Shown here: piece by piece, positions 1-64,000 of the stretch
Numbering within the stretch: position 1 is the stretch's first letter
Layout of the letters: each line of letters starts with the position of its first letter
Source: a virus
Taxonomy: Duplodnaviria; Caudoviricetes
Length of the DNA: 64,000 nucleotides
Direction: 5' to 3' (one strand)
Virus record (IMG/VR): IMGVR_UViG_2974513674_000001
Coordinates: 48,226-112,225 of that record
The notes under the pieces: generated by a model
The model's database searches: none
What the model saw: the letters and a program-made list of their open reading frames with translations, nothing else
Told to the model about the DNA's origin: nothing
Program-made: the position numbers and the translations under genes

Positions 1-84
1 AGCCGATCTGACATCCACCCGCCCGCTGCCAGGTGAGTCCACTGCGGACTTCATCAAGCGCCGGGCAGCACTGAAGGTAGCAAA

Positions 85-1476
85 ATGAACTCGCACAACA
101 TCATGCACGCGATCAACGAGATTGCCGGCGCGTCCGGTAAGAACGACAAGATCGAACTGCTCCAGCGTCACATGGTCAACCCGGAGTTCCTCGAAGTCCT
201 GAACCTGGCCCTGAACCCGTTCATCACGTTCGGTCAGCGCCCTGGTCGTTACACCGGCTTCGCTGGCACGTTCATGTGGGACGAGAACACCGTCGCCATG
301 CTGATGTCGATGGCATCCCGTGACCTCACCGGCAACGCTGCGCAAGCTGCAATGCAAGCAGAGTTCAGCCGGCTTGAAGAGCAGTCGGCCGAGCTGTTGT
401 GGCGCGTGATCAACAAAGACCTGAAAGCAGGCTTCGGTGAGAACAGCGTGAACAAGGTCAAGAAGGACTTCATCCCGTCCTTCTCCTACATGCGCTGCTC
501 GCTGCCGAAAGACGCGAAGCTCGACACCTGGCCCTGGAACACCGGTGCAATCAGCCAGATCAAGGCCGACGGCATGTTCTTCAACGCCGACATCGACGCC
601 TCGTTCGTCAACTTCACCAGCCGCCAGGGTCAACCGTTCCCAGGTGAAGGCTTCGAGGCCCTGGCCCAGAACTTCAAGGACGCATTTGCGCACCTGCTGG
701 TCGATGATCATCGCGAAGGCATCCAGACTCACGGTGAGCTGCTGGTCGAAGACGAACATGGCCAGGTGCTACCGCGTGAAGTCGGCAACGGCATGATCAA
801 CAAGCTGATCCAGGGTAGCGCGCTGCCACCCGGTCACAACCTCACGGCGCTGCTGTGGGACGTCGTGCCGAAAGAGAACACCGGCAAGAAGGGCAAGTAC
901 GAAGTTCCCTATCTGCAACGTCTGCGCTTGCTCAATAGCGCTGTGGGTATGCTGCAAGCGAAGCGGGAACATCGTCTGATCAGCGTCATCGAAACTCGCG
1001 TGGTTCGCAGCTACGAAGAAGCGATGGCCCACTACATGGATGCCCGCCGCCGCAAGCTCGAAGGCACCATCGTCAAGAAGCCCACCATGATCTGGAAGGA
1101 CGGCACGTCCAAAGACCAGGTGAAGCTGAAGCAGGAAGTTCCTGTTGAGCTTGAGGTCTACGGCTTTGAAGAAGGCAAGCCAGGCGCGAAGACCTGTCTG
1201 ACGTTTGGCGCTCTGAAGACCCGGACCAAGTGCGGTCTGCTGAAGGTTGACGTGGGCACCGGGTTCAGCGACGAGCTGCGCCGCGAAATCAACGAGGCTC
1301 GCGAAGAGTGGATCGGGGCCATCATCACTGTGAAGGGCAACGAAATCATGGTGAGCAAGGACGGCAAGAAAGAGCACAGCATCTTCCTACCAGTCTACGT
1401 CGAGCGCCGCCTGGACAAGAACGAAGCCGACACCTATGAGCAGGTCGTCGCCCAATTCGAGGCAGCGGTGAAATGA
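85..1476 (+). CDS. lig: ATP-dependent DNA ligase
   Basis: KxDG adenylation motif (QIKADG), motif IV EGTIVK, motif V KLK, C-terminal OB fold (VGTGFSD...FLPVYVERRLDK). Confidence 0.93.
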   Translation: MNSHNIMHAINEIAGASGKNDKIELLQRHMVNPEFLEVLNLALNPFITFGQRPGRYTGFAGTFMWDENTVAMLMSMASRDLTGNAAQAAMQAEFSRLEEQSAELLWRVINKDLKAGFGENSVNKVKKDFIPSFSYMRCSLPKDAKLDTWPWNTGAISQIKADGMFFNADIDASFVNFTSRQGQPFPGEGFEALAQNFKDAFAHLLVDDHREGIQTHGELLVEDEHGQVLPREVGNGMINKLIQGSALPPGHNLTALLWDVVPKENTGKKGKYEVPYLQRLRLLNSAVGMLQAKREHRLISVIETRVVRSYEEAMAHYMDARRRKLEGTIVKKPTMIWKDGTSKDQVKLKQEVPVELEVYGFEEGKPGAKTCLTFGALKTRTKCGLLKVDVGTGFSDELRREINEAREEWIGAIITVKGNEIMVSKDGKKEHSIFLPVYVERRLDKNEADTYEQVVAQFEAAVK

Positions 1477-1658
1477 GCCGATCTAACTTCATGATCGAAA
1501 TCGCCAACAGCGAGCGCACCGAACCACGATTCATCACGGTGTTCGCCGAAGACGAAGACCACGCCCGCAGCATGGGTGAAGTCGCCGCCGACTCGATGCG
1601 CGAGGACTTCCACAACGGCCGGGAGTTCTATGTGGAGCTGGTGACAGCGCTCGAATAA
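1473..1658 (+). CDS. hypothetical protein
   Basis: ATGA overlap with ligase stop; codon usage like neighbours. Confidence 0.65.
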   Translation: MSRSNFMIEIANSERTEPRFITVFAEDEDHARSMGEVAADSMREDFHNGREFYVELVTALE

Positions 1659-1673
1659 CTACCTCACTGGGAG

Positions 1674-1704
1674 CCGCGTGCTCCCAGTTCTATTCGCGCA
1701 TAAT
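1674..1704 (+). promoter_or_regulatory. CC-N8-CC-N13-CATAAT promoter (first of a family of more than 20 copies, see findings)
   Basis: CC 1674-75, CC 1684-85, CATAAT 1699-1704, CC/GG-free to 1745. Confidence 0.7.
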
Positions 1705-1755
1705 TCAACTCGTATTCAGACGCAATTAAACGCTAATTCAAACAGGTCGAAATCA

Positions 1756-3840
1756 ATGGATCGCACCCAACGCATCGTCATCATGCGAGAGGCAATCACG
1801 AAGATTGCCCAAATCTTGACGGACAGCAAAGTCCTCGTCACCCAAGCGGGTGTGAAGGCATTCGTCAAGTACGACGACCGCACGCACAAGGCAACTCGGG
1901 TGAACATCCCGATGATCCCGGACGACGCCAGCGACGAGCTGATCGAAGGGATTCAGGGCTTCCTTGACAGCGAAATCTCCAAAGTCCTGTACGCAGACGG
2001 CAAGTCGAACCTGCGCGCAGCTCATGAGAACATGAGCGGCCTGTACAACCCGCTTGAGTCCTTCTTCTGCGAGAAGGAAATGGTCAAGAACTTCGCGGGT
2101 TCGCGCCACAACCTGGCGAACATGCACCAGACCTTCGTGGACAAGTTCATCGAGCCGAAGCTGAAAGAAGCCCTCGCGAACGGTGCCGAAGAGCAAGAGC
2201 TGTTCCAAGTCCTCGCGATCCCAGCACTGCGTGCCTGGGGCGGCCAGAAGTTCTTCATCGACTACATGAGCGACAAGTGGTCGCTGATCGCCGGCATTCA
2301 GAAGCAGCTCGACCCAGTCGCCAAGAAGATGCAGGGTATGACCAAAGCGTCTGACTGCTACGACATGGCGAAAGAGATTCGCAACGTCGTGATGGGCGAA
2401 CCCCCTGAAGGCGACGGCGATAACCCGTTCGGTGACGAAGACCCGAGCAAGTCCGGTAAGGGCGGCGGAGGTGGAGGCGCAGGTGGTCGCGGTGGCAAGT
2501 CAGGCGCGAAGGGCAAGCAGCCTCCGAAAGCAAACAAGGGTGCCGGCGCAGGCGAACTCGGTGACGAAGAAGACGAAGACCCAAGCGCTGCCGGCGGTGG
2601 TGGCAAGCCCGAACTCGAAGACGACGAGAAAGAAGAGGGTGAGGACGGCGAAGAGGATGATGATGACCTCGACGACGATGAAGAGGACGAAGGCGATGAC
2701 GAAGGTGATAAGCCTGAGCGTCGTGAAGAAGAGTCCGGTGAGGGTGGTGACGGCATCAGCTCTCAGCAAGAGAACCAGGGTCCGAAAGAGGACACTGAGT
2801 CCGCTCAGTCTGAATACGGTGGCGCCAACTACCTGAAAGACTTCGACTGGAACAAGACCCAGGACATCGGCACTGAGTTTGGCCAGTACGTCAGCGACCT
2901 GTGCTCCACTGAAATGGCTGAAGAGGACTACACCGTCTTCACCCGTGAGTGGGACCAACTCGAAGCTCCAAAAATCCCATCGTCGTACAGCCCAAAATGG
3001 CTCGAAGACATGGAGAGCGCAATCGCGGGCATGGTCGGCCCAGTGTCTCGCAACCTTGAGCGTGCGTTTGCAGCCCGGAACAAGTCGCTCACCCAGCAGG
3101 GTCTGCGCAAAGGCAAGATGTCGTCGAACAACCTGTATCGACTCGTCGCCGGCGACGACCATATCTACAAGAGCAAGATCGAGCACAAGACCCGGGAGAT
3201 TGCCGTGTCGCTGGTGATCGACTGTTCGGGCTCGATGGGTGGCTCCAAGATCCACACTGCCATGTGCAGCGCCTGGGTACTTGCTGACGTCCTGGGTCGC
3301 CTGGGTGTCGAGTGCGAAATCATGGGCTTCACCACCGGTGACCTGTACGCACAGCGGTCGAAAGACCTCTACAAAGAAATGTGCGACGAGCACGCCGCCG
3401 GCAGGGAATGGGACCGCTGCGAGCCACTGCGACTGCCGATGTTCAAGACCTTCAAAGAGAAGTTCTCCATCGAAGTCAAGAAGCGGATGGCCAGCTATGC
3501 GCACGTCCAGTCTTCGATGGCATCGAACATCGACGGCGAGTCGATCCAGTATGCCTACGAGTCTCTGAACCGACACGCCAATCGGGGTAAGAAGAAAGGC
3601 AAGATGATGATCGTCTTCAGCGATGGTCAGCCAGCAGGTGGTGTATCCAGTGCCAAGCTGAACGCCCACTTGAAAGCAGTGGTCAAGCGGATCGAGAAAG
3701 ACGGTACGAATATCGTCGGCGTCGGCATCATGTCCAACGCTGTGCAGCACTTCTACCGTAAGAACGTGAAACTGGACAACGTCGCCGACTTGCCGGGCAT
3801 CGTCCTGAATCAGTTGCGGGACGCGCTGCTTGCCAGCTAA
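1756..3840 (+). CDS. CobT-like von Willebrand A domain protein
   Basis: MIDAS DCSGSM and FSDGQP motifs, long acidic/Gly linker; start moved to ATG 1756, downstream of the promoter. Confidence 0.85.
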   Translation: MDRTQRIVIMREAITKIAQILTDSKVLVTQAGVKAFVKYDDRTHKATRVNIPMIPDDASDELIEGIQGFLDSEISKVLYADGKSNLRAAHENMSGLYNPLESFFCEKEMVKNFAGSRHNLANMHQTFVDKFIEPKLKEALANGAEEQELFQVLAIPALRAWGGQKFFIDYMSDKWSLIAGIQKQLDPVAKKMQGMTKASDCYDMAKEIRNVVMGEPPEGDGDNPFGDEDPSKSGKGGGGGGAGGRGGKSGAKGKQPPKANKGAGAGELGDEEDEDPSAAGGGGKPELEDDEKEEGEDGEEDDDDLDDDEEDEGDDEGDKPERREEESGEGGDGISSQQENQGPKEDTESAQSEYGGANYLKDFDWNKTQDIGTEFGQYVSDLCSTEMAEEDYTVFTREWDQLEAPKIPSSYSPKWLEDMESAIAGMVGPVSRNLERAFAARNKSLTQQGLRKGKMSSNNLYRLVAGDDHIYKSKIEHKTREIAVSLVIDCSGSMGGSKIHTAMCSAWVLADVLGRLGVECEIMGFTTGDLYAQRSKDLYKEMCDEHAAGREWDRCEPLRLPMFKTFKEKFSIEVKKRMASYAHVQSSMASNIDGESIQYAYESLNRHANRGKKKGKMMIVFSDGQPAGGVSSAKLNAHLKAVVKRIEKDGTNIVGVGIMSNAVQHFYRKNVKLDNVADLPGIVLNQLRDALLAS

Positions 3841-3930
3841 ACCCCATAGCTTCCCCAAACGTGCGCTCTTACAATGAGCGCACTCAAACGAAACAAGCAA
3901 TTTCAATTTTAAACAAACGAGGATTCACCA

Positions 3931-5157
3931 GTGAGCGATAAAATCAAGTGCGAAATCTGCGGCGAAGAAGTTCACAGCATCGCCAACCACCTGAAGACTG
4001 CGCACAACGAGGACTCGGCCAAGCCGATGGACCTCGAAACTTATCGCGCTACCTATCCGGGCGCTGAAATCTTGTCCGAGCTGGGCAAGAAGAAAATGGC
4101 CGAAATGAAAGCCAAGCGTGAAGCTGAAGAAGCCAAGACCGCTGCTGCGAACCCTGAAGCTGGCGCCAAGCCTGCTGCATCGACCAACCCGGACATCGCG
4201 AAGGTCTTCTTCCACGAAGTCTTCAAGTTCCCGAAGAGCCCCAAGTCGGCCTTCACCAAAGCCGGCACCGGCATCCCTTGCACTGCTGACGCCCGTGATA
4301 GCAGCGTCGATGGTCACATGATCCCGGCCTGGTCCGACAACTACATCCTGAACCCAGACCTGACGAAGACCGTCATGATGGCGTTCGAGATTCGCACCCC
4401 GATCTTCCTGTATGGTCACTCGGGTGTGGGCAAGTCGTCGATCTTCAAGCAAATGTGTGCCGGCCTGAACCGCCGTCTGTTCCGCTTCCAGCACACCGTT
4501 GACACCGAAGAGTCGCACATCGTTGGTCAGTGGGTCGTCAAGCCTCACATCAACCCGGATGGCTCTGCTGTATCGGTCACTGAGTTCGAGCTGGGTCCAT
4601 TGCCAATGGCCATGCTCAACGGCTGGACCTACCTGGCTGACGAAATCGACCGTTCGTCTCCGACTGTTCTGTCCGCGTATCAAGCGATTCTCGAAGGCGA
4701 GCCGCTGATCATCAAGAACGCCCCTGCTCACCTTCGTGTGATCAAGCCGCACCCGCTGTTCGCGTTCGCTGCAACTGGTAACACCAACGGCACCGGTGAC
4801 CAATCCGGTCTGTACCAAGCAACTCTGACCCAAGACGCCGCGACCATCGAGCGTTTCGGTGTTGTAGCGATGGTGGACTACCCACCAGAGAAGCAAGAAA
4901 TCGCCATGATCGCAGCAGCGACTGGTCTGTCCGAAGCTGACGCGAAGCGTATTCGCCAGTTCGCTGACGAGATTCGCACCAAGTCGTTCCCGAACATCGT
5001 GTCGCTCACCATCGGCCCGCGTGTTGCGATCAACATCGCTCGCATCGGCATGATGAAGGCTGACTTCGTAGAAGGCGCGCTGTATGCCTACTGCAACCGT
5101 CTGCCTGAAGCTGAGAAAGAAGCAGCACTGGGTGTCGCGAAGCGTATCCTGGCGTAA
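3931..5157 (+). CDS. CobS/MoxR-like AAA+ ATPase with N-terminal C2H2 zinc finger
   Basis: Walker A GHSGVGKS, Walker B LADEID, sensor ATGN, Arg finger ERF; CEIC...H...H; adjacent to vWA gene. Confidence 0.88.
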   Translation: MSDKIKCEICGEEVHSIANHLKTAHNEDSAKPMDLETYRATYPGAEILSELGKKKMAEMKAKREAEEAKTAAANPEAGAKPAASTNPDIAKVFFHEVFKFPKSPKSAFTKAGTGIPCTADARDSSVDGHMIPAWSDNYILNPDLTKTVMMAFEIRTPIFLYGHSGVGKSSIFKQMCAGLNRRLFRFQHTVDTEESHIVGQWVVKPHINPDGSAVSVTEFELGPLPMAMLNGWTYLADEIDRSSPTVLSAYQAILEGEPLIIKNAPAHLRVIKPHPLFAFAATGNTNGTGDQSGLYQATLTQDAATIERFGVVAMVDYPPEKQEIAMIAAATGLSEADAKRIRQFADEIRTKSFPNIVSLTIGPRVAINIARIGMMKADFVEGALYAYCNRLPEAEKEAALGVAKRILA

Positions 5158-5173
5158 CATCGGCAGTAACTGA

Positions 5174-5202
5174 GAAAGCAGGTCTTCGTGACCTGCTTTT
5201 TT
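5174..5202 (+). terminator. intrinsic terminator
   Basis: AAAGCAGGTC-ttcgt-GACCTGCTTT followed by T-run. Confidence 0.75.
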
Positions 5203-5226
5203 GTCTTCATCGTAGGAGTTCGGCGG

Positions 5227-5769
5227 ATGCAATTCGATAAACCCGGATGTTTCGGGAACGCAATCACCTACAGCGTCAAGTCCAAGTCATGCCAGGAGTG
5301 CGAAGAGAGCCACTCATGCGCTCTGGCAGCCCGTCAGCGGATCGAAGAGCTTCGATCCCTCATCAGCGTAGAGGCGATCCTCAAAATGTCCCACAAGAGC
5401 CCGGAGAAGCCTGTAGAGAAGACCAGGTTCGACGCTGACTTGCCTGAGACAGCCCAGAAACTAATCGCTATGCTTCCTGACAACGCGCAGCGCACAGCAG
5501 CGCAGTTACTCAGGCTGAAGGTGAACTTCAGAAAGCACCTGATCGAAGGCATCAACCCGATCAAGAACCAGAAGCCGCTCGCGGTAGCCGTTCTGTTCGA
5601 CCTGCTTCTGAAAGGGCCAGTAGAACGCATCACCTATCTGTTGGAGCTGAAGAATGTTCTCGGACACAGCCCGGCAGTAGCAGCAAGTCAAGCCGCAATT
5701 GGGGTCGCTGTCGTCGTGGGGCTGGGTATTGCCAAACGCGAAGGCGAGAATCTGATTATCAGGAGATAG
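5227..5769 (+). CDS. hypothetical protein (N-terminal Cys cluster)
   Basis: AGGAG RBS; C...CxxC...C; directly upstream of dnaE. Confidence 0.7.
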   Translation: MQFDKPGCFGNAITYSVKSKSCQECEESHSCALAARQRIEELRSLISVEAILKMSHKSPEKPVEKTRFDADLPETAQKLIAMLPDNAQRTAAQLLRLKVNFRKHLIEGINPIKNQKPLAVAVLFDLLLKGPVERITYLLELKNVLGHSPAVAASQAAIGVAVVVGLGIAKREGENLIIRR

Positions 5770-5770
5770 A

Positions 5771-8700
5771 ATGAACAACCTCTTAGGGGCCAAGACCCAC
5801 TTTAGTCTCGGCGAATCCATCTACGACCCGGAAGCCCTCGTCAAAAAGGCAGAGCTTGCCGGGTACGATGGCATTGTCGTGACCGATGTCGAATCAATCG
5901 ACTCGATGCCAATCCTGGCGGGCAAGGCGAAGGGCCTGCAAGTAGGACTGGGCGTGCAAATCTCAGTCGTCCAAGACCTGACCTGGGTCGCAGCCAAACG
6001 GGGCGAGCCCAAGCGCGCGCCAAACCCGTTCTTCATGCCCACTCTGTTTGTTCGGAACGATGCCGGCTTCGCGGACTTGTGCGAGCTGTTGACCCTCGCC
6101 CAGAGCGAAGATCACTTCTGCACGAAGCCAAGCCGTATGCAGATCGACCTGAGCGAGCTGCTGGCGTTCGTGCAGCGGGGCAACCTAACGATGACGCTGG
6201 GAAGCGCTTATAGCGCGCTACAGCACAAGCAACGCGAAGCGCTGCTAGATGCGTGCTGCGATGTCTTGGACGTCTCACAGATGCTCTGTGAGCTGATCCC
6301 AGTTAGCAGCGCATTCTATGATCGACACAACTTCAACACGCTGAAGCTGATGCAGGAACGGGGCATCGAAGGCATCGTTACCAGGCCGACCCTCAATCAG
6401 AAAGACGAGGTCAGCTTCCGCAACACGATGAACTCGATCCTGTCGCACGACAAGGTCGACAGCACCTGGCGCCGCGAGCCGCCCGAAGACCTGCACATCA
6501 TCGAAGCAACCGAAGTGGTCACACACGTCGGCACCCTGATCGAACGCATGGTCAAAATGGGGTTCGATGATGACGCGGCAACGGACATGATCAATCAGGC
6601 TTGGTGCAAGAACCAGGCGTACTTCACTGACCACCCGTACAAGTGGTCGAAGATGACCCCGAGCCTGCCCGTCATGTCTGCCAACCCAATGGCTGACATC
6701 GTCGCGATCTGCAAGCAAGGCTGGAAAGAGCGCCTGGGCAAAGAGGTGTTCGGGTACAAGCCTGACGCAAGCCTGCTGCCCAAGTACCAGGAGCGCCTGA
6801 AGTATGAGCTGTCGATTCTCCAGAAGATGGAGTTCGAGCCGTACTTCCAGCTCGTTCACTACATCGTCAACTGGTCGAAGAACGACGGCATCATGGTTGG
6901 CCCGGGTCGGGGTTCGGTAGGTGGTTCGCTCGTTGCGTACCTGATGGGGATCACCGACGTGGACCCGATCCGCTTCGACCTGATCTTCGAGCGCTTCATC
7001 AACCCGGAACGTATCGACTTGCCCGACGTCGACCTCGACTTCATGTCCAGTCGCCGTCAAGACATCGTCGACCACCTGGTGAGCAAGTTCGGCGACGAGC
7101 GTGTCGTCCAGATCGCCAACTACAACACCATCGCCGGTGCTGGTGCGATCCAAGCGGTGGGCAAGGCTCACGGCCTGCATGAGAGCCAGTACGAGTGCTC
7201 GAAGCTGGTTCCGAAAGAGTCGGGCGTGCCAATCCCTCTTGAGAAAGCGGTCGCGTTCGTGCCCGAACTTGAGAAGCTGGCTCTGAACCACCCTGAAGTC
7301 TGGGCAGCGTCCGTCGGCCTGCAAGGCACCTTCAAGAACTTCGCCAAGCACGCAGCCGGTGTCGTCGTAGCCGGTACTGACATCGTGGGTCGCGGCGTAG
7401 TGAACCGGCGCCAGGGTGTGGGTATCGTGAACTGGGACAAGCGGGTCGTCGAAGACTTCGGCTTGATCAAGCTCGACGTGCTGGGTCTGTCCAACTTGGA
7501 TATTCTCCGTCTCGCACGGGACTACATCCGCGAAGCGCACGCAATCGAGGTCGACTTCACCACGCTTCCGCTCGACGACAAGAAAGTCCTGGACAGCTTC
7601 GCAGCGGGCAAGACCTATGGCGTGTTCCAGTTCGAGTCTGGGGGTATGCGCAAGCTGCTCAAGGAACTCGGCAGCGGGGGCAATCTGACCTTTGAAGACT
7701 GTGTCGCCGCAACAGCACTGTTCCGACCCGGCCCAATCCAAGCTGGCCTGATGGACCTGTACGTGTCGATCAAGAAGGAATTCACCGAGCCGGAGTATCT
7801 GCACCCGAACATGAAAGCCGCACTGGAGCCCACGATGTCTGTGATGGTCTACCAGGAGCAGGTCATGCAAATCTCCCGTGACCTCGCCGGCTACACGTTC
7901 CCAGAGGCAGACGGCCTGCGGAAGATCATGGGTAAGAAAGACCCGGTCAAGATGGCCGAGCAGCGCGACAAGTTCGTCGATGGCTGTATCGCTACGTCTG
8001 GATTGGATCACGCAACCGCAACCTTCATCTTTGAGCAGATCGAGAAGTTCGCTGGCTACGGCTTCAACAAATCCCACTCCGTCGCGTACACCCTCATTTC
8101 CTACATGACCATGTGGGTGAAGGTCTACTACCCAGAGGCGTTCTACGCCGCGTGCTTGTCGATCTTGGACGAGCAGAAGCTCTCAGGGCTAGCCAAAGAC
8201 GCGCAAGCGAACGACATCTACATTGTCCCGCCTGACATCAACCACAGCTCAGGGCGGTACGAGGTGGGCTTTGATGCGGCACGGGGTCAGAAGATTCTGT
8301 ACGCACCGTTCCAGTCGATCAAAGGCATGAGCGACAAGTCGGCCGCTGCGATTGTGGCAGCACGTCAGAAGCTGGGTCGCGGCTTCAAGAATAAAGCGGA
8401 GCTGATCCTCGAAGTGGACCGGCGCGCTTGCAACAAGCGTCACCAGGAAATGCTGGACAAGATCGGGGCATTCGCCAAGATCGAACCTGGCCAACTGGAC
8501 GCCCGACACCCGGATCGGTTGCGTGACCAGAAGGAGCTGCTGCCGGGCATCGTCGTCAGCAACGTGAAGGCGGAGAGGGTGATCGAAATCACTGGCGATG
8601 TCAGCGCAGAGCTGATCCAGATCGTCGACGACTTCCAAGCACACAAAGGCTGCGACGGCTGTCCGTTCATTGGTCGACCGCACCCTATGCCAGTCCTGGG

Positions 8701-9163
8701 CAAGAAGCCGAAGATCATGATCGTCCTCGATGGCCCATCGTACAAAGAGGAAGAGAAGGGTCAGATGATGGTCGGTGACACCGGCGCATTCATCAAGGCT
8801 GCGATGACGAAGGCTGGGCTCAAGATGTCTGAGGTCTACGTGACCAGCTACATCAAAGCCCGCAAGCTGAAGGACGAGGAAATCGAGAACACGACCGCGA
8901 ACGGCTGCGGCCGCTATCTCAACCGTGAAATCGACCTTCTGAAGCCGCCGGTGATCGTCGCCCTGGGCAGCAAGTCCGTGCGGCAACTGGTGCCGGACAT
9001 CAAGGGCGGGTGGGAAGAGAACTGCGGCAAGTCGTTCTTCGATCCAAAGGCCGACTGCACAGTGGTCAGCGGTTTCAACCCGGCGATGATCTGCTTCGAC
9101 GGCGCGAAACAGGCTCTGCTCGACCAGGTGTTCCAACAGGTAGCTGACATCTTCAGCGTATAA
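5771..9163 (+). CDS. dnaE: DNA polymerase III alpha-like (family C) fused to a degenerate UDG-like domain
   Basis: GPGRGS, PDVDLDF, KLDVLGL, FRPGP, YGFNKSHS motifs; C-terminal ~200 aa resembles family-4 UDG (CDGC...PKIMIVLDGPS...LKPPVIVALG...FNPA). Confidence 0.93.
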   Translation: MNNLLGAKTHFSLGESIYDPEALVKKAELAGYDGIVVTDVESIDSMPILAGKAKGLQVGLGVQISVVQDLTWVAAKRGEPKRAPNPFFMPTLFVRNDAGFADLCELLTLAQSEDHFCTKPSRMQIDLSELLAFVQRGNLTMTLGSAYSALQHKQREALLDACCDVLDVSQMLCELIPVSSAFYDRHNFNTLKLMQERGIEGIVTRPTLNQKDEVSFRNTMNSILSHDKVDSTWRREPPEDLHIIEATEVVTHVGTLIERMVKMGFDDDAATDMINQAWCKNQAYFTDHPYKWSKMTPSLPVMSANPMADIVAICKQGWKERLGKEVFGYKPDASLLPKYQERLKYELSILQKMEFEPYFQLVHYIVNWSKNDGIMVGPGRGSVGGSLVAYLMGITDVDPIRFDLIFERFINPERIDLPDVDLDFMSSRRQDIVDHLVSKFGDERVVQIANYNTIAGAGAIQAVGKAHGLHESQYECSKLVPKESGVPIPLEKAVAFVPELEKLALNHPEVWAASVGLQGTFKNFAKHAAGVVVAGTDIVGRGVVNRRQGVGIVNWDKRVVEDFGLIKLDVLGLSNLDILRLARDYIREAHAIEVDFTTLPLDDKKVLDSFAAGKTYGVFQFESGGMRKLLKELGSGGNLTFEDCVAATALFRPGPIQAGLMDLYVSIKKEFTEPEYLHPNMKAALEPTMSVMVYQEQVMQISRDLAGYTFPEADGLRKIMGKKDPVKMAEQRDKFVDGCIATSGLDHATATFIFEQIEKFAGYGFNKSHSVAYTLISYMTMWVKVYYPEAFYAACLSILDEQKLSGLAKDAQANDIYIVPPDINHSSGRYEVGFDAARGQKILYAPFQSIKGMSDKSAAAIVAARQKLGRGFKNKAELILEVDRRACNKRHQEMLDKIGAFAKIEPGQLDARHPDRLRDQKELLPGIVVSNVKAERVIEITGDVSAELIQIVDDFQAHKGCDGCPFIGRPHPMPVLGKKPKIMIVLDGPSYKEEEKGQMMVGDTGAFIKAAMTKAGLKMSEVYVTSYIKARKLKDEEIENTTANGCGRYLNREIDLLKPPVIVALGSKSVRQLVPDIKGGWEENCGKSFFDPKADCTVVSGFNPAMICFDGAKQALLDQVFQQVADIFSV

Positions 9164-9235
9164 CCCATAGAAACCCCAGCGTCAGCGCGCTTTAATAGCG
9201 TCTGACGCATTCACACAAACAGCGAGACTCAACCG

Positions 9236-10516
9236 ATGAAAGAAGCAAACGACATCGACGAGCTGGAAGCCCTGCTTTCTGGTCTTAACGAAGACGAACT
9301 GAACCAGCTCGAAGAGTTGGATACGCCTGTGGCCAAGCCAGCGCCTGTCACCGACGACGATGTCACCGACGCAGAACTGATCGGCGAAATCGAAGACGAG
9401 CCAGCCGCAGCACCTGCAAAGCCTGTGAAGCGTGTGAAACGTCTCAAGCCTCTGCCGGAAGAAACCCCGAAGCCGACTGCTGAAGCGTCTGACGAAGACG
9501 CAGAGCTGGCCGCCCTGGCAGAACTCGACACTCAACCTGTGATCGAGAAGGCCCCAGAGCCTGAACCTGAGCCCGAACCCGAGCCTGAAGTAGAAGCCGG
9601 CAACCCAGGCACCGGCGCAAGCGCTGCTGAAATCGTAGCCGAGCAAGTGATCGACCTGCTGACCACCCTGCCGCCGCAGTACGGCCTGGCTGAAGACGAA
9701 GACCTGTCTGAAATCTTCGACCCGATCCTGAACCGCATCACCGAGAACTCGAAGATCCACTTGATCGAGAAGGCGTTGCGCAAGGCTCTGATCAAGAAGA
9801 CTGGCCTGGACCCGACCGGCATTGTCACCCCACTCGAAGAACAGCCTGCGAAGACTGTAACCACCGAAGAAGTGACCGTGCATGTAGAGCCTGTCGTCGA
9901 GAAGACGCCTGAACCCGAACCCGAGCAAGCCGGCGACAGCGATGCTGAACTCGAAGCCTTGCTGGCAGCAGTCCCTGAAGTAGCCCCAGCTCCGAAGGCA
10001 ACTGTCACCTCCCCGTCGAAGCCGGTAGCAGTAACCCCGACTCGCAAGGCCGGTGGTCTGAACACCTTCATCGACGCTGACCAGTTGCAGAAAGACCTGC
10101 ACTTCACCGAGTTGACCATCAACGATGGCATGACCCGGCAAGCAGCGCTGTTCGCTCACTACGCCCGGTTGTCTGCTGACGCCACGTATCAGTCTGACCG
10201 TGCGAAGCAGCAAGTGGACCTCCTGGAAGCGCAGCTCAACCAGAAGTTCCGTGATTCGCTGGTCACAGCCGGCACCAAGTTCACTGAAAAATCCATCGAC
10301 TCGATGGTCATCCAGGACAGCAGCTACCAGGCCGCCCAGGAACGCGCTCACGAAGCGAAGGCTATCGCGTCGATGGTTGCATCTGCGGCGGACAGCTTCC
10401 GTCACCGCAAAGACATGCTGATCCAAGTTGGTGCAGACCTGCGCCTGGAGAAGCAGGGTGAACTTCGCATGAAGGCGCACCCGGGTCAGAGCGCCCTTGA
10501 TCAACTGGAGAAATAA
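9236..10516 (+). CDS. acidic Pro/Glu-rich protein with C-terminal helical domain (possible UvsY-like recombination mediator)
   Basis: low-complexity N-terminus with PE repeats; helical C-terminal ~130 aa; lies near SSB and RecA. Confidence 0.5.
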   Translation: MKEANDIDELEALLSGLNEDELNQLEELDTPVAKPAPVTDDDVTDAELIGEIEDEPAAAPAKPVKRVKRLKPLPEETPKPTAEASDEDAELAALAELDTQPVIEKAPEPEPEPEPEPEVEAGNPGTGASAAEIVAEQVIDLLTTLPPQYGLAEDEDLSEIFDPILNRITENSKIHLIEKALRKALIKKTGLDPTGIVTPLEEQPAKTVTTEEVTVHVEPVVEKTPEPEPEQAGDSDAELEALLAAVPEVAPAPKATVTSPSKPVAVTPTRKAGGLNTFIDADQLQKDLHFTELTINDGMTRQAALFAHYARLSADATYQSDRAKQQVDLLEAQLNQKFRDSLVTAGTKFTEKSIDSMVIQDSSYQAAQERAHEAKAIASMVASAADSFRHRKDMLIQVGADLRLEKQGELRMKAHPGQSALDQLEK

Positions 10517-10519
10517 CGA

Positions 10520-11044
10520 ATGGATCTACTGACTGTTGGCTGCATTGCGACCGTTGTCGCAGTAGCAGCCGGCGTCACGGTTTATGTGAACCGTAAACGC
10601 CGCCGTGCAATCGCTGCAATGGAACGTCGTCGTGCTGAGCGCCGCGATCCACCCATAACCGAGCCGAATCGCTACTCCGGTCCTCCAAGTAGCCTGGTTC
10701 AAAAGGTCAATGGCAACAAAATTCACGACGCCGGTCCGAAAGACATCGCCCTGATGCCGGATCGTCGCCGAGCACCAACGCCGGATCGTCGTGTGACCCC
10801 GCGCCCAGCAGCAACCGGTGCAGGTCGTCGTGCAGATGACGAGGCAGAGCGCCGCCGTCGTGACAATGACCGCCGTGATGACAGCGACTACATCGCTCCG
10901 CAATGTTCCCCGTCTTATCACGACACCAGCTCCAGCCATCGTAGCAGCAGCTCCTGCGGTGGTTCTTCCTGGGGTGGTTCGTCGAGCAGTTCCGACAGCT
11001 CGTCGTCCTCCAGTTCTGATTCCGGTTCGTCTTCGTGCGACTGA
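10520..11044 (+). CDS. membrane-anchored protein with Arg-rich middle and Ser/Gly tail
   Basis: N-terminal hydrophobic helix followed by RKRRR; ends SSSSDSGSSSCD. Confidence 0.7.
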   Translation: MDLLTVGCIATVVAVAAGVTVYVNRKRRRAIAAMERRRAERRDPPITEPNRYSGPPSSLVQKVNGNKIHDAGPKDIALMPDRRRAPTPDRRVTPRPAATGAGRRADDEAERRRRDNDRRDDSDYIAPQCSPSYHDTSSSHRSSSSCGGSSWGGSSSSSDSSSSSSSDSGSSSCD

Positions 11045-11226
11045 AATCAGCCTCAGATGTACCTGTAGCACAGTGTCAAAAACAGCAGTAGAATGATCGA
11101 CATCAGAAGGGCAGCAGCTAAGGTGAAAGCCCAAGTGGTCCGCCCTTCTGATGAAAATCTCGACAGATAAACCTTCTCGACATATCGACAATTCGACAGA
11201 TCGACATAAAAACGGAGTAACACAAG

Positions 11227-12066
11227 ATGGGCATGTCCATTCAAGACCTGATCGCTGGCAAACAGAAAGACATGGCCGCGAAGAAATCGCGCCAAAACAC
11301 TCTGAAGCCGCTCCCAGGCACTCACACCTACCGTGTTCTGCCGTCCTGGCGTGGTGGTGACGAGAAGCAGTTCTGGCACGACTTTGCCATGCACTTCATC
11401 AAAACCCCTGACAGCGCTGGCAAACCTGCTGCGGTGTATGTCTGCACCGAGAAGACCTTCGGCAAGCCTTGCGAAGTCTGCGATGCAGCGAAGAAGCTGA
11501 TGGCTGTATCGACTTCGGACGATCAGACCAAGATGCTGAAAGAAGCTCTGTCCGCTCAGCGCTACCTGCTGAACGTGCTGCACCTGACTGGCACCGAGCC
11601 AGAAAAAGTGCAGATCATGGAAGTCGGCCAGGGTGTGTTTGAAGCAGTGTGCGGTCTGATCGGCGAGTACGGTGACATCACCGACCTCAACGAAGGCACC
11701 GACCTGAAGATCACTCGTACCGGTACTGGTCTCGACACCAAGTACACCGTCATGCCGGCGGCGAAGTCGAAGCCTGTTCCTGCGAAGATCGTTGCAAACC
11801 TGCCTAACCTCGACGAGTTCGTAGCTCAAGAGAACCCGGCCGGTGAAACGAAGGCTCTGACTTCGGTTGGTGCAATCGTCGGCATCCTGCCAAGCAACAG
11901 CGCTGCTCCTGCACGACGTGGTAGCCATCCAGCTTTGGCTGACCTGTCCGCGGACGCAGATGACGCAGAGTTTGAAACGGTCAGTCCGACTGCCAAAGCC
12001 TCTGCAACCCCCGCTGGCGATGACCTCGACGGCCTGGATGAACTCGACGATCTTCTCGAAGACTGA
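11227..12066 (+). CDS. single-stranded DNA-binding protein (T4 gp32-like)
   Basis: YRVLPSW, H...C...CxxC zinc site, GTGLDTKY, acidic C-terminal tail; replication context. Confidence 0.8.
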   Translation: MGMSIQDLIAGKQKDMAAKKSRQNTLKPLPGTHTYRVLPSWRGGDEKQFWHDFAMHFIKTPDSAGKPAAVYVCTEKTFGKPCEVCDAAKKLMAVSTSDDQTKMLKEALSAQRYLLNVLHLTGTEPEKVQIMEVGQGVFEAVCGLIGEYGDITDLNEGTDLKITRTGTGLDTKYTVMPAAKSKPVPAKIVANLPNLDEFVAQENPAGETKALTSVGAIVGILPSNSAAPARRGSHPALADLSADADDAEFETVSPTAKASATPAGDDLDGLDELDDLLED

Positions 12067-12085
12067 TCGAATCCATCCGGTTTAG

Positions 12086-12112
12086 AAAAGGGGCTGAAAA
12101 GCCCCTTCTCTC
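12086..12112 (+). terminator. intrinsic terminator
   Basis: AAGGGGCT-gaaa-AGCCCCTT hairpin after SSB gene. Confidence 0.65.
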
Positions 12113-12129
12113 CCTCTGAGGTATCCGCT

Positions 12130-13086
12130 ATGTCCAAAGAATACGATCTGATCCTCATCGACGGTAACAGCCTGGGTCACGCCGCGCACAACGCCCGCGT
12201 ACTCAAGCACCGCACCGGTGAGGTTCAAGCCATCTTCTTCGGTTTGAAGATGATGAAGAAGGCAGTTGAAACCTTCAGCAGCGCCAGCACCCGAGTGATC
12301 TGCCTCTGGGACGACAAAGCCCAATGGCGCTACGACATTCACCCGGAGTACAAAGGCAAGCGCGACAACACTCCCGAAAAAGCAGTCTCGCGCCGTGAGT
12401 ACAAGCGCCAGGTTCCAATCTTCCGCCAAGCGCTCTCGCTGATCGGTATGGAACAGCGCTTCGCAAAGGGCGACGAAGCTGACGACCTCGCTTCCGCACT
12501 CGTTCACAATCGCACCCCGAACCAGAAGATTATGCTGGTGTCCGGCGATCACGACTGGCTTCAGCTCGTCAGTGACGACGTTGACTGGTTCGATCCTCGC
12601 ACTGAGGGGCTGTTCGTGGACATGAGCAACTTCGAGGAAGTCACCGGCTACCCGAACGTGATCCAGTTCAGCCAGTCCAAAGCCCTGATCGGTGATGGCA
12701 GCGACAACATCAAAGGCGTCGAGGGTATCGGGGACAAAGCCGTCCCGCTGATCTTCAAAGAGTGGGGCAGCATCGCCAAGATGTTCGCTTGGGCAGATGC
12801 ACTGCCGAAGCAGGAAGTTCTGAAGTCGGACATCCCGGCTGAGCTGAGCTTCTGGCGCAAGAAGATCGAGACCTTCATGTTCGGTGGCGGTCGTGACATC
12901 TTCAAGCGCAACATGCGGCTGATGAACCTGCTCAGCAAGCGTCACCGCAGCACCGAAATCCTGGCCAACCAGGTCGTTCTGAAGTCCAAGTTTGACGAGA
13001 ACGGGTTCATTGATCTGTGCCACGAATACGCTTTCATGAGCATCGTGACCAACATGAACCAATGGCGTAAAACTTTCGCATCGTAA
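12130..13086 (+). CDS. 5'-3' exonuclease / flap nuclease (Pol I 5' nuclease, T4 RNase H family)
   Basis: LIDGNS, YKGKR, EADD, SGDHDWLQL, GDGSDNIKGVEGIG. Confidence 0.92.
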   Translation: MSKEYDLILIDGNSLGHAAHNARVLKHRTGEVQAIFFGLKMMKKAVETFSSASTRVICLWDDKAQWRYDIHPEYKGKRDNTPEKAVSRREYKRQVPIFRQALSLIGMEQRFAKGDEADDLASALVHNRTPNQKIMLVSGDHDWLQLVSDDVDWFDPRTEGLFVDMSNFEEVTGYPNVIQFSQSKALIGDGSDNIKGVEGIGDKAVPLIFKEWGSIAKMFAWADALPKQEVLKSDIPAELSFWRKKIETFMFGGGRDIFKRNMRLMNLLSKRHRSTEILANQVVLKSKFDENGFIDLCHEYAFMSIVTNMNQWRKTFAS

Positions 13087-13097
13087 GGATCAAACAA

Positions 13098-14216
13098 ATG
13101 GCAGCTTCCGCACTCGCAAAAGCGCTTCAAGGCGCAATCGGTAAGAACGCAACCCGTACTGGCATCAAGAACTGGATGACCACTGGTATCCCTGAGCTTG
13201 ACGCTGCACTGTCCGGTCTGTTCGAGAAGGGCGGTGTTCCGGGCGGCCGCATGATCGAGATTTTCGGCCCAGCGTCCTCTGGTAAAACCTTCCTGGCCAC
13301 TATGATCATGGTCGCAGCGCAGCAGATGGGCGGCATCGCCGGCTTCTCTGACCACGAACGCTCGTTCGAGCCTGGTCTTGCTGAGAGCCTGGGTCTGTGC
13401 ATCGACGAAGACACCGGCACCTGGGTCTACAAGAAGCCTGAGACCTTTGAAGAGTCGATCCAGACCGCAATGGCGTTCTGTGAATTCGTCCGCAAGAACA
13501 AGCTGATCCCTGAAGAAGCGCCGCTGGTTTGGGTGTTCGACTCCGTAGCGTCGATGGTGCCTTACGACAAGCTGTACGACGACAAGGGCAAGCGTCGGGT
13601 CGACCGCATCAACATGAAGGACAAGCTGGCTCTGGCAACTGCGACCTCGCAGAACTACCCGCAGCTCGCTCAGTTCGCCGAAGACTACAACATGACCGTG
13701 ATCCTGCTGAACCAGGTTCGCATGAAGCCGGGTGTCATGTACGGCGACCCGACCACTACCCCAGGTGGCCAGGCAGCCGAGTTCTACGCTTCGATCCGCA
13801 TCAGCCTGGGTCGCAAGATGATCACCAACGGCAAGGCCGGCGACGACAAAGAGACGCTGGGTCAGGAAATCACTGCCAACGTGATCAAGAACAAGGTCAC
13901 TCGACCGTTCCAGAAAGCGAAGTGGCGCGTCATGTACAACATGACCGGCAAAGGCGCAACTGTTGACGTCGTCGGCTCGACCATTGATTATCTGGTTCGC
14001 AAGTCGCTGCTCCCACGCGACGGCAACTACCTTGTCTGGGAAGGCAAGAAGTTGTACCAGTCGGCGCTTGAGAAGAAGCTGGCCGATGATCCAGATGCAA
14101 TGAAGAAACTCCGTGCCTTCCTGCCTGACAGCGTGGAATCACTGAGCAAAGAGGACGCCCCGTCCGAAACCCTGCCGACCGAAGGCGGCGAAACTGAAGT
14201 AGGTGAAGCAGAATGA
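13098..14216 (+). CDS. recA: RecA/UvsX recombinase
   Basis: Walker A GPASSGKT, FDSVA, NQVR, TPGG, KNK motifs. Confidence 0.92.
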   Translation: MAASALAKALQGAIGKNATRTGIKNWMTTGIPELDAALSGLFEKGGVPGGRMIEIFGPASSGKTFLATMIMVAAQQMGGIAGFSDHERSFEPGLAESLGLCIDEDTGTWVYKKPETFEESIQTAMAFCEFVRKNKLIPEEAPLVWVFDSVASMVPYDKLYDDKGKRRVDRINMKDKLALATATSQNYPQLAQFAEDYNMTVILLNQVRMKPGVMYGDPTTTPGGQAAEFYASIRISLGRKMITNGKAGDDKETLGQEITANVIKNKVTRPFQKAKWRVMYNMTGKGATVDVVGSTIDYLVRKSLLPRDGNYLVWEGKKLYQSALEKKLADDPDAMKKLRAFLPDSVESLSKEDAPSETLPTEGGETEVGEAE

Positions 14217-14596
14217 AAGAGTTCCTGAAAAGCAAGTGGCAGATCATCGAGGCGCTGTTCAAGAAGCACGTCGCCCCGCGCATCGAGAAGGCAGGCCCAG
14301 TCGTATCGTTCCTGCTGGTCGCCCTGACCGTCGTTGTTGGTCTCGCCATCGCAGTAGCGTTCGTCGCCGGTGTGATCACTGTGACCATCCTGGCGCCGGG
14401 CATGATCGTCGGGTTCTTCGCATGGACCTACCTGGAACTTGGTGCGACCTACTTCCCGACGCTGTCGCCGGTCTACTTGACCATCCCGTACTGGCACTTC
14501 GCGTGGGGCTTCGCAGCACTGATCCTGATCTGGCGCTGCTTTCGCAAGGGTGTCTACGGTAAGAGCGCGACGGCCGGCGTGAAGACGACCAAGTAA
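14213..14596 (+). CDS. membrane protein
   Basis: ATGA coupling; several hydrophobic segments. Confidence 0.7.
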   Translation: MKEFLKSKWQIIEALFKKHVAPRIEKAGPVVSFLLVALTVVVGLAIAVAFVAGVITVTILAPGMIVGFFAWTYLELGATYFPTLSPVYLTIPYWHFAWGFAALILIWRCFRKGVYGKSATAGVKTTK

Positions 14597-14613
14597 GTCG
14601 AGCAGCAAACAAG

Positions 14614-14640
14614 AGGACAGCTTAGGCTGTCCTTTTTTAT
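14614..14640 (+). terminator. intrinsic terminator
   Basis: AGGACAGC-ttag-GCTGTCCT followed by T-run. Confidence 0.75.
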
Positions 14641-14651
14641 TGGAGGCGAAA

Positions 14652-15128
14652 ATGATCGACGCAAACCTGCGAACGCTAAAGGTTCACGAAGAGCACGGCT
14701 ACACGATGAAGAACGGCATGTGCAGCCGGTGTGGCTACAACGAGCTGTGCCGCTCTCAGAGCGACGAAGTCAGCGCGTGCAAGGCGTATGAGCCCGTACT
14801 GGCGTTTCAATCTCTGGCGGGCTGTGAGCTGTCTTTCAACACGGTTCGGCTGGGCAGCGCATGGAGCAAACGTGTGAAACCCGGATCGACCGTTGCACTG
14901 GTCAACAAAGCAGGTGAGAAACTGGCATCAGCCATTGTCGAAGCAGTGCGAGTGGGTCCGCGGATCGAAATGATCGCAGAGCACGCCGCAGCCAATCACC
15001 TGATGGTCGCTCGCAAGGCTCAGCAGCCGAACGCAGAGTTGACCAGGGTATTGCGCAATCTCTACGGCCCCAACTATCTAGCGCGGGCAGAAACGATGAC
15101 TGTGATCTACCTGCGAATAAACGAGTAA
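14652..15128 (+). CDS. hypothetical protein (Cys-rich N-terminus; possible PUA/ASCH-like fold)
   Basis: GGAGG RBS; CxxC...C...C; FNTVRLG motif. Confidence 0.6.
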   Translation: MIDANLRTLKVHEEHGYTMKNGMCSRCGYNELCRSQSDEVSACKAYEPVLAFQSLAGCELSFNTVRLGSAWSKRVKPGSTVALVNKAGEKLASAIVEAVRVGPRIEMIAEHAAANHLMVARKAQQPNAELTRVLRNLYGPNYLARAETMTVIYLRINE

Positions 15129-15203
15129 TGCCACTGGGGATAACATTTCAACCCCAGTCTTTAGCGCTCATAATCAACGCTCAATCAAACAGCGAGTAGC
15201 CCA

Positions 15204-16292
15204 ATGAAACCATATGGAGTTATCTCTGATGTCCACTGTCATTCGTGGTCTCAGTTCAGCCGCCCTCTGCCAAGCGGTGTCAACAGCCGACTGCAAGACA
15301 TCCTCGACGCCTTTGAAATGGCAGCGAAGCACGTCCTGAACTCTGACGGCGACACCCTGTTCATCACCGGCGATCTGTTCCATGTTCGCGGTTCTGTCAG
15401 CCCGAAGGTTCTGAACCCGGTCAAAGACGCCTTCGCCAAGCAGACGAAGAAGGGCCTGAAGATCGTTGTCCTCACCGGCAACCACGACCTCGAAAGCCGT
15501 GACAGCGAAGCCCTGAGCAACGCCTGTGAAGCTCTGAGCCCAATCGAAGGCGTGACCATCGTCAGCAAGCCTCGCATCTTCCACGATGACTTCGTGGTGA
15601 TGATCCCCTGGTACGACAGCCTGGACACCGTGCGCAAGCACATCGCCGACTGCATCGAAGAAATCGAAGACCTGGGTGACGAAGCAGCCAACTACACGCT
15701 GATGCTGCACGTACCTGTGAACGGCGTTCTGTTCGGCATCCCTGATCACGGCTTCTACGCCAAAGAGCTTGAGAAGTTCGGCTTCCAGCGCGTGTTCTCG
15801 GGTCACTTCCACAACCACAAGAAGTTCGAGGGTGAGGTCTACAGCGTAGGCGCCCTGACGCATCAGACCTGGGGCGACGTGAAGAGCCTGGCTGGCCACA
15901 TCATCGTGGACGACACCGGCGTGCGTCACTTCAAGAACAACAGCCCGGAGTTCAAGGACTTCGATCTGGCCTGGGACGATGACACCGCTGCCGACGAGTG
16001 CAAAGGCTCGTTCGTTCGTGTTCGCCTGGGTGAAGCTGACAGCGACGAAATTGAAATGATCCGGGACCACATCCTGGGCCTGGGCGCACTCGGCTGCAAC
16101 GTCGATGCGATCCCTGTTCCGAAGGGCACTGCAACTGCCCGCCCAGCGCCGGGTACTGCTGCGCCGGCCGCTCCAACTGTTCGCCAGTCCATCGTTGATT
16201 GGATTCGTGCGAACTCTGCCGCCAGCACTTCGACCGACGTCGAGAAGCTGTGCATGGACATCATGACCGAAGTGGAGAGCATCACCGTATGA
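15204..16292 (+). CDS. sbcD: SbcD/Mre11-like metallophosphoesterase nuclease
   Basis: SDVH, GDLFH, GNHD, GHFH motifs. Confidence 0.9.
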   Translation: MKPYGVISDVHCHSWSQFSRPLPSGVNSRLQDILDAFEMAAKHVLNSDGDTLFITGDLFHVRGSVSPKVLNPVKDAFAKQTKKGLKIVVLTGNHDLESRDSEALSNACEALSPIEGVTIVSKPRIFHDDFVVMIPWYDSLDTVRKHIADCIEEIEDLGDEAANYTLMLHVPVNGVLFGIPDHGFYAKELEKFGFQRVFSGHFHNHKKFEGEVYSVGALTHQTWGDVKSLAGHIIVDDTGVRHFKNNSPEFKDFDLAWDDDTAADECKGSFVRVRLGEADSDEIEMIRDHILGLGALGCNVDAIPVPKGTATARPAPGTAAPAAPTVRQSIVDWIRANSAASTSTDVEKLCMDIMTEVESITV

Positions 16293-18226
16293 AAATCCTG
16301 AAGGCGATCATCGACAACTTCGCCGCCATTGGGCACATCGAGGTCGAGCTGAATGACAAGGGCTTGGTGCTGATCCAGGGCGACAACAAGGACGACACTT
16401 CCCAGGACTCGAACGGTTCGGGCAAGTCGACCCTGCCGGATGCGCTGTGCTGGGCCTTCTACGGCGAGACTGCCAAAGGTCAGTCCGGTGACAAGCTGGT
16501 CAACCGCACCGCCAAGAAAGACTGCGCCGTTGAAGTGCATGTGGTCGACGAAGACACCGACGACGTGTTCCGCATCAGTCGTCACCGCAAGCACAAGACC
16601 TACAAGAACATGCTGCGCCTGGAAGTGCTTCAGGGCTCGAACTGGAAAGACCTCACCGGCGGCACCGACAAGCTGACCCAGGCGCTGGTCGAGAAGGTGA
16701 TCGGCTGCAACTACGAAGTCTTCAAGTCCGCGATCTACGCTGGCCAAGAAGCCATGCCCGATCTGCCAGGCATGACCGACAAGCAACTGAAGGTGCTGAT
16801 CGAAGAGAGCGCCGGCATTGCACAGCTTCAAGCAGCCTCTGACATCGCGAACCGCCACGTCAAAGACCGCAAGCTGATCGTTCAGGATCACCAGGGCAAG
16901 ATCGACAAGCTCCAGTCCAACATCGAATTGCTGGACAGCAACATCGTGACCCTCAAAAGCCGTTCGGAAGCCTGGGAAATCACTCAAGAAGCCAATATTG
17001 GCATCGCTGAAGACAACGTGACCACGCTCGAAGCCTCGTTCGACGACGCCCTGGGCGACCGCATCACGAAGAAGAAGACCCAGCTCGCTGACAAGTCCTC
17101 TGAAATTCGCACGCAGATCGCCGGCAGTGATGCTGAGCGTCTGCAAGAGCGTGTGCTGGCTGATGCGAAGGCGAAGGCTGACGCAGGCGAGTCGAACGCT
17201 GCCCACGCTTATGACACGGCCAAGAACCGCGTCAGCCACGCAGAGCACGCCTTGTCGCACGCCGGTGAGTCCGGTCACTGTGACACCTGCGGTCACGAAC
17301 TCGACGCCAGCAACGTCGAGACGGCTAAAGCCAACGCTCAAGCAACGCTCGACAGCGAGAAATCAGCGCTTGCAGCAGCGAAGAAGGCACTGTCTGTAGC
17401 GCACGACAGCGCTGATACAGCGACGAAAGCGCTAGCAGAGCATCGCGACAACATGACAGACGTTAGCGCGCTCACAAGCGAGCTACAGACGATCAGCGAG
17501 AACAGCGCGAAGCTGGACGCTGCGCTGACCGCCTGGAATCGTCAGAAGACTGGTCTTGAAGCGGCGAAGGCCAACGTCCAGGCTGAGCGCGACAAGAAGA
17601 ACCCCTACGGTCAACAGATCACCGACGCCGAAGCGCAGATCGACACGATCAACGCCAAGATCGAGGAAGTCGAAGAGCGCCGGGTCGAAGCAGCCAAAGA
17701 GCTGTTCATCGCCGAAGAAGCGGCGCGAGTGTACAACCAGGCCGGCGTGCGAGCGCACATCCTGGACACCGTGACGCCGCACCTGAACGCCCGCACGTCG
17801 CACTACCTGTCCACGCTGACTGACGGCAACGTCTCCGCTATCTGGTCGACCGTCAGCAAGACTGCCAAAGGCGAGCTGCGCGAGAAGTTCGTGATCGACG
17901 TGGAGTCCAAGACGGGCGGCGAGTCCTTCAAAGACCTGTCGGGCGGTGAGAAGCGCAAGGTTCGCCTGGCGTGTGCAATGGCTCTGCAAGACCTGGTTGC
18001 AAGCCGGGCCAACAAGCCGATCAAGCTGTTCATCGCGGACGAAATCGACACCGCACTCGACGCAGCCGGCCTGGAACGCCTGATGGCAATCCTCGATGCG
18101 AAGTCGCGAGACAAGGGCACCGTTCTGGTAGTCTCCCACTCCGACCTCCGCGACTTCATCCGTAACAGCGTGACGGTCGTCAAGCAGGGCGGCAAAGCTA
18201 CCCTGGAAGCCAACACTATCCTGTGA
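16289..18226 (+). CDS. sbcC: SbcC/Rad50-like ATPase
   Basis: Walker A NGSGKS, coiled coil with CDTC zinc hook, LSGGE signature, IADE Walker B; start at ATG overlapping the sbcD stop. Confidence 0.92.
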   Translation: MKILKAIIDNFAAIGHIEVELNDKGLVLIQGDNKDDTSQDSNGSGKSTLPDALCWAFYGETAKGQSGDKLVNRTAKKDCAVEVHVVDEDTDDVFRISRHRKHKTYKNMLRLEVLQGSNWKDLTGGTDKLTQALVEKVIGCNYEVFKSAIYAGQEAMPDLPGMTDKQLKVLIEESAGIAQLQAASDIANRHVKDRKLIVQDHQGKIDKLQSNIELLDSNIVTLKSRSEAWEITQEANIGIAEDNVTTLEASFDDALGDRITKKKTQLADKSSEIRTQIAGSDAERLQERVLADAKAKADAGESNAAHAYDTAKNRVSHAEHALSHAGESGHCDTCGHELDASNVETAKANAQATLDSEKSALAAAKKALSVAHDSADTATKALAEHRDNMTDVSALTSELQTISENSAKLDAALTAWNRQKTGLEAAKANVQAERDKKNPYGQQITDAEAQIDTINAKIEEVEERRVEAAKELFIAEEAARVYNQAGVRAHILDTVTPHLNARTSHYLSTLTDGNVSAIWSTVSKTAKGELREKFVIDVESKTGGESFKDLSGGEKRKVRLACAMALQDLVASRANKPIKLFIADEIDTALDAAGLERLMAILDAKSRDKGTVLVVSHSDLRDFIRNSVTVVKQGGKATLEANTIL

Positions 18227-18233
18227 GGGAAAC

Positions 18234-18929
18234 ATGCCTCTAGTTAAGAACCTGGAGGTGGACCCGGACCTCTGCGGCGAGACTTTTCGTCGCAGAGAGT
18301 GGGCACTTCAGAAAGATTACATCCGCAGAATGGAGCTTGGAAAAGAAGTCTCCATTCGCGCAGTGACAATCAAGGGCGCGATGATCATCAAGGCTCTTCG
18401 TGAGGTCAGCGAAGACGAGGTGAACATCAACGATTCAGTCCTCGAAGTCTACGCAGACGCAGAAGACTGGCTCTGCCGCAAGATGAACACCCTGTTTCAA
18501 ACTGTGCGCCACCTGGGTATGAACCCGGTGAGCATGAAGAAGCAGATCGCAGCCATGTATGAGAACGGCAGCAACGTCGATCCACTGATTGCAAACGGCT
18601 GTGATCTTGTCTGGGTGCCGATGTGCGCCCACGTTGTTGGTGACGAGCGTGTGTATCTGTTCCGAGTAGCGGGCAAGAACGTCAAGAAGATCGACAAGAC
18701 CAACTCCGGCGTAATTGGCTACACCCGCGAGTACCTCAACACTGTGACCCCTGAAGTCGCAGCGTACATCGCCAAGTTGGAAAGCAAGGCAATGGACGAC
18801 GAAGAGGTTCGCAACGCCTTCACCCGGCTCGGGTCTGTTCTGCGACCCAAAGCCTACAAAGATGAAATGCTGGCTGAGCGAGCCAAGCAATACGAAAACA
18901 GCAAGACCGACTTTGGAGGTTGGGCATGA
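18234..18929 (+). CDS. hypothetical protein, C-terminal tag DFGGWA
   Basis: GAGG RBS; operon position. Confidence 0.75.
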   Translation: MPLVKNLEVDPDLCGETFRRREWALQKDYIRRMELGKEVSIRAVTIKGAMIIKALREVSEDEVNINDSVLEVYADAEDWLCRKMNTLFQTVRHLGMNPVSMKKQIAAMYENGSNVDPLIANGCDLVWVPMCAHVVGDERVYLFRVAGKNVKKIDKTNSGVIGYTREYLNTVTPEVAAYIAKLESKAMDDEEVRNAFTRLGSVLRPKAYKDEMLAERAKQYENSKTDFGGWA

Positions 18930-19804
18930 TGCGTCAGTTTCTCAACCAGTGGCGAGGCGAGTCCTCGTCGGTCAACACCTTCGTCGCATCCATGCAGAGC
19001 GAACGCTACGCTGATGGCGACGACCATACCCTACTGCCGGCACTCGAACTGTTTCACACCAGCCCGCGTGCCGTCGCTGAGTACCTGTTCACCTACATTG
19101 CAACCGCCCCGCGTGAGCTGACAGACCTGGCCAGCCAGGTTCTCGACGCCAGCAAAGGCGTCGTGCTGACTGAGGAAGAGCAGATCGACCTGAAGGCCCT
19201 GGCTATCTCCTGCAAGGAGCTGGGCGAGCAGATGGATCGCTTCACCAAGAACATGGCATCGGACAAAGCGTGGAGCGCAATCTACAACGCACCGATCAGT
19301 GTGACCCGGGTGTGGCGCACGAAGCGCGGCGAAGAGGTGGTGGGCACCCCTGAAGTGCGCAACGTGCCAATCGACCAGGTTCCCAATCGCTTGTCGAGCC
19401 TGGTACTGGTCGAGGAAGAGTCGAGCAAGGGTGTCACACGTCGCCCAATGCTCAGTGTGTCCGACGGTCGCTATCAGTTGGACGGGTCAATCGGTGAGGT
19501 GCGTGCCGATTTCCTGATCGACATCCCGGCGATGTTTGCACACGGAGCTGATGTCTCCCCACGCGGCCGCATGGGTCGCGGGTGTGGTCAAAAAGGCACC
19601 GAGAGGCTGTTCACCCGCACGATGACAGCAGCGCTCCCACTGTTAGAGGCAACTCTCGCAGTGGCTGAGCCGCTCGTTCGTCGGGGCGTGCTTGAGAGTG
19701 ACCTGTACCAGTTCGACGAAGTGATCGACTACACGCCGGGAGCGAACCCTCTGAAAGCAGAGGACAATCCCAACGCCAAATATGACATTGGAGGATGGGC
19801 ATGA
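18926..19804 (+). CDS. hypothetical protein, C-terminal tag DIGGWA
   Basis: ATGA coupling with GGAGG RBS. Confidence 0.75.
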   Translation: MMRQFLNQWRGESSSVNTFVASMQSERYADGDDHTLLPALELFHTSPRAVAEYLFTYIATAPRELTDLASQVLDASKGVVLTEEEQIDLKALAISCKELGEQMDRFTKNMASDKAWSAIYNAPISVTRVWRTKRGEEVVGTPEVRNVPIDQVPNRLSSLVLVEEESSKGVTRRPMLSVSDGRYQLDGSIGEVRADFLIDIPAMFAHGADVSPRGRMGRGCGQKGTERLFTRTMTAALPLLEATLAVAEPLVRRGVLESDLYQFDEVIDYTPGANPLKAEDNPNAKYDIGGWA

Positions 19805-20331
19805 AAGAAGAATGGCGATTCATCCCTGGCCACTCAAGCTACGAGGTCTCGAACATGGGCCGAGTCCGTTCTCATAAACGGCTCGACAGCCGCGGACAGC
19901 CAAAGCTACTCTCCCTGTCGATGACGGTTGAGAAGCCTACCAAGCCTCGATACTGGAAGGTGGGCCTGAAGCCTGACGTGGGGCAGCGCAGGACGATGGA
20001 AGTACATCGCCTTGTTCTGATCACCTTCGTCGGCCCGCCACCCACGATCAAGCACCAGGGCGCGCACAACGACGGCAACGGCCTCAACAACTGGCTGCCG
20101 AACCTGAAGTGGGCAACGCAAGCAGAGAACGAAGCCGACAAAATCCTGCATGGCACGGTCGCCCAGGGCGCGTCACACGGCAAAGCGGTGCTGACGGAAG
20201 CCCAAGTGCGCCGGATCAAGAAGGTGAAGAAATGGAAGCACGGCATGGTCCGGGCTTTCGCAATCGAGTTCGGGGTCCAAGACTCCGCAATCTCCAAGAT
20301 CAAACTTGGCCAAAGGTGGAATTCACTATGA
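19801..20331 (+). CDS. NUMOD4-HNH homing endonuclease
   Basis: EEWRFIPG..YEVSNMGRVRS (NUMOD4), VHRLV, HNDGNGLNN..NLKW, C-terminal HTH. Confidence 0.88.
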   Translation: MKEEWRFIPGHSSYEVSNMGRVRSHKRLDSRGQPKLLSLSMTVEKPTKPRYWKVGLKPDVGQRRTMEVHRLVLITFVGPPPTIKHQGAHNDGNGLNNWLPNLKWATQAENEADKILHGTVAQGASHGKAVLTEAQVRRIKKVKKWKHGMVRAFAIEFGVQDSAISKIKLGQRWNSL

Positions 20332-20894
20332 GCAAAATCAGAATCATCGGGGTTGACCCGAGCATGAGCAACCTGGGTATCGCGAAGGGTTGGCTTGATC
20401 TTCAGACGCTCAAGTGGGTAGTGGAAGAAGTCGAGCTGACCAAGACCGAGAAGGGCAAGTCCAAGACTGTCCGCAAGTCGAGCGACGACTACGACCGCGC
20501 CCGGTTGCTGTACGAGGCTCTGAGCGAGTCTGAGAAGGGCGCCGAGATTGCGTTCGTCGAAATGCCAATCGGCTCTCAGAGCGCGGCGGCAATGAAGTCC
20601 TACGGCATGTGCATCCAACTGATCGCATCGCTCGACATCCCGGTGATCCAGGTCAGCCCGAACCAGGTCAAGATTCACGCGACCGGCGACCGCATGGCCA
20701 CGAAGGAAGAAATGATCGCGTGGGCATTCAAGAAGTTCCCAGACATCAACTGGTTGCAGCGCGGCGGCAAGCTGACCCTGAACAACGAGCACTTGGCTGA
20801 CGCCATCGGTGCGATCAACGCGGGTGTGGAAGAAGACGACTTCAAGGCTCTGATCGCCATGCTTCGCAAAATGACAGCTAGCTTTACCAAGTAG
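20328..20894 (+). CDS. RuvC-like Holliday junction resolvase
   Basis: IIGVDPS, FVE, ATKEEM, EHLADA acidic motifs. Confidence 0.82.
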   Translation: MSKIRIIGVDPSMSNLGIAKGWLDLQTLKWVVEEVELTKTEKGKSKTVRKSSDDYDRARLLYEALSESEKGAEIAFVEMPIGSQSAAAMKSYGMCIQLIASLDIPVIQVSPNQVKIHATGDRMATKEEMIAWAFKKFPDINWLQRGGKLTLNNEHLADAIGAINAGVEEDDFKALIAMLRKMTASFTK

Positions 20895-20954
20895 CTGCCG
20901 GGTACACTTTCGACCCCTCGATATACAATGGGTTGCGTAGAGCAGCCCATCTAA

Positions 20955-20970
20955 CCACTACATCATGTGT
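20955..20970. promoter_or_regulatory. candidate NrdR box
   Basis: CCACTACATCATGTGT resembles the acaCwAtATaTwGtgt consensus; just upstream of the nrdA RBS. Confidence 0.5.
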
Positions 20971-20982
20971 AAGGACTTAAAC

Positions 20983-23244
20983 ATGCAGGTCACGAAATCC
21001 AACGGCTCCAAGCAAGACTTCGACATCGCCAAGATCATGGCGCATAGCGAATGGGCTTGCCGGGGGCTGAACGTATGCCAGAGCGAACTCGACGCCTCTC
21101 TTCAGATTCAGTTCTACGAAGGCATGTCCACTAGCGAAATTGCCCAAGCCCAGATTCAAACCGCCAGCTCGCTGATCAGCCTGGCCCAGCCGGAGTTCGA
21201 CAAAGTCACCGCACGCTTTGTCCTTCAGCGCATCTACAAGCAAGTCACCGGCGGCGACATCAAGTACCCTTCCATCCGTGCAATGCTGAGCCAGGGCACC
21301 CTGTTCCAACAGCTCGACAATCGCCTGCTCGACGGCCGCTTCGACCTGGAAGCCCTCGACGCTGCGATCCAGCCCGAGCGTGACGACCTGTTCGCCTACC
21401 TGGGCATTCAGACCATCGCCGACCGCTACCTGCTGACTCGTCCGCTGACGGCGAACGGCAGCAAAGCGATCTACGAAATGCCTCAGCACTTCTGGATGCG
21501 CGTAGCAATGGGCCTGAGCCTGCTCGAAGCTGACCCAACTGCCAGCGCCATCGAGTTCTACAACGTGTTCAGCCAGATGGACTACGTGCCATCGACCCCG
21601 ACGCTGTTCAACTCCGGCACCCGCCACGCTCAGATGTCCTCCTGCTACCTGTCCTACGTGCCGGATGACCTGGAACTGATCTTCGACCTGGGCATCACCC
21701 AGTCCGCACTGCTGAGCAAGTTCGCCGGCGGCGTCGGTACTGACTGGACCGAAGTTCGTGCGAACAAGTCCGTGATCAAGTCGACCAACGGCAAGTCGAA
21801 CGGCATCGTTCCGTTCCTGAAGATTTACAACCAGACCGCAGTCGCTGTGAACCAGGGCGGCAAGCGCAAGGGCGCGTTCTCCCCGTACCTCGAAATCTGG
21901 CACGACGACTTCACCGACTACTGTGACCTGCGCCTGCAAACCGGTGACGACAACCTGCGTACCCACGACATTCACCCCGCCGCATGGGTGCCTGATCTGT
22001 TCATGGAACGCAAAGAAGCCGGCGGCATGTGGTCGTTCTTCTGCCCATCGGACGTCCCGGGCCTGCACGATCTGTACGGCGACGACTTCAAGAAGGCATA
22101 CGAAGCAGCAGAGGCAGCCGGCCTGGCTCGTCGTCAGCTCCCAGCAATGGACGTGTGGAAGAACCACCTCGACAAGCTCGTTCGTACCGGCTACCCCTGG
22201 ATCACCTTCAAGGACGCCTGCAACCGTCGCAACCCGCAAGCCCACGCCGGTGTGGTTCACAACTCGAACCTCTGCACCGAAATCACCTTGATCAACAGCA
22301 AGGACGAGACCGCTGTCTGCAACCTGGGCTCTATCGTCCTGGGCAACCACGTCCGCAACGGTCAGATCGACACTGACAAGCTGCAACGTACCGTCAAGAC
22401 CGCCGTGCGCGCTCTGGACAACGTGATCGACCTGAACTTCTACCCAACGCCGGAAACCGAGCGCAGCAACCTGCGTCACCGTCCAATCGGCCTGGGTGTG
22501 ATGGGCTACGCCGAAGCCATGCTGCAATGCGGTATCGACTGGGAATCCCAGGATCACCTGCAATGGGCGGACGAGACCTTCGAGCAGATCAACTTCTACT
22601 CGATCAAGGCTTCGATGGAGCTGGCCAAAGAGCGCGGCGCGTACCCAACCTTCCCGGGTTCCACCTGGAGCCAGGGCAAGCTGACCATCGACACCGCCAA
22701 AGATCAGAAGGTCAACTTCTTCAGCCCGGTAGAGTGGCAACTGCTGCGTGAGGACGTCGTGAAGTACGGCATCCGTAACAGCAACATCATGGCCATCGCA
22801 CCGACCGCGACCATCGCCAACATCGTGGGCACCACCGAGTGCATCCAGTTGATCAACGAGCGCGAGCTGACCAAAGACAACTTGTCCGGCCGCTTCTTGC
22901 AGATCAACCCGCTGCACAAGTACAACCGCCCTGAGCTGGTGAAGACCGTATGGGAAGTTGACCAACTGTGGACCATCAAGGCGGCAGCCCGTCGTCAGAA
23001 GTGGATCTGCCAGTCGCAGTCGCTGAACCTGTACAAGACCAAAGACGTCAAGGGCCGTACTCTCGACCTCTGGTACACCACTGCGTGGAAGCTGGACGTG
23101 AAGACCACCTACTACCTCCGCAACCAGGGTGCAACTGACGGCGCCGGCCGCATCGAAGACAAGGCTGAAGTGACCGCCGCCCCGGAAGTTGTAGTGGCCC
23201 CAGAGGTGATCACTGAATACTTCCAGTGCGAGGCGTGCCAATGA
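20983..23244 (+). CDS. nrdA: class Ia ribonucleotide reductase alpha subunit with ATP cone
   Basis: MQVTKSNG ATP cone, PSTPT..N, SSC, SNLCTEI, VCNLGS, APTA, TYY, C-terminal CEACQ. Confidence 0.95.
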   Translation: MQVTKSNGSKQDFDIAKIMAHSEWACRGLNVCQSELDASLQIQFYEGMSTSEIAQAQIQTASSLISLAQPEFDKVTARFVLQRIYKQVTGGDIKYPSIRAMLSQGTLFQQLDNRLLDGRFDLEALDAAIQPERDDLFAYLGIQTIADRYLLTRPLTANGSKAIYEMPQHFWMRVAMGLSLLEADPTASAIEFYNVFSQMDYVPSTPTLFNSGTRHAQMSSCYLSYVPDDLELIFDLGITQSALLSKFAGGVGTDWTEVRANKSVIKSTNGKSNGIVPFLKIYNQTAVAVNQGGKRKGAFSPYLEIWHDDFTDYCDLRLQTGDDNLRTHDIHPAAWVPDLFMERKEAGGMWSFFCPSDVPGLHDLYGDDFKKAYEAAEAAGLARRQLPAMDVWKNHLDKLVRTGYPWITFKDACNRRNPQAHAGVVHNSNLCTEITLINSKDETAVCNLGSIVLGNHVRNGQIDTDKLQRTVKTAVRALDNVIDLNFYPTPETERSNLRHRPIGLGVMGYAEAMLQCGIDWESQDHLQWADETFEQINFYSIKASMELAKERGAYPTFPGSTWSQGKLTIDTAKDQKVNFFSPVEWQLLREDVVKYGIRNSNIMAIAPTATIANIVGTTECIQLINERELTKDNLSGRFLQINPLHKYNRPELVKTVWEVDQLWTIKAAARRQKWICQSQSLNLYKTKDVKGRTLDLWYTTAWKLDVKTTYYLRNQGATDGAGRIEDKAEVTAAPEVVVAPEVITEYFQCEACQ

Positions 23245-23366
23245 TCGACGTGCGACCTGACATCTGAACAGGTAGCAGCTCAGGGACGAGCTGATCCCCA
23301 CGTAACCCCAACAATCGAGCGCTATCATTAGCGCTCGAATCGTTTAAACAGCATGAGACTCAAAGA

Positions 23367-24275
23367 ATGATCAGCATGTCCGAGAAACTTGTAGAAATCG
23401 AACCGATGTCCGAAGAGCAGTGCTGGGCATCCATCGACCGTGTTGCTGAAGTCATGACCGTACCCGGCATGATGCAGTCCGAGCTGAAAGCTGATTCAGA
23501 CCTGGGCAAGCCGTTCACTGATAACGCCAAGCAAATCCTGCACATCATCGTGGATCACTTCGACGCCGGTGAATCGCCGGATGACGACAAGCTGATCGAC
23601 GGCTTGAACGACCTGTTCATCCAGAACCAGGCGCTGCAAACCAAGTACACCATCAAGCTGCTGACCCAGGCGTCGATTGCGATGCAGCAATTGCCGCTCG
23701 CTGCGATGATCACCAGCATTCAAGACGTCGAATCGAAGGACGGCCTGACCCAAGAAGGTCTGGAAGAACTGAAGGCGATGGAAACCGAAGACAAGAAGTC
23801 CGGCATGGCCAGGATCGAACCTCGTCTGATGAAGATCATGGGCCTGGGTATCGACGCAGCCGGCGGTCAGCTTGAGTTCGCACGCCTTCAGAAGATCGTC
23901 AGCGACAAGATGCCGGAGCACTTCAAGGCCAGCCCTGAAATCGCCTTCACCTCGCAGATGATCGGCGCAATCATGACCGCTGTCACCGCCCGCGCCGAGT
24001 CTCGCGAGTTCACCTTGTCGCAGATTCGTGCGACCATCGAAATGGTGATCGGCGCCAAGCAGGCTCTGACACTGGCCAACATGACTGCGTACCACATGGG
24101 GTCGAAGGAAGTGGTCGGCATCCTGGTTCGCAGCGCAGAGCACCACATCAATATCTCTGTGGATGAAACTGTCGTTGAAGTGCCTGAGAAGCAGAAGGTT
24201 GAGATTGAAGCGACCCACGTTGCCGATCACAAGCCTACTTCGACCCACGTTGCCGGCAACCGGACTGTCAACTGA
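23367..24275 (+). CDS. hypothetical protein
   Basis: 302-aa ORF behind a CC-N8-CC-N13-TATCAT promoter. Confidence 0.8.
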   Translation: MISMSEKLVEIEPMSEEQCWASIDRVAEVMTVPGMMQSELKADSDLGKPFTDNAKQILHIIVDHFDAGESPDDDKLIDGLNDLFIQNQALQTKYTIKLLTQASIAMQQLPLAAMITSIQDVESKDGLTQEGLEELKAMETEDKKSGMARIEPRLMKIMGLGIDAAGGQLEFARLQKIVSDKMPEHFKASPEIAFTSQMIGAIMTAVTARAESREFTLSQIRATIEMVIGAKQALTLANMTAYHMGSKEVVGILVRSAEHHINISVDETVVEVPEKQKVEIEATHVADHKPTSTHVAGNRTVN

Positions 24276-24640
24276 TGAACGCCAAGCAGCGACGTATCGC
24301 TGATAAGGTTCGTCAGCGCGCCTCACTTGACGCTGACGCGAAAGTCCGCGAGCTGGAAGAGAAGCGCCGGCTGTTCGTAGAGGAATGCAGGGCTCAGACT
24401 GCTCAGATCGAAGCGAGCCGTCAGCGCCTTGTTCGTGATCAAGAAGAGAACAAGGAAAGCGCGGTACGCTTCCAGGCTGAAATGGAAGAGGCTCGACTGA
24501 ACTTCGTTCGCCAGTCCATAAGCCTCAAAGATGCGAACGTGGTACGGGAAGTGCTCCTGCTGCTTGAGCTGGATGAAGACCCGGCTGCAATCGCCCTGAA
24601 AATCCGCCAGCAGTTTGGCTTACTGATCCCGGAGTGGTGA
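24275..24640 (+). CDS. coiled-coil protein (C-terminus similar to next gene)
   Basis: EVLLLLELDEDP motif. Confidence 0.7.
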   Translation: MNAKQRRIADKVRQRASLDADAKVRELEEKRRLFVEECRAQTAQIEASRQRLVRDQEENKESAVRFQAEMEEARLNFVRQSISLKDANVVREVLLLLELDEDPAAIALKIRQQFGLLIPEW

Positions 24641-24643
24641 CAG

Positions 24644-25039
24644 ATGGCCTCAATCGACTTTACGACGGTTGAGCAGTACGAAGAGGCTCGCGAGCAAATC
24701 GAGGCTCTTCTGCTGGAGAACCACAGAACCATGAAGCGTGCCGAGCATCTGACGAGCGAGCTGGAGCAGAAAGCAGGCGACCTCAAGGAGTGGCAAGATG
24801 CTCTGGACAAGGAGCAAGATCACTTCTCCATCGAGAAGGAGCGGTTCGAGGCCGATCAACACAAGGTTCTTGAGCTTCAGATGGTGATTCAAAGAGCCGT
24901 TGAGCGTGTGAACGCTGCGAACCAAGACCCGATTGAGGTCATCAACGAGGCACTTCTGCTGCTGGAGCTTGACGAGAGCCCGGAAGAGATTGCCAAACTG
25001 CTTCGCGAGAAGCGTGAAGCCCTAGACGTCAAATGGTGA
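24644..25039 (+). CDS. coiled-coil protein
   Basis: EALLLLELDESP motif. Confidence 0.7.
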   Translation: MASIDFTTVEQYEEAREQIEALLLENHRTMKRAEHLTSELEQKAGDLKEWQDALDKEQDHFSIEKERFEADQHKVLELQMVIQRAVERVNAANQDPIEVINEALLLLELDESPEEIAKLLREKREALDVKW

Positions 25040-25042
25040 ATC

Positions 25043-25609
25043 ATGAGAATTGAAGCCCCGCATCAAAAACTGACCCTGCAAAGCAGCGACCCGTCCAGCG
25101 ACGGGCGCCTTGAGGTCTACTACGACAATCGCGGTGAACCCTATCGCCAGGGCATCAGCCTGAGCCTCGAACGCCGCGACCTCGATGTCTCGGCCAACGT
25201 GTTCCTGGAAACCTGGGAATCGCGTGCGCTGCGTGACCTGCTGCTGAAACTGTATCCACTTCAGATGCCACCTGTAGCGCCGGACGGTCTGCTGACCACC
25301 GTAGCCGACAAGATCGCCGCTGGTGAGGTCGTAGACGCCACTGAGAGCGCCGGAGAGACTGCGCAGTACATTCGTGACCTCGTCAGCGCATCGTCGCTCC
25401 AGGACGCTTACACGGGCTCCCAGGAAGAGAAGCAGGAATGGAAGAAGCGTGCGCTCGAAGCTGAAGCCGAACTGCGCGATCTGCCGACGATTGAAATGGT
25501 ACTTTTGCAGGCGCAACGCTATGCTAAGGCCACAACCGACGAAGAGCGCACCCATGAGCTGGGTGACCTTCGCAACATGATCATCCATCTTCCAAGCGAC
25601 TCGAAATAA
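25043..25609 (+). CDS. hypothetical protein
   Basis: tightly packed ORF in operon. Confidence 0.7.
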   Translation: MRIEAPHQKLTLQSSDPSSDGRLEVYYDNRGEPYRQGISLSLERRDLDVSANVFLETWESRALRDLLLKLYPLQMPPVAPDGLLTTVADKIAAGEVVDATESAGETAQYIRDLVSASSLQDAYTGSQEEKQEWKKRALEAEAELRDLPTIEMVLLQAQRYAKATTDEERTHELGDLRNMIIHLPSDSK

Positions 25610-25620
25610 AGGTTCATTCC

Positions 25621-26637
25621 ATGTCCGTTATCATTACCCCGCAAGAGCGGGCGCTGAAAGTCATCAACAACCGCCGCGTCATCCTGGGCGAAATGGACGA
25701 GCTGATGGCTCCGTCCCCGAAGAAATACTCCCTCCCTCTCGAAATCATGGAGAAGGGCCTGCGCGACGACTGGAAACACTGGCACGTCAACCTCGTCGAC
25801 GACCTGGCTCACTTCCGTGAGTTCGACAAGAAGACCCAGCGCTCTGTTCAGATGAACCTGGGCTTCCTGTCCAACCTCGACGGCATCCAGCTCGGCACCC
25901 TCGCTAACAACATCCAGGCGCACATCACCTGCCCGGAATACCGGATGGCGATCACTCGTCAGGCGATGGAAGAGCTGACCCACGTTCTGACCTACGACCG
26001 CATGATCACCAGCCTCGATATGGACCCTATCGAGACCTACAACCTGTTCATGACGGACGAAGTCCTCGAAATCAAGAACAAGCACATCATCAAGATGGCC
26101 AACCTGTTGGGCAACGACTTCACCGGCGAGAACTTCGTCCGTGCAATCGTCGCCAACCAGGCGCTCGAAGGCGTCTACTTCCAGATCGGCTTCAAGCGGT
26201 TCTACATCCTTCACAAGCGCGGGAAGATGGGTGGCTGCGCCCAGAACATCCGCTACATCCAACGGGACGAAGCGAGCCACCTTCGCCTGTTCAACGCAAT
26301 GTGGCATGACGTCCGTCGTGAGAACCCGGAGTTGTTCACCCCTGAAGTCCTGAAGGACTGCGGTGAGATTCTCCGCGTGGCTGGTGAAATGGAAATGACC
26401 TGGAACCGCCATGTGAACCAGGGCGGTCAGTTGGGCATCACCGACGAAATCAGTGACGGCAGCATCATGTTTGGCACCAACGGCGTTGCCCGAGCAGTGG
26501 GCCTCCCAACGCCATTCCCTCATGTGACCAAAGACCCTCTCGCCTGGACCGACGCCTACCTCAATGAGCACGGCATCGAAACCAACTTCTTCGAGCAACG
26601 TGTGGTTGAATACGAAGACAAGGGCCTTGAGTGGTAA
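25621..26637 (+). CDS. nrdB: ribonucleotide reductase beta subunit
   Basis: di-iron ligands LDG, EELTH...Y, EG, DEASH; C-terminal NFFE..V.EY. Confidence 0.92.
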   Translation: MSVIITPQERALKVINNRRVILGEMDELMAPSPKKYSLPLEIMEKGLRDDWKHWHVNLVDDLAHFREFDKKTQRSVQMNLGFLSNLDGIQLGTLANNIQAHITCPEYRMAITRQAMEELTHVLTYDRMITSLDMDPIETYNLFMTDEVLEIKNKHIIKMANLLGNDFTGENFVRAIVANQALEGVYFQIGFKRFYILHKRGKMGGCAQNIRYIQRDEASHLRLFNAMWHDVRRENPELFTPEVLKDCGEILRVAGEMEMTWNRHVNQGGQLGITDEISDGSIMFGTNGVARAVGLPTPFPHVTKDPLAWTDAYLNEHGIETNFFEQRVVEYEDKGLEW

Positions 26638-26714
26638 CGTAAAGCGATGAAGGAGCCCGGGTCAGCAATGATTCCGGGCTTTGTTGTGTACGACCTACTT
26701 AAATCCAAGAGGAT

Positions 26715-26864
26715 ATGCAAATGTTCAACTGGCACAGCCACACCCTGGATGCAATCAACATGGCAGTGATTTTGGTGACCGCCCTGTTGGTCATCAAAGA
26801 TGTCCGCTTGTTGAGTCGCCGTTGTCACCGCAAGACCTTCGCCGGCTGTGTGAGAGGTTCGTAA
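26715..26864 (+). CDS. 49-aa membrane peptide (not in ORF track)
   Basis: AAGAGGA RBS; MQMFNWHSHTLDAINMAVILVTALLVIKDVRLLSRR... Confidence 0.5.
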   Translation: MQMFNWHSHTLDAINMAVILVTALLVIKDVRLLSRRCHRKTFAGCVRGS

Positions 26865-26981
26865 AATCGCGGCGAAAAATTAGACGATTTTTGCCACGTA
26901 CCTTACACAAAGCCCCATCAAGTCCCTCGTTCTGTGTGACATAGTGATCATGACTATTGAACGCAGAACGAGGGATTTTTC

Positions 26982-27287
26982 ATGCGAGCGAATATGAGAG
27001 CGATACAGACGTCCTCCGCGTTAGTTGTGCTCATTGCTGCAAGTGTTCTAGTTGTCGTCGCTGCACACGCTACAGAGCGTCACAGCGACACGCACAGCGA
27101 GCACAGACATAGCAGACACGAAACGCGACACATACACGCAGAACGCGAGCGCTACGAGCACCCGCCGCTGCACAGCGAAGGCACTCGGGAAGATGCCGAC
27201 GCCTATCCCTCGTTCGATGATCCGGCTGACTACCGTGAAACCAATCGCTACAACCCATACTCCGATGAAACCTACGACGAAGAGTGA
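26982..27287 (+). CDS. signal-peptide-bearing His-rich hypothetical protein
   Basis: hydrophobic N-terminus; contains a CC/GG-free patch at 27017-27161. Confidence 0.5.
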   Translation: MRANMRAIQTSSALVVLIAASVLVVVAAHATERHSDTHSEHRHSRHETRHIHAERERYEHPPLHSEGTREDADAYPSFDDPADYRETNRYNPYSDETYDEE

Positions 27288-27290
27288 CCA

Positions 27291-28268
27291 ATGAACCAAC
27301 ACGACAGCTTGTACCTTCAAACTTGCCAGGGCCTTCTGGAATACGGGCGCCCGAGCAGTGACCGCACTGGCACCGGCACGACGAAAGCGCCGGGTCTGAA
27401 CATGCGGTTCTTCATGCAGGACGGCTTCCCTCTGCTGACCAGCAAATTCACCGGGATGCGTCTGATCGAGCTGGAACTGCGCGCATTCCTGAACGGCATC
27501 ACCGACAACAACTTCCTGAGCAGCCAGAACGTCCACATCTGGGATGCGTTCGCCAACGAGAAGGGCGAGCTGGGTCCGATCTATGGCGCAATGTGGCGCA
27601 ACTGGCCTGTCATGTGTCAGAGCGGCGAAAGCTATGAGGTCGATCAGATCGCCGAGCTGATGAAAGGCTTGCGTGAGAAGCCAATGAGCCGTCGTCACAT
27701 CGTCACTGGCTGGAACCCGGCTCTTCTGCCTGTCGAGGGGCGCAGTCACGCTGAAAACGTCAACGCCGGCCTCCAGGCGCTGCCACCGTGTCACACCATG
27801 TGGCAGGTCCACTGCCATGAACTGACAGTGGAAGAGCGGGAAGAGCAGCACAAGCTCCGCAACGGCAGCGTTTTGCTGGGCAGCAAGACCGAGAGCTTCC
27901 GGCACCAGGTTCTGGATCGCCTCGAAGTGCCTAAGTACGGTGTCAGCCTGCAACTGTTCCAGCGCAGCGCCGATATGTTCCTGGGCGTGCCGTTCAACAT
28001 CGCGTCGTACAGCCTGCTGTTGCACTACATCGCCCACAGCCTGAACATGGTGCCGCACAGCTTCATCTGGAACGGCGGCGACTGCCACATCTACAACAAC
28101 CACGTCGAGCAGATGAACCTTCAGATCAGCCGTGAGAAGGATGCGCCGCCGAGCCCGCAAATCCGCTTCAAGTGCGCACCCAAAGACATCTGGGACTACA
28201 CGGCAGACGACTTTGAAATCGTCGGCTACGAACACATGGGCAAAATCCAGGGGGATGTGGCTGTATGA
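27291..28268 (+). CDS. thyA: thymidylate synthase
   Basis: DRTGTGT, LPPCH, QRSADMFLGVPFN, GDCHIY. Confidence 0.95.
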   Translation: MNQHDSLYLQTCQGLLEYGRPSSDRTGTGTTKAPGLNMRFFMQDGFPLLTSKFTGMRLIELELRAFLNGITDNNFLSSQNVHIWDAFANEKGELGPIYGAMWRNWPVMCQSGESYEVDQIAELMKGLREKPMSRRHIVTGWNPALLPVEGRSHAENVNAGLQALPPCHTMWQVHCHELTVEEREEQHKLRNGSVLLGSKTESFRHQVLDRLEVPKYGVSLQLFQRSADMFLGVPFNIASYSLLLHYIAHSLNMVPHSFIWNGGDCHIYNNHVEQMNLQISREKDAPPSPQIRFKCAPKDIWDYTADDFEIVGYEHMGKIQGDVAV

Positions 28269-29107
28269 GCATTCGCAAGCGGCAAATCGCAATCTCGTTG
28301 AACCACAACGGCGTCATTGGCGTAGACGACAAGCTCCTGTTCTCCGCGCCCGCTGACCTGTCCAAGTTCGCCAAGTTCACCGACGGCACGTCGATCATCG
28401 CCGGCCGCGTCACCGCCCAGCAGATGGTCAACTGCGGTATGCGGATCAAGAACCGGCGCCCTCTGATCGTCATCACCGAGACGGGTATCATCGAAGGCAC
28501 CTGTGATCAGGACGACAAGTGGATCTACTACGTCAAAAACCTGCAAGATGCGCTGATCCAAGCAGAAGTGCTGTGCCTGGACCTGAGACTGAACGGCTAC
28601 ACCGTCGCCGGCGGCAAGCGGGTATACGACGACTACCTGAATCTGGTCGACTCGGGGAAAGTGCGCCCCAACGCTGCGTACCTGTTCTCGCACAAAATGG
28701 ACCCGATGGTCCCGGCAGTGGCCCTGAGCCGTGACTTTGCGCAGGTGAGAAAGCTGCTCGAAGTCCGCATGGCGCAGCCAAGATACGTGTGGCACGAAGC
28801 AGACGTGGTCGGCACAGACTTCAACGGCAAGCGGGTGCGCGCAATCGAGGGCAATTTCGGCTACCTCTACGACAACCGTGAGGTCGATCCGTATGAAGTG
28901 AAGATGGTCGAAAGCCATGCCCGAGTAGAAACCGACGGTGGCGAGGTCAGCATCGACCTCTTCAGAATCACTGGCTGGGCTCGCAAAACGGAAATCAAGT
29001 CTGTCGAGATTCACACTCTCGGCGGGAAGACAATTACCGTGCGTCCACGCAGTGCTGCCGGGTTGAATTCCCTACTTTTCGCGCTCAACATGACAGCGTT
29101 CGCTTAA
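28265..29107 (+). CDS. divergent dihydrofolate reductase-like protein with C-terminal extension
   Basis: NGVIG..DKL, DLSKF, GRVT, NRR, VAGG...Y; coupled to thyA. Confidence 0.65.
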   Translation: MSIRKRQIAISLNHNGVIGVDDKLLFSAPADLSKFAKFTDGTSIIAGRVTAQQMVNCGMRIKNRRPLIVITETGIIEGTCDQDDKWIYYVKNLQDALIQAEVLCLDLRLNGYTVAGGKRVYDDYLNLVDSGKVRPNAAYLFSHKMDPMVPAVALSRDFAQVRKLLEVRMAQPRYVWHEADVVGTDFNGKRVRAIEGNFGYLYDNREVDPYEVKMVESHARVETDGGEVSIDLFRITGWARKTEIKSVEIHTLGGKTITVRPRSAAGLNSLLFALNMTAFA

Positions 29108-29153
29108 TCAATAGCCCGGTGTAACAGCCGGGCATCACCCTGAAGGAAAAACC

Positions 29154-29810
29154 ATGAAGCCTCAATTCATCATCGGCGTTAAGACCAAGACCATTCGCGA
29201 AGACATTGGTCTGAAAAACGGCTTGAGCCCGGTAGACATCCAGCAGATCGTCCACCTGGTACAGCCTGGCGTCGTGATTGGCCAGCGTGACGCTCTCGAA
29301 AGCGACGAAAGCGTATTGCAGATCATCCCGGGCCTGGTTCTGTCGCAGTTCGATTCGTCCGCGGGCGTCATGAAGTACGTTCCCTTTCGGCGCACCAAGC
29401 TGGTAGGTGAAAGCCGTCTTGCAGGTGCTGTCAGCGTCATGTTCGGGGGTCACATTGACCTGGCCGACGTGATCCATCACGAAAGCGTGATCAACCTGGT
29501 TCCAACTATCGGCCAAGCCATCGGCCGTGAAGTTCAGGAAGAGGTCGTCTTCTCTGGCATGGCCGGCGCAGACCTGAGCATGTTCTCTGTGGGCGTGCTG
29601 CTCGACGACAGCGACAGCGTTGGTCGCGTCCACATGGGCGTCATCATGAATGCCCAGCTCCCAGAAGGCGCGACCGCAATGTGTGCTGAAGCAGAACTGG
29701 AGTCGATGGCTCCGATGTCCGCCCGCGAGCTGCTTGATTCCGGCCTGCCGCTGGAAAACTGGACCCGCATCATTCTGGAATTCATGCACGAAGTGGAGAA
29801 CATGGCATGA
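29154..29810 (+). CDS. NUDIX-like phosphoesterase
   Basis: QIIP, ESRL, FGGHID, REVQEEV, VGRVHMG, LENW. Confidence 0.7.
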   Translation: MKPQFIIGVKTKTIREDIGLKNGLSPVDIQQIVHLVQPGVVIGQRDALESDESVLQIIPGLVLSQFDSSAGVMKYVPFRRTKLVGESRLAGAVSVMFGGHIDLADVIHHESVINLVPTIGQAIGREVQEEVVFSGMAGADLSMFSVGVLLDDSDSVGRVHMGVIMNAQLPEGATAMCAEAELESMAPMSARELLDSGLPLENWTRIILEFMHEVENMA

Positions 29811-30415
29811 AGTTCTTGGGACTGGCCGGTACTCACGGCAGCGGCAAGACCTCCCTGTGCGAAGCCTACGTGGCCAAGAACCCAGGCAGCTCGTTCATCA
29901 AGACCGGCATCAGCGACATCTACAAGGCGCTGAACCTGGACCCGAAAGTGCGCATGACCCTGGAGCAGCGCATGGAAGTCCAGGAGAAGGTGCTGAACGT
30001 CCTGTGCGATCAGTGGGAGCAGGGCCTGCTTGCTCACAAGGGTGACGGCAACTGCATCAGCGACCGGACTCCTTACGACCTGATCGCCTACACCCTGGCT
30101 GAAGTCAGTGGTTACGACGACATCAGCGACGAACTGAGTACCCGGATCGTCAGCTACATCACCTTGTGCCGCCTGGCTGCCCAGGCTTTCGACGGATTCG
30201 TTCATGTTCCAATCGCTCTACCGATGGTTGCTGATCCCACTGGCAAAGTTCGTGCTGCAAGTAGTCTTGCTTATCGGGTTCACCTCGACATGCTTATGAC
30301 CAAAGCAATCGAGGACGGGGGTCACACCCCATATCGCATTCACGGTATCGACATGGCTGAGCGCGTGAAGTCGGTCGAGCGGATTTTCGAGGGTGTCGAG
30401 TCGATCCCCATCTGA
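29807..30415 (+). CDS. P-loop nucleotide kinase / AAA_28-like ATPase
   Basis: GTHGSGKTS, ISDRT. Confidence 0.75.
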   Translation: MKFLGLAGTHGSGKTSLCEAYVAKNPGSSFIKTGISDIYKALNLDPKVRMTLEQRMEVQEKVLNVLCDQWEQGLLAHKGDGNCISDRTPYDLIAYTLAEVSGYDDISDELSTRIVSYITLCRLAAQAFDGFVHVPIALPMVADPTGKVRAASSLAYRVHLDMLMTKAIEDGGHTPYRIHGIDMAERVKSVERIFEGVESIPI

Positions 30416-30498
30416 TAGCCGTCTAAGCCCAGAGTAAAACTGACAGACTGTCTCTTAACAGAGCAGTCTGTTTTTTATTGTCAAGAGAAAAGTGGGAA

Positions 30499-31014
30499 AT
30501 GAGCCGAGAAGACAAGAAGTACAGCCGTGAAGCGTGGATCAAAGCGGTGCAGGGCGGCTCAGTCCTGGCCAGTTACGAAGTCTGGGTGCGCAAATCCAAA
30601 GCAGCCGACGAACAGAAAGCCCTTGAACTCAAACAAAGCGAGAAGAACACCATGACCGACAAGACCAACACCGCCGCTGAAGCCCGTCAACGCGCTCGCC
30701 AGGTGAGCCCTGAAACCAAAGCCCGGATCGAGCGCATGGTCGCTGCCGAATTCTCGAAAGAAGAAATCGCCGACATCCTCAAGATCAACGTGGAATCCAT
30801 CGACCGCGCTCTCCGCACCGTTCTGGAGCCGTTCACCAGGGCCGATGTCGAGTTGATCACCCTGGCGATGGGTATGCTGCGCGGTCGCAAGGATCGTGAC
30901 TTCCACGAAGACCGTGAGTTCGATCAGCTCCTGCTGCAAGCCAATAATGCCGACGCGGGAAAGGTTGAAGCCCTGCACAAGCGCCTGCAAGCCAACGGCC
31001 TGCTTGTTGACTGA
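30499..31014 (+). CDS. hypothetical protein (possible HTH)
   Basis: SKEEIADILKIN..SI. Confidence 0.6.
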   Translation: MSREDKKYSREAWIKAVQGGSVLASYEVWVRKSKAADEQKALELKQSEKNTMTDKTNTAAEARQRARQVSPETKARIERMVAAEFSKEEIADILKINVESIDRALRTVLEPFTRADVELITLAMGMLRGRKDRDFHEDREFDQLLLQANNADAGKVEALHKRLQANGLLVD

Positions 31015-31025
31015 GGACTGACTCA

Positions 31026-31433
31026 ATGAGCGCCAAGAAATCTCTGGTCGAATACTGCGGCCGCAAAGGCATCAACCCGGATGGTCAATTCATCCAGGAA
31101 GATGGATACCTCTTCACCGATGGCTATCTGATCGGTGAGCGTGCGGCCAACCGCCGGGCGAGCAAGTTCATGCGCCTGTCGAAAGAAGCAACCCGCCAGC
31201 AGAACGAGCGCATCAAGGAACTGGAGATTGACCTCCAGTTCAAGGTCTCTGAGGCGCACGTCGCAACGATGGGTCGTCTGATGGGTCTCCAGGAGGCCGT
31301 ACAAGCCCTTCTGGACGACGAACTCGCCGGTGTTCAGTGTCACCCTTGCGACCAGCACAACAACGACGTAAAGGCTCGCAACCTGCCGCCGCTGTTGCGT
31401 CAACTGTATGAGGTGTTTCATGGCCAAAAGTAA
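31026..31433 (+). CDS. hypothetical protein
   Basis: GAGGA RBS. Confidence 0.65.
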   Translation: MSAKKSLVEYCGRKGINPDGQFIQEDGYLFTDGYLIGERAANRRASKFMRLSKEATRQQNERIKELEIDLQFKVSEAHVATMGRLMGLQEAVQALLDDELAGVQCHPCDQHNNDVKARNLPPLLRQLYEVFHGQK

Positions 31434-31602
31434 GAACCCAGGCTATCTCAAGAAGGGCACAATCCTGTGCCCTAATGACAAAGAGCCACTGCACTGGGAG
31501 CAAATGGGCGGTATGCGGGTCATCAAGGTGCAAGACGGCATCGAACTGCTGCAAGCCAAGTGCGTCAAGTGCGGGTGGTATTTCGGAGTACACGCCAAAT
31601 GA
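31420..31602 (+). CDS. small zinc-ribbon protein
   Basis: CPND...CVKC; GAGG RBS. Confidence 0.55.
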   Translation: MAKSKNPGYLKKGTILCPNDKEPLHWEQMGGMRVIKVQDGIELLQAKCVKCGWYFGVHAK

Positions 31603-31802
31603 AGAAGAAACAAGCTCGCATCCTGAAGAAGAAGGTCGGTCCAAAGGCTCAGCTTGCCGAGAGCATGTATATCGGCACCCGGCGTCACTTCTGGGTGATC
31701 ATGAGCGGCTTCTCAATCAGCATCGAGCACAGCCCAAAGAAAGCGAAGGCAACCTGGCGAGCGTGGAATGCAAGCGCTTGGCAGAAGAAGGTGACTCAAT
31801 GA
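31599..31802 (+). CDS. basic hypothetical protein
   Basis: ATGA coupling. Confidence 0.55.
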   Translation: MKKKQARILKKKVGPKAQLAESMYIGTRRHFWVIMSGFSISIEHSPKKAKATWRAWNASAWQKKVTQ

Positions 31803-31999
31803 TCACGTTCCTCACAGCAATCGTCGCCTTCATGATCGGTCACGGTATCGGCTGGAGCCGGGCTCACTTGACGGTAGCGACAGAGTGCCAGCGCCTGGGC
31901 AAGTTCTTCGTCAAGAAGGACGTTTATCACTGCACGAAGGTGGAGTGGGCTCACCCGGAACCTGAGAAAGAAAAGGAAGAGCGCACCTATGGCAATTGA
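31799..31999 (+). CDS. small membrane-anchored protein
   Basis: ATGA coupling; hydrophobic N-terminus. Confidence 0.6.
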   Translation: MITFLTAIVAFMIGHGIGWSRAHLTVATECQRLGKFFVKKDVYHCTKVEWAHPEPEKEKEERTYGN

Positions 32000-32405
32000 A
32001 ATCAAGATCGACGATGCGGTCATCCAGAAGCTGGCCGACGACGCTGTTCAGCGCGCAGTGAAGTCCACCGTCGAGAACTCGTCCGTGATCAAGCAGGCTG
32101 TCGAGAAGGCAATCGCCGGCGTCAAGATCGACACCAAGCAGATCGAGGACGCAGTGGTTCAGTCCATCAAGAACGTCACCAGCAGCCCGGCGTTCCTCGA
32201 CGATCTGATCCGTCAAGCGATCATGAAAGGCGCACCCAAGCTCACCGGGTCGTTCGATGCGTCCCTCAGAGCGGCTGGGAAGCGCATGGCGCTCGATCCC
32301 GAAACCCTGGAGCAACTGATCGAGGGTGTGAAGCACAAACTGACCGCCGAAGCTGAAGAGCGTCGTGCGGAAATGGAAATCAAAGGTATGGGGGCATTCG
32401 CATGA
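31989..32405 (+). CDS. hypothetical protein, C-terminal tag GMGAFA
   Basis: helical repeats; typical codon usage. Confidence 0.7.
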   Translation: MAIEIKIDDAVIQKLADDAVQRAVKSTVENSSVIKQAVEKAIAGVKIDTKQIEDAVVQSIKNVTSSPAFLDDLIRQAIMKGAPKLTGSFDASLRAAGKRMALDPETLEQLIEGVKHKLTAEAEERRAEMEIKGMGAFA

Positions 32406-32671
32406 ATCTGCCCAACGCCAAATGGCTTGACCCGAAGGACGCGCCCAAAGACGGCACGATCCTCGTTCTGCTGGTTCGCTTCAAAGAGAACAGCACCGCC
32501 GACGCAACGACCGCTGTAACGATTGGCTCGAATCACTTCAACGACAACGAGCAAGACGAGTGGCTGTTCGCTGGCTGGGACTGGAACTACGACGAGTGGA
32601 CTGCGGGCCTGGGTGAAGTGATCGGCTGGTGGCCTCTTGTGACGCCGGAGGTTCCCGTTGAGCCAGAGTAA
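32402..32671 (+). CDS. DUF551-like small phage protein
   Basis: APKDGT.IL...V.GW.PL pattern. Confidence 0.55.
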   Translation: MNLPNAKWLDPKDAPKDGTILVLLVRFKENSTADATTAVTIGSNHFNDNEQDEWLFAGWDWNYDEWTAGLGEVIGWWPLVTPEVPVEPE

Positions 32672-32870
32672 ACGCCAGTCGCTGATCGAAATCTGTACCG
32701 GGACAGCAATCGGGTATGTGGGTAGCTGGATGATCGCGCTCGCGTGTGTTCACTACTTCACCGGCCCGGTCGCTATCACAACTGCAATCACAACCATCTG
32801 CACCGTCTGGAGCCTCGTTCGCGGGTACTTCTTGCGGCGCTACTTCAACAACAGGAAGGCACGACCATGA
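32658..32870 (+). CDS. small two-TM membrane protein
   Basis: MSQSKRQSLIE...RGYFLRRYFN; GGAGG RBS, TTG start. Confidence 0.65.
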   Translation: MSQSKRQSLIEICTGTAIGYVGSWMIALACVHYFTGPVAITTAITTICTVWSLVRGYFLRRYFNNRKARP

Positions 32871-33262
32871 AAAAGCTCACCGACAAGGTCAAGATCCACG
32901 AATCGAAGGCGCTGCGCACCCTGTCACGTCGCCAGGCCAGGAAGCTCGCTGCCCAGGCCGCCAAGCATCGCTGTGACGCCATGAAGCACGGTGCAAATGC
33001 GACCGTCGCCGGTGGCAAGATTTACACCAAGCATCACCCGATCTACGAAGAGTTGATCCTGCCCCTGCTGGAAGAGGCTACCCGAATCGCCTCCAACGCC
33101 GGGTTCGACATTCTGCTTCAGGTTCGCACGCCGCTGATCAGCGAGCCGAACTTCACGCACGCCATTGGCGGCTTCCAGGATGAGAAGAACCTGACGCCAA
33201 CCATGAAGGGTTGCATTGACCTGATCCGCAAGCGCCCATCGCTGGGTGGGCGCTTCATTTAA
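32867..33262 (+). CDS. hypothetical protein
   Basis: ATGA coupling. Confidence 0.6.
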   Translation: MKKLTDKVKIHESKALRTLSRRQARKLAAQAAKHRCDAMKHGANATVAGGKIYTKHHPIYEELILPLLEEATRIASNAGFDILLQVRTPLISEPNFTHAIGGFQDEKNLTPTMKGCIDLIRKRPSLGGRFI

Positions 33263-33334
33263 CGAAATGCAGAGCCCTCCAGAAACCACTGAAAAGCTGT
33301 GATAATTGCAGCTCATTCAGAAGCGAGGTAGCCA

Positions 33335-33778
33335 ATGACCGACGAATACTCCCTCGACGACGAGCTGACCCGGAAATCCGGGGAGGCTGCGTTGTGGCTC
33401 GACAATGAGCTGAGACGTGGGGGCGTCACCCGACTTGAGGCGTACACTGCGCTGATGGTGTTCGACATGATCACCCTGGGATTGATCGACCCCAAGTTCA
33501 ACGACTGGTCACGCGAAGAGCGAGACAAGGCGATGTACCAACGTCCTGACAAGGTCGTGATGCACCGCTTTGAGCCTGATGGTCGTGAGACTGTGATCAG
33601 CGTGAGCCTCAACCGTCGGGCGGGCACGGTAGACGTGACCCAACTGACAAGAAACCCGACCCATGAATCGAAGACCCACACCTTCGACGAAGAGACGGAC
33701 CCTGTAACCGCCGCTTGTGCTGGGTATCTCAAGATCATTGAGCGACTACAGAGCAAGGGCCTGGTAGTGGTGGCATAA
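33335..33778 (+). CDS. hypothetical protein
   Basis: GAGG RBS behind a CC-N8-CC-N13-GATAAT promoter. Confidence 0.7.
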   Translation: MTDEYSLDDELTRKSGEAALWLDNELRRGGVTRLEAYTALMVFDMITLGLIDPKFNDWSREERDKAMYQRPDKVVMHRFEPDGRETVISVSLNRRAGTVDVTQLTRNPTHESKTHTFDEETDPVTAACAGYLKIIERLQSKGLVVVA

Positions 33779-34345
33779 ATGGTATGGAAAGTGGCAACAA
33801 TCGGCGACATCGAGACCACCGGCCTGAAGCAAGAAGACGGGCACCGGATCATCGAAGTCGCCTTGTCCGTTTGGGCTTTCAACACCGTCACTGGTGACAA
33901 GCGCAAGCTGGGCAAGCCGTACATTCAGCGCATCAACCCGGAACGACCTATCGACCCAGGAGCTGAAGCAGTCCACAAGATCAGCCTGGCTGACTTGCGT
34001 GGCAAGCCGAAGTGGGACAAGGTCGCCCCAACTGTTTCGGGAATCCTCTCTCGCACCGACGTGTTCATCGCTCACAACGCAGCCTTCGACGCCCCGTTCC
34101 TCGCGCTCGAACTGATCCGTGTGAAGATGCCGATGCCGACCTTCGACGTGTACTGCACGATGGAGCAAGGGCGCAAAGCTACTGGCTTCGGCAAAGTCCC
34201 CAACCTGGGCGAACTCGCCTACGCTTGCGGCTATGACTACGACACCGACGCAGCCCACTCGGCTCTCTACGACACCCAGTTGTTGGAGAACTGCTATTGG
34301 TACGGTGTTGAAAACGGCCTCTTCAAGAGCCCGGCTGACATCTAA
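33779..34345 (+). CDS. DEDDh 3'-5' exonuclease (Pol III epsilon-like)
   Basis: DIETTG, AHNAAFD, HSALYD. Confidence 0.9.
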   Translation: MVWKVATIGDIETTGLKQEDGHRIIEVALSVWAFNTVTGDKRKLGKPYIQRINPERPIDPGAEAVHKISLADLRGKPKWDKVAPTVSGILSRTDVFIAHNAAFDAPFLALELIRVKMPMPTFDVYCTMEQGRKATGFGKVPNLGELAYACGYDYDTDAAHSALYDTQLLENCYWYGVENGLFKSPADI

Positions 34346-34419
34346 ACGCCACGCTATGCCTGAGAAATCAGCGCATAGTGTGCATCTATCGAAACAGCAC
34401 ATAGCAAGAGAACAATCAC

Positions 34420-34911
34420 ATGGCTGATATTTATCAGAACATCGACGGGACCAGCATCGGGTCGAAGACCTGGGCCGAGAAGAAGGACTCGCCGGAGTGG
34501 ACTCTGAAGGAGTACCGCAACGACAAAATCTGGGTGCGCCTGCACTGGATCGGCCGCTATCGCAAAGACCTGCCGGCTGAGTACCGTCATTCGCACGGCA
34601 TCCAGGTCTACAACCGCTTGATCGTCAAGAAGACCGAGTGGGAAGAAGAGACCCTGGAAGATAAAGGCTGGGTGCTCGATCCGGCTGCGACCCAGACCTT
34701 CCGCACCAAGTCTGCTGCTGAAGCTGCATACGAAGACATGCTCCTGCGCTACACCGCATCGAGCCTGGAAATGGATGAAGACGGTGAAATGACCTTCGTC
34801 GAAGTGGACAACCAGCTCGCACCGGTGGTGCCAGGTTCGTCGCTGATCCTCGATGAAGAACAGGTCGCACGCGCTGCTGAGAAAGGCATCGACGCCGGGG
34901 GCTGGTCTTGA
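34420..34911 (+). CDS. hypothetical protein, C-terminal tag DAGGWS
   Basis: own CC-type promoter at 34349-34379. Confidence 0.72.
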   Translation: MADIYQNIDGTSIGSKTWAEKKDSPEWTLKEYRNDKIWVRLHWIGRYRKDLPAEYRHSHGIQVYNRLIVKKTEWEEETLEDKGWVLDPAATQTFRTKSAAEAAYEDMLLRYTASSLEMDEDGEMTFVEVDNQLAPVVPGSSLILDEEQVARAAEKGIDAGGWS

Positions 34912-35510
34912 GCCACAACTTTGAACTAGAGGACGTGCCAGATTACCTGGCACAGTTCCCTGTATTGAAAGGGAAAACTCAACTCGGTCGAGGCGAGTTT
35001 TCCGTAGTCTTCGAGGGCAGTTGCCCTAATACCGTGCTGAAGCTGACCGCTGACTACACCACCGTCAACTTGCTGTTGCTGGGGCGTGTCAAAGGCTGCG
35101 AAGGCATCGTGGAGTTCATCGAGTATCACGGCTTCATGGATTCACCAGAGCACCCGGATGGCGTGCATCTTATCGAGCTGAAGCGCTTGCGGGACATTTG
35201 TCCGTGTGATGACCGCTCGCTGTATTACGAGCGCGAATCGCTCATAGCGACCGTCAGACACCGCATCATGGAAAGCGACCGCTACGAGGGGATTCTGCCA
35301 GCGCAAGAGCGTCACGCGGGCGCATTGCAGGAGCTTGCAATGTCGAACCTCTTCAGTGCGCATATCTCCAGAGCGCTTGAGTGGATCGCCAACTTCATGC
35401 GCGCCAGCACGCTCGATCTGCTGCATGACTTGTGCAACCCGGCGAACTACATGACAGACGGCAAGCGCCTGATCATCACCGACCCGCTGGTGACTGTTCC
35501 GGCAGGTTGA
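34908..35510 (+). CDS. Ser/Thr protein kinase-like protein (T7 gp0.7-like)
   Basis: LGRGEFSVV Gly loop, VLK, HDLCNPAN catalytic loop, IITDP. Confidence 0.65.
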   Translation: MSHNFELEDVPDYLAQFPVLKGKTQLGRGEFSVVFEGSCPNTVLKLTADYTTVNLLLLGRVKGCEGIVEFIEYHGFMDSPEHPDGVHLIELKRLRDICPCDDRSLYYERESLIATVRHRIMESDRYEGILPAQERHAGALQELAMSNLFSAHISRALEWIANFMRASTLDLLHDLCNPANYMTDGKRLIITDPLVTVPAG

Positions 35511-35615
35511 CAGAGCCCAGGATTTCGCCACGCACTGCCTATTCCTGCTCTGTATAGTTCACTTACTGAAACGCGACACACATTAAACAACTCAGCTTAA
35601 ACAGGTACTTACAGC

Positions 35616-36452
35616 ATGGCCAAGAACGCACTGCAACAGATCGAAGACGCGCCTCAAGAGAACGCTGGCGTTGAAGAAGTAGTCATCGGTGGGGCTTCCA
35701 GCTCTGTCGAAGAACTCGACGCCATGTTCGACGACCTCGAACTGAACCTCGATGGTCCGTCGACCTCTTCCATCGTCGTCAATGGTCTGCCTGAGCAGCC
35801 AGAAGTCCACGACGAGGCTCAACTGATCGCAGCCGGCCGTGCTGCAACCAATGAAGAGCTGCAAAAGCTCGCCATTGAAGAAATGAACGAGAACTCCGAG
35901 CACCACCCGGAAGATGCTCAGACCCCAGCCGCCCAGACCAAGAAGAAGGCTCCGGTCACCAAGCGCATCAGCACCGCCGGCATGGCGAAGTCTGAAGCTC
36001 TGGCGACTGCACTGGGTGACAAGCTCGACACGCTCCTGATGGTCGACAGCGACGACCTGGCTCTGCCCGCTGACGAGCAGTTCGACAAGCGCATCGCCTT
36101 GCTCGAACGCATCGACGGTCTGCCGAAGAAGATCGGTGAGAAAGCCACCAACCTCTTCGCACACGTCAGCAAGGGTGCCCAGCTCTCGAACTACACCAAG
36201 ATCGCCATCAACCTGCTCGCTGCGAATGGTGAAATGACCAGCAAGCAGCTCAAAGACACGTACCTCGCCCGCCCGTACAGCGAAGGCACCGCGTCGAGTC
36301 AGACGACCCAGCTCATGAATCTGCTGCCAGCGCTGGGCATCGCGAAGAAGGAAGCTGGCAAGCTGGTCGTCAACCCGACCTCGACCCTGTTCCCGGTGCT
36401 CACTGCCGCAGCAGAAGCAGCGCCTGAGAGCCTGGAAGACGACGCGGAGTAA
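35616..36452 (+). CDS. hypothetical protein (acidic N-terminus, possible C-terminal winged helix)
   Basis: own promoter (35528-35558) and terminator (36472-36495). Confidence 0.78.
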   Translation: MAKNALQQIEDAPQENAGVEEVVIGGASSSVEELDAMFDDLELNLDGPSTSSIVVNGLPEQPEVHDEAQLIAAGRAATNEELQKLAIEEMNENSEHHPEDAQTPAAQTKKKAPVTKRISTAGMAKSEALATALGDKLDTLLMVDSDDLALPADEQFDKRIALLERIDGLPKKIGEKATNLFAHVSKGAQLSNYTKIAINLLAANGEMTSKQLKDTYLARPYSEGTASSQTTQLMNLLPALGIAKKEAGKLVVNPTSTLFPVLTAAAEAAPESLEDDAE

Positions 36453-36471
36453 TCCACCACCACCTGGTTAA

Positions 36472-36495
36472 CGCCCTCTTCGGAGGGCTTTTTTA
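36472..36495 (+). terminator. intrinsic terminator
   Basis: GCCCTC-ttcg-GAGGGC followed by T-run. Confidence 0.8.
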
Positions 36496-36508
36496 TGGGA
36501 GATAGGAA

Positions 36509-36721
36509 ATGGGCAAGCTGGATGCGTGCAATCTGGATGTGTACAAGCACGGCGAGAGCATGGGCCTGTACGACATGCCAAAAGACGAAGCCGAAAAGCT
36601 CTGTGAGCGGCTGACCAAAGAAACTGGCCGTCTTCACGACTGGCACTACATCGGCGGCCGGGTGCATGTGAAAGCTCTGCCAAAAGACTTCAAGCCTGAA
36701 ACAGTGAGTGACTGGGCATGA
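36509..36721 (+). CDS. hypothetical protein (ends SDWA)
   Basis: GGAG RBS. Confidence 0.6.
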   Translation: MGKLDACNLDVYKHGESMGLYDMPKDEAEKLCERLTKETGRLHDWHYIGGRVHVKALPKDFKPETVSDWA

Positions 36722-36906
36722 ACTGCACCATTTGCAACCTGCCTATCGTTCTGGTCCCCAGCGCCGCTGAGCGGGCCAAGCGCTACGGCGGGAAACCGTC
36801 TGACTACACCAAGCTGTTCACCACTCATGCCAAATGCGCTGTCGATAAGCGTGAGGCTGAAACCATCGCTCTGATTCGGAGGAAAAATGCCCAAGCTAAC
36901 CTGTGA
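36718..36906 (+). CDS. small zinc-binding protein
   Basis: CTIC...H..C; ATGA coupling. Confidence 0.6.
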   Translation: MNCTICNLPIVLVPSAAERAKRYGGKPSDYTKLFTTHAKCAVDKREAETIALIRRKNAQANL

Positions 36907-37423
36907 ACTGGTTCCATCCAACCAGTGGGGCACGAACCTGCGCAGCGTCCTGGCTCCGAAAGTCTGGGACTCGCTCCGCAAAGCCTGCTACGAACGTGCC
37001 GGCCACCGCTGCGAGATTTGCAATGGCGTCGGTCGCACCCACCCGGTCGAGTGCCATGAAACCTGGGAGTACACCGATGGCCCCGTGTGGATTCAGAAGC
37101 TCACCGGGTTGATCGCGCTGTGCCCAAGCTGCCACAAGGTGAAGCACATTGGCTTCGCGCTGACGCAGGGTGATCGCGCTTTCATGGCTGCGCTGAACCA
37201 CCTGGCCAAAGTCAACGGCTGGTCGCCCACGCGGACGTATGACTACGTGAACAACCAGTTCGAGATTCACCGGGTTCGCAGTCAGATGCACTGGGTCATG
37301 GACCTCGACTGGCTCGACAACATGCAAAGCTACATCGACGAGACAGCAACCGCAGCACGGCAAGCTCGCTCTGAGCGCGCTGCTGCGACGATAGCGAATA
37401 TGACTCGCAAGCGTGACGCTTAG
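36887..37423 (+). CDS. HNH-type nuclease
   Basis: CEIC...ECHE...LCPSCHKVKH; GGAGG RBS. Confidence 0.75.
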   Translation: MPKLTCELVPSNQWGTNLRSVLAPKVWDSLRKACYERAGHRCEICNGVGRTHPVECHETWEYTDGPVWIQKLTGLIALCPSCHKVKHIGFALTQGDRAFMAALNHLAKVNGWSPTRTYDYVNNQFEIHRVRSQMHWVMDLDWLDNMQSYIDETATAARQARSERAAATIANMTRKRDA

Positions 37424-37529
37424 AGCGAATCGCTCTTAAACGAGCGCACAGAGCGTCCAACAGAGCTGAGTGGGCGCCAAGTAGTGCCACTCAGCAGTCT
37501 GTAGAATTGCAGACTTGAAGGAGAGTTTT

Positions 37530-37811
37530 ATGCGGAAGAGCAGACAACCCGGCTTCGACAAGATGCTCGAAGCCAAGCGTGAAAACGCCAAGAACATCAT
37601 GAGCCAGTTCACCCAGAACTGCGACGGGTGCAGCGTCGTCAGCAGCAAGGCGAAGCTGTTCGACCTGGAAGAAGGCCGCTTCTGCCTGAAGTGCCTCCCG
37701 GATGGCATGACTGGCATCGAAGCGCTCGAAGCCCACACTGAGCGTCAGGCTCGCTTGCAAGAGCAGCGCGACAACCCGGTGCGGCCGGAAGACTTCGGTG
37801 GCTGGTCATGA
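37530..37811 (+). CDS. zinc-finger protein, C-terminal tag RPEDFGGWS
   Basis: CDGC...CLKC; AAGGAG RBS. Confidence 0.7.
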   Translation: MRKSRQPGFDKMLEAKRENAKNIMSQFTQNCDGCSVVSSKAKLFDLEEGRFCLKCLPDGMTGIEALEAHTERQARLQEQRDNPVRPEDFGGWS

Positions 37812-38092
37812 ACCAGAACATGAAGGACTTCTTCTACGGGATTCCCGTCTACAAGCAGCACCGAATGGACGACGAGGATGACCTCGAAGCCGAGACCATC
37901 AAGGCCGAGAACAGCGCCATCAAGCGCGCCCTGGCTATGGCTATCGAGCAGCGAACTCGTCACCGTGACGGGAAAGTTGAATCTGTTCGCCGTCAGATCG
38001 AGCAGGCTGAACTTGACGCCATCGCTGCCGACTTCGAGGCCGAAGAGCGCAAGAAGAGGCTTGAGAAGATGGGCGCCGGGAGCTGGGCATGA
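37808..38092 (+). CDS. hypothetical protein, C-terminal tag GAGSWA
   Basis: ATGA coupling. Confidence 0.68.
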   Translation: MNQNMKDFFYGIPVYKQHRMDDEDDLEAETIKAENSAIKRALAMAIEQRTRHRDGKVESVRRQIEQAELDAIAADFEAEERKKRLEKMGAGSWA

Positions 38093-38487
38093 AGTACACC
38101 GCAGAATCTGAAAACCTAGCTATCGAACTGGCCAGGCTCGACATGGAGCAGCGAGCCATCGAGAAGAAGAAGGCTGCTGAAATCAAGGCTGCGGCCGACA
38201 TGGTGAAGCTGGAGAAAATCCGCATCGAGCGTGAGGCGGCAGCGATCAAGGAGGCTCAGGAGGCAGCAGCGGCCGAAGCCTACACCTGGATGAAGGTGTT
38301 CAGCGCGCTCGATGATAGAGGCTTAGAGGCTGACAAGATCATGACGGCCATCAAGCAGATGCAGGAACAAGGGCACACCGCTGAAATGTGCCTGGAAATG
38401 ATCGAGAAGACGGCTATCAAGCCCAAAGCTCCACCCGCACCAAAGAAAGAACCACCCCGCCCGGCTGCATTCGGCACATGGGCATAA
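38089..38487 (+). CDS. coiled-coil protein, C-terminal tag RPAAFGTWA
   Basis: ATGA coupling. Confidence 0.7.
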   Translation: MKYTAESENLAIELARLDMEQRAIEKKKAAEIKAAADMVKLEKIRIEREAAAIKEAQEAAAAEAYTWMKVFSALDDRGLEADKIMTAIKQMQEQGHTAEMCLEMIEKTAIKPKAPPAPKKEPPRPAAFGTWA

Positions 38488-38503
38488 CTGAAGAGGCAAC
38501 ACA

Positions 38504-39190
38504 ATGAAGACGTTTGCAAAGGAAATGTGGCACCTGCTGGTGTTTACCGGCGCGCTGGTATGTTTCAACATCGGCCTGAAGGCTGCGATTATGTCGTTCG
38601 TCGATGCGCTGGACGGCGACATCAAGTGGGTGACGTTCCTGTACATGGTGCTGGTCGCCATTGCCCTGGGTATGCTGACGCTCAAGACCTTTGAGTGGCT
38701 GCACAAGCAAATCGCCGAGACGCGCGGCATGAAATACTTCAAGGCCGCTATCGAAAAGCATACCGCCGAGCTGAATAAGCACCAGAAGGAAATCGAGGAC
38801 AAGATCCTTGAATACTCCAAGAACAACAAGGAGCTGCACAACGCCAATCTGATGCTGGCTGACGAACTCAGAAAGGTGAAAGCCGAGTTGTACGCAGAGC
38901 GGAAGCCAGTCATGGTCGAGCAGCACTTCGACGATTGGGCTCTGAACCAGTTCGTGACTCAACTGCGCGCCAAACTCAAGCGCAAGCGTGGAATGGGTCG
39001 CGCCGGCTGGAATGACTGTCAGATCACCATCCTGCACGACCTGCTCGTCGAAGAGGTCGAGAGCCTCAACGTGGAGAAGATGGACATGGTCGACATCGGC
39101 AACTACGCCATGATGTGCTGGATGCGGGATGCGTTCCCGGTCGAGTGCGAGAGCGCAGCCCTGAAGTCGGTGCGCCAGATCGAGGCGTAA
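38504..39190 (+). CDS. membrane protein with coiled coil and dATP/dGTP diphosphohydrolase-like C-terminus
   Basis: two TM segments; KR..GR.GW...VDIGNYAMM. Confidence 0.55.
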   Translation: MKTFAKEMWHLLVFTGALVCFNIGLKAAIMSFVDALDGDIKWVTFLYMVLVAIALGMLTLKTFEWLHKQIAETRGMKYFKAAIEKHTAELNKHQKEIEDKILEYSKNNKELHNANLMLADELRKVKAELYAERKPVMVEQHFDDWALNQFVTQLRAKLKRKRGMGRAGWNDCQITILHDLLVEEVESLNVEKMDMVDIGNYAMMCWMRDAFPVECESAALKSVRQIEA

Positions 39191-39263
39191 AGCTGGCACC
39201 CACACAAGCCCAACGTGCGCTCTATAAACTGAGCGCACTCACAGCGAAACGATGAGGCAACCC

Positions 39264-39875
39264 ATGAAGATTGTAGGCAAAGCAAAGGGCAAGGCTCCGA
39301 AAGCCTGGTCACTGATGAAAGACACCGTCACCGGTCACTACTACGTCGGCTGGGACGGGCACTGGCCTCTCAACGGCCCCGCTGATTCGGTCAACGCTTC
39401 AGCAGCAGCCGCTCGCGCTGCCCTGGGTCCAGAACCTGATCTTGGCGTAGACGTAGCATGGCCCGGGTTCCACATTCATGGCCGCCCAGCTCACGCCACC
39501 CCTCTGACCCAGCAGCAGCTCGACGACTGGGCCGCGTATGAAGCGTCCAACAAGCGCAAGTACGCCCACAACGAATGGCGCAAGCAGAAGAACATCAGCC
39601 AGGTTGAAGCGCTGGACTACGTGCCGATCTTTGAAGACGTGCTGGAGTTCCAGAACTACTCACGCGGCCGCAGCTCTGTGACGCTTGTGTTCAAGGCCAG
39701 CAACGGTCAATTCATCGAATTCGGCCCAAGCGGCATCGACGGGCTGATTCGGGGCATCATCGACGGCGTAGCTGCACCGCAGTTCATTGCCGGCTCGCTG
39801 GAAAAGGGCATCAAGGCTCGCTTCAAGTTCGTGAAGAAAGGCGCGAACACCTACGCAGAACTGACTGAGGAATAA
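39264..39875 (+). CDS. hypothetical protein
   Basis: GAGG RBS; CC-type promoter at 39200-39230. Confidence 0.7.
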   Translation: MKIVGKAKGKAPKAWSLMKDTVTGHYYVGWDGHWPLNGPADSVNASAAAARAALGPEPDLGVDVAWPGFHIHGRPAHATPLTQQQLDDWAAYEASNKRKYAHNEWRKQKNISQVEALDYVPIFEDVLEFQNYSRGRSSVTLVFKASNGQFIEFGPSGIDGLIRGIIDGVAAPQFIAGSLEKGIKARFKFVKKGANTYAELTEE

Positions 39876-39878
39876 GCA

Positions 39879-40088
39879 ATGTCCGGACTCGCCGTTATCG
39901 GATGGATCGTCATCGCAGCCATCGCAGTCTATTGCGTGGTCGTAGCAATCCAGATTTTCCGCTTCAGCCTGGGATTCGCCGGAAAGGTCGCCGGCGAGTT
40001 CTACTTCCTGGCCGTAGTAGCCGTTATCTTCATCTGGCTCAGCTACTACACCTTCCCGTTCCATATCTCGATGGTGGTCGCGCAATGA
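39879..40088 (+). CDS. small membrane protein
   Basis: two hydrophobic helices. Confidence 0.6.
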   Translation: MSGLAVIGWIVIAAIAVYCVVVAIQIFRFSLGFAGKVAGEFYFLAVVAVIFIWLSYYTFPFHISMVVAQ

Positions 40089-40312
40089 TCTGGCTCCATC
40101 GACTGCGCAATCTGCCGATGCTCCTGGTCCTGCACCTGAAGCACAGCAACCAGTTCATGAAAGTGGAGGACGCCCAGCTCGATCTGTATGCAGCCTGCAC
40201 GTCGATGCCGGGTGAAATCGAGATTCATGCTCAACTGACCCGGACTCTCGAAGCGGAACTTGAAACGATGGCTGACATCGACGAGCGGATCGAGAAGCTA
40301 TGGCACCGTTGA
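40085..40312 (+). CDS. hypothetical protein
   Basis: ATGA coupling. Confidence 0.55.
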   Translation: MIWLHRLRNLPMLLVLHLKHSNQFMKVEDAQLDLYAACTSMPGEIEIHAQLTRTLEAELETMADIDERIEKLWHR

Positions 40313-40491
40313 AGTTTGAAGAAAGGCTCAAGCAGGTCTGCATCGCCGAAATGATGCAGCTCCTGGTTGTGCGAGCAGACCAGCTTCGTCGCGCTGACGA
40401 GATTCGCCAGCGTGAGGAAGATGAACTTGAAGAAGCCATACAAACTGAATGGCAAATCGAAACTCAAAAACTGATGGGAGGTTGGGCATGA
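40300..40491 (+). CDS. hypothetical protein, C-terminal tag LMGGWA
   Basis: fills gap between coupled genes. Confidence 0.6.
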   Translation: MAPLKFEERLKQVCIAEMMQLLVVRADQLRRADEIRQREEDELEEAIQTEWQIETQKLMGGWA

Positions 40492-41111
40492 TCTGGCCGT
40501 TTACCGAATTGAAGAAGCTGCGTGACGCACTGGCTATGGCCAACGAGACCAACAAGCAAGCGGTCGAGAACTTCACGTCGTTGCACCAGACCAGCGTCAA
40601 GCAGGGCAAGCTGATCGACAAGTTGAGCCAAGAACTCGAAAGAAAGCGTATGCGCCTGGTCGCTTGTGGTGTGGGTGCAATGGCGAACACCCGGGAGTCG
40701 GCAGCACAGCAGCGTGTGAAGCCGGATAGCCCGTACTACTGCGCCAGCGTCGGTGACGTCTACAGCGCGGTCGACCGGGAAATGAAGCATCGCGAAGACC
40801 TTGAGTCAGCGCTGGATCGCATCGCTGACATGGTGAAAGGTGACGACGGGCAAGCCTGGAAAGAGGCTGAGAAGTTCCTCAGCCTACATCGCAGCACCAA
40901 GATTTGCGTCAAGTGCGGCAGCGACATGATCCCGATGCACAGCGAAGACAAGAAGCTGTGCAGCAACGGCGCCTGTGGTCATGAGGTGCTATGGACCTTA
41001 GCTGAAGGCCAGCACTATCAGTACAAGCGGAACGTCGAGCCCTTTGTCGAAGACCGGTCGAATCAGCAAGCAGAGCTTGAGCCTCCACGCGCCACCCTTG
41101 AGCGCTTATAA
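40488..41111 (+). CDS. hypothetical protein with zinc ribbon
   Basis: CVKC...C...C; ATGA coupling. Confidence 0.68.
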   Translation: MIWPFTELKKLRDALAMANETNKQAVENFTSLHQTSVKQGKLIDKLSQELERKRMRLVACGVGAMANTRESAAQQRVKPDSPYYCASVGDVYSAVDREMKHREDLESALDRIADMVKGDDGQAWKEAEKFLSLHRSTKICVKCGSDMIPMHSEDKKLCSNGACGHEVLWTLAEGQHYQYKRNVEPFVEDRSNQQAELEPPRATLERL

Positions 41112-41139
41112 TCAAATCTGTTAGCAAGAGGAAATCGTT

Positions 41140-41358
41140 ATGCCTTCAATCGCAATTTGCCCGAACGCTGACATCCCGGTGGACATCGTCAAGAACCTCA
41201 AGGGGTTCGAGACACCACTCGAAGGTGCCAAGTTCCTGATCGAAATGCACCTGAACGCTGCAAAGGGCCGGCTTGAAGCGTCCCGTCTGTTGGCTGAAGT
41301 CGACGACATGGTTCGCAAAGCCAAATCTGACTGTATCGACGAACACTTCGGTGACTGA
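41140..41358 (+). CDS. hypothetical protein
   Basis: GAGG RBS; promoter CC-N8-CC-N13-TATAAT at 41082-41112. Confidence 0.65.
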   Translation: MPSIAICPNADIPVDIVKNLKGFETPLEGAKFLIEMHLNAAKGRLEASRLLAEVDDMVRKAKSDCIDEHFGD

Positions 41359-41465
41359 ATGAGCCGCATCAAGGCTTTTGTTGAAGAAGATCCAGAGCTG
41401 ATCGTGATCATGGGCATTTTGTCCGTGATCACCGGCATCACCATTCTCGTATTGAGGTAGACATC

Positions 41466-41807
41466 ATGGCACTGCACGTCAAAACCAACCTGCAAACCTC
41501 GCTGGTCAACAAGGCCACCAACCCGGACTACTTCTACAGCGAAGACGCTGAAGATGGCGATGCTGGCATGACTCTGCCGGCAATGCAGAAGCTGGTCGGT
41601 GGCTTCATCCAAGTCGTCAATCTGCGCAAGCCCCTGGTCGTCGAGGGTATCTCCTACGTCCACCTGGTCTGCAACGAAGAAGGCAAGCTGAGCGGCCTGG
41701 CGTTCAACGCAATCGCCACCCGGCTGGCCAAGCTCGACAACTCGATCAGCGTCGGTGATGTGATCGTTGGCGACGTGCTGCTGCTTGAGCGCGGGGAAAT
41801 CAACTGA
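41466..41807 (+). CDS. DUF3846-like protein
   Basis: MQKLVGGFIQ...CNEEGK...N..AT...I.GDV. Confidence 0.7.
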   Translation: MALHVKTNLQTSLVNKATNPDYFYSEDAEDGDAGMTLPAMQKLVGGFIQVVNLRKPLVVEGISYVHLVCNEEGKLSGLAFNAIATRLAKLDNSISVGDVIVGDVLLLERGEIN

Positions 41808-42061
41808 TGGCCGTGCGCAACTTCGTCTCGATCCAGGTTCAGCCCACAATCCTCACCGGGCGCGGCGCTGAACTGGTCTCGATCAAGAACGGTGACTCTA
41901 CTCACTGGTCGATCTACCTCCGCAAGCCGGAAGGGACCGTAGAGTGGCTCGAAGACATCGCCATCAACAAGGGCAACCCGGGCACTGCCTTCAGCAAGGC
42001 TCACATTCGTGCCGCCGAGCTGTCGATGCAGTATCAGCTCCCAATCGAGAAGGTGTTCTGA
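41807..42061 (+). CDS. hypothetical protein
   Basis: TGATG coupling. Confidence 0.6.
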   Translation: MAVRNFVSIQVQPTILTGRGAELVSIKNGDSTHWSIYLRKPEGTVEWLEDIAINKGNPGTAFSKAHIRAAELSMQYQLPIEKVF

Positions 42062-42224
42062 TGGCCCGCCTGATAACCGAAGAGCAACTGGCTGAAATCA
42101 TCAACGACCTGCGTCAGCAGCCAGGGTGCATTCAGAGCGATAGATACCGGTTCGCCAACGATCACGCCTCCGAAATGATCATCAGCAAGCTCAAAACTCT
42201 GCCGAAGACCGAAGAGACTGAATA

Positions 42225-42659
42225 ATGGTCAAGTCCGTCGCTCACAAGATCGACGAGCGGGCTCTGCTGCCAGAGCCCAAGACTTGCCCGTACTGCAAGT
42301 CACCCGTCAAATACACCAGTCACGCCGAAATCTACGGTGGTCGCACCTTCAGTGATTGGCCATTCATCTACCTCTGCACCAACAAGCCATGCAGCGCGAG
42401 CGTCGGTGTACACGCCGGCACCAACCACCCGCTGGGCACCCTGGCTGATACAGCCACCAAGAACGCACGCAAAGCAGCTCATGCTGCCTTCGACCCCATC
42501 TGGAAGTCTCAGAAGAACAAGGGCAAGGCCCGGGTTGAAGCCTATCAGTGGCTCGCTGACCAGCTCGACATCGAGCGCTGGCGCTGTCACATCAGTTGGT
42601 TCGACATCAGCTACTGCCAGGCCGTCATCAAGGCTGTAGCAGCCCGCGACACCAAGTAA
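42225..42659 (+). CDS. DUF3268-like zinc-finger protein
   Basis: CPYC...C...C..SVGVH...PLGTLA...AH.AFDPIW...CHI. Confidence 0.75.
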   Translation: MVKSVAHKIDERALLPEPKTCPYCKSPVKYTSHAEIYGGRTFSDWPFIYLCTNKPCSASVGVHAGTNHPLGTLADTATKNARKAAHAAFDPIWKSQKNKGKARVEAYQWLADQLDIERWRCHISWFDISYCQAVIKAVAARDTK

Positions 42660-42769
42660 GTCTCCTGGGCTTCACTCGAAGCCCAGCCTCCCCCTCTCTC
42701 ACAGCTCGTATAATCGACGTCACAGACAAAGCGCAGTCGTTGCGCAGTCACAGTGAGGGAACGTCGCAT

Positions 42770-42988
42770 ATGAGCTTACAAGAGCTTTTCCGCAATGCTC
42801 GACAGCTTGAGCAATTCGAGCAATCAGCACGCGATCAGGGTTTCACGAACTTCGGCAAGCGTGGCGGGTTCTACAACCTGTCCGACCTGAACATCTTCGC
42901 ATCCGGCTACCTGGCCTGCCTGAAGTCGCTGCCAAAACCTGAGAAGGCGCACGTCATCGACGTTGAGCGAGTGGCATCGTGCATCTGA
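42770..42988 (+). CDS. hypothetical protein
   Basis: behind promoter at 42683-42714. Confidence 0.55.
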   Translation: MSLQELFRNARQLEQFEQSARDQGFTNFGKRGGFYNLSDLNIFASGYLACLKSLPKPEKAHVIDVERVASCI

Positions 42989-43524
42989 GTCCTGAGTACA
43001 ACCTGGTCAAGTCCTACTACGGTGATCAGCGCGCCAAGCGTTCCGGTGTCCTCAAGATGAACCACATCGACGAAGGCATCGAAATGCTGCGTGTGATGGG
43101 TGCAAGTGAGCTGGCCATCAAAGCCTACTGCCTGCACCCTCTGGCCCAGGGTGGTGACTTCGGCTGGGAAATGGTTCTGACCACGCCCGGCCTGAACCCG
43201 AAAGCCGTGATCCTCTCGACCCAGTATCGTGACAAGGCAAACGCCTACCTGTGCCGGCCCAACACCGATCACTACACGGTCGAGAGCCTGAACGACGTCA
43301 TTGGCCCTCTGAGCCAAGACCTGATCCACATGCTGGTGGCTGACAAGATCCAGAACGAGAAAGACTTCGATCTGTATCACAAGGGCACCCACGCTCGCAG
43401 CGCCGAACTCTCCCGGTACTTCTGCATCTGGCTCGACTACCTTGAGGTGGCTGAAGCCAACCTGAAGAAAGAATCCGGCCGTCTGAAGTACCGCCATAAA
43501 TACCGCGACCACAAGAAGAAGTGA
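42979..43524 (+). CDS. hypothetical protein
   Basis: RSGV..MNHIDEG...YCLHP; family not confidently recognised. Confidence 0.65.
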   Translation: MHLSPEYNLVKSYYGDQRAKRSGVLKMNHIDEGIEMLRVMGASELAIKAYCLHPLAQGGDFGWEMVLTTPGLNPKAVILSTQYRDKANAYLCRPNTDHYTVESLNDVIGPLSQDLIHMLVADKIQNEKDFDLYHKGTHARSAELSRYFCIWLDYLEVAEANLKKESGRLKYRHKYRDHKKK

Positions 43525-44891
43525 CCATGACAACTATCCACCGCGTTTTCCTCTACAGCAGCGACGTCGGCCGTCTGACACACGAAGACGACTTCAACAC
43601 CCCCGAAGAAGCGAAAGCCTGCGTCGAGCAGTGGATCGATGACCGTGATTGGGATGAAGAGCTGGAACGTGGCATGTTCCGCATCGACGTGCGCAAGAAC
43701 GGCCACCTGAAGGGCAACTACGGCGCCTACGCTCACGCCTATCCGATCCTGAAGAAGCCTGTGAGCGTCGAAGGCGAGAGCATCGAAGCCTTCAACGAGA
43801 AGAACCGCAAGTACCAGACCGACATCCAGGTCAAGTCGCGCCAGATCCTGGGTCATGTGCCGTATCCGACCCGTGAATGTGCTGAGCTGGCCATCGACCG
43901 AGCTGTTGACGAGCTGGCTCAAGAGCTGGACATCAGGCTGTACGGCCGCATTCAGCGTGAGCAGCGCGCTGCCGGCATTCATGAGCGCTTCATCACCGAC
44001 CTCACGCCATTCGGCTTCAAGGTCTATCGCGGTGATGGTCCGAAGTTCCAGTACGACGAATCGGTGACCATCGAAGACCTGAAAAACCTGAAGTTCCCAG
44101 AGCCGAGCACCATCCTCTCGAAAAGACAGGGTTTCGACGTCAAGTCCGGCGCTCTGCGAGTCACCGACCCTTGCTACAGCCTGGACACCTGGTGTGCCGG
44201 CACCACCAGCAACGTCATGAATGGCCGCTGGCTCGCACAAGTTGGCCAGCACCGTGAAGCGATGGACAAGTGGACGAAAGAACGCTTCGAGAAAGAAATC
44301 GCCGAGCTTGAGAACCCGGAAGAGCAGATTCGGGTCAAGCAACTGCAAGAAGCCATCAAGAACCTGGATGGCCTTGAGCTTGAAGAGGCTCAGAAGAACC
44401 TCAAGGGCCTGATTGGCTTCTACGAGAGCCACGCACTGCGCGAGTTCGGCCGCTGCTGGGGCAACCCTGACGACTGGAGCGGTCGAGTAGCCTTCCTGCA
44501 CATCCGGCATGAGTCTGTAGCGAACGAGCCGATTGACCCGCTCTCCTTCGTGCCGAACGATGACTTCCAGGTTGGTGTGGACAGTGGACAGGCCGGGTTC
44601 TTTGACCTCGCACCGTTCGAGCTGGTCGCAGCCCAGAAGGAACATAAGGGCGACACGCCAGAACATGAAGCCTTCTACGAGGCGTGCGGCGAGAACACCC
44701 TGGGATCGGAAATGTGGGGCATCGTCCAGGGTATGGGTTGCGTCAGCAGCAGCGGTTATGGCGACGGCGGCTACAAGCTGTGCGAACGTCGCAACGAAGC
44801 CGGCGAGCTGATCGAGGCTCGCATCGTCTACATGCTCGAAGGCAGCGAAATGTTCCCGGGCATTGGCGGTGACGAAGAAGACGAGGAATAA
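43521..44891 (+). CDS. DUF4241-like domain protein
   Basis: VTDPCY, GVDSGQAGF, SSGYGDGGY. Confidence 0.65.
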   Translation: MTMTTIHRVFLYSSDVGRLTHEDDFNTPEEAKACVEQWIDDRDWDEELERGMFRIDVRKNGHLKGNYGAYAHAYPILKKPVSVEGESIEAFNEKNRKYQTDIQVKSRQILGHVPYPTRECAELAIDRAVDELAQELDIRLYGRIQREQRAAGIHERFITDLTPFGFKVYRGDGPKFQYDESVTIEDLKNLKFPEPSTILSKRQGFDVKSGALRVTDPCYSLDTWCAGTTSNVMNGRWLAQVGQHREAMDKWTKERFEKEIAELENPEEQIRVKQLQEAIKNLDGLELEEAQKNLKGLIGFYESHALREFGRCWGNPDDWSGRVAFLHIRHESVANEPIDPLSFVPNDDFQVGVDSGQAGFFDLAPFELVAAQKEHKGDTPEHEAFYEACGENTLGSEMWGIVQGMGCVSSSGYGDGGYKLCERRNEAGELIEARIVYMLEGSEMFPGIGGDEEDEE

Positions 44892-44895
44892 GTAG

Positions 44896-45288
44896 ATGGC
44901 CACATTGACCGGCAAGCTGATCGCAAAAGCCCAACGTGCAATCGTGGCCTACTACCACCTCTGCACCGATCATGACGACTGGGGCACCCTGGATGAGCAC
45001 TGGCTTCAGGTTCTCGCTGAGAGCCCGGCACCAGGCTACTTGAACAGGTACTTCGTCCGAGTCAAGAACACCAGACGCTTCGAGCACCAGAAGAACGCTC
45101 TGAGCGACATCGACCGCAGCAGAGGCATCATGTGCGTCACCTTTCTGCATGGGTCGATCACACCTGACACCGGGTGGTACATCAAGCCGAGTGGTCGCCA
45201 TGCAAACCCACTCGAAAACTATCAACATAGAGACGCGCAAGAAGAGATTGCGACCAACAGACCAGAGAATTTCGGGAGCTGGGCATGA
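44896..45288 (+). CDS. hypothetical protein, C-terminal tag RPENFGSWA
   Basis: GAGG RBS. Confidence 0.68.
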   Translation: MATLTGKLIAKAQRAIVAYYHLCTDHDDWGTLDEHWLQVLAESPAPGYLNRYFVRVKNTRRFEHQKNALSDIDRSRGIMCVTFLHGSITPDTGWYIKPSGRHANPLENYQHRDAQEEIATNRPENFGSWA

Positions 45289-45701
45289 GTGGTATGAACA
45301 CCGAGCAGTGCAAAGAGCTGATCATGAAGGTGATGAACGAGCTGATCACCAAAGTTGGTCTGAACGCAATGGCCGTCTACCGCCAGGAGACTGGCAGCTC
45401 GCTTCAAGATGTGCTCGACACCAAGAAGTGGAAACGCACGCGCAAGTGGGGATCGGCCGGCAACGTCAGCCGTGAGTTCTCGCACATGGGCTTCAGGGCC
45501 ACCGTCGTGCTGCGTGAGGTGATAAACACAGACGGCACGCTCAGTGTCGAGATTGAAATGGGTGAGCTGCCGAAACCTCTGCAAGAGGCAACGAAAGACC
45601 TGAAAGACCTTGACCTGCCGGGCGATCAGACCGCGCGGCGCGTAGACAAACCATCAATGACAGAGGGGCCGAAGCCAGAAGGTTTCGGGGCATTCGCATG
45701 A
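45285..45701 (+). CDS. hypothetical protein, C-terminal tag KPEGFGAFA
   Basis: ATGA coupling. Confidence 0.68.
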   Translation: MSGMNTEQCKELIMKVMNELITKVGLNAMAVYRQETGSSLQDVLDTKKWKRTRKWGSAGNVSREFSHMGFRATVVLREVINTDGTLSVEIEMGELPKPLQEATKDLKDLDLPGDQTARRVDKPSMTEGPKPEGFGAFA

Positions 45702-46006
45702 GCATCTTGACCCGCAAGGTTACTATCAAAGAGGACGAGCTGGGCCTGTTCGTGCTGTACAAGCCCAGGTTTCCTCAGAAGAACATGGGTGACAAGTTCG
45801 TCATCCGGCTGCCGGCCAAGCGAAATATGTTCGACAGCGACAAGATCGACCCGCCGTTCGAGGCAGGTCAGAAGGTGCTGGTGCAGGAATTCAACCCGAA
45901 CATGGGCTGGTTCAAGGTACGGCGTCAGGGTGATGGGCAGTATGGGCTGTGGGATGGCCCACGCTGGGTAACTAACGGATTCACGGCATGTTGGGTGGAG
46001 CAATGA
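45698..46006 (+). CDS. hypothetical protein
   Basis: ATGA coupling. Confidence 0.6.
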   Translation: MSILTRKVTIKEDELGLFVLYKPRFPQKNMGDKFVIRLPAKRNMFDSDKIDPPFEAGQKVLVQEFNPNMGWFKVRRQGDGQYGLWDGPRWVTNGFTACWVEQ

Positions 46007-46188
46007 ACCACGAAATCTTCCGCAAAGAGTACGGCGGCGAAGACATCAACGACATCGAACGGGATATGTCTGAAGCCTTCGATCCAGATTACAACCCGAA
46101 AGCGGCCATCGTGACCACTGACGAGCATGGCTTCGTCAACGGCAAGGTTGTCGTCACCATGACCTGGGTGCCCGACGATGAATCTTGA
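46003..46188 (+). CDS. hypothetical protein
   Basis: GGAG RBS; ATGA coupling. Confidence 0.55.
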   Translation: MNHEIFRKEYGGEDINDIERDMSEAFDPDYNPKAAIVTTDEHGFVNGKVVVTMTWVPDDES

Positions 46189-46350
46189 AACCCCCTGCAC
46201 TGACGAGCCAACAAATTCTGCCGTATTCAACATCGACAAAGATGAAGGCTTTCTCAGCATTGAGCTTGAGCTGAATGATGGCGACACCCACATGACTCTC
46301 ATGAGCCTGAAAGACGCCGAAGTTTTGCGTCAGTGGCTGTGTGACAACCT

Positions 46351-46722
46351 GTGAGTAAGTTCAACCCATACGCGCTGAACAAGCCGTGCGAGAACTGCCC
46401 GTTCCTGAAAGACGAGAGCAAGGCCATCAGGCTGCAACGAGGCCGGCGTGACGGGATCATCGAAGACCTGCTCGACGGCTCAGTAACCGGCTTCTCATGT
46501 CACAAGACAGTCCACAGCAAGACGGGCGGCGAGTGGGATGAAGATGGGGACGGCAGCTACATCCCGTCAGGCCGTGAGCTTGAGTGCGCCGGTGCTATCG
46601 CCGTACTTGAGAAGCTGAATCGTCCCACTCAGCTCATGCGCATCATGGAACGCATGGGTGCATATGACCGCAACAAGTACATCCCTCTCTTCGATCTGGT
46701 CATCGACTACGATCCCACCTGA
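46351..46722 (+). CDS. Cys-rich hypothetical protein
   Basis: PCENCPF...FSCHKT...CAGA. Confidence 0.65.
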   Translation: MSKFNPYALNKPCENCPFLKDESKAIRLQRGRRDGIIEDLLDGSVTGFSCHKTVHSKTGGEWDEDGDGSYIPSGRELECAGAIAVLEKLNRPTQLMRIMERMGAYDRNKYIPLFDLVIDYDPT

Positions 46723-46760
46723 TCTGCTAAGGTAAAGCCCTCACTTCAGAGGGCTTTATC

Positions 46761-47105
46761 ATGAGCAAGACCGAATTCACCTTCAAAGTTTCCGGCGACA
46801 CCACCATCGGTAAGCTGGTCACCTCCCAGAAACACCCGGCCGCCACACTTGAGCTGAAAGATGGCACTGTCACGCTGAACAGCCGTGAGTACCTCAGTTC
46901 TGAACCTGTCAGCCAGGTCATCGTGCAGGGTGTGAAGCGCGGCGCCATCCTCAATATCACCGTCGAGCGCACTGAACGTCAGGTGCTGACCGTTACAGTC
47001 GATGAACACAAGGTGGTCAGCCATTTGAACTGGCCGTCGTACCGCGGCGAGCCAATGAGCTTCACCTTCAAGCGCGGCCAGAAGCCGTCAGAGCTGGCTG
47101 AGTAA
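46761..47105 (+). CDS. hypothetical protein
   Basis: ORF following a hairpin. Confidence 0.6.
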   Translation: MSKTEFTFKVSGDTTIGKLVTSQKHPAATLELKDGTVTLNSREYLSSEPVSQVIVQGVKRGAILNITVERTERQVLTVTVDEHKVVSHLNWPSYRGEPMSFTFKRGQKPSELAE

Positions 47106-47200
47106 CCAAAGTGCGCTGCTGGTCGCCGACTGGCAGCCACGCACTGCCTTGATCTGTCTCGTAAAATGCTTGCACACGTCACAAACGAGAGTGCAAGAAA

Positions 47201-47752
47201 ATGACAGATAAGAAGAACGGCCATGACCACGACCCAGCTCATGAGTGCGCACACTGCGCAGCACTCGCTTCAGGCATGTCTGAAGAAGAGGCTCTTGTCG
47301 CCGGCCTGCTGACCACTCAGCAGATGATCCAGGCTCACGGCATCGCAGTCATGGGTGTCGGTCCTGACCCTGAGACTGGCATCCCCTCGTTCTGCTACAC
47401 CACTGGGTTCACCAGCATTGGCTTCCCAGAAGTCATCTGCTTCGGCGTAGACCCTCGCGTTCTCACCCACGTCTTCAACATCTACCACGCTGAGCTGCTT
47501 GCGGGCAGCAAACAGCCGGGTGCCGGGTTGATCGACTACTTCGAGCTGCCGATTCATGCCATCGAGTGCGACTTCGACAACGCCAAAGAGTTCGCGACCC
47601 AGGCTGTCGCCTACTACGAGATTGTCGAAGACGACAAGGTCACACCGAATTTCGTTCAATGGGTGCTGGCTGACATGAACGGCAAGATGCCCTGGGAACC
47701 CGGCTTCAACCCGGCGTTCACTCAACCGCTGCTGGGAGCAACACCGGAATGA
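47201..47752 (+). CDS. DUF4262-like protein
   Basis: FCYTTG...PEVICFG...Q.V..D..G..PWE. Confidence 0.7.
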   Translation: MTDKKNGHDHDPAHECAHCAALASGMSEEEALVAGLLTTQQMIQAHGIAVMGVGPDPETGIPSFCYTTGFTSIGFPEVICFGVDPRVLTHVFNIYHAELLAGSKQPGAGLIDYFELPIHAIECDFDNAKEFATQAVAYYEIVEDDKVTPNFVQWVLADMNGKMPWEPGFNPAFTQPLLGATPE

Positions 47753-48174
47753 ACATCGAAAACCTGAGCGTGGCTGACGGTCTGACCGTAGCTGACATCG
47801 ACAAGCTGACCCGGGTGCCGAGTCACCTGACTCACCTGTTCGACGATGTAGCCGTATTCAAGGCTGAGCTGAAGATGGCCTGCGAGAACCTGAGCCGCAG
47901 TGAGGCCCTGATGGCCATGATGCTGACGGACCAGACTGAAGCCTCGATGAAGGCCATTCGCCTTGAGACGGCTGAAATCAGCAAGAAGATGAACGCCGTC
48001 ATGCGCAATCGCTTCACGCTGCCAAGCGGTCAAGGTGACTTCAAGGCCATGATGATCTGGGGCACAGTGATGGCTCTGTTCTCGGACAAGTCGGCACTGA
48101 CGAACCAACAGCGTGATATGTTGGTTGAAACCGGCGCCCTTCGTGACCTCCTGCACAGTCGGGTAGCACAGTAA
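47749..48174 (+). CDS. hypothetical protein
   Basis: ATGA coupling. Confidence 0.65.
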   Translation: MNIENLSVADGLTVADIDKLTRVPSHLTHLFDDVAVFKAELKMACENLSRSEALMAMMLTDQTEASMKAIRLETAEISKKMNAVMRNRFTLPSGQGDFKAMMIWGTVMALFSDKSALTNQQRDMLVETGALRDLLHSRVAQ

Positions 48175-48265
48175 AACGCTTGCAAACGCCAACACTCCCC
48201 AGTTGCTCTCTCGTAAAATGATCACAACAGCAGCAAACAAGCTGCGATAACGAGAGAGCAACATC

Positions 48266-48829
48266 ATGACCAAGAAAACTTACGAAGATGGCCTGCCCCT
48301 GGGCGTGATTGGTATCTTCAACTTCCGCGAAATCACCGATCTTCAGATCATGGTCCCGATGGGCCTGCGCACCAAGTACGAAGCTGTGATGCGTGCAAAA
48401 GACCGCACCATCGTTGCTCGCGTCGAATTCGCCGAGTACCTGAAGCTGCGCAGCCACCTCGCCGAAGAAATGCACATCGGCCTGAAGTACACCGACTGCG
48501 TGCTCGACGCCACTCTCGACTTCAACAAACGCTTTGAAGCCGCCCGGGCCGAGAACAAGCCGAGTTCTATGCTCAGTCAGTATGAGTCACGCGGCGTGAC
48601 CTACAGCGTCATACATCACCCGGCTCAGCACCATGTTCATTACAACCCGGCTCAAGACCGCATTGAGCCCGAGTTCTACCGCGCTGTGGCTCAGCACACA
48701 GCCGTCGAAGACCCTGACGAGTGCCTTATCTTCGACGAAGTCGTCGATACCCTGTTCGATGCCGTTGTTGTGATTCGTACCCACATCGAGAAAGACCTGA
48801 TCAACACCTTCATGAAGGGGACCATGTGA
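48266..48829 (+). CDS. hypothetical protein
   Basis: promoter CC-N8-CC-N13-TAAAAT at 48189-48219. Confidence 0.68.
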   Translation: MTKKTYEDGLPLGVIGIFNFREITDLQIMVPMGLRTKYEAVMRAKDRTIVARVEFAEYLKLRSHLAEEMHIGLKYTDCVLDATLDFNKRFEAARAENKPSSMLSQYESRGVTYSVIHHPAQHHVHYNPAQDRIEPEFYRAVAQHTAVEDPDECLIFDEVVDTLFDAVVVIRTHIEKDLINTFMKGTM

Positions 48830-49299
48830 TGACCGTCTTCACTGCCACCAAGCCAAAATGCGTACAGACCAACAACGGTGTCGCCTGGGCCACCTCGATC
48901 AAAGTGAACGGCATCGTCGTCGCCAAGATCAGCAACGATGGTCGCGGCGCCTGTGACGATCATCATTGGCTCGACAAGTCCCACGTTGACGAGTTTGTGG
49001 CTCAGACCGAAGCGTACAACGCCGGGTTGAAAGAGAACCTGCACGCCATGTTCGACAAGAAGGATCATCGCGGGCAACCCGGCGCTGACTTCTGCTCAGG
49101 CTTTGTTGAGCACCTCATGCAAGAAGCCGAGAAGCTGGCTCTGTTCGAGCGTGACTGCAAGAAGCACGTTGTGGTGCAACTGCCGGGCAAAGACACCCTG
49201 AGCCTGGTCAAGAACACTCGGCCGACACCCGAGCTTGTCGCCAAGCTCAAGAAGCAGTACCCAGGCATCAAAATTCTCAACCCAGGATTCGACAAATGA
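48829..49299 (+). CDS. hypothetical protein
   Basis: NDGRGA motif; coupled to upstream gene. Confidence 0.65.
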   Translation: MTVFTATKPKCVQTNNGVAWATSIKVNGIVVAKISNDGRGACDDHHWLDKSHVDEFVAQTEAYNAGLKENLHAMFDKKDHRGQPGADFCSGFVEHLMQEAEKLALFERDCKKHVVVQLPGKDTLSLVKNTRPTPELVAKLKKQYPGIKILNPGFDK

Positions 49300-49496
49300 C
49301 CGCTGTGAAATCTGTGACCGCAAAGCCACTCACCGGCTTCGAGAAGAAAAAGACCCTCGAACACTTCGGCTGCGAGTTCAAGAAAGAGGGTGACCCAGTA
49401 GAGTGGCGCTGCTACTTCGAGGGTCAAGTGATCGGTAAAGGCCGGCTTCAGATCGACGCAGTGAACGCGGCAGTCGAAGCGCTCGGTGGTGAATAG
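49296..49496 (+). CDS. hypothetical protein
   Basis: ATGA coupling; followed by a terminator at 49517-49548. Confidence 0.6.
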   Translation: MTAVKSVTAKPLTGFEKKKTLEHFGCEFKKEGDPVEWRCYFEGQVIGKGRLQIDAVNAAVEALGGE

Positions 49497-49969
49497 ATAA
49501 AATAATCGCTTGCAAGAAGGCCGCTGAGAACCAGTGGCCTTTCTTTTCATGAACATGCTGCCTTGGCCCCCTGAACATAGCCGAACTTTGAACATACGGT
49601 TGTGCAACCGTTTATGCGACAAAAGCCAACATCTACGGGGGTTAGACAGGCGTTTACCTGTGTTTGCATGTTACTGGGTTGTTCATAGCCCACTGAGACG
49701 TTTCTACAGTCACTCGCACACGAAAACAGATCGTCGGGAAGACGTCTGAGACGTTCTGAGAGCGACGAACCAGATCGAAACAAATCAGCGTAGCGCTCAG
49801 ACAAGAACGCAGCTTAAAAGCGCTCTGAGAGCGTCGTGATTTTTGAGTAGGCAGCCGGATTGTGAGCCGATGCTCTCCCTCATAAAACAAGAGATAATTA
49901 GATAGCTAGAAGTATAAATAAGGGAAGAGTTGGATGAGGCTCTTCAGGTACAACCAACGAGGGATTCAC

Positions 49970-50347
49970 ATGAGCACGAACCCGGATCAACTGCGGAGCT
50001 TGGCCACGATCAGCAGCTTGGCGATCAGCCTGCAAAAGCAGAATCTCAGCGACATCCAGATGGACCTGCTTGAAGTGGCTGTCCACCTGATGACCAACAT
50101 CGCGGTTCAATCGACACTGCACGGCCGAGAAGGCTTGAGCCCCGCAGAGCCGGTAGCCCCACTTGACTTCGTACACGGCGAGCCCGTTGATGTCGAAATC
50201 AAAGAGACCCGCGTTTCACACGCCTACTGGCAGCGCACCACGATTGTGGGCAAGATCACTGACGAGAAAGGCGTCTCTGTGTACCGCACAGCGCGCACCA
50301 AAGACGCCTGGATGGAAGACAGCCAGCTCAGAAAGGTGAAGCAGTGA
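49970..50347 (+). CDS. hypothetical protein
   Basis: GAGGG RBS; promoter at 49867-49898. Confidence 0.6.
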   Translation: MSTNPDQLRSLATISSLAISLQKQNLSDIQMDLLEVAVHLMTNIAVQSTLHGREGLSPAEPVAPLDFVHGEPVDVEIKETRVSHAYWQRTTIVGKITDEKGVSVYRTARTKDAWMEDSQLRKVKQ

Positions 50348-50856
50348 ACCGCTACAAAGGCGTCTTCAAGATCACCTTCAGCTCAGTCCTGGCCAAGCAC
50401 GGCTGGGACTTGGCATACGATCTTGACGGGTACATGAAGACCATCGACAGGCCCAACGTACCGCGTCTGCTGCCGCATATCAGGCTCAACAAGGAAGGTC
50501 ACCCGGCTACCGCTCAAGACGACACCGGGCGCAAGAAGGAGAAGACCCTCGCAAGCCTCTACGTGCCTGAAATGAACCGAGTGGTCAAAGCCGTCTACGA
50601 CCCCAGCTATGAAGACCCGGACTACAGGTACAGGCTCATGGTCTACGAGTTCGGGGTGAACGCCACATCAGACACCAACATCCTTGAAAGCGACACCTAC
50701 GGCGGCCTGTACTACCTGCTCCTGGCATTCTGCGAATACTGGGTGAACAACGATCACCTGGACTGCACAGAGTACCTGGAGGTTCACGTAGCAGCCCGGC
50801 CGGTGAAGGAGGTCTCGGAAGCCTACAGGGACAAGGGTTACGGTCTCTTTGGCTGA
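50344..50856 (+). CDS. hypothetical protein, C-terminal tag GYGLFG
   Basis: GTGA coupling. Confidence 0.65.
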   Translation: MNRYKGVFKITFSSVLAKHGWDLAYDLDGYMKTIDRPNVPRLLPHIRLNKEGHPATAQDDTGRKKEKTLASLYVPEMNRVVKAVYDPSYEDPDYRYRLMVYEFGVNATSDTNILESDTYGGLYYLLLAFCEYWVNNDHLDCTEYLEVHVAARPVKEVSEAYRDKGYGLFG

Positions 50857-51026
50857 TCACTAAGGCTTGTCCAAACGTGCAGCGGGAGCCAACACACGCC
50901 ATACGCTCTCGCTGCATAATGAACGCGCAACACACAAGAACAGAGCTGCGCAAGAAGCGCCCTCAATAACCATTAGGAACCCGCTATACGTCTTGAACCT
51001 AACCCAATCGCAACTGAGGTAACACC

Positions 51027-51317
51027 ATGAACGCAACCGCTCGTAAGACCAATAATAATGCCAACAACGTCGTACCGATGGGGCAAACCAATCGAGCAAT
51101 CCTGACCTTCGCCGACCTCGTCGTAGGTGATCGTTTCCAACCAATCTACGCAGTGGGCAAGCAGTACCCGATCTACACCAAGACCCGGCATGACCAGGCT
51201 CGGTGTCACTCTGTCGAGGGCATTCAGCTCAAGAAGAAAGGTCACGGGTATCTGGACGACCCAATCGTATCTGTGAGTGCCAATGAAAAGATCCGCTTCA
51301 TCCCAGTCGGTGAATAA
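51027..51317 (+). CDS. hypothetical protein
   Basis: GAGG RBS. Confidence 0.62.
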   Translation: MNATARKTNNNANNVVPMGQTNRAILTFADLVVGDRFQPIYAVGKQYPIYTKTRHDQARCHSVEGIQLKKKGHGYLDDPIVSVSANEKIRFIPVGE

Positions 51318-51404
51318 GCAGAGCTAGAACCTGAACCAGCCCTTGCAGTCAAGCTGGTTCAGGTATTACCTCTGAACGCCGCGGCACAACCAAAAGAGAC
51401 GCTC

Positions 51405-51755
51405 ATGCGCAAGAAGAAGCCAGCTCCAACCCCAACTGATCCAGGTATCTGGGCAGACCCGGAACCCAGGTTCAAGCCCGATCCCAGTCCCAAAACCGTG
51501 AACGTGACGGTCAATTTCACCGACATCCCACCAAACCCGGAATTCGACAAAGCGTTTGCAGGGATACTCAGAAGCCAGGTAATCGGCCAACTTGCAAGAG
51601 ACCCCGGCAAGAGCAAACTGGTAAACACACCAGGTGGCATCGCCCTGAAATCAAAGTCCCTAAGCCCAGAAGAACACATGGAGTTCATCAGAGGCATGAT
51701 GAAGACAGCCCAGCAAGAGATTCACCGTACAGGAGGTAGCACCAGTGACGAGTAA
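51405..51755 (+). CDS. hypothetical protein
   Basis: ORF in an A-rich region. Confidence 0.5.
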   Translation: MRKKKPAPTPTDPGIWADPEPRFKPDPSPKTVNVTVNFTDIPPNPEFDKAFAGILRSQVIGQLARDPGKSKLVNTPGGIALKSKSLSPEEHMEFIRGMMKTAQQEIHRTGGSTSDE

Positions 51756-52011
51756 CCAGATTCTCCAGGGCAACACCCCTGAATACGAAGCCTACATAGA
51801 GACGGCTTACGCAAGACACCTAGAGAACCAGGCAATGCACCTAGCAGGAATCAAAGGCCGATACCACCACCTGAATCTCGACTGGACACCCGAAATCGAA
51901 AAGGAAGCCATGAGAAGGGACGGAGGTGGAATCACCGCTTACCTGAGAAAAATCTCAGAGGACCAAGCACAAGCCAGAAGAGAAAGACTGGAAGCATGGG
52001 GAACCTGGTAG
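51745..52011 (+). CDS. hypothetical protein (ends AWGTW)
   Basis: AGGAGG RBS. Confidence 0.55.
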   Translation: MTSNQILQGNTPEYEAYIETAYARHLENQAMHLAGIKGRYHHLNLDWTPEIEKEAMRRDGGGITAYLRKISEDQAQARRERLEAWGTW

Positions 52012-52387
52012 ATGGTCAAGTCCAGATTCAGCAAGAACCGAAACCTCGAAACCCGTACAGGTCTGTGGCGCAAGAAAATCAGGTATCTCAAGCAATGGCG
52101 AGAAGCTCAGAAGAATTTCAGGATCAAGCAGAACCAGAAGACAAACCCTCAGTACGGAATCTGGTAGAGAAACCCGGAGAGACGTACCAGAGCATAGGCA
52201 CACACCCATAGAGATACACAGAGGGGAGAGCACCATAGAGACATAACCCCATAAGAGAAACCCGGAGAGAGGTGTAGAGAGTCAGAGACACCTAACCGTA
52301 AGGACACAGTGTAAGAAGAACCGTGTTGTGTGTAATCGGCTCATCGTCTCTATAGCCAGCCCAGAATTATTCTTACACCGCAGGAAC

Positions 52388-52468
52388 GACGGTCCATAGG
52401 TTCCAGGCACACGCACATGAGGAAAGGACGGTCCACCAAATCCAGGCACACAGGTCATACGTGAGAAC
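52388..52468 (+). repeat. ACGGTCCA-N5/6-CAGGCACAC...TGAG repeat, copies 1-2
   Basis: two tandem copies here and two at 54576-54652. Confidence 0.75.
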
Positions 52469-52743
52469 CGCTCTGGGAGAGCAGGCAGTGGAAGCCACCC
52501 GGAAGCCGAAAGACCTACAAGATCAGCCTGCTCATTCGCTGTAGAATCGCACTCACAGCAAGAGACAAACGAAGTACAGCACAGACGCAGCGGGAAGCGC
52601 TCTGAGAGCTTCACAGAGCGACGAACGAGCTACAGAGCAGCAGAGACGCGCAGAACATCAAACAAGCGTCACAGCAGCTACAGAATTCAGCCAGGTCAGG
52701 GCGCAAATACTGACCCTCTCGTCAGCCCGCTTGAGGGCTGTTG

Positions 52744-52784
52744 GAACCTCTAGAAGTCTCTCCTTCTTCTAGAGGTTCATTTTT
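52744..52784 (+). terminator. hairpin / possible terminator
   Basis: GAACCTCTAGAAG...CTTCTAGAGGTTC followed by ATTTTT. Confidence 0.55.
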
Positions 52785-52810
52785 ATCAGAAAGGCTGGCG
52801 CCCCAAGGGA

Positions 52811-53160
52811 GCCGCGGTCAGAACCAAGCCGCGGGCACCACTAGAGCCGCGGTGTCTCTTCTCTCCTATCAGCCGCGGTAAGCCGTCTCTCCCCTCTCTA
52901 TGGTCAACCAAGGCTCGGACCCCAACAGTGCCGCGGCAAACCTTGAACTGGAGAACCACGGCTTAATCCGGTGTCCCAGAAATTCCCTATAGGCGCCGAT
53001 ATAGAGACAGGCTGGCTTTGTACCTAGGCTGTGAGACCACGGCGCACCTCACCAGGGTACGGGGAGCCGTGGCGTCCCTTCACAGCCTGATGGTGTACCG
53101 CGGCGGGCTTGGGGCCTGGCCCTCCCAGAAGGCAACCACGGCACTGCTGTGGCCGCGGCT
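52811..53160. repeat. CCRYGG (mostly CCGCGG) cluster around a 34-bp core element
   Basis: about 11 CCRYGG hexamers; core 52979-53012 is 30/34 identical to 55164-55197. Confidence 0.75.
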
Positions 53161-53259
53161 TCAGTGTGGCTTGCAAGCGTTTACCTGCACATGCCATTTG
53201 CAAGCGTTTATTATGTATGCAGATCGAAGCACACGACTTCGGCAATACGAGAGCAAGAC

Positions 53260-53556
53260 ATGAACAAGATTGATCAAGCCGCAGTTGAGCTGCGCGACTT
53301 CACCTATTCACAGCACAGCAGCAAGGTGCTGTTGCAAGCGGCAAGCGGTGATGACCTCTATGTGGTCGTAGAGACTGAAGCCGGGTTTGAGTACGCCAAG
53401 TTTCTCTTCGGTGGTTCTCAGACTGGGAAAGTCGAGCTGATCACCGACACTCACTCCGCCAGTGAACGCAAGACGTTCAGCTCCCGGGGTGTAGCGTGCG
53501 TCTACATGGCTGAGAAGCTGCTTGAAGAAGAAACCGGCTACGCACAGGGAGAGTGA
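53260..53556 (+). CDS. hypothetical protein
   Basis: promoter at 53184-53214. Confidence 0.62.
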   Translation: MNKIDQAAVELRDFTYSQHSSKVLLQAASGDDLYVVVETEAGFEYAKFLFGGSQTGKVELITDTHSASERKTFSSRGVACVYMAEKLLEEETGYAQGE

Positions 53557-53819
53557 CCGTGAACAAGCAAGAACTGACCGCGTACCTCGATCAGCAGAAA
53601 TCCCGATTCATCGAAGTCTACGGGGGAGAGATAGTCACCCATGCTCCCAAAGCTCCCGTAGAGCACCAGCGCAAGAGTTTTGCAAGACAGCTTGAGACCC
53701 GGAAGAAGCCTGCCCACCTCAAGCAAGAAGAGTGGGAGAAGTACCTCTCTGAAGTCGCAAGCGGGACATACAAGCCGCAAGAGTACGAAGTCGACCTCTA
53801 CGACTACACCGGTTTGTAA
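53553..53819 (+). CDS. hypothetical protein
   Basis: GGGAG RBS; coupled; terminator follows. Confidence 0.6.
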   Translation: MTVNKQELTAYLDQQKSRFIEVYGGEIVTHAPKAPVEHQRKSFARQLETRKKPAHLKQEEWEKYLSEVASGTYKPQEYEVDLYDYTGL

Positions 53820-53964
53820 GCAGCAAGAAGCCACCTTTGCCCGGAGGGTGGCTTCGCCACAGAAGCGCCGCGGCGGATTCCTGGCTGCCGACACATACCT
53901 ATAGCAAGCGTTTACTATGATCTCACTGAAGCGAACGACTTCAGACCACTGAGAGATAGTCACC

Positions 53965-54312
53965 ATGAAAAACCTCGCAATACTGCTCCGTGAAATGCAC
54001 GCACACGAAGATGGGATGACCCTTGAGCAGTACCTGGGTCACTTCACCAGAGTCTTCAAAGAGCAGGGACTGTTCAAGCTCGAAAGCTGTGAGGGAGATA
54101 CCGGGTTCCTTCTGCGCAGCGATGACGGGACTTATCACGTCTGGTTTATGGGAACCACCACCTCTCCCCGCTATGAGGGTGAGCGTTATCACGTCACAGA
54201 GACCACTACCTGGGCTCCCGAGAAGCTCAGTGAAGCCATGAACGCCCTCATGATGCAGATGCAGATCGACTGTGAGGGATTGATCGAACGCAACGGGGAG
54301 AAATACCAATGA
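53965..54312 (+). CDS. hypothetical protein
   Basis: promoter at 53888-53918. Confidence 0.62.
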   Translation: MKNLAILLREMHAHEDGMTLEQYLGHFTRVFKEQGLFKLESCEGDTGFLLRSDDGTYHVWFMGTTTSPRYEGERYHVTETTTWAPEKLSEAMNALMMQMQIDCEGLIERNGEKYQ

Positions 54313-54527
54313 TCACCACAGCAGCCCTGAGCAAGACCGTGTTCCTCGTTGTGCTCGCTTGTAGCGGTGATCCCCGTGAGGGTAAGTGCGGGGACAGCTT
54401 CGATGCAGAAAGCTGGACAGGTCCACAAGCGAAGCAAGAGTGTGAGACCTTCTTGCGGGAAGAGTTCGACCCCAGCAACTACCTCACCCTGGTAGACGAC
54501 GAGTACGCCGCAGTCAGATGTGAGTAA
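54309..54527 (+). CDS. small exported Cys-rich protein (possible lipoprotein)
   Basis: hydrophobic stretch ending VLAC. Confidence 0.5.
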   Translation: MITTAALSKTVFLVVLACSGDPREGKCGDSFDAESWTGPQAKQECETFLREEFDPSNYLTLVDDEYAAVRCE

Positions 54528-54575
54528 GAGGGAACCCGGTGATCCGGGTGCTCCCACACAGAACCTCGCCGCGGC

Positions 54576-54652
54576 ACGGTCCATGTAAATCAGGCACACA
54601 GGCACGCATACGTGAGAACGACGGTCCACCAACTTCCGGCCACACGCATGAG
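54576..54652 (+). repeat. ACGGTCCA...CAGGCACAC repeat, copies 3-4
   Basis: homologous to 52388-52468. Confidence 0.72.
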
Positions 54653-54803
54653 AGGCCCTACAAGGCTCTCTAAGGGCTTCCAAGGGCTTTAGGAGCGTCG
54701 TTGTAGCCGTGGGAGTAGCAAACGCCGTGTAGAGCCTTCTAGAGAGCTGTAGAATGCACTTACAGACAGCGCATCGACTGTCTGACTATCGAGAGCACAT
54801 GAA

Positions 54804-55106
54804 ATGTCCCAGACTCCCAAACAAGAAGCCCTTTTCAAACGCGCACTATCGTTCACCGAGAGTGAGCAGTTTGACGGCTACCCTCATCTGTCTGATACCG
54901 ACAACACGCTGATCATCGAAGCCGCTCAAGAAGCGAACAGCCCGGATACTGCTCAGTTTCTCGCCTTTGCTTTGAGCGAAGCAACATCGACCAAAGAAGA
55001 AGCGGCGAACGCCAAGCGCTACTTCGATGCCTATATTGACAATGTCTGGGTCGCTAACGTTTCTGAGAGTGGCAACCCGCTGTTTGATGTTGAAGACGAA
55101 GCGTAA
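54804..55106 (+). CDS. acidic hypothetical protein
   Basis: promoter CC(54725)-N8-CC(54735)-N13-TAGAAT(54750); terminator at 55112-55137. Confidence 0.65.
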   Translation: MSQTPKQEALFKRALSFTESEQFDGYPHLSDTDNTLIIEAAQEANSPDTAQFLAFALSEATSTKEEAANAKRYFDAYIDNVWVANVSESGNPLFDVEDEA

Positions 55107-55149
55107 CCAGAACCCGGGCTAACTACCCGGGCTTCTTGAGAGCTATAGA

Positions 55150-55328
55150 GCCGCGGTGCTCTGGAAATTCCCTATATGGCCCGATATAGGGACAGGCGGC
55201 CCTTGGTAGAGCGGAAATGAGTCACCGCGGCGCTAATACGGGAGCGGGCCGGCGAGCCACGGCAAAAGCCGCGGCGCTGTTCCCAGGCTGCGGGTTCGGT
55301 GGTGTGGTTTCTGAGGTGGGCCGCGGCG
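55150..55328. repeat. second CCRYGG cluster with core element
   Basis: 5 CCRYGG hexamers; core at 55164-55197. Confidence 0.72.
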
Positions 55329-55427
55329 AGTGCCGGGCTGGGGCTCTGGGAGCTGGTTTTCAGCTCTGGGGCTTTTCTGCTTTCTTGTGATCAGTATAAA
55401 CGCTTGCACAGGCTTTGCAAGCGTTTT

Positions 55428-55619
55428 TTAGACTTTCCCGAAAAACTTTTTGAAAGCCAGTTTCCGAGCTTCCCACTTTTCTGCCTTGAGTCGATCCTGC
55501 TCCACAAGCTCGTCCCAGCGATAGTACGTTTTGACTCCCAGAACGTCCCGTTTGAATTCGCTCCAAGCCCAGCCCAAGAAGACGAAAACACATACTACTG
55601 CGAAAATCATGCTCATCAT
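55428..55619 (-). CDS. small membrane-anchored protein
   Basis: AAGGA RBS; hydrophobic N-terminus; sigma70 promoter TTGCAA-17-GATAAT on the minus strand (about 55653-55681). Confidence 0.6.
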   Translation of the reverse strand: MMSMIFAVVCVFVFLGWAWSEFKRDVLGVKTYYRWDELVEQDRLKAEKWEARKLAFKKFFGKV

Positions 55620-55738
55620 GTCCTTGCTTCCTTATTGTGTGTGCGTGCGATGATTATCGAATATTCGCTTGCTCATTGCAAGCATTATTTCGATATAAGC
55701 ATTATTCTTTTCCGATCTAAGAAAAATCGAAAATTCGC

Positions 55739-55766
55739 TTGCACACGTCTCGAATTCGCGTAGAAT
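55739..55766 (+). promoter_or_regulatory. canonical sigma70 promoter with A-rich UP element
   Basis: TTGCAC-16-TAGAAT, preceded by GAAAAATCGAAAATT. Confidence 0.75.
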
Positions 55767-55842
55767 TCAAATTGTCGAAACGCACAGCGCTAGACGAACT
55801 TAAACGAAGCGCAAAACGCGCTCATTAAACGAGAGAACTAAA

Positions 55843-56397
55843 ATGACTACTATCAACGCTAAAGCAGAATCTTTCAAAAACGTTTTTGCTACTGCTGCTG
55901 TTAACTACGCTCAAACTAAAGAGCAAGCGCAGCAAAACGCAGAACAAGCGCAGTCTGAAGAAGAGCGCGAAACTTTCGCTGCTGCTGCTAAGAAAGCTGA
56001 CACACACGCTCGCTACACTGAAGCGCTGTCGAACATGAGCGAAAAAGCGCTTGCAAGTCTGAGCAAGTACAAAGTTAACGCTGAAGCGCTTGCAGAACAA
56101 TCGCGTGAACTGAAAAAACGCTCTATCGCGATTCTTGAAGCGCTCGCAACAAAACAGCGTGTGAATGATCGCGCACTTGACGCAGTATTGCAGTACATCG
56201 TTAAAAACGATGCTGCTGCAATGAATCTTGAGCAAGTGCGTCATCAAATGCAGCATGATACTTTGACTCAAGCGCAATACTTCAAAACTTGCGCAATCTT
56301 CTTCAACTTCGCGCAATACTCGAAGTCTGAAAAGACTATCAGCTTCAATAAAGACGCAATCGTTCTTAAAGAGCTGATCGCAATCTACAGCGCTTAA
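55843..56397 (+). CDS. 184-aa helical protein with no Gly, Pro or Trp (candidate immediate-early regulator)
   Basis: own sigma70 promoter, GAGAG RBS and terminator; whole unit has no CC/GG. Confidence 0.85.
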   Translation: MTTINAKAESFKNVFATAAVNYAQTKEQAQQNAEQAQSEEERETFAAAAKKADTHARYTEALSNMSEKALASLSKYKVNAEALAEQSRELKKRSIAILEALATKQRVNDRALDAVLQYIVKNDAAAMNLEQVRHQMQHDTLTQAQYFKTCAIFFNFAQYSKSEKTISFNKDAIVLKELIAIYSA

Positions 56398-56406
56398 TCA
56401 ACACAC

Positions 56407-56440
56407 AAGCGCTACAGCACACGCTGTAGCGCTTTTCTCT
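56407..56440 (+). terminator. intrinsic terminator built without CC/GG
   Basis: AAGCGCTACAGC-acac-GCTGTAGCGCTT followed by TTCTCT. Confidence 0.8.
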
Positions 56441-56464
56441 CAGTCTAGCAGTCGAGCTATCAAT

Positions 56465-56788
56465 ATGAGTCATTCGCACGCTGTACGCGCTCACAGACAC
56501 GCTCTCACAGTAGATACACGCATGTACGCTACATGCGCACGCAATGCGCTGTATGAGCTGCGCTATGTGAAGCGCTCACAGCGCTACTATCTGCATGTAG
56601 CTAACAGCGTGAGCGTGATTGTAGACGCTGCTACAGCAAGCGCTGTATACGCTGCTATGATGCGTCATGTAGTGCGCACTACAGCTAAAGACAAGCGCGC
56701 TACTAGTGCGCGCACTAGTGTATATACAATGCGCAGTGATATACGTGCGCTGTTACTTGCTGAAAATATGAGCAAGTATGCGCACTAA
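56465..56788 (+). CDS. possible basic protein (also no Gly, Pro or Trp)
   Basis: 107-aa ORF with weak RBS; may be non-coding. Confidence 0.35.
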   Translation: MSHSHAVRAHRHALTVDTRMYATCARNALYELRYVKRSQRYYLHVANSVSVIVDAATASAVYAAMMRHVVRTTAKDKRATSARTSVYTMRSDIRALLLAENMSKYAH

Positions 56789-56798
56789 GTCACATTGA

Positions 56799-56827
56799 AC
56801 TAGTGCAACTTAGTTAGTTGCACTAGT
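56799..56827. repeat. perfect 12-bp inverted repeat
   Basis: ACTAGTGCAACT-tagtt-AGTTGCACTAGT; related palindrome ACTAGTGCGCGCACTAGT at 56702-56719. Confidence 0.8.
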
Positions 56828-56902
56828 CTAGTTGTCAAAGTCTTAGAAGGGATTTTTAAAGTCGCGCCCTATTGGCGCCAATGTGCCGGACCCCACAGAA
56901 GT

Positions 56903-56995
56903 CCCCTTACACAACCAGGGGCCGGAGTTAAACCACTAACCCCTTACACAACCACCCCGGAGACACCAAAAATGACAGAACCCCTTACACAACCA
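56903..56995 (+). repeat. three perfect 15-bp direct repeats CCCCTTACACAACCA
   Basis: copies at 56903, 56940 and 56981. Confidence 0.85.
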
Positions 56996-57436
56996 GCCCC
57001 TGAGCAAGAAGTCCCCAGGCTCCAAGTCCCCGAGCCACGTAACTGGCTTGACCGCTTATGGAACAGGTGCGGTTTCCTCACTGCCGAGCAACGCCTGGCA
57101 GTACACCGAGACGCAGACGCCAGGTTACACGCTGCCCGGCTCCGCCGGCTCGAAGAGAATGGCGGGCTCGACCCCCATGACTCTGACGACTACATGCAAA
57201 TCCAGATCAACCGTCACTACGCCCAGGAGGAAGCCAAGCGTCGTAGCCGCACGATCAGAGACCTCTCACGCCTTATCCTGATCGCCCAGCTACCGACCCA
57301 CGATAAGCACCAGTTGCATCACCCCGACGACGTGAAGCTCGCCGTTGAGCAAGCCACGCGAATCTACGACATGACCAAGAACGCTCGCATTGAGCCGTTA
57401 CCTGGCGCACGTCAAGTCCCTAACGACCCGGAGTGA
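56972..57436 (+). CDS. hypothetical protein
   Basis: GGAG RBS. Confidence 0.6.
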   Translation: MTEPLTQPAPEQEVPRLQVPEPRNWLDRLWNRCGFLTAEQRLAVHRDADARLHAARLRRLEENGGLDPHDSDDYMQIQINRHYAQEEAKRRSRTIRDLSRLILIAQLPTHDKHQLHHPDDVKLAVEQATRIYDMTKNARIEPLPGARQVPNDPE

Positions 57437-57440
57437 CCTC

Positions 57441-57596
57441 ATGAAAGTCCCACTGTGGTTTGAAATGCTCTGCACCGAGCGGTACAAGAAGCGCCAGAAG
57501 AAGGTGCTCGACGAGACGGCTGAGCTGATTGCCAATCGGAAGGGTGAGCTGCCCCAGGCCAAGCACATCAGCCGGGTGAAGAAGCGGAAGCGGTGA
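57441..57596 (+). CDS. small basic protein
   Basis: GGAG RBS; terminator at 57614-57642. Confidence 0.5.
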   Translation: MKVPLWFEMLCTERYKKRQKKVLDETAELIANRKGELPQAKHISRVKKRKR

Positions 57597-57718
57597 AGTC
57601 CATGAAGCACCACAAGCCCAGGGCAACCACCTGGGCTTTTTCATGGGTGCCGACACATGCCTTTTGCAAGCGTTTACACTTACAACATCAAAAAGCAGTC
57701 AAGACAGAGCGAGAGACG

Positions 57719-58078
57719 ATGAACGTGGGAGACATCTGGGGCGCTACGAACCGCCCCAAACAGCAACAGGTGGTAGAGCTGGAGCCCATGTCGGTAAAAG
57801 AATGTGCCCTGCTGATACACCACAAACTGGTGAGTATGCAGGACCAGTTCAACACCGACGAGGTGGAGCTTGACCACGTCAGGCTGCGCGAGACCACCGG
57901 GATGACAATCGGTTCTTGGAAGGCCATCGTGAATCTGGACATCGAATACTTCGAGAACCGTCCCTTGAACCAGAAGCGACTCAAGCTGGTAGCGTCGGCG
58001 ATTCTCGAACTGACCAACCAGGATTGGCTGAATCTGGTGATCAGCAACCAACGCATGAAAGGCGTAGACGCTCTATGA
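57719..58078 (+). CDS. hypothetical protein (N-terminal DIWGAT)
   Basis: promoter at 57650-57680. Confidence 0.62.
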   Translation: MNVGDIWGATNRPKQQQVVELEPMSVKECALLIHHKLVSMQDQFNTDEVELDHVRLRETTGMTIGSWKAIVNLDIEYFENRPLNQKRLKLVASAILELTNQDWLNLVISNQRMKGVDAL

Positions 58079-58416
58079 AACCGTCTGACATCTGGGGTGC
58101 GACAGATCACACCTGGGCTTTGCCAGAGCCGGAAGTTACTCTGGACGGGATTGATTGCAGCCATATGACCGCAGAAGAGGCTTTCAAGGCGGGCATGGAC
58201 GCTGGCAAGAGGTCAATCGTCAAAGAGTTCGACGATTATTTCACCGACCCCAAGCGGGGCGCGAAGCTCAGCACGGCGCAGATACGCGAGTGTCTGGGTT
58301 GCACAGCCAAAGAGCTTGACGCTCTGGTTGTAGACGACCTGGACTTCTTTGGGATGGACCGTCTGCCGCAGATGTATCAGACGTTTCGCCGACACACAGC
58401 AATAGTGGACAGATGA
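58075..58416 (+). CDS. hypothetical protein (N-terminal DIWGAT)
   Basis: ATGA coupling. Confidence 0.62.
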   Translation: MKPSDIWGATDHTWALPEPEVTLDGIDCSHMTAEEAFKAGMDAGKRSIVKEFDDYFTDPKRGAKLSTAQIRECLGCTAKELDALVVDDLDFFGMDRLPQMYQTFRRHTAIVDR

Positions 58417-58661
58417 TGAAAGGCAACGAGGAAATAGGCAACACGATAGCGGCGACCCTGAGTAACCAGGCGCTGCTGGACAAGATGGTCGACTTTGAGC
58501 TGGACGCGATCAAGACAGGGGCGGCGCTGATGACCGACTGCTATCGCGATCCAGACGACGAGACCAAGTGGCGTAACAAGAAGATGCACGCGCTGTTCAG
58601 ACTTTGGCAGGCCGGTGCCCGGTATGGCCAAGACAAACTGCAAACCACAAAAGGGAAGTGA
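58413..58661 (+). CDS. hypothetical protein
   Basis: coupled to upstream gene. Confidence 0.58.
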   Translation: MMKGNEEIGNTIAATLSNQALLDKMVDFELDAIKTGAALMTDCYRDPDDETKWRNKKMHALFRLWQAGARYGQDKLQTTKGK

Positions 58662-58664
58662 CCC

Positions 58665-58880
58665 ATGAACCAACAAGAGAACGCACGCCGGCTGCAAGCG
58701 CTGTTTGAGCACTGCGCCAGGAACGTGATCAAGAGCACGCCGCTGCCGGCGAACTTCGACCGCAACGAAGACGGCACCTTCAAGTCGCCCATCACTGAAG
58801 ACCTCTACGCCTTGTGGCTGTCGGGTCATGGCCAGGGCGTTGCAGACCACGCAGTAGCACGCGGAGACGTTGAGCTATGA
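58665..58880 (+). CDS. hypothetical protein
   Basis: packed operon. Confidence 0.58.
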   Translation: MNQQENARRLQALFEHCARNVIKSTPLPANFDRNEDGTFKSPITEDLYALWLSGHGQGVADHAVARGDVEL

Positions 58881-59152
58881 GACTGTCGGAACTGAAAGCT
58901 CTGGTCGACAAGGCCAGCGAGCGAATGGCCAAGCACCGCGAAGACCCGGAAGTCGCAATGTACTTCCTGGAGAACGGCCCAGGCGAGCAGCGTCACCACA
59001 TTCTCCACGTCGAGCTGGCTGACCTGAACAGCGTGAGCAACATCGAAGCCAATTCGATGGACCTGATGTGCAGTCATGAGCTGACGATGGACATCCCCAT
59101 GCGCACCATGTTCGTTCTGACCGACGACGCTGACGCGGAGATTTTCAACTGA
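58877..59152 (+). CDS. hypothetical protein
   Basis: GGAG RBS; ATGA coupling. Confidence 0.6.
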   Translation: MRLSELKALVDKASERMAKHREDPEVAMYFLENGPGEQRHHILHVELADLNSVSNIEANSMDLMCSHELTMDIPMRTMFVLTDDADAEIFN

Positions 59153-59640
59153 TGGTACAAATCATGATTCCGCCCCTGGGCACCGTTATCAAACTGACCG
59201 AAGACTGGCATTTCAGCCTGTACGACGAGAGCCGCAACGAGAAGCTCCAGAAACAGTGCGGTCTTCTGCCGCCATTCCGTGACGGCGAGGGTCTGTATGA
59301 ATGGCGTCGTTTGAGCCTGGCTGAGCGCCGGAAGCGAATCGACGAATCTGTCTGGACGCATGTGCCCTACGGTCATTCAACCGACCTCTGGGGCGGTGAG
59401 TGGCATACCCCGTTCGTGTTGCGCGCCGAAACCAGGCTGAAGATCGACCGCATCTACATTCGCCAGGGTCAGGGTGACTTCGACAGCGTGACCTTCCGAA
59501 GCGACTGCTGGATGTCGAATCTGGGCGATCCCCTGTTCACCAAGAAGTACGTCAACGGCCGCAAGGTGCCTAGCATTCGTTTTTGGGCTAAGCTGGCCGA
59601 CGTCAACAGAATCGAAGGGGTATTTGTGAATGACCGATGA
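59152..59640 (+). CDS. hypothetical protein
   Basis: IDRIYIRQG..DFDSVTF...RFWAKL. Confidence 0.65.
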   Translation: MVQIMIPPLGTVIKLTEDWHFSLYDESRNEKLQKQCGLLPPFRDGEGLYEWRRLSLAERRKRIDESVWTHVPYGHSTDLWGGEWHTPFVLRAETRLKIDRIYIRQGQGDFDSVTFRSDCWMSNLGDPLFTKKYVNGRKVPSIRFWAKLADVNRIEGVFVNDR

Positions 59641-59962
59641 AGATGGCAACCCAGTAGACCCGGAAGAAGGGATCAAGCAGTTGGCCGACGTGGTGATCGA
59701 GTGGCACGCCAGCAGGCATCGCCAGATCGACGAGATTCTCGCCAGCGAGAGCAAGAAGGGGATCAAGGTCACGAACACCGACGACGATTCCGAAATCATC
59801 ATCGAAGGCGACAAGCTCGCAGGCTTCAGAGCCGGGTTGCACGTCGCTAAGATGATTCTGGGCAAGCTACCGTTCTCTCTGGAAGACCCCTGCGACGACG
59901 CGGATGAAGACGAGCCAGAACCTGAGCCGATTCGGCCCGCAGACTTCGGCCACTTCTCGTAA
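59630..59962 (+). CDS. hypothetical protein, C-terminal tag RPADFGHFS
   Basis: last gene before terminator at 59972-60012. Confidence 0.65.
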   Translation: MTDEDGNPVDPEEGIKQLADVVIEWHASRHRQIDEILASESKKGIKVTNTDDDSEIIIEGDKLAGFRAGLHVAKMILGKLPFSLEDPCDDADEDEPEPEPIRPADFGHFS

Positions 59963-60078
59963 CCTGCAAGCGAAAACCACGACCGCTATCACCAGGGTCG
60001 TGGTTTTTCTTTGCCCAATGTTGACTTATCTAGTAAACGCTTGCAAAATAGCAGTACACACAAAGAGATTTTTAGATC

Positions 60079-60678
60079 ATGAAACATAACCTGCAATTTG
60101 GCGAAGTTACACTGCCCTGTCGCGAGGTAGTCGTCGAAGAGCAGACGTACCTCGTACCGCGCGGCATCGCCCGCAATCATCGGAACAAGTCCTGGCAGGT
60201 CAAGATCGCAAGGGCCGGAGTTCTGGTGCTCTCGGGCAATCACGCTGACAGCCTCTATGGCGGTACAGAGGGCGCCCTGAAGACGGCAATCGACCAGGTT
60301 GTCGCTGCCACTGAAGTGAAGCCGTCGCGCACGCTGAAGATCAGCAACCGTGTCAGCCTGGTGTGGGCGTACAGCGGCCGCAACGTGCTGAGCATGAACG
60401 CGCTCGTCTACAGCCCGCACCGCAAGCGCAGCGCGACCATCTACCTGATCAGCTACACCAAGCTGACGGCAGAGAAAGTGGGCGATCTGAAGAAGAAGCT
60501 GGTGAAGGCTCTGCTGCGCGAGTGGCAAGAAGAGAACCTTGATCAAGCGGTTCCAGTGTCGGTCATGGTCCGAATGGATCGTGAAGCCGTCAAGATCATG
60601 GCTGGAAAGTCGTGGGAAGACTTCGTGAAGATGGGTGCCGGCATGGCTGACACCCAGGAGGTTGACTCAGAGGTCTGA
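60079..60678 (+). CDS. hypothetical protein (possible AP2-like DNA-binding domain)
   Basis: sigma70-like TTGACT-17-CAAAAT at 60021-60049; SWQVKI...YGG.E.AL..A. Confidence 0.6.
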   Translation: MKHNLQFGEVTLPCREVVVEEQTYLVPRGIARNHRNKSWQVKIARAGVLVLSGNHADSLYGGTEGALKTAIDQVVAATEVKPSRTLKISNRVSLVWAYSGRNVLSMNALVYSPHRKRSATIYLISYTKLTAEKVGDLKKKLVKALLREWQEENLDQAVPVSVMVRMDREAVKIMAGKSWEDFVKMGAGMADTQEVDSEV

Positions 60679-60891
60679 CAGCTCGACCAGGTAGCCGTCT
60701 GCTTCTTGGGCTACGATTCCGAACTCGTCATGCAAATACGCCGCTTTGAGCGCCGGATCACTGAAGATCACAGGCGTTCCAGCGGCGTTGTCGTTCTGGA
60801 GAGTTTCGATTTGGGACATCAAGTCCGCGGAGGTGAGACTGAAATCCACCAGGCGGTGTCCGCGGTCAGACTGAGTGACGAGATAGAACAT
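60667..60891 (-). CDS. hypothetical protein
   Basis: GAGGG RBS; downstream of glutaredoxin. Confidence 0.5.
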   Translation of the reverse strand: MFYLVTQSDRGHRLVDFSLTSADLMSQIETLQNDNAAGTPVIFSDPALKAAYLHDEFGIVAQEADGYLVELSDL

Positions 60892-60930
60892 GATGGTGCC
60901 CTCAAGTGGTACACCATCATGCTACGCCGA

Positions 60931-61191
60931 TTAGGCGATCTTGCGAAGGGTGTCCAGCTTGCCGGCGCGGAAGGCTTGCAGGTCGGTGAAGCCGCCAATG
61001 TGGTGAACACCTTCGCCGTTCTCGATCAGGATCTGCGGAAGGGTGCGCACCGGACCGACGCGACCGATCAGTTCTTCCTTGGTGAACTCCGTGATTTCAG
61101 TGAACTGCAAGCCGTCGCGCTTGAACAGTTCCTTCGCGGCTACGCAGTGTGGGCAGTTCGGCATGGTGTAGATGGTGTAGTGGTTCATCAT
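60931..61191 (-). CDS. glutaredoxin / NrdH-like redoxin
   Basis: CPHC, TLPQI, IGGF. Confidence 0.9.
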   Translation of the reverse strand: MMNHYTIYTMPNCPHCVAAKELFKRDGLQFTEITEFTKEELIGRVGPVRTLPQILIENGEGVHHIGGFTDLQAFRAGKLDTLRKIA

Positions 61192-61281
61192 TGTCGCGGT
61201 CCTATGGTCTGAGGGGTCAATAAGCGCTTATGATAATGCGTACATCACGGGCAGTCAGCCCAAATCAGCGGGGAATGTAGA

Positions 61282-61809
61282 ATGACCACACTTGCATTTG
61301 ACGGGCGTTACCTGGCGGCAGATGGCCGCATGACTCGATCCGAGATTGTTGTGTCCGCGACCACCAAGAAGCTGCACCTGATCGAAGCCGTGATCCGCGG
61401 TGAGGTTCAAGAGGTGATGGTCTTCGGCGCTGGGAGCTGGAACGGCATCTTCGCCATCATGGAATGGATGAAGGTGAACGACGTGTTCGACATCGACCCG
61501 GACCTCGGCCGACCCCACTTCCCTGAAGACGGCGAATGCGGCCAAAGTCGTCAAGACGTGTCGTTCATCACGAAAGCCGGCGAGCTGTTCGCCCTGGACC
61601 CACAATCGCGGCCGGCGCCGTATGAAGCCCCGTATGCAGACGGCAGCGGATTCCCCTTTGCTCAGATGGGGCTCGAACTGGGTATGTCCGCGGTCGACGC
61701 CGTCAAAGCTGCCATCAAGATGGACGTGCATAGCGGCGGGGAGATTACTTGCTTCGACGTGAAGTCCTGGCGCTGGGTCGACCCTGAGACTCTCAAGCCC
61801 CTCAAGTGA
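61282..61809 (+). CDS. Ntn-hydrolase (HslV / proteasome-beta-like)
   Basis: N-terminal MTTLA..., AADG, K, GSG, D.HSGG. Confidence 0.72.
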   Translation: MTTLAFDGRYLAADGRMTRSEIVVSATTKKLHLIEAVIRGEVQEVMVFGAGSWNGIFAIMEWMKVNDVFDIDPDLGRPHFPEDGECGQSRQDVSFITKAGELFALDPQSRPAPYEAPYADGSGFPFAQMGLELGMSAVDAVKAAIKMDVHSGGEITCFDVKSWRWVDPETLKPLK

Positions 61810-61960
61810 TCTGGGAAGCTGCATTAGAGCGCGCTAGTAGCGCGCTTTTTTGTGAGTGCGACACTGACGCACAGAGCACGCGAAAACGTCTCAGAACGCA
61901 CGGGAGAGCGTCTGCCAGCGACAGATTGTCGAGCTGATCAGACGCAGAACGCACAGACGC

Positions 61961-61999
61961 AAAAAAGCCCCCGAGATAGCTAATCAAGGGGGCTTTTCA
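61961..61999. terminator. bidirectional terminator
   Basis: AAAAAAGCCCC...GGGGCTTTT between convergent units. Confidence 0.7.
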
Positions 62000-62211
62000 T
62001 TGTCTGCTTGAGGTCGTTTCTCTCAGACGGCGAGATTTAGGAGATCACAGATTTGCGTGTCGGGCCAAGGAACGGGAAACCCAACACCCTGGAAGGCTCT
62101 GCGAATTTTCGTAGTGACCCTCACGACCCGCCGAGGATAGTCACCGCTACTTCATCTACCTTTCCAGGCCATGCTTACAGTACAACACCAGCACATCGCC
62201 TCAGCGAATTT

Positions 62212-62290
62212 TGGTCGGGCCAGGAGGACTCGAACCTCCACCATCACCGGCATCGAGCGCCGGCCGCTTTCCCACTTTGCGTACAGCCCG
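62212..62290 (-). tRNA. atypical tRNA (nominal anticodon TCG, Arg)
   Basis: 7-bp acceptor stem plus ACCA, T-arm GGAGG-TTCGAGT-CCTCC, anticodon stem CCGGC/GCCGG with non-canonical loop GCTCGAT. Confidence 0.7.
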
Positions 62291-62293
62291 AAA

Positions 62294-62403
62294 TCTTCAT
62301 TGATGAACCTGCTGACCTGCGGAGTACCTTACCGCCTGGTGTCTTTCGCTAACTATCCGGAGTCGCGCAGAGGCATGACGGACAGCAGGTTCACCAATGA
62401 AGA
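62294..62403 (-). ncRNA. candidate structured RNA
   Basis: 21-bp terminal stem whose single mismatch is a G-U pair on the minus strand; abuts the tRNA 5' end. Confidence 0.45.
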
Positions 62404-62439
62404 CTTTGAAGGCCCCTCAACAGAAGGGCCTTCGGCACA

Positions 62440-62616
62440 TCACTTGCTGGACTTCAGCGAGCTTACACCGGCGCGGTACGACTCCGCCAGTTCACGGTTC
62501 AACTTCTCCTGGGCGTAGTTGCCCTCGTCGTTGTTGATCGCCGCGTTGTGTTCACAGATGCCGGCGTGGCGCTCCAGCAGTTCGATTGCGTTGGCCAGGG
62601 CCTTTTTCTTGGTCAT
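62440..62616 (-). CDS. hypothetical protein
   Basis: MTKKKALANAIELL...; followed by hairpin at 62405-62432. Confidence 0.55.
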   Translation of the reverse strand: MTKKKALANAIELLERHAGICEHNAAINNDEGNYAQEKLNRELAESYRAGVSSLKSSK

Positions 62617-62870
62617 GGTGCTGTCTCTTGTTGCGGTTGATGAAGGCTTAGGTCTGAACCATCGCACCGGCCGACGTTTCGTCGTCAGCATACGGGGATC
62701 AACTGTGGCCACAGTCCGCGTCTTTACGTTTAGACGACGGCGCCTATGGTTCAGACCTAAATCTTCAAAAGTGGGAGTTCTGCCACCACAGAACTCCCTT
62801 TCTGCATTCTCTATGCCCTTCTGGGCCAGCGCTCCCGTTTAACGGACGGTTGCTGTGTTGTCAGAAGGGC

Positions 62871-63044
62871 CTACTGCTTTGCGGTGGCTTTTTTCAGCAT
62901 TGGCCAAACCAATGCGACGAGGACCAGAGCCAGGAAGCCATCGACACACATGCTGATGATCCGGGATACGGAGTCAAGCAGCACGATGCCGAACACTACC
63001 AGGATGATCATGACCGCCCGGAGACGGTCGATGATCCAGGCCAT
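62871..63044 (-). CDS. 57-aa membrane protein coupled to TerB (not in ORF track)
   Basis: TGATG overlap; MAWIIDRLRAVMIILVVFGIVLLDSVSRII... Confidence 0.6.
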   Translation of the reverse strand: MAWIIDRLRAVMIILVVFGIVLLDSVSRIISMCVDGFLALVLVALVWPMLKKATAKQ

Positions 63045-63487
63045 CAGTCTTCAAAGTCCTTCAGGTTGACACCCATCCACTTGGCGCAACGCTCAAGAGC
63101 AGCGCGCTCGGCTTCGTCGATGCCGCCTTCGTCGGCGATGGTCAGCAGGATGTTCATGACGGTCTTCGCCGCTTCCGGGTCGTGTTGCAGATCGGACAGC
63201 TCTTTCTCGGCGCGCTGACGCAGCAGACGAGGCGAGTCGTTGTACAGAGCTTCGGCAGTGTCCATCGAGTTGGACAGTTCAGCGCCGAAGCCTTTCAGCA
63301 GCGACTGGTTGGCGATGATCTTTTCCAGCTTCTTGATTTCGCTGTCGCCCAGCGAACCGTCAGAGCCTGCAACGTAGAACGCGCCGTAGACGGTGCCTTC
63401 CATCAAGTCGCGGTTCATGTTCTTCGCCATCGCGGCGGTGGTTTCGGCGGAGGCTTTGCGGAAGCGTTTGGTGAGCAAGCTGAGCAT
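63044..63487 (-). CDS. terB: TerB-family (tellurite-resistance-like) protein
   Basis: VAGSDG.L...E, IADEGGIDEAE...L. Confidence 0.75.
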   Translation of the reverse strand: MLSLLTKRFRKASAETTAAMAKNMNRDLMEGTVYGAFYVAGSDGSLGDSEIKKLEKIIANQSLLKGFGAELSNSMDTAEALYNDSPRLLRQRAEKELSDLQHDPEAAKTVMNILLTIADEGGIDEAERAALERCAKWMGVNLKDFED

Positions 63488-63514
63488 CTGGTGAATCCTT
63501 TTTCAGAGTTGGGT

Positions 63515-64000
63515 TTAAGAGCGGTCGATCCAGGATTGAATCGTACTGCGGTCTTTCTCCAGGGCCAGGTTGTAGACCCGGACACCTGCTTGTGCTGCCT
63601 TTCGCAAGTACCGTTCAACATGATCGCCGGGTTGTGACCAGCAGATCAGCATCTTGGCAACGCTGGTACGGTCGGAACCGTAGATCAGCGAGTTTGCTAC
63701 CACTTCCCACTGCTTCTCAGACTTGGACAGCATGAGAAACTTCGGGTCGAGCGTTCTGGCGAATGTAGCGTCACCACTTCCCGGGTCGATGTCTGAAGGG
63801 ATTCCCCAGACACTTGCCGAATAAGGGGTGGCACTTGGATCATCGAGAGATTCGTCGATCAGCCCGTGTGGGATGAAAGTGAAGAACCGACCCTTTGAGC
63901 CTCTGACGAAGGTTTCGTCAGCATCACCTCTTTCGCTACAACGAAGCGTAATACCCTTGTCGGCCATCACACCTGCAATCTTGAACATGACTTCGAGCAC
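63515..64000 (-). CDS. DprA/SLOG-like Rossmann-fold protein (5' partial)
   Basis: GITLR.....DADETF, MLICWS, A...GV.VYNL. Confidence 0.5.
   Translation of the reverse strand: MLEVMFKIAGVMADKGITLRCSERGDADETFVRGSKGRFFTFIPHGLIDESLDDPSATPYSASVWGIPSDIDPGSGDATFARTLDPKFLMLSKSEKQWEVVANSLIYGSDRTSVAKMLICWSQPGDHVERYLRKAAQAGVRVYNLALEKDRSTIQSWIDRS

What the first reader, a model, noticed from the sequence alone, without database searches (positions are those of the whole stretch)
55713..56849. 1.14-kb island with no CC or GG dinucleotide, containing a complete transcription unit
Seen: reading line by line I found no CC or GG from 55713 to 56849, and only one more back to 55632, whereas elsewhere they occur every few bases. 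The island contains a canonical sigma70 promoter (TTGCAC-16-TAGAAT), a GG-free RBS (GAGAG), a 184-aa CDS and a terminator whose stem (AAGCGCTACAGC) also avoids CC/GG; most other terminators in the window use CCC/GGG stems. It is not general restriction-site avoidance, because GAATTC, GCGC and AGCT sites remain. Inference: CC/GG carries a modification in virion DNA that blocks host RNAP, so the first-expressed gene must lack it. An alternative is escape from CC/GG-PAM CRISPR systems (type I-F CC PAM, Cas9 NGG) or another CC/GG-targeting defence.
Basis: partly seen in the sequence, partly recalled or inferred. Interest (0 to 1): 0.95.

Follow-up and report, generated by a model that had tools for sequence, protein, structure and literature searches.

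The report
CC/GG-free early gene cassette in phage
A Pseudomonas syringae phage and its relatives keep one small two-gene unit free of the DNA step CC/GG, so its proteins have no glycine, proline or tryptophan, which implies that an unidentified DNA-level factor reads that short word and this unit must escape it.

Summary
Window 55713-56849 (1137 bp) has no CC or GG. The next-longest such run in the whole 112-kb genome is 145 bp, and 121-149 sites were expected.

The window is a Nickievirus-type phage of Pseudomonas syringae. Every relative examined with 40% or more protein identity keeps the same island (659-1490 bp), despite 125-207 substitutions per pair. Selection therefore maintains it.

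The island is a self-contained cassette:
- conserved promoter(s);
- a 184-aa protein, confidently modelled as a helical hairpin plus winged helix;
- a terminator;

It always ends at AAAGTCTTAGAA, 67-69 bp before two to four CCTTAYA repeats.

Two distant lineages ban only VCC/GGB and use TCC/GGA freely (36 of 36 sites). A paralogue lying outside the cassette has normal CC/GG. The rule therefore belongs to the DNA compartment and targets a defined double-stranded word.

- no DpdA and no common DNA methylase is encoded;
- a ParB-ABC-GNAT-like operon does not co-vary with the island;
- a plain type I-F CC PAM does not predict tolerance of TCC.

My best guess (0.4) is escape of a first-expressed cassette from a DNA-targeting reader, as with the pre-early DNA of phage T5.

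Earlier notes of this scan report similar islands in other phage families.

The parts
55107..55400 (.). Upstream flank that is very rich in CC/GG: four CCGCGG sites, two CCCGGG sites, G-tracts and the palindromic element AAATTCCCTATA..TATAGGGACAGGC. A similar (apparently paralogous) module lies at 52800-53200.
   Evidence: the same kind of dense flank is seen in L010, L013 and L014
55428..55619 (-). Divergent 63-aa ORF with a hydrophobic N-terminus. Its 5' end lies in the fringe where only TCC-type sites occur.
   Evidence: a small minus-strand CDS is annotated here in ZY21, Nican01 and hairong
55575..55712 (.). Left fringe of the island. It has no VCC/GGB; its only CC/GG sites (55622, 55630, 55712) are TCC. 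It includes the conserved TTTTCCGATCT.
55656..55766 (+). Two tandem copies of ATCGAAWATTCGCTTGCWCA, 70 bp apart. The second supplies the -35 TTGCAC (55739-55744), followed by a 16-nt spacer and the -10 TAGAAT (55761-55766).
   Evidence: D12; conserved as CGCTTGCAC-N16-TA..AT in L014 and L018
55831..55835 (+). GG-free ribosome-binding site GAGAG, 7 nt before the ATG.
55843..56397 (+). Gene A, 184 aa, pI 8.5, with no Gly, Pro or Trp. It has an N-terminal helical hairpin (residues 3-63) and a C-terminal winged helix (106-184).
   Evidence: 74 homologues, about 63 of them without G/P/W; alignment A1; AlphaFold2 pLDDT 95.8; MarR/TubR/ArsR-like Z 7-8.8, rmsd 2.2-2.5 over 71-76 residues
56407..56434 (+). 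CC/GG-free hairpin, a 12-bp perfect stem followed by TTTCTCTC. It is a terminator or attenuator between genes A and B.
   Evidence: I14
56465..56788 (+). Gene B, 107 aa, pI 10.4, with no Gly, Pro or Trp. The motif SVYTMRSDIRA and the C-terminal AH are conserved. The model shows helix, three strands, then two helices; no fold was assigned.
   Evidence: (A2)
56799..56827 (+). Second CC/GG-free hairpin, a 12-bp perfect stem.
   Evidence: I22
56837..56848 (+). AAAGTCTTAGAA, the conserved right edge. The first GG follows at 56849.
   Evidence: Found, exact or with up to 2 mismatches, at the right edge of 16 of the 18 loci checked and 67-69 bp before the first CCTTAYA repeat; not matched in L020 and L009
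56903..56996 (+). Three direct repeats of CCCCTTACACAACCA (56903, 56940, 56981). The third overlaps the start of the next gene (56972-57436). They may be iterons or operators.
   Evidence: D5; no other cluster in the genome; one single near-copy lies elsewhere; core CCTTAYA kept in all lineages, including G003, G004 and G005

Best explanation
The island is an early gene cassette that selection keeps free of a short double-stranded DNA word. That word is VCC/GGB in the deepest lineages and every NCC/GGN in Nickievirus proper.

Shown:
- The purge is strand-symmetric.
- It covers promoter, leader, two genes, terminators and spacers.
- It stops within 0-32 bp (mostly under 20 bp) of the end of a conserved motif.
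- It has survived hundreds of substitutions.
- It belongs to the genomic compartment and not to the gene family.

Inferred, as the most likely mechanism: the word is the recognition element of a factor that reads incoming phage DNA, most probably a host DNA-targeting defence such as a CRISPR effector with a CC-type PAM or another nuclease with a short site. The cassette is the part of the genome that host RNA polymerase must transcribe before the phage has neutralised that factor. This parallels the pre-early first-step-transfer DNA of phage T5.

Also inferred: gene A is a dimeric winged-helix DNA-binding protein that acts on the CCTTAYA repeats directly downstream, either to switch on the following early operon or to start replication. 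The role of gene B is unknown.
For: - Reality and size of the purge.
- Conservation in ZY21, Nican01, hairong, phiK7B1 and about a dozen metagenomic relatives.
- About 26% of random substitutions in the island would create CC/GG, yet 125-207 mismatches per pair created none (log10 P -16 to -27).
- A defined word: 36 of 36 CC/GG in the 1290-bp zone of L023/G004 and 30 of 31 in G003 are TCC/GGA, against a 17.5% background share. There Gly is coded by GGA, and Trp is followed by an A-starting codon.
- A property of the compartment: G003 carries a paralogue outside the zone with normal CC/GG (46 in 405 bp). The cassettes hold one, two or three different genes.
- Early or anti-defence setting: small genes; a 'host nuclease inhibitor' is annotated downstream; an Acb2/Tad1-like gene lies in L013.
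- Precedent: in T5 only the pre-early region is vulnerable to CRISPR interference (PMC5389539).
- Gene A fold.
- Fixed geometry of the edge motif and repeats in the loci checked.
Against: - Nothing shows that the cassette enters or is expressed first. The physical ends of the genome are unknown, no raw-read run was available, and metagenome contigs read straight through the edge motif.
- A plain type I-F PAM predicts that all four NCC are banned equally (PMC6868425). That fails in G003 and G004.
- I did not test whether P. syringae hosts carry a CC-reading system.
- Five smaller CC/GG-free patches elsewhere in the genome (88-145 bp, 13-23 sites expected, two of them fully inside coding sequence) are not explained by escape of one early cassette.
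- Earlier notes of this scan report similar islands in phages of very different hosts. I did not check these; if true, they argue against any one host-specific system.
Confidence: 0.4

Rival explanations
1. The phage marks its own DNA. Progeny DNA would carry a covalent modification, or a tightly bound co-injected protein, at VCC/NCC. The mark would protect the genome but hinder host RNA polymerase or DNA-binding proteins. The cassette, and perhaps the smaller patches, would be mark-free pads that work at once after injection.
For: - The banned word differs between lineages, as the specificity of an enzyme would.
- The purge follows transcription-unit borders.
- Further significant CC/GG-free patches exist, one of them starting at a TGTAGAAT extended -10.
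- A ParB_N x2, ABC ATPase and GNAT-like operon sits just before the terminase genes. ParB-like proteins accompany known DNA-modification systems (from my own knowledge).
- Earlier scan notes propose the same writer.
Against: - No TGT/DpdA, C5- or N4/N6-methylase is encoded.
- The ParB-ABC-GNAT-like operon is intact in G005, whose island is only 2-3 fold depleted with no banned word. Its ABC and GNAT-like genes were not found in G003, which has an island, although that record is only 73% complete.
- Intergenic DNA overall is not more depleted than coding DNA.
- I know of no precedent for a phage base modification that blocks host RNA polymerase; T4 glucosyl-hmC DNA is transcribed normally (own knowledge).
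Confidence: 0.25
2. The cassette is immune to the phage's own take-over factor. An early phage protein, possibly A or B, or a nuclease would bind or cut DNA at the degenerate word VCC to shut down the host. Its own gene would be kept free of the word so that it stays expressed.
For: - Gene A is a DNA-binding fold and gene B is very basic.
- The purge is limited to their own cassette.
Against: - The rest of the phage genome is full of the word and would be hit as well.
- The winged helix looks like an ordinary site-specific binder, and a plausible specific target (the CCTTAYA repeats) lies next to it.
- No nuclease is linked to the island.
Confidence: 0.08
3. The constraint acts on RNA or translation. 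The mRNA would avoid GG and CC to escape an RNA-binding repressor or RNase (GGA-binding Rsm/CsrA, or a GGAG-cutting RegB-like enzyme), or to avoid Gly, Pro and Trp codons when their tRNAs are attacked.
For: - The Shine-Dalgarno sequence is given up (GAGAG).
- The proteins lack G, P and W.
- The phage carries tRNA-Gly and tRNA-Trp genes.
Against: - Both CC and GG are absent on both strands.
- They are also absent in promoter, spacer and terminator DNA and at codon junctions.
- In G003 and G004 GGA, the very Rsm/SD core, is the tolerated form and is used freely in both orientations.
Confidence: 0.04
4. The island is a mutational or compositional artefact, caused by local hypermutation (for example a CC-specific deaminase), by foreign origin of the segment, or by chance in a low-GC stretch.
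For: The GC content of the island is lower (46% against 57%), and TA and A are enriched.
Against: - Zero sites where about 121 are expected from the island's own composition.
- Sharp borders at the same motif in the related loci checked.
- Both proteins are under clear purifying selection.
- The SD is sacrificed.
- TCC is tolerated and VCC is not, which a simple CC deaminase would not give.
Confidence: 0.02

Closest known systems
Pre-early (first-step-transfer) DNA of phage T5
   Same: Both are a small block with strong host-type promoters that must work before the rest of the genome is safe. In T5 only this block is vulnerable to CRISPR interference (PMC5389539). From my own knowledge it also lacks EcoRI sites, and adding such sites makes T5 restriction-sensitive.
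   Different: The T5 block is about 10 kb, lies in a terminal repeat and is known to enter first. Here the block is 0.7-1.5 kb, no terminal repeat or physical end is known, and the thing avoided is a 2-3 nt word rather than a 6-bp site, at the cost of three amino acids.
Motif avoidance in phage genomes (restriction-site avoidance, CRISPR PAM depletion)
   Same: In both, selection removes a short word that a DNA-targeting system needs. CC is the PAM of type I-F systems, which are common in Pseudomonas.
   Different: Known avoidance is genome-wide and partial. This one is total, local and limited to one cassette. Two lineages ban VCC only, whereas a type I-F screen found all NCC active (PMC6868425).
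Anti-CRISPR operons with an Aca repressor
   Same: Both have a strong early promoter, small genes of unknown family and one helix-turn-helix protein in a self-contained unit near other counter-defence genes.
   Different: Here the DNA-binding protein comes first, is 184 aa with a winged helix, and has no Pfam, PHROG or Aca match. No inhibitor function is shown, and no such word ban is described for acr loci in the papers I searched.
Iteron-type replication origins with an adjacent winged-helix initiator gene (plasmids, phage lambda O/ori)
   Same: A gene for a winged-helix protein lies directly beside two to four conserved direct repeats. The phage belongs to the wider SSU5-type phage-plasmid kinship (PMC7969092). 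The cumulative GC skew has its minimum at 104-106 kb.
   Different: The repeat spacing is 35-41 bp rather than about 22 bp. There is one winged helix instead of two. The skew signal is weak, and no DnaA boxes or AT-rich unwinding region were looked for.

Membership tests
Type I-F CRISPR PAM avoidance | The avoided word is the PAM (CC on either strand). | tested here: met
   No CC or GG in 1137 bp of the window, nor in the islands of Nickievirus relatives.
Type I-F CRISPR PAM avoidance | All four NCC are avoided alike, since all four are active PAMs. | tested here: not met
   G004 has 36 of 36 and G003 30 of 31 remaining sites as TCC/GGA, at or above background density. The published screen found all NCC active. 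The feature is met only in the Nickievirus core.
Type I-F CRISPR PAM avoidance | The hosts carry the system and hold spacers against these phages. | not tested
   Relatives cannot be drawn for a virus record. No host genome handle was obtained. The papers read gave no data on P. syringae.
T5-like first-step-transfer region | The block lies at the DNA end that enters first, inside a terminal repeat. | not testable with these tools
   Only assembled contigs of runs were on offer. G001 has just a 127-bp assembly overlap. Contigs read through the edge motif.
T5-like first-step-transfer region | Host-type promoters drive genes that act before the rest of the genome. | tested here: inconclusive
   A conserved TTGCAC-16-TAGAAT promoter and its own terminators are present. 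No expression data exist.
Phage DNA base-modification systems (DpdA 7-deazaguanine; C5, N4 and N6 methylases) | The genome encodes the writer enzyme. | tested here: not met
   PF01702, PF00145 and PF01555 gave no match in the complete genome, while the control genomes matched.
ParB-ABC ATPase-GNAT operon as writer of the mark | The operon is present where an island is present and absent or broken where it is not. | tested here: not met
   The operon is present in G000. It is intact in G005, which has only weak depletion. ABC and GNAT-like genes were not found in G003, which has an island, though that record is 73% complete.
Winged-helix (MarR/ArsR/TubR-like) DNA-binding proteins, for gene A | A winged helix-turn-helix fold. 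| tested here: met
   pLDDT 95.8. Residues 106-184 align to TubR, AntR, MepR-like and SarA chains at Z 7.7-8.5, rmsd 2.2-2.9 over 71-76 residues. These Z values are in the middling range, so the fold is assigned but no family.
Winged-helix (MarR/ArsR/TubR-like) DNA-binding proteins, for gene A | Sequence membership of a curated family. | tested here: not met
   No Pfam or PHROG family at a meaningful E-value.
Iteron origin plus initiator | Conserved direct repeats lie next to the gene of the DNA-binding protein. | tested here: met
   Two to four CCTTAYA repeats follow the cassette in every lineage except G006/L020, where none was found, 67-69 bp after the edge motif where that motif is present.
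Iteron origin plus initiator | The protein binds the repeats and replication starts there. | not testable with these tools
   The only hint is a weak cumulative GC-skew minimum at 104-106 kb.

The most novel reading that the evidence does not exclude
Phages of several families would follow an undescribed design rule: the first cassette to be used is written without a 2-3 nt double-stranded word (VCC/GGB or NCC/GGN). A still unknown reader of that word would act on the rest of the incoming genome.
Probability: 0.45. Interest if true: 0.95.

Novelty: new variant of a known kind. Interest (0 to 1): 0.85.

Why it matters
A total ban on a two- or three-letter DNA word across a whole gene cassette is, as far as my paper searches show, undescribed. 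The ban is strong enough to remove glycine, proline, tryptophan and the Shine-Dalgarno sequence.

It implies a factor with near-dinucleotide specificity that matters in the first minutes of infection. It also gives a direct handle on that factor: the cassette, its sharp borders and the natural lineages with different banned words.

Nickieviruses are being developed for biocontrol of kiwifruit canker, so their counter-defence design has practical weight.

Tried and rejected
- Physical genome ends. No raw-read run was listed and no RNA holder was listed. Two contigs that break just left of the island looked like ends. One has a 127-bp assembly overlap, meaning a circular assembly, and the other is an 84% fragment.
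- The idea that AAAGTCTTAGAA plus three repeats is a lambda-like cos site, which would make the island the last DNA packaged and the first ejected. Three short metagenome contigs read through the motif, so the idea has no support, but it is not excluded.
- Host side. Gene A has no homologue in 185,579 bacterial and archaeal genomes, so no host handle was obtained.
- Family searches for genes A and B and their neighbours in Pfam and PHROGs found nothing. Rfam found only a tRNA in 51-64 kb.
- Fold search for gene B gave only middling helical matches, and no fold was assigned.
- A different banned word in the weakly depleted G005 module was looked for among 2- to 4-mers. None was found.
- A gene-content contrast between island-bearing genomes and G005 gave only one clean candidate, a 426-aa ORF at window 9236-10516 that is absent from G005. 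It has no family match and rests on a single genome.
- The claim that promoters and intergenic DNA in general avoid CC/GG was rejected at bulk level. Observed over expected is 0.84 for intergenic and 0.80 for coding DNA.
- The CCTTACACAA near-copy at 26901, beside the 145-bp patch, is probably chance.
- Paper searches for an earlier description of such islands found none.
Full report
**1. The observation**

A computed scan finds CC at 55712 and the next CC or GG at 56849. That is a run of 1137 bp without either dinucleotide. The next-longest run in the window, and in the whole 112,225-bp genome, is 145 bp.

- From the island's own base composition about 121 sites are expected. From flank frequencies about 149 are expected. 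The log10 probability is about -56 to -70.
- No other strand-symmetric dinucleotide shows such a gap.
GAATTC (2), GCGC (32) and AGCT (7) also remain.

Two corrections are needed. First, the -35 matches the consensus in only 3 of 6 positions, and the simple scan does not list the site. It is, however, conserved in relatives. Second, the island holds a second gene and a second hairpin.

**2. What the genome is**

The region matches Pseudomonas syringae phages of the genus Nickievirus: ZY21, phiK7B1, Nican01 and hairong, at 66-80% DNA identity.

- These are 112-kb siphoviruses with almost all genes on one strand.
- They have SSU5-like structural genes and a Pol III alpha, DnaB, primase, RecA and SbcCD replication set.
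- A terminase phylogeny placed a Nickievirus (psageB1) with 3'-cos phages, but its ends were not determined (PMC8537276).

**3. Conservation**

- All four isolates have the same island, 1083-1125 bp long.
- Gene A has 74 homologues in metagenomes. About 63 of them contain no Gly, Pro or Trp.
- In loci from about a dozen further relatives down to 40% protein identity the island is 659-1490 bp. In L010, L013 and L016 it is leaky, with a few sites.
- About 26% of all single substitutions in the island would create CC or GG. Yet 125-207 mismatches per pair created none, giving log10 P of -16 to -27 per pair.

Selection is therefore still acting on the island.

**4. Anatomy**

From left to right the region contains:

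- A flank very dense in CC/GG, with CCGCGG and CCCGGG sites, G-tracts and a CCCTATA..TATAGGG palindrome. A similar module lies at 52800-53200.
- A small divergent ORF.
- A fringe in which only TCC-type sites occur.
- Two tandem promoter-like repeats.
- Gene A, then a hairpin, then gene B, then a second hairpin.
- The 12-mer AAAGTCTTAGAA, after which the first GG follows at once.

In almost all of the 18 loci examined the island ends at this motif; it was not matched in L020 or L009. Where present, the motif lies 67-69 bp before the first of two to four CCTTAYA repeats. In this genome such a repeat cluster occurs nowhere else; there is only one further single near-copy.

*Gene A* is modelled with pLDDT 95.8 as a long helical hairpin plus a C-terminal winged helix. 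The winged helix is MarR/TubR/ArsR-like, with Z 7-8.8 and rmsd 2.2-2.5 over 71-76 residues. It has pI 8.5 and no Pfam or PHROG family.

*Gene B* (107 aa, pI 10.4) is a conserved protein with invariant residues such as RSDIR and a C-terminal AH. No fold could be assigned.

Cassettes in relatives hold gene A alone, A plus B, A plus B plus a third gene, or A plus an unrelated small ORF.

**5. The banned word**

The few CC/GG at the fringes and in leaky islands are nearly all TCC/GGA.

- In G004 (gene A homologue at 29% identity) a 1290-bp zone holds 36 CC/GG, all of them TCC/GGA. It holds no ACC, CCC or GCC. TCC makes up only 17.5% of CC contexts in the genome.
- In G003 the positional orthologue of gene A lies in a 675-bp zone with 30 TCC/GGA and one GCC. 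Gly is coded by GGA, and each Trp is followed by an A-starting codon. Both orientations occur.
- G003 also has a paralogue (P0073) about 2.3 kb upstream. It lies outside the zone and has normal CC/GG, 46 in 405 bp.
- G005 has the same edge motif and repeats. Its module is depleted only 2-3 fold, with no word banned outright.

So the constraint is a double-stranded word. It is VCC/GGB in deep lineages and every NCC in Nickievirus proper. It attaches to the compartment and not to the gene, and it can relax.

**6. Who reads the word?**

*Own DNA mark.* The genome has no TGT/DpdA, no C5-methylase and no N4/N6-methylase. It does carry two ParB_N proteins, an ABC ATPase and a 293-aa protein. The nearest atlas clusters of that protein include GNAT acetyltransferases, which is only a lead. 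These genes lie just before the terminase genes.

This operon is intact in G005, where the island is weak. Its ABC and GNAT-like genes were not found in G003, which has an island, although that record is 73% complete. It therefore does not co-vary with the island, as two earlier notes of this scan also concluded for other genomes.

*Type I-F PAM.* CC is the right word for the Nickievirus state. However, a full PAM screen found all four NCC equally active (PMC6868425), so tolerance of TCC is not predicted. I could not examine host genomes.

*RNA or translation level.* This is rejected because of the strand symmetry and the coverage of non-coding DNA.

*Bulk promoter avoidance.* Intergenic DNA is no more depleted than coding DNA.

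There are nevertheless five smaller patches of 88-145 bp with 13-23 sites expected. One begins at a TGTAGAAT extended -10, and two lie fully inside coding sequence (one of them in sbcC). They remain unexplained.

**7. Why only this cassette?**

Any cleavage- or damage-based reader needs an explanation of why protecting 1 kb helps. The known precedent is T5, where only the pre-early, first-entering DNA is vulnerable to CRISPR interference (PMC5389539).

I could not show that the cassette enters first.

- The ends are unknown.
- Two contigs that break just left of the island are a circular assembly and a fragment.
- Short contigs read through the edge motif.

The geometry of the edge motif plus three repeats recalls both lambda cos (cosN plus R sites) and an iteron origin beside its initiator gene. 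The cumulative GC skew has a weak minimum here. Neither reading is tested.

**8. Verdict**

The finding is real, strongly selected and conserved. It is best described as an early cassette kept free of a defined 2-3 nt double-stranded word.

| Reading | Weight |
|---|---|
| Escape from a reader of incoming DNA, such as a host defence (T5-like logic) | 0.40 |
| A phage-borne mark or coat | 0.25 |
| Other readings together | smaller |

I found no description of such islands in the papers searched. Earlier notes of this scan report the same kind of island in SSU5-like, Rhizobium and Methylobacterium phage-plasmids, in T4-like phages and in rumen phages. I did not verify those.

Noticed in passing
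window 52527-52785: A small self-contained unit: an extended -10 (TGTAGAAT at 52541-52548), about 150 nt of A/C/G-rich and T-poor sequence with a single GG, then a strong hairpin with a T-run (52744-52785). It may be a small RNA. Rfam has no match for it.
   Followed up: partly
window 52812-53153 and 55151-55327: Clusters of CCGCGG (7 and 4 sites), each next to a copy of AAATTCCCTATA..GATATAGRGACAGGC. These look like paralogous intergenic modules of unknown role. The same palindrome sits before the island in L023.
   Followed up: partly
window 53173, 53200, 53904, 57666 (+); 48183, 55407, 60044 (-): The motif TTGCAAGCGTTTAY recurs directly before -10-like hexamers. At 53880 and 57640 it is part of a 40-bp shared element (GCCGACACATRCCT..). 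This is possibly a phage-specific promoter class.
   Followed up: partly
window 17387-17515 (in sbcC), 27017-27161, 37360-37457, 52594-52691, 61815-61902: Smaller CC/GG-free patches of 88-145 bp where 13-23 sites are expected. The sbcC region is also depleted in Nican01. No explanation was found.
   Followed up: partly
G000 3383-7187 (L057), outside the window: A tightly packed operon of ParB_N, a ParB_N-like protein, a soluble ABC ATPase, a 111-aa protein, a 293-aa GNAT-like protein (atlas lead only) and a 113-aa protein. It lies directly before the putative small and large terminase genes. Most of the operon is conserved in G004-G007; the 111-aa gene was found only in G007.
   Followed up: partly
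L009 2851-3402 against L009 5674-6195: G003 carries two paralogues of gene A. One has normal CC/GG. The other lies inside the VCC-free zone before the CCCTTATAC repeats.
   Followed up: yes
window 9236-10516: A 426-aa ORF after dnaE with no family match. It is present in G003, G004, G006 and G007 but was not found in G005, the genome whose island is relaxed.
   Followed up: partly
L013 8317-9000 and 10307-10537: A relative carries a resolvase gene and a gene with a weak Acb2/Tad1-hairpin match a few kb after its island. This fits a counter-defence neighbourhood.
   Followed up: no
window 26982-27287: A 101-aa ORF with a signal-like N-terminus and a His/Ser/Arg/Glu-rich low-complexity stretch. 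It coincides with the 145-bp CC/GG-free patch.
   Followed up: no

Follow-up and report, generated by a model that had tools for sequence, protein, structure and literature searches.

In phage T4, middle promoters are activated through MotA and AsiA (sigma appropriation), whereby an early phage protein lets the host sigma70 enzyme use promoters in which a phage-specific box near -30 replaces the -35 hexamer. Other regulators, such as members of the MarR and ArsR/SmtB families and TubR of type III partition, bind DNA through a winged helix. The pre-early (first-step-transfer) region of phage T5 and the leading end of T7 with gene 0.3 are first-expressed cassettes with strong host-type promoters. 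It is also established that phage genomes avoid short sequences read by a host factor, such as restriction sites and CRISPR PAMs (PMC4246573, PMC12174588). We examined a putative early gene of a Pseudomonas phage on a 64,000-nucleotide stretch of DNA (hereafter the window), which is the right-hand 64 kb of a 112,225-bp genome. The genome is close to the Nickievirus phages of Pseudomonas syringae, ZY21, phiK7B1, Nican01 and hairong, which are siphoviruses, and long direct terminal repeats are reported for Nican01 (PMC11256456). Nearly all genes are on the + strand. The gene studied here (window 55843-56397, product P0001) is conserved and syntenic in all of these phages, and everywhere it is annotated only as hypothetical.

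A preliminary description made from the sequence alone had pointed out that P0001 lacks Gly, Pro and Trp because of a constraint on the DNA, and this observation was confirmed and proved stronger than stated. Its interpretation, that P0001 is an immediate-early master activator allowing host RNA polymerase to use CC-N8-CC promoters or to transcribe through modified DNA (or, alternatively, an anti-defence protein), was only partly supported.

The GG/CC-free island and its features

The ORF translates to 184 aa with 0 Gly, 0 Pro and 0 Trp. The cause lies at the DNA level, as had been proposed, but it is local. Across the window GG and CC are only mildly depleted (observed/expected 0.74 and 0.80, respectively), and the ratio is 0.74–0.82 outside the island, which rules out a genome-wide constraint. 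In contrast, one run of 1137 bp (55713-56849) contains neither dinucleotide, whereas the next longest run, both in the window and in the whole genome, is 145 bp. The following features were identified in and around this island:

55623-56849 (no strand): GG/CC-free island; 55713-56849 has no GG or CC, and the 82 bp before it (55631-55712) are also free, apart from one CC at 55712-55713. It covers the divergent promoter region, two genes and two terminators.
55428-55619 (-): divergent 63-aa ORF (P0076) with a hydrophobic N-terminus, not under the GG/CC ban.
55656-55744 (+): two copies of a 19-bp element, ATCGAAWATTCGCTTGCNC (55656-55674 and 55726-55744), the only copies in the window (2 matches against 0.02 expected); each holds a CGAA..TTCG palindrome, and they are possible operators.
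55667-55683 (+): hairpin GCTTGC-N5-GCAAGC followed by a T-rich run, which looks like a terminator and overlaps the - strand promoter TTGCAA-17-GATAAT (55681-55653).
55739-55766 (+): host-type promoter with a -35-like TTGCAC (55739-55744), a 16-nt spacer and the -10 box TAGAAT (55761-55766), preceded by a conserved A-rich stretch, TCTAAGAAAAATCGAAAAT.
55843-56397 (+): CDS of P0001, with a GAGAG-type RBS that contains no GG; the predicted protein has an N-terminal helical hairpin (residues 3-63), linker helices and a C-terminal winged helix (about 105-184).
56408-56439 (+): intrinsic terminator-like hairpin (11-bp stem, ACAC loop) followed by TTTTCTC; the same hairpin follows the hairong gene.
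56465-56788 (+): second island ORF (P0075), 107 aa, pI 10.4, no Gly, Pro or Trp; kept in ZY21 and Nican01, only weakly similar in the metagenomic relative L007 and absent in the metagenomic relative L008.
56800-56826 (+): second hairpin, CTAGTGCAAC-N7-GTTGCACTAG; the island ends 22 nt after it.
56903-56995 (+): three exact 15-bp direct repeats, CCCCTTACACAACCA (starting at 56903, 56940 and 56981), just after the island and across the start of the next gene; each contains CC-N8-CC. Related copies lie at the same place in hairong (L014, about 10090-10150), and they could be a binding-site cluster.
59630-59962: gene for a Mu Gam-like DNA end-protection protein (phrog_15896, E 4e-44) in the same early region.
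60079-60678 (+): gene for a second early DNA-binding candidate (P0139, 199 aa) with its own TTGACT-17-CAAAAT promoter at 60021-60049.

To determine whether the ban acts on nucleotides or on codons, we shuffled synonymous codons while keeping the protein and its codon usage. This gave 14.9±2.6 GG/CC at codon junctions (minimum 7 in 3000 shuffles), whereas the observed count is 0. For P0075 the figures were 8.5±1.95 against 0. As codon junctions and non-coding parts both obey the ban, a codon, tRNA or amino-acid-level cause was rejected. The only tRNA in the window is tRNA-Arg (anticodon tcg, 62212-62290, - strand), while Nican01 carries five other tRNAs in the corresponding region.

Shorter GG/CC-free stretches were also seen elsewhere. 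Patches of 100–165 bp with a composition resembling that of the island (rich in AGCGC and ACAG) lie at 17387-17515 and 27017-27161, and Nican01 has a 164-bp run in the chromosome-segregation (SbcC-like) gene (L004, 6323-6486). Moreover, stretches from promoter to start codon (47148-47219, 48200-48270 and other 5' leaders) are typically free of GG/CC for 45–70 nt, and many genes use a GG-less ribosome-binding site, AACGAGAG or GAGAG.

With regard to the promoter of P0001, the -35 matches the consensus at only 3 of 6 positions, so the consensus scan did not list it. That scan did list the two other host-type promoters named in the preliminary description, those of the divergent gene and of the 60079 gene. 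The P0001 promoter is nevertheless conserved in five relatives, and its key positions are invariant across five genomes. The pattern CGCTTGCA-N16/17-TAGAAT occurs in hairong and in the distant L012 (a contig of 59% GC), and the promoter recurs as CGCTTGCA-N17-TAGAATTCA in front of a homologue that is only about 32% identical. The GCTTGC/GCAAGC palindromes were considered as operators, but the stem is kept in relatives while the spacing varies, so they are more likely terminator stems.

Conservation, extent and turnover of the ban

The island is present in ZY21 (1108 bp), Nican01 (1083 bp), hairong (1125 bp), L007 (1188 bp) and L008 (785 bp, this gene only), and also around the very distant homologues L009, L010 (a 38.5% GC contig, 1620 bp) and L012. 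It is thus found around homologues down to about 30% protein identity and in contigs of 38–59% GC. In contrast, it is absent around the homologues L006, L011 and L013, the last of which carries the sister of the L012 gene and comes from the same sample. Of 72 close homologues, nearly all have no Gly, Pro or Trp. A profile search found 64 clusters at 50% identity, in which fully free and normal members are interleaved. On a maximum-likelihood tree of 67 members the free state needs 10–11 changes, and well-supported branches force at least 6. Of all possible point changes 26%, and of synonymous ones 30%, would create GG or CC, yet the 104–303 differences from relatives created only 0–1 (naive probability 1e-13 to 1e-39). 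The ban is therefore maintained by purifying selection and is evolutionarily labile.

The ban starts 5–14 nt upstream of the -10 box in five of six Nickievirus genomes; in ZY21, Nican01, L007, L008 and hairong the last GG or CC before the island lies in the promoter spacer. It ends about 20–100 nt after the last stop codon or terminator, that is, about 95–100 nt after the stop codon where the gene stands alone (L008, L009) and 22 nt after the second hairpin in the window. The banned stretch is therefore the transcription unit itself, from about the -10 box to the terminator, which points to something acting either on DNA while it is transcribed or on the RNA. These two possibilities cannot be told apart from sequence, although a single rule on double-stranded DNA is the more economical reading, since GG on one strand is CC on the other. 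The ban seems tied to the first transcription unit rather than to the chemistry of this protein. No paper describing such islands was found in the literature searched, and PMC12174588 reports only mild genome-wide CC depletion, in P. aeruginosa phages.

The predicted fold of P0001 and the CC-N8-CC promoter class

An alignment-based AlphaFold2 model of P0001 was very confident (pLDDT 95.9, pTM 0.89). Residues 3-63 form a long helical hairpin, which resembles ESCRT-III hairpins only generically, and residues about 105-184 form a winged helix exactly where it had been guessed from the sequence. In this domain (H110-121, E126-128, H129-135, H142-153, E157-160 and E165-168) EQVRHQM is helix 2 (129-135), TQAQYFKTCAIF is the recognition helix (142-153) and the wing is at 157-168, so that the three-helix bundle with a beta-hairpin wing after the recognition helix is present in the model. 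A structure search that does not depend on Foldseek matched the domain to TubR (6tey, Z 8.5, rmsd 2.2 over 74 residues) and to many ArsR/SmtB and MarR members (Z 7–8); overall Z was 7–8.8 and rmsd 2.2–2.7 over about 72–76 residues. It should be noted that these Z values are middling for a helical protein. Foldseek gave the same families weakly, with hits to MarR, Csa3 and CadC, and also PCI-type winged helices, which bind proteins. Family-wide conserved positions are T54-H55, S87-R88-E89-x-K91-K92-R93 and H138-x-x-x-T142-Q143-A144-x-Y146, the last group being at the start of the recognition helix. The protein is nearly neutral (net charge +2). Searches of Pfam, PHROGs, NCBIfam, PADLOC and PDB sequence profiles gave no usable family match, and the ESM Atlas gave only unnamed clusters below 0.9. 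We read P0001 as a new family of dimeric winged-helix DNA binders, with DNA binding itself being inferred.

The CC-N8-CC-N13-(-10) promoter class is real and strongly strand-specific, with 16 on the + strand against 1 on the - strand in the window, and 20 against 3 in the genome. All copies lie between genome positions 43.7 and 105.9 kb (window 1674-57680), outside the structural module, and all have a TATAAT-like, sigma70-like -10 box. A subclass reads CCGACACATGCC-(A/T)TTT-GCAAGCGTTTAC-TAT. The class is shared by the Nickievirus-like relatives. No phage sigma region 4 was detected in the genome, and an early phage factor acting with the host sigma70 enzyme is therefore a reasonable need. A search for a T7-type RNA polymerase was uninformative because its control gave no signal. 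As to modified DNA, no C5 or N4/N6 methyltransferase and no DpdA/TGT gene was found, and the annotations of the relatives list only ordinary nucleotide metabolism; this part of the earlier inference has no support, although unknown enzymes cannot be excluded.

P0001 is not the only candidate for such a factor. The model of P0139 (pLDDT 83) shows an AP2-like N-terminal domain (SIP2 AP2, Z 6.0; ApiAP2-type proteins, Z 6.5–6.7), and with its own host-type promoter and no family match this protein is an equal candidate. In relatives without the ban, arrays of CC/GG-containing repeats stand in front of the P0001 homologue. In L011 nine tandem copies of CCGTTCGTCGG, each followed by an A-run and a TTGAC box, lie upstream of the gene (9692-9889) and one inverted copy lies downstream (10840-10850), and in L006 GCCATGGG is found, the same motif also preceding other genes there. 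This is as expected for a DNA binder that also regulates itself.

Possible roles and comparison with known systems

The explanation we consider best, though about as likely as not, is that P0001 is an immediate-early, sequence-specific DNA-binding regulator. In this view, host sigma70 RNA polymerase transcribes the gene from a conserved strong promoter as a short unit with its own terminator. The N-terminal hairpin would probably make dimers or higher oligomers, while the winged helix, with its nearly invariant H-x-x-T-x-TQA-x-Y recognition helix and the SRExKKR helix, would bind DNA. The protein would most likely set the early-to-middle switch, either by activating the phage's -35-less promoters or by shutting off early promoters, a target not being established on present evidence. 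The gene is a core, syntenic gene after a long non-coding gap in all relatives. The unit would be kept free of the GG.CC step by ongoing selection, most likely because an unidentified factor that needs this step, on DNA being transcribed or on the RNA, cannot then act on the phage's first gene; the loss of Gly, Pro and Trp would be a by-product. What the analysis itself demonstrates is the ban with its extent, conservation and repeated gain and loss, as well as the fold (as a model), the promoter and the terminator. Early timing, which rests on promoter type and neighbourhood without transcript data, is inferred, as are DNA binding, the regulatory role and the reason for the ban.

The more specific proposal, that P0001 is a MotA-like master activator that binds the 12-bp CC-N8-CC box centred near -31 and lets host sigma70 RNA polymerase use the phage's -35-less middle promoters, is a fair and plausible but unproven hypothesis, which we consider clearly less likely than not. 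It is favoured by the promoter class, by the absence of a detected sigma region 4, by P0001 being one of three units with host-type promoters and having a predicted DNA-binding fold, and by the three CC-N8-CC-containing repeats just after its cassette. However, nothing links the protein to these boxes, which are not palindromic, and the H..T.TQA.Y motif is just as conserved in relatives (L006, L009, L011) whose loci lack the class and carry other upstream motifs. It is somewhat less likely that P0001 is an early repressor, or a factor for DNA entry or protection comparable in role to the DNA-binding A2 protein of T5 pre-early DNA, with another early protein such as P0139 activating the middle promoters. 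The two 19-bp elements over its own promoter region, the repeat arrays in front of homologues, the long terminal repeats of Nican01 and the nearby Mu Gam-like gene would fit. On the other hand, no similarity to any T5 protein was found in PHROGs, two-step DNA entry has not been shown for this group, and the physical ends could not be placed, since the assemblies are permuted and the Nican01 repeats are reported without coordinates. The L012 contig starts 243 bp upstream of the homologue, inside tandem TTGACA promoters (1-243), which could be a repeat boundary or a physical end.

An anti-defence role, in which P0001 neutralises the factor that reads GG/CC or another host defence through a winged helix binding a protein or nucleic-acid part of it, appears doubtful. 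It would be the first gene expressed, from a strong promoter in a cassette that cannot be targeted, the turnover of the ban looks like an arms-race trait, and some winged helices (such as the PCI type) bind proteins. Nevertheless, it is a core gene also kept in relatives without the ban, it has a conserved DNA-reading-type helix, it is not acidic and so not a DNA mimic, and PADLOC gave no hit of value. Very unlikely is a centromere- or iteron-binding protein, like TubR or a Rep protein, inherited from phage-plasmid ancestors. TubR is the best single-domain fold match, repeats flank the L011 homologue, and the group is related to SSU5-type phage-plasmids (PMC7969092). But the TubR match is tied with MarR and ArsR matches, no tubulin-family (TubZ) gene was found in the genome, no tandem array lies next to the gene in the window (only in the distant L011), no homologues were found among PLSDB plasmids, and Nican01 is predicted virulent. 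Among cultured phages only Nickievirus has homologues. Avoidance of CRISPR PAMs (type I-F CC, or NGG) as the reason for the ban also seems very unlikely. A bare GG.CC step in double-stranded DNA is exactly what a CC PAM is, the island has no CC on either strand, and the mild genome-wide CC depletion published for P. aeruginosa phages (PMC12174588) would fit, but CRISPR-Cas is almost absent from the P. syringae complex, where it is among the rarest defences (PMC13182921), targeting elsewhere would still kill the phage, as protecting 1% of a genome would not save it, and a GG or CC sits in the promoter spacer in five of six genomes.

A bolder reading, which we regard as possible but slightly less likely than not, is that a still unidentified and widespread agent, either a host defence or a phage shut-off factor, acts wherever a GG.CC step occurs in DNA being transcribed or in its RNA, and that phages of many kinds answer it by writing their very first transcription unit without that step. 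In the Nickievirus group this unit would be the gene for the top-level winged-helix regulator, which would pay by losing three amino acids, and the repeated switching of the ban in this one family would mark it as an arms-race trait. The regulator explanation would give a name and a testable role to the first gene of a group of cultured phages of a crop pathogen's bacterial host (nickie, ZY21, phiK7B1, hairong and Nican01). More broadly, this is a clean case of a nucleotide-level rule overriding the amino-acid alphabet of a protein, for which we found no description in the papers searched. As the ban stops and starts with the transcription unit and has been gained and lost many times in one family, the family is a good system for finding the reader of GG/CC; the ban also occurs here in cultured phages.

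Compared with T4 MotA/AsiA, this genome has a corresponding promoter class, with a box near -30 in place of the -35 and a sigma70-like -10 box, but this is a property of the genome and not of P0001. MotA has an N-terminal sigma-binding domain, and its C-terminal DNA-binding domain is a 'double wing'; the P0001 model shows a winged helix instead, MotA was not among the listed fold matches, no Pfam hit was obtained and no AsiA-like partner was identified. With MarR, ArsR/SmtB and TubR proteins P0001 shares the predicted fold of its C-terminal 80 residues, without profile-level sequence similarity, and it differs by a unique 65-residue N-terminal helical hairpin and its own conserved motifs. As in the T5 pre-early region and the leading end of T7, an apparently first-expressed cassette with strong host-type promoters is found, here with an end-protection gene nearby and in a group where long terminal repeats are reported, while a total ban on one dinucleotide is not known to have been described for T5 or T7. 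Finally, motif avoidance in phage genomes likewise reflects selection against a short sequence that a host factor reads, but here the avoidance is absolute, is confined to one transcription unit, concerns a bare dinucleotide step and is strong enough to remove three amino acids from the protein.
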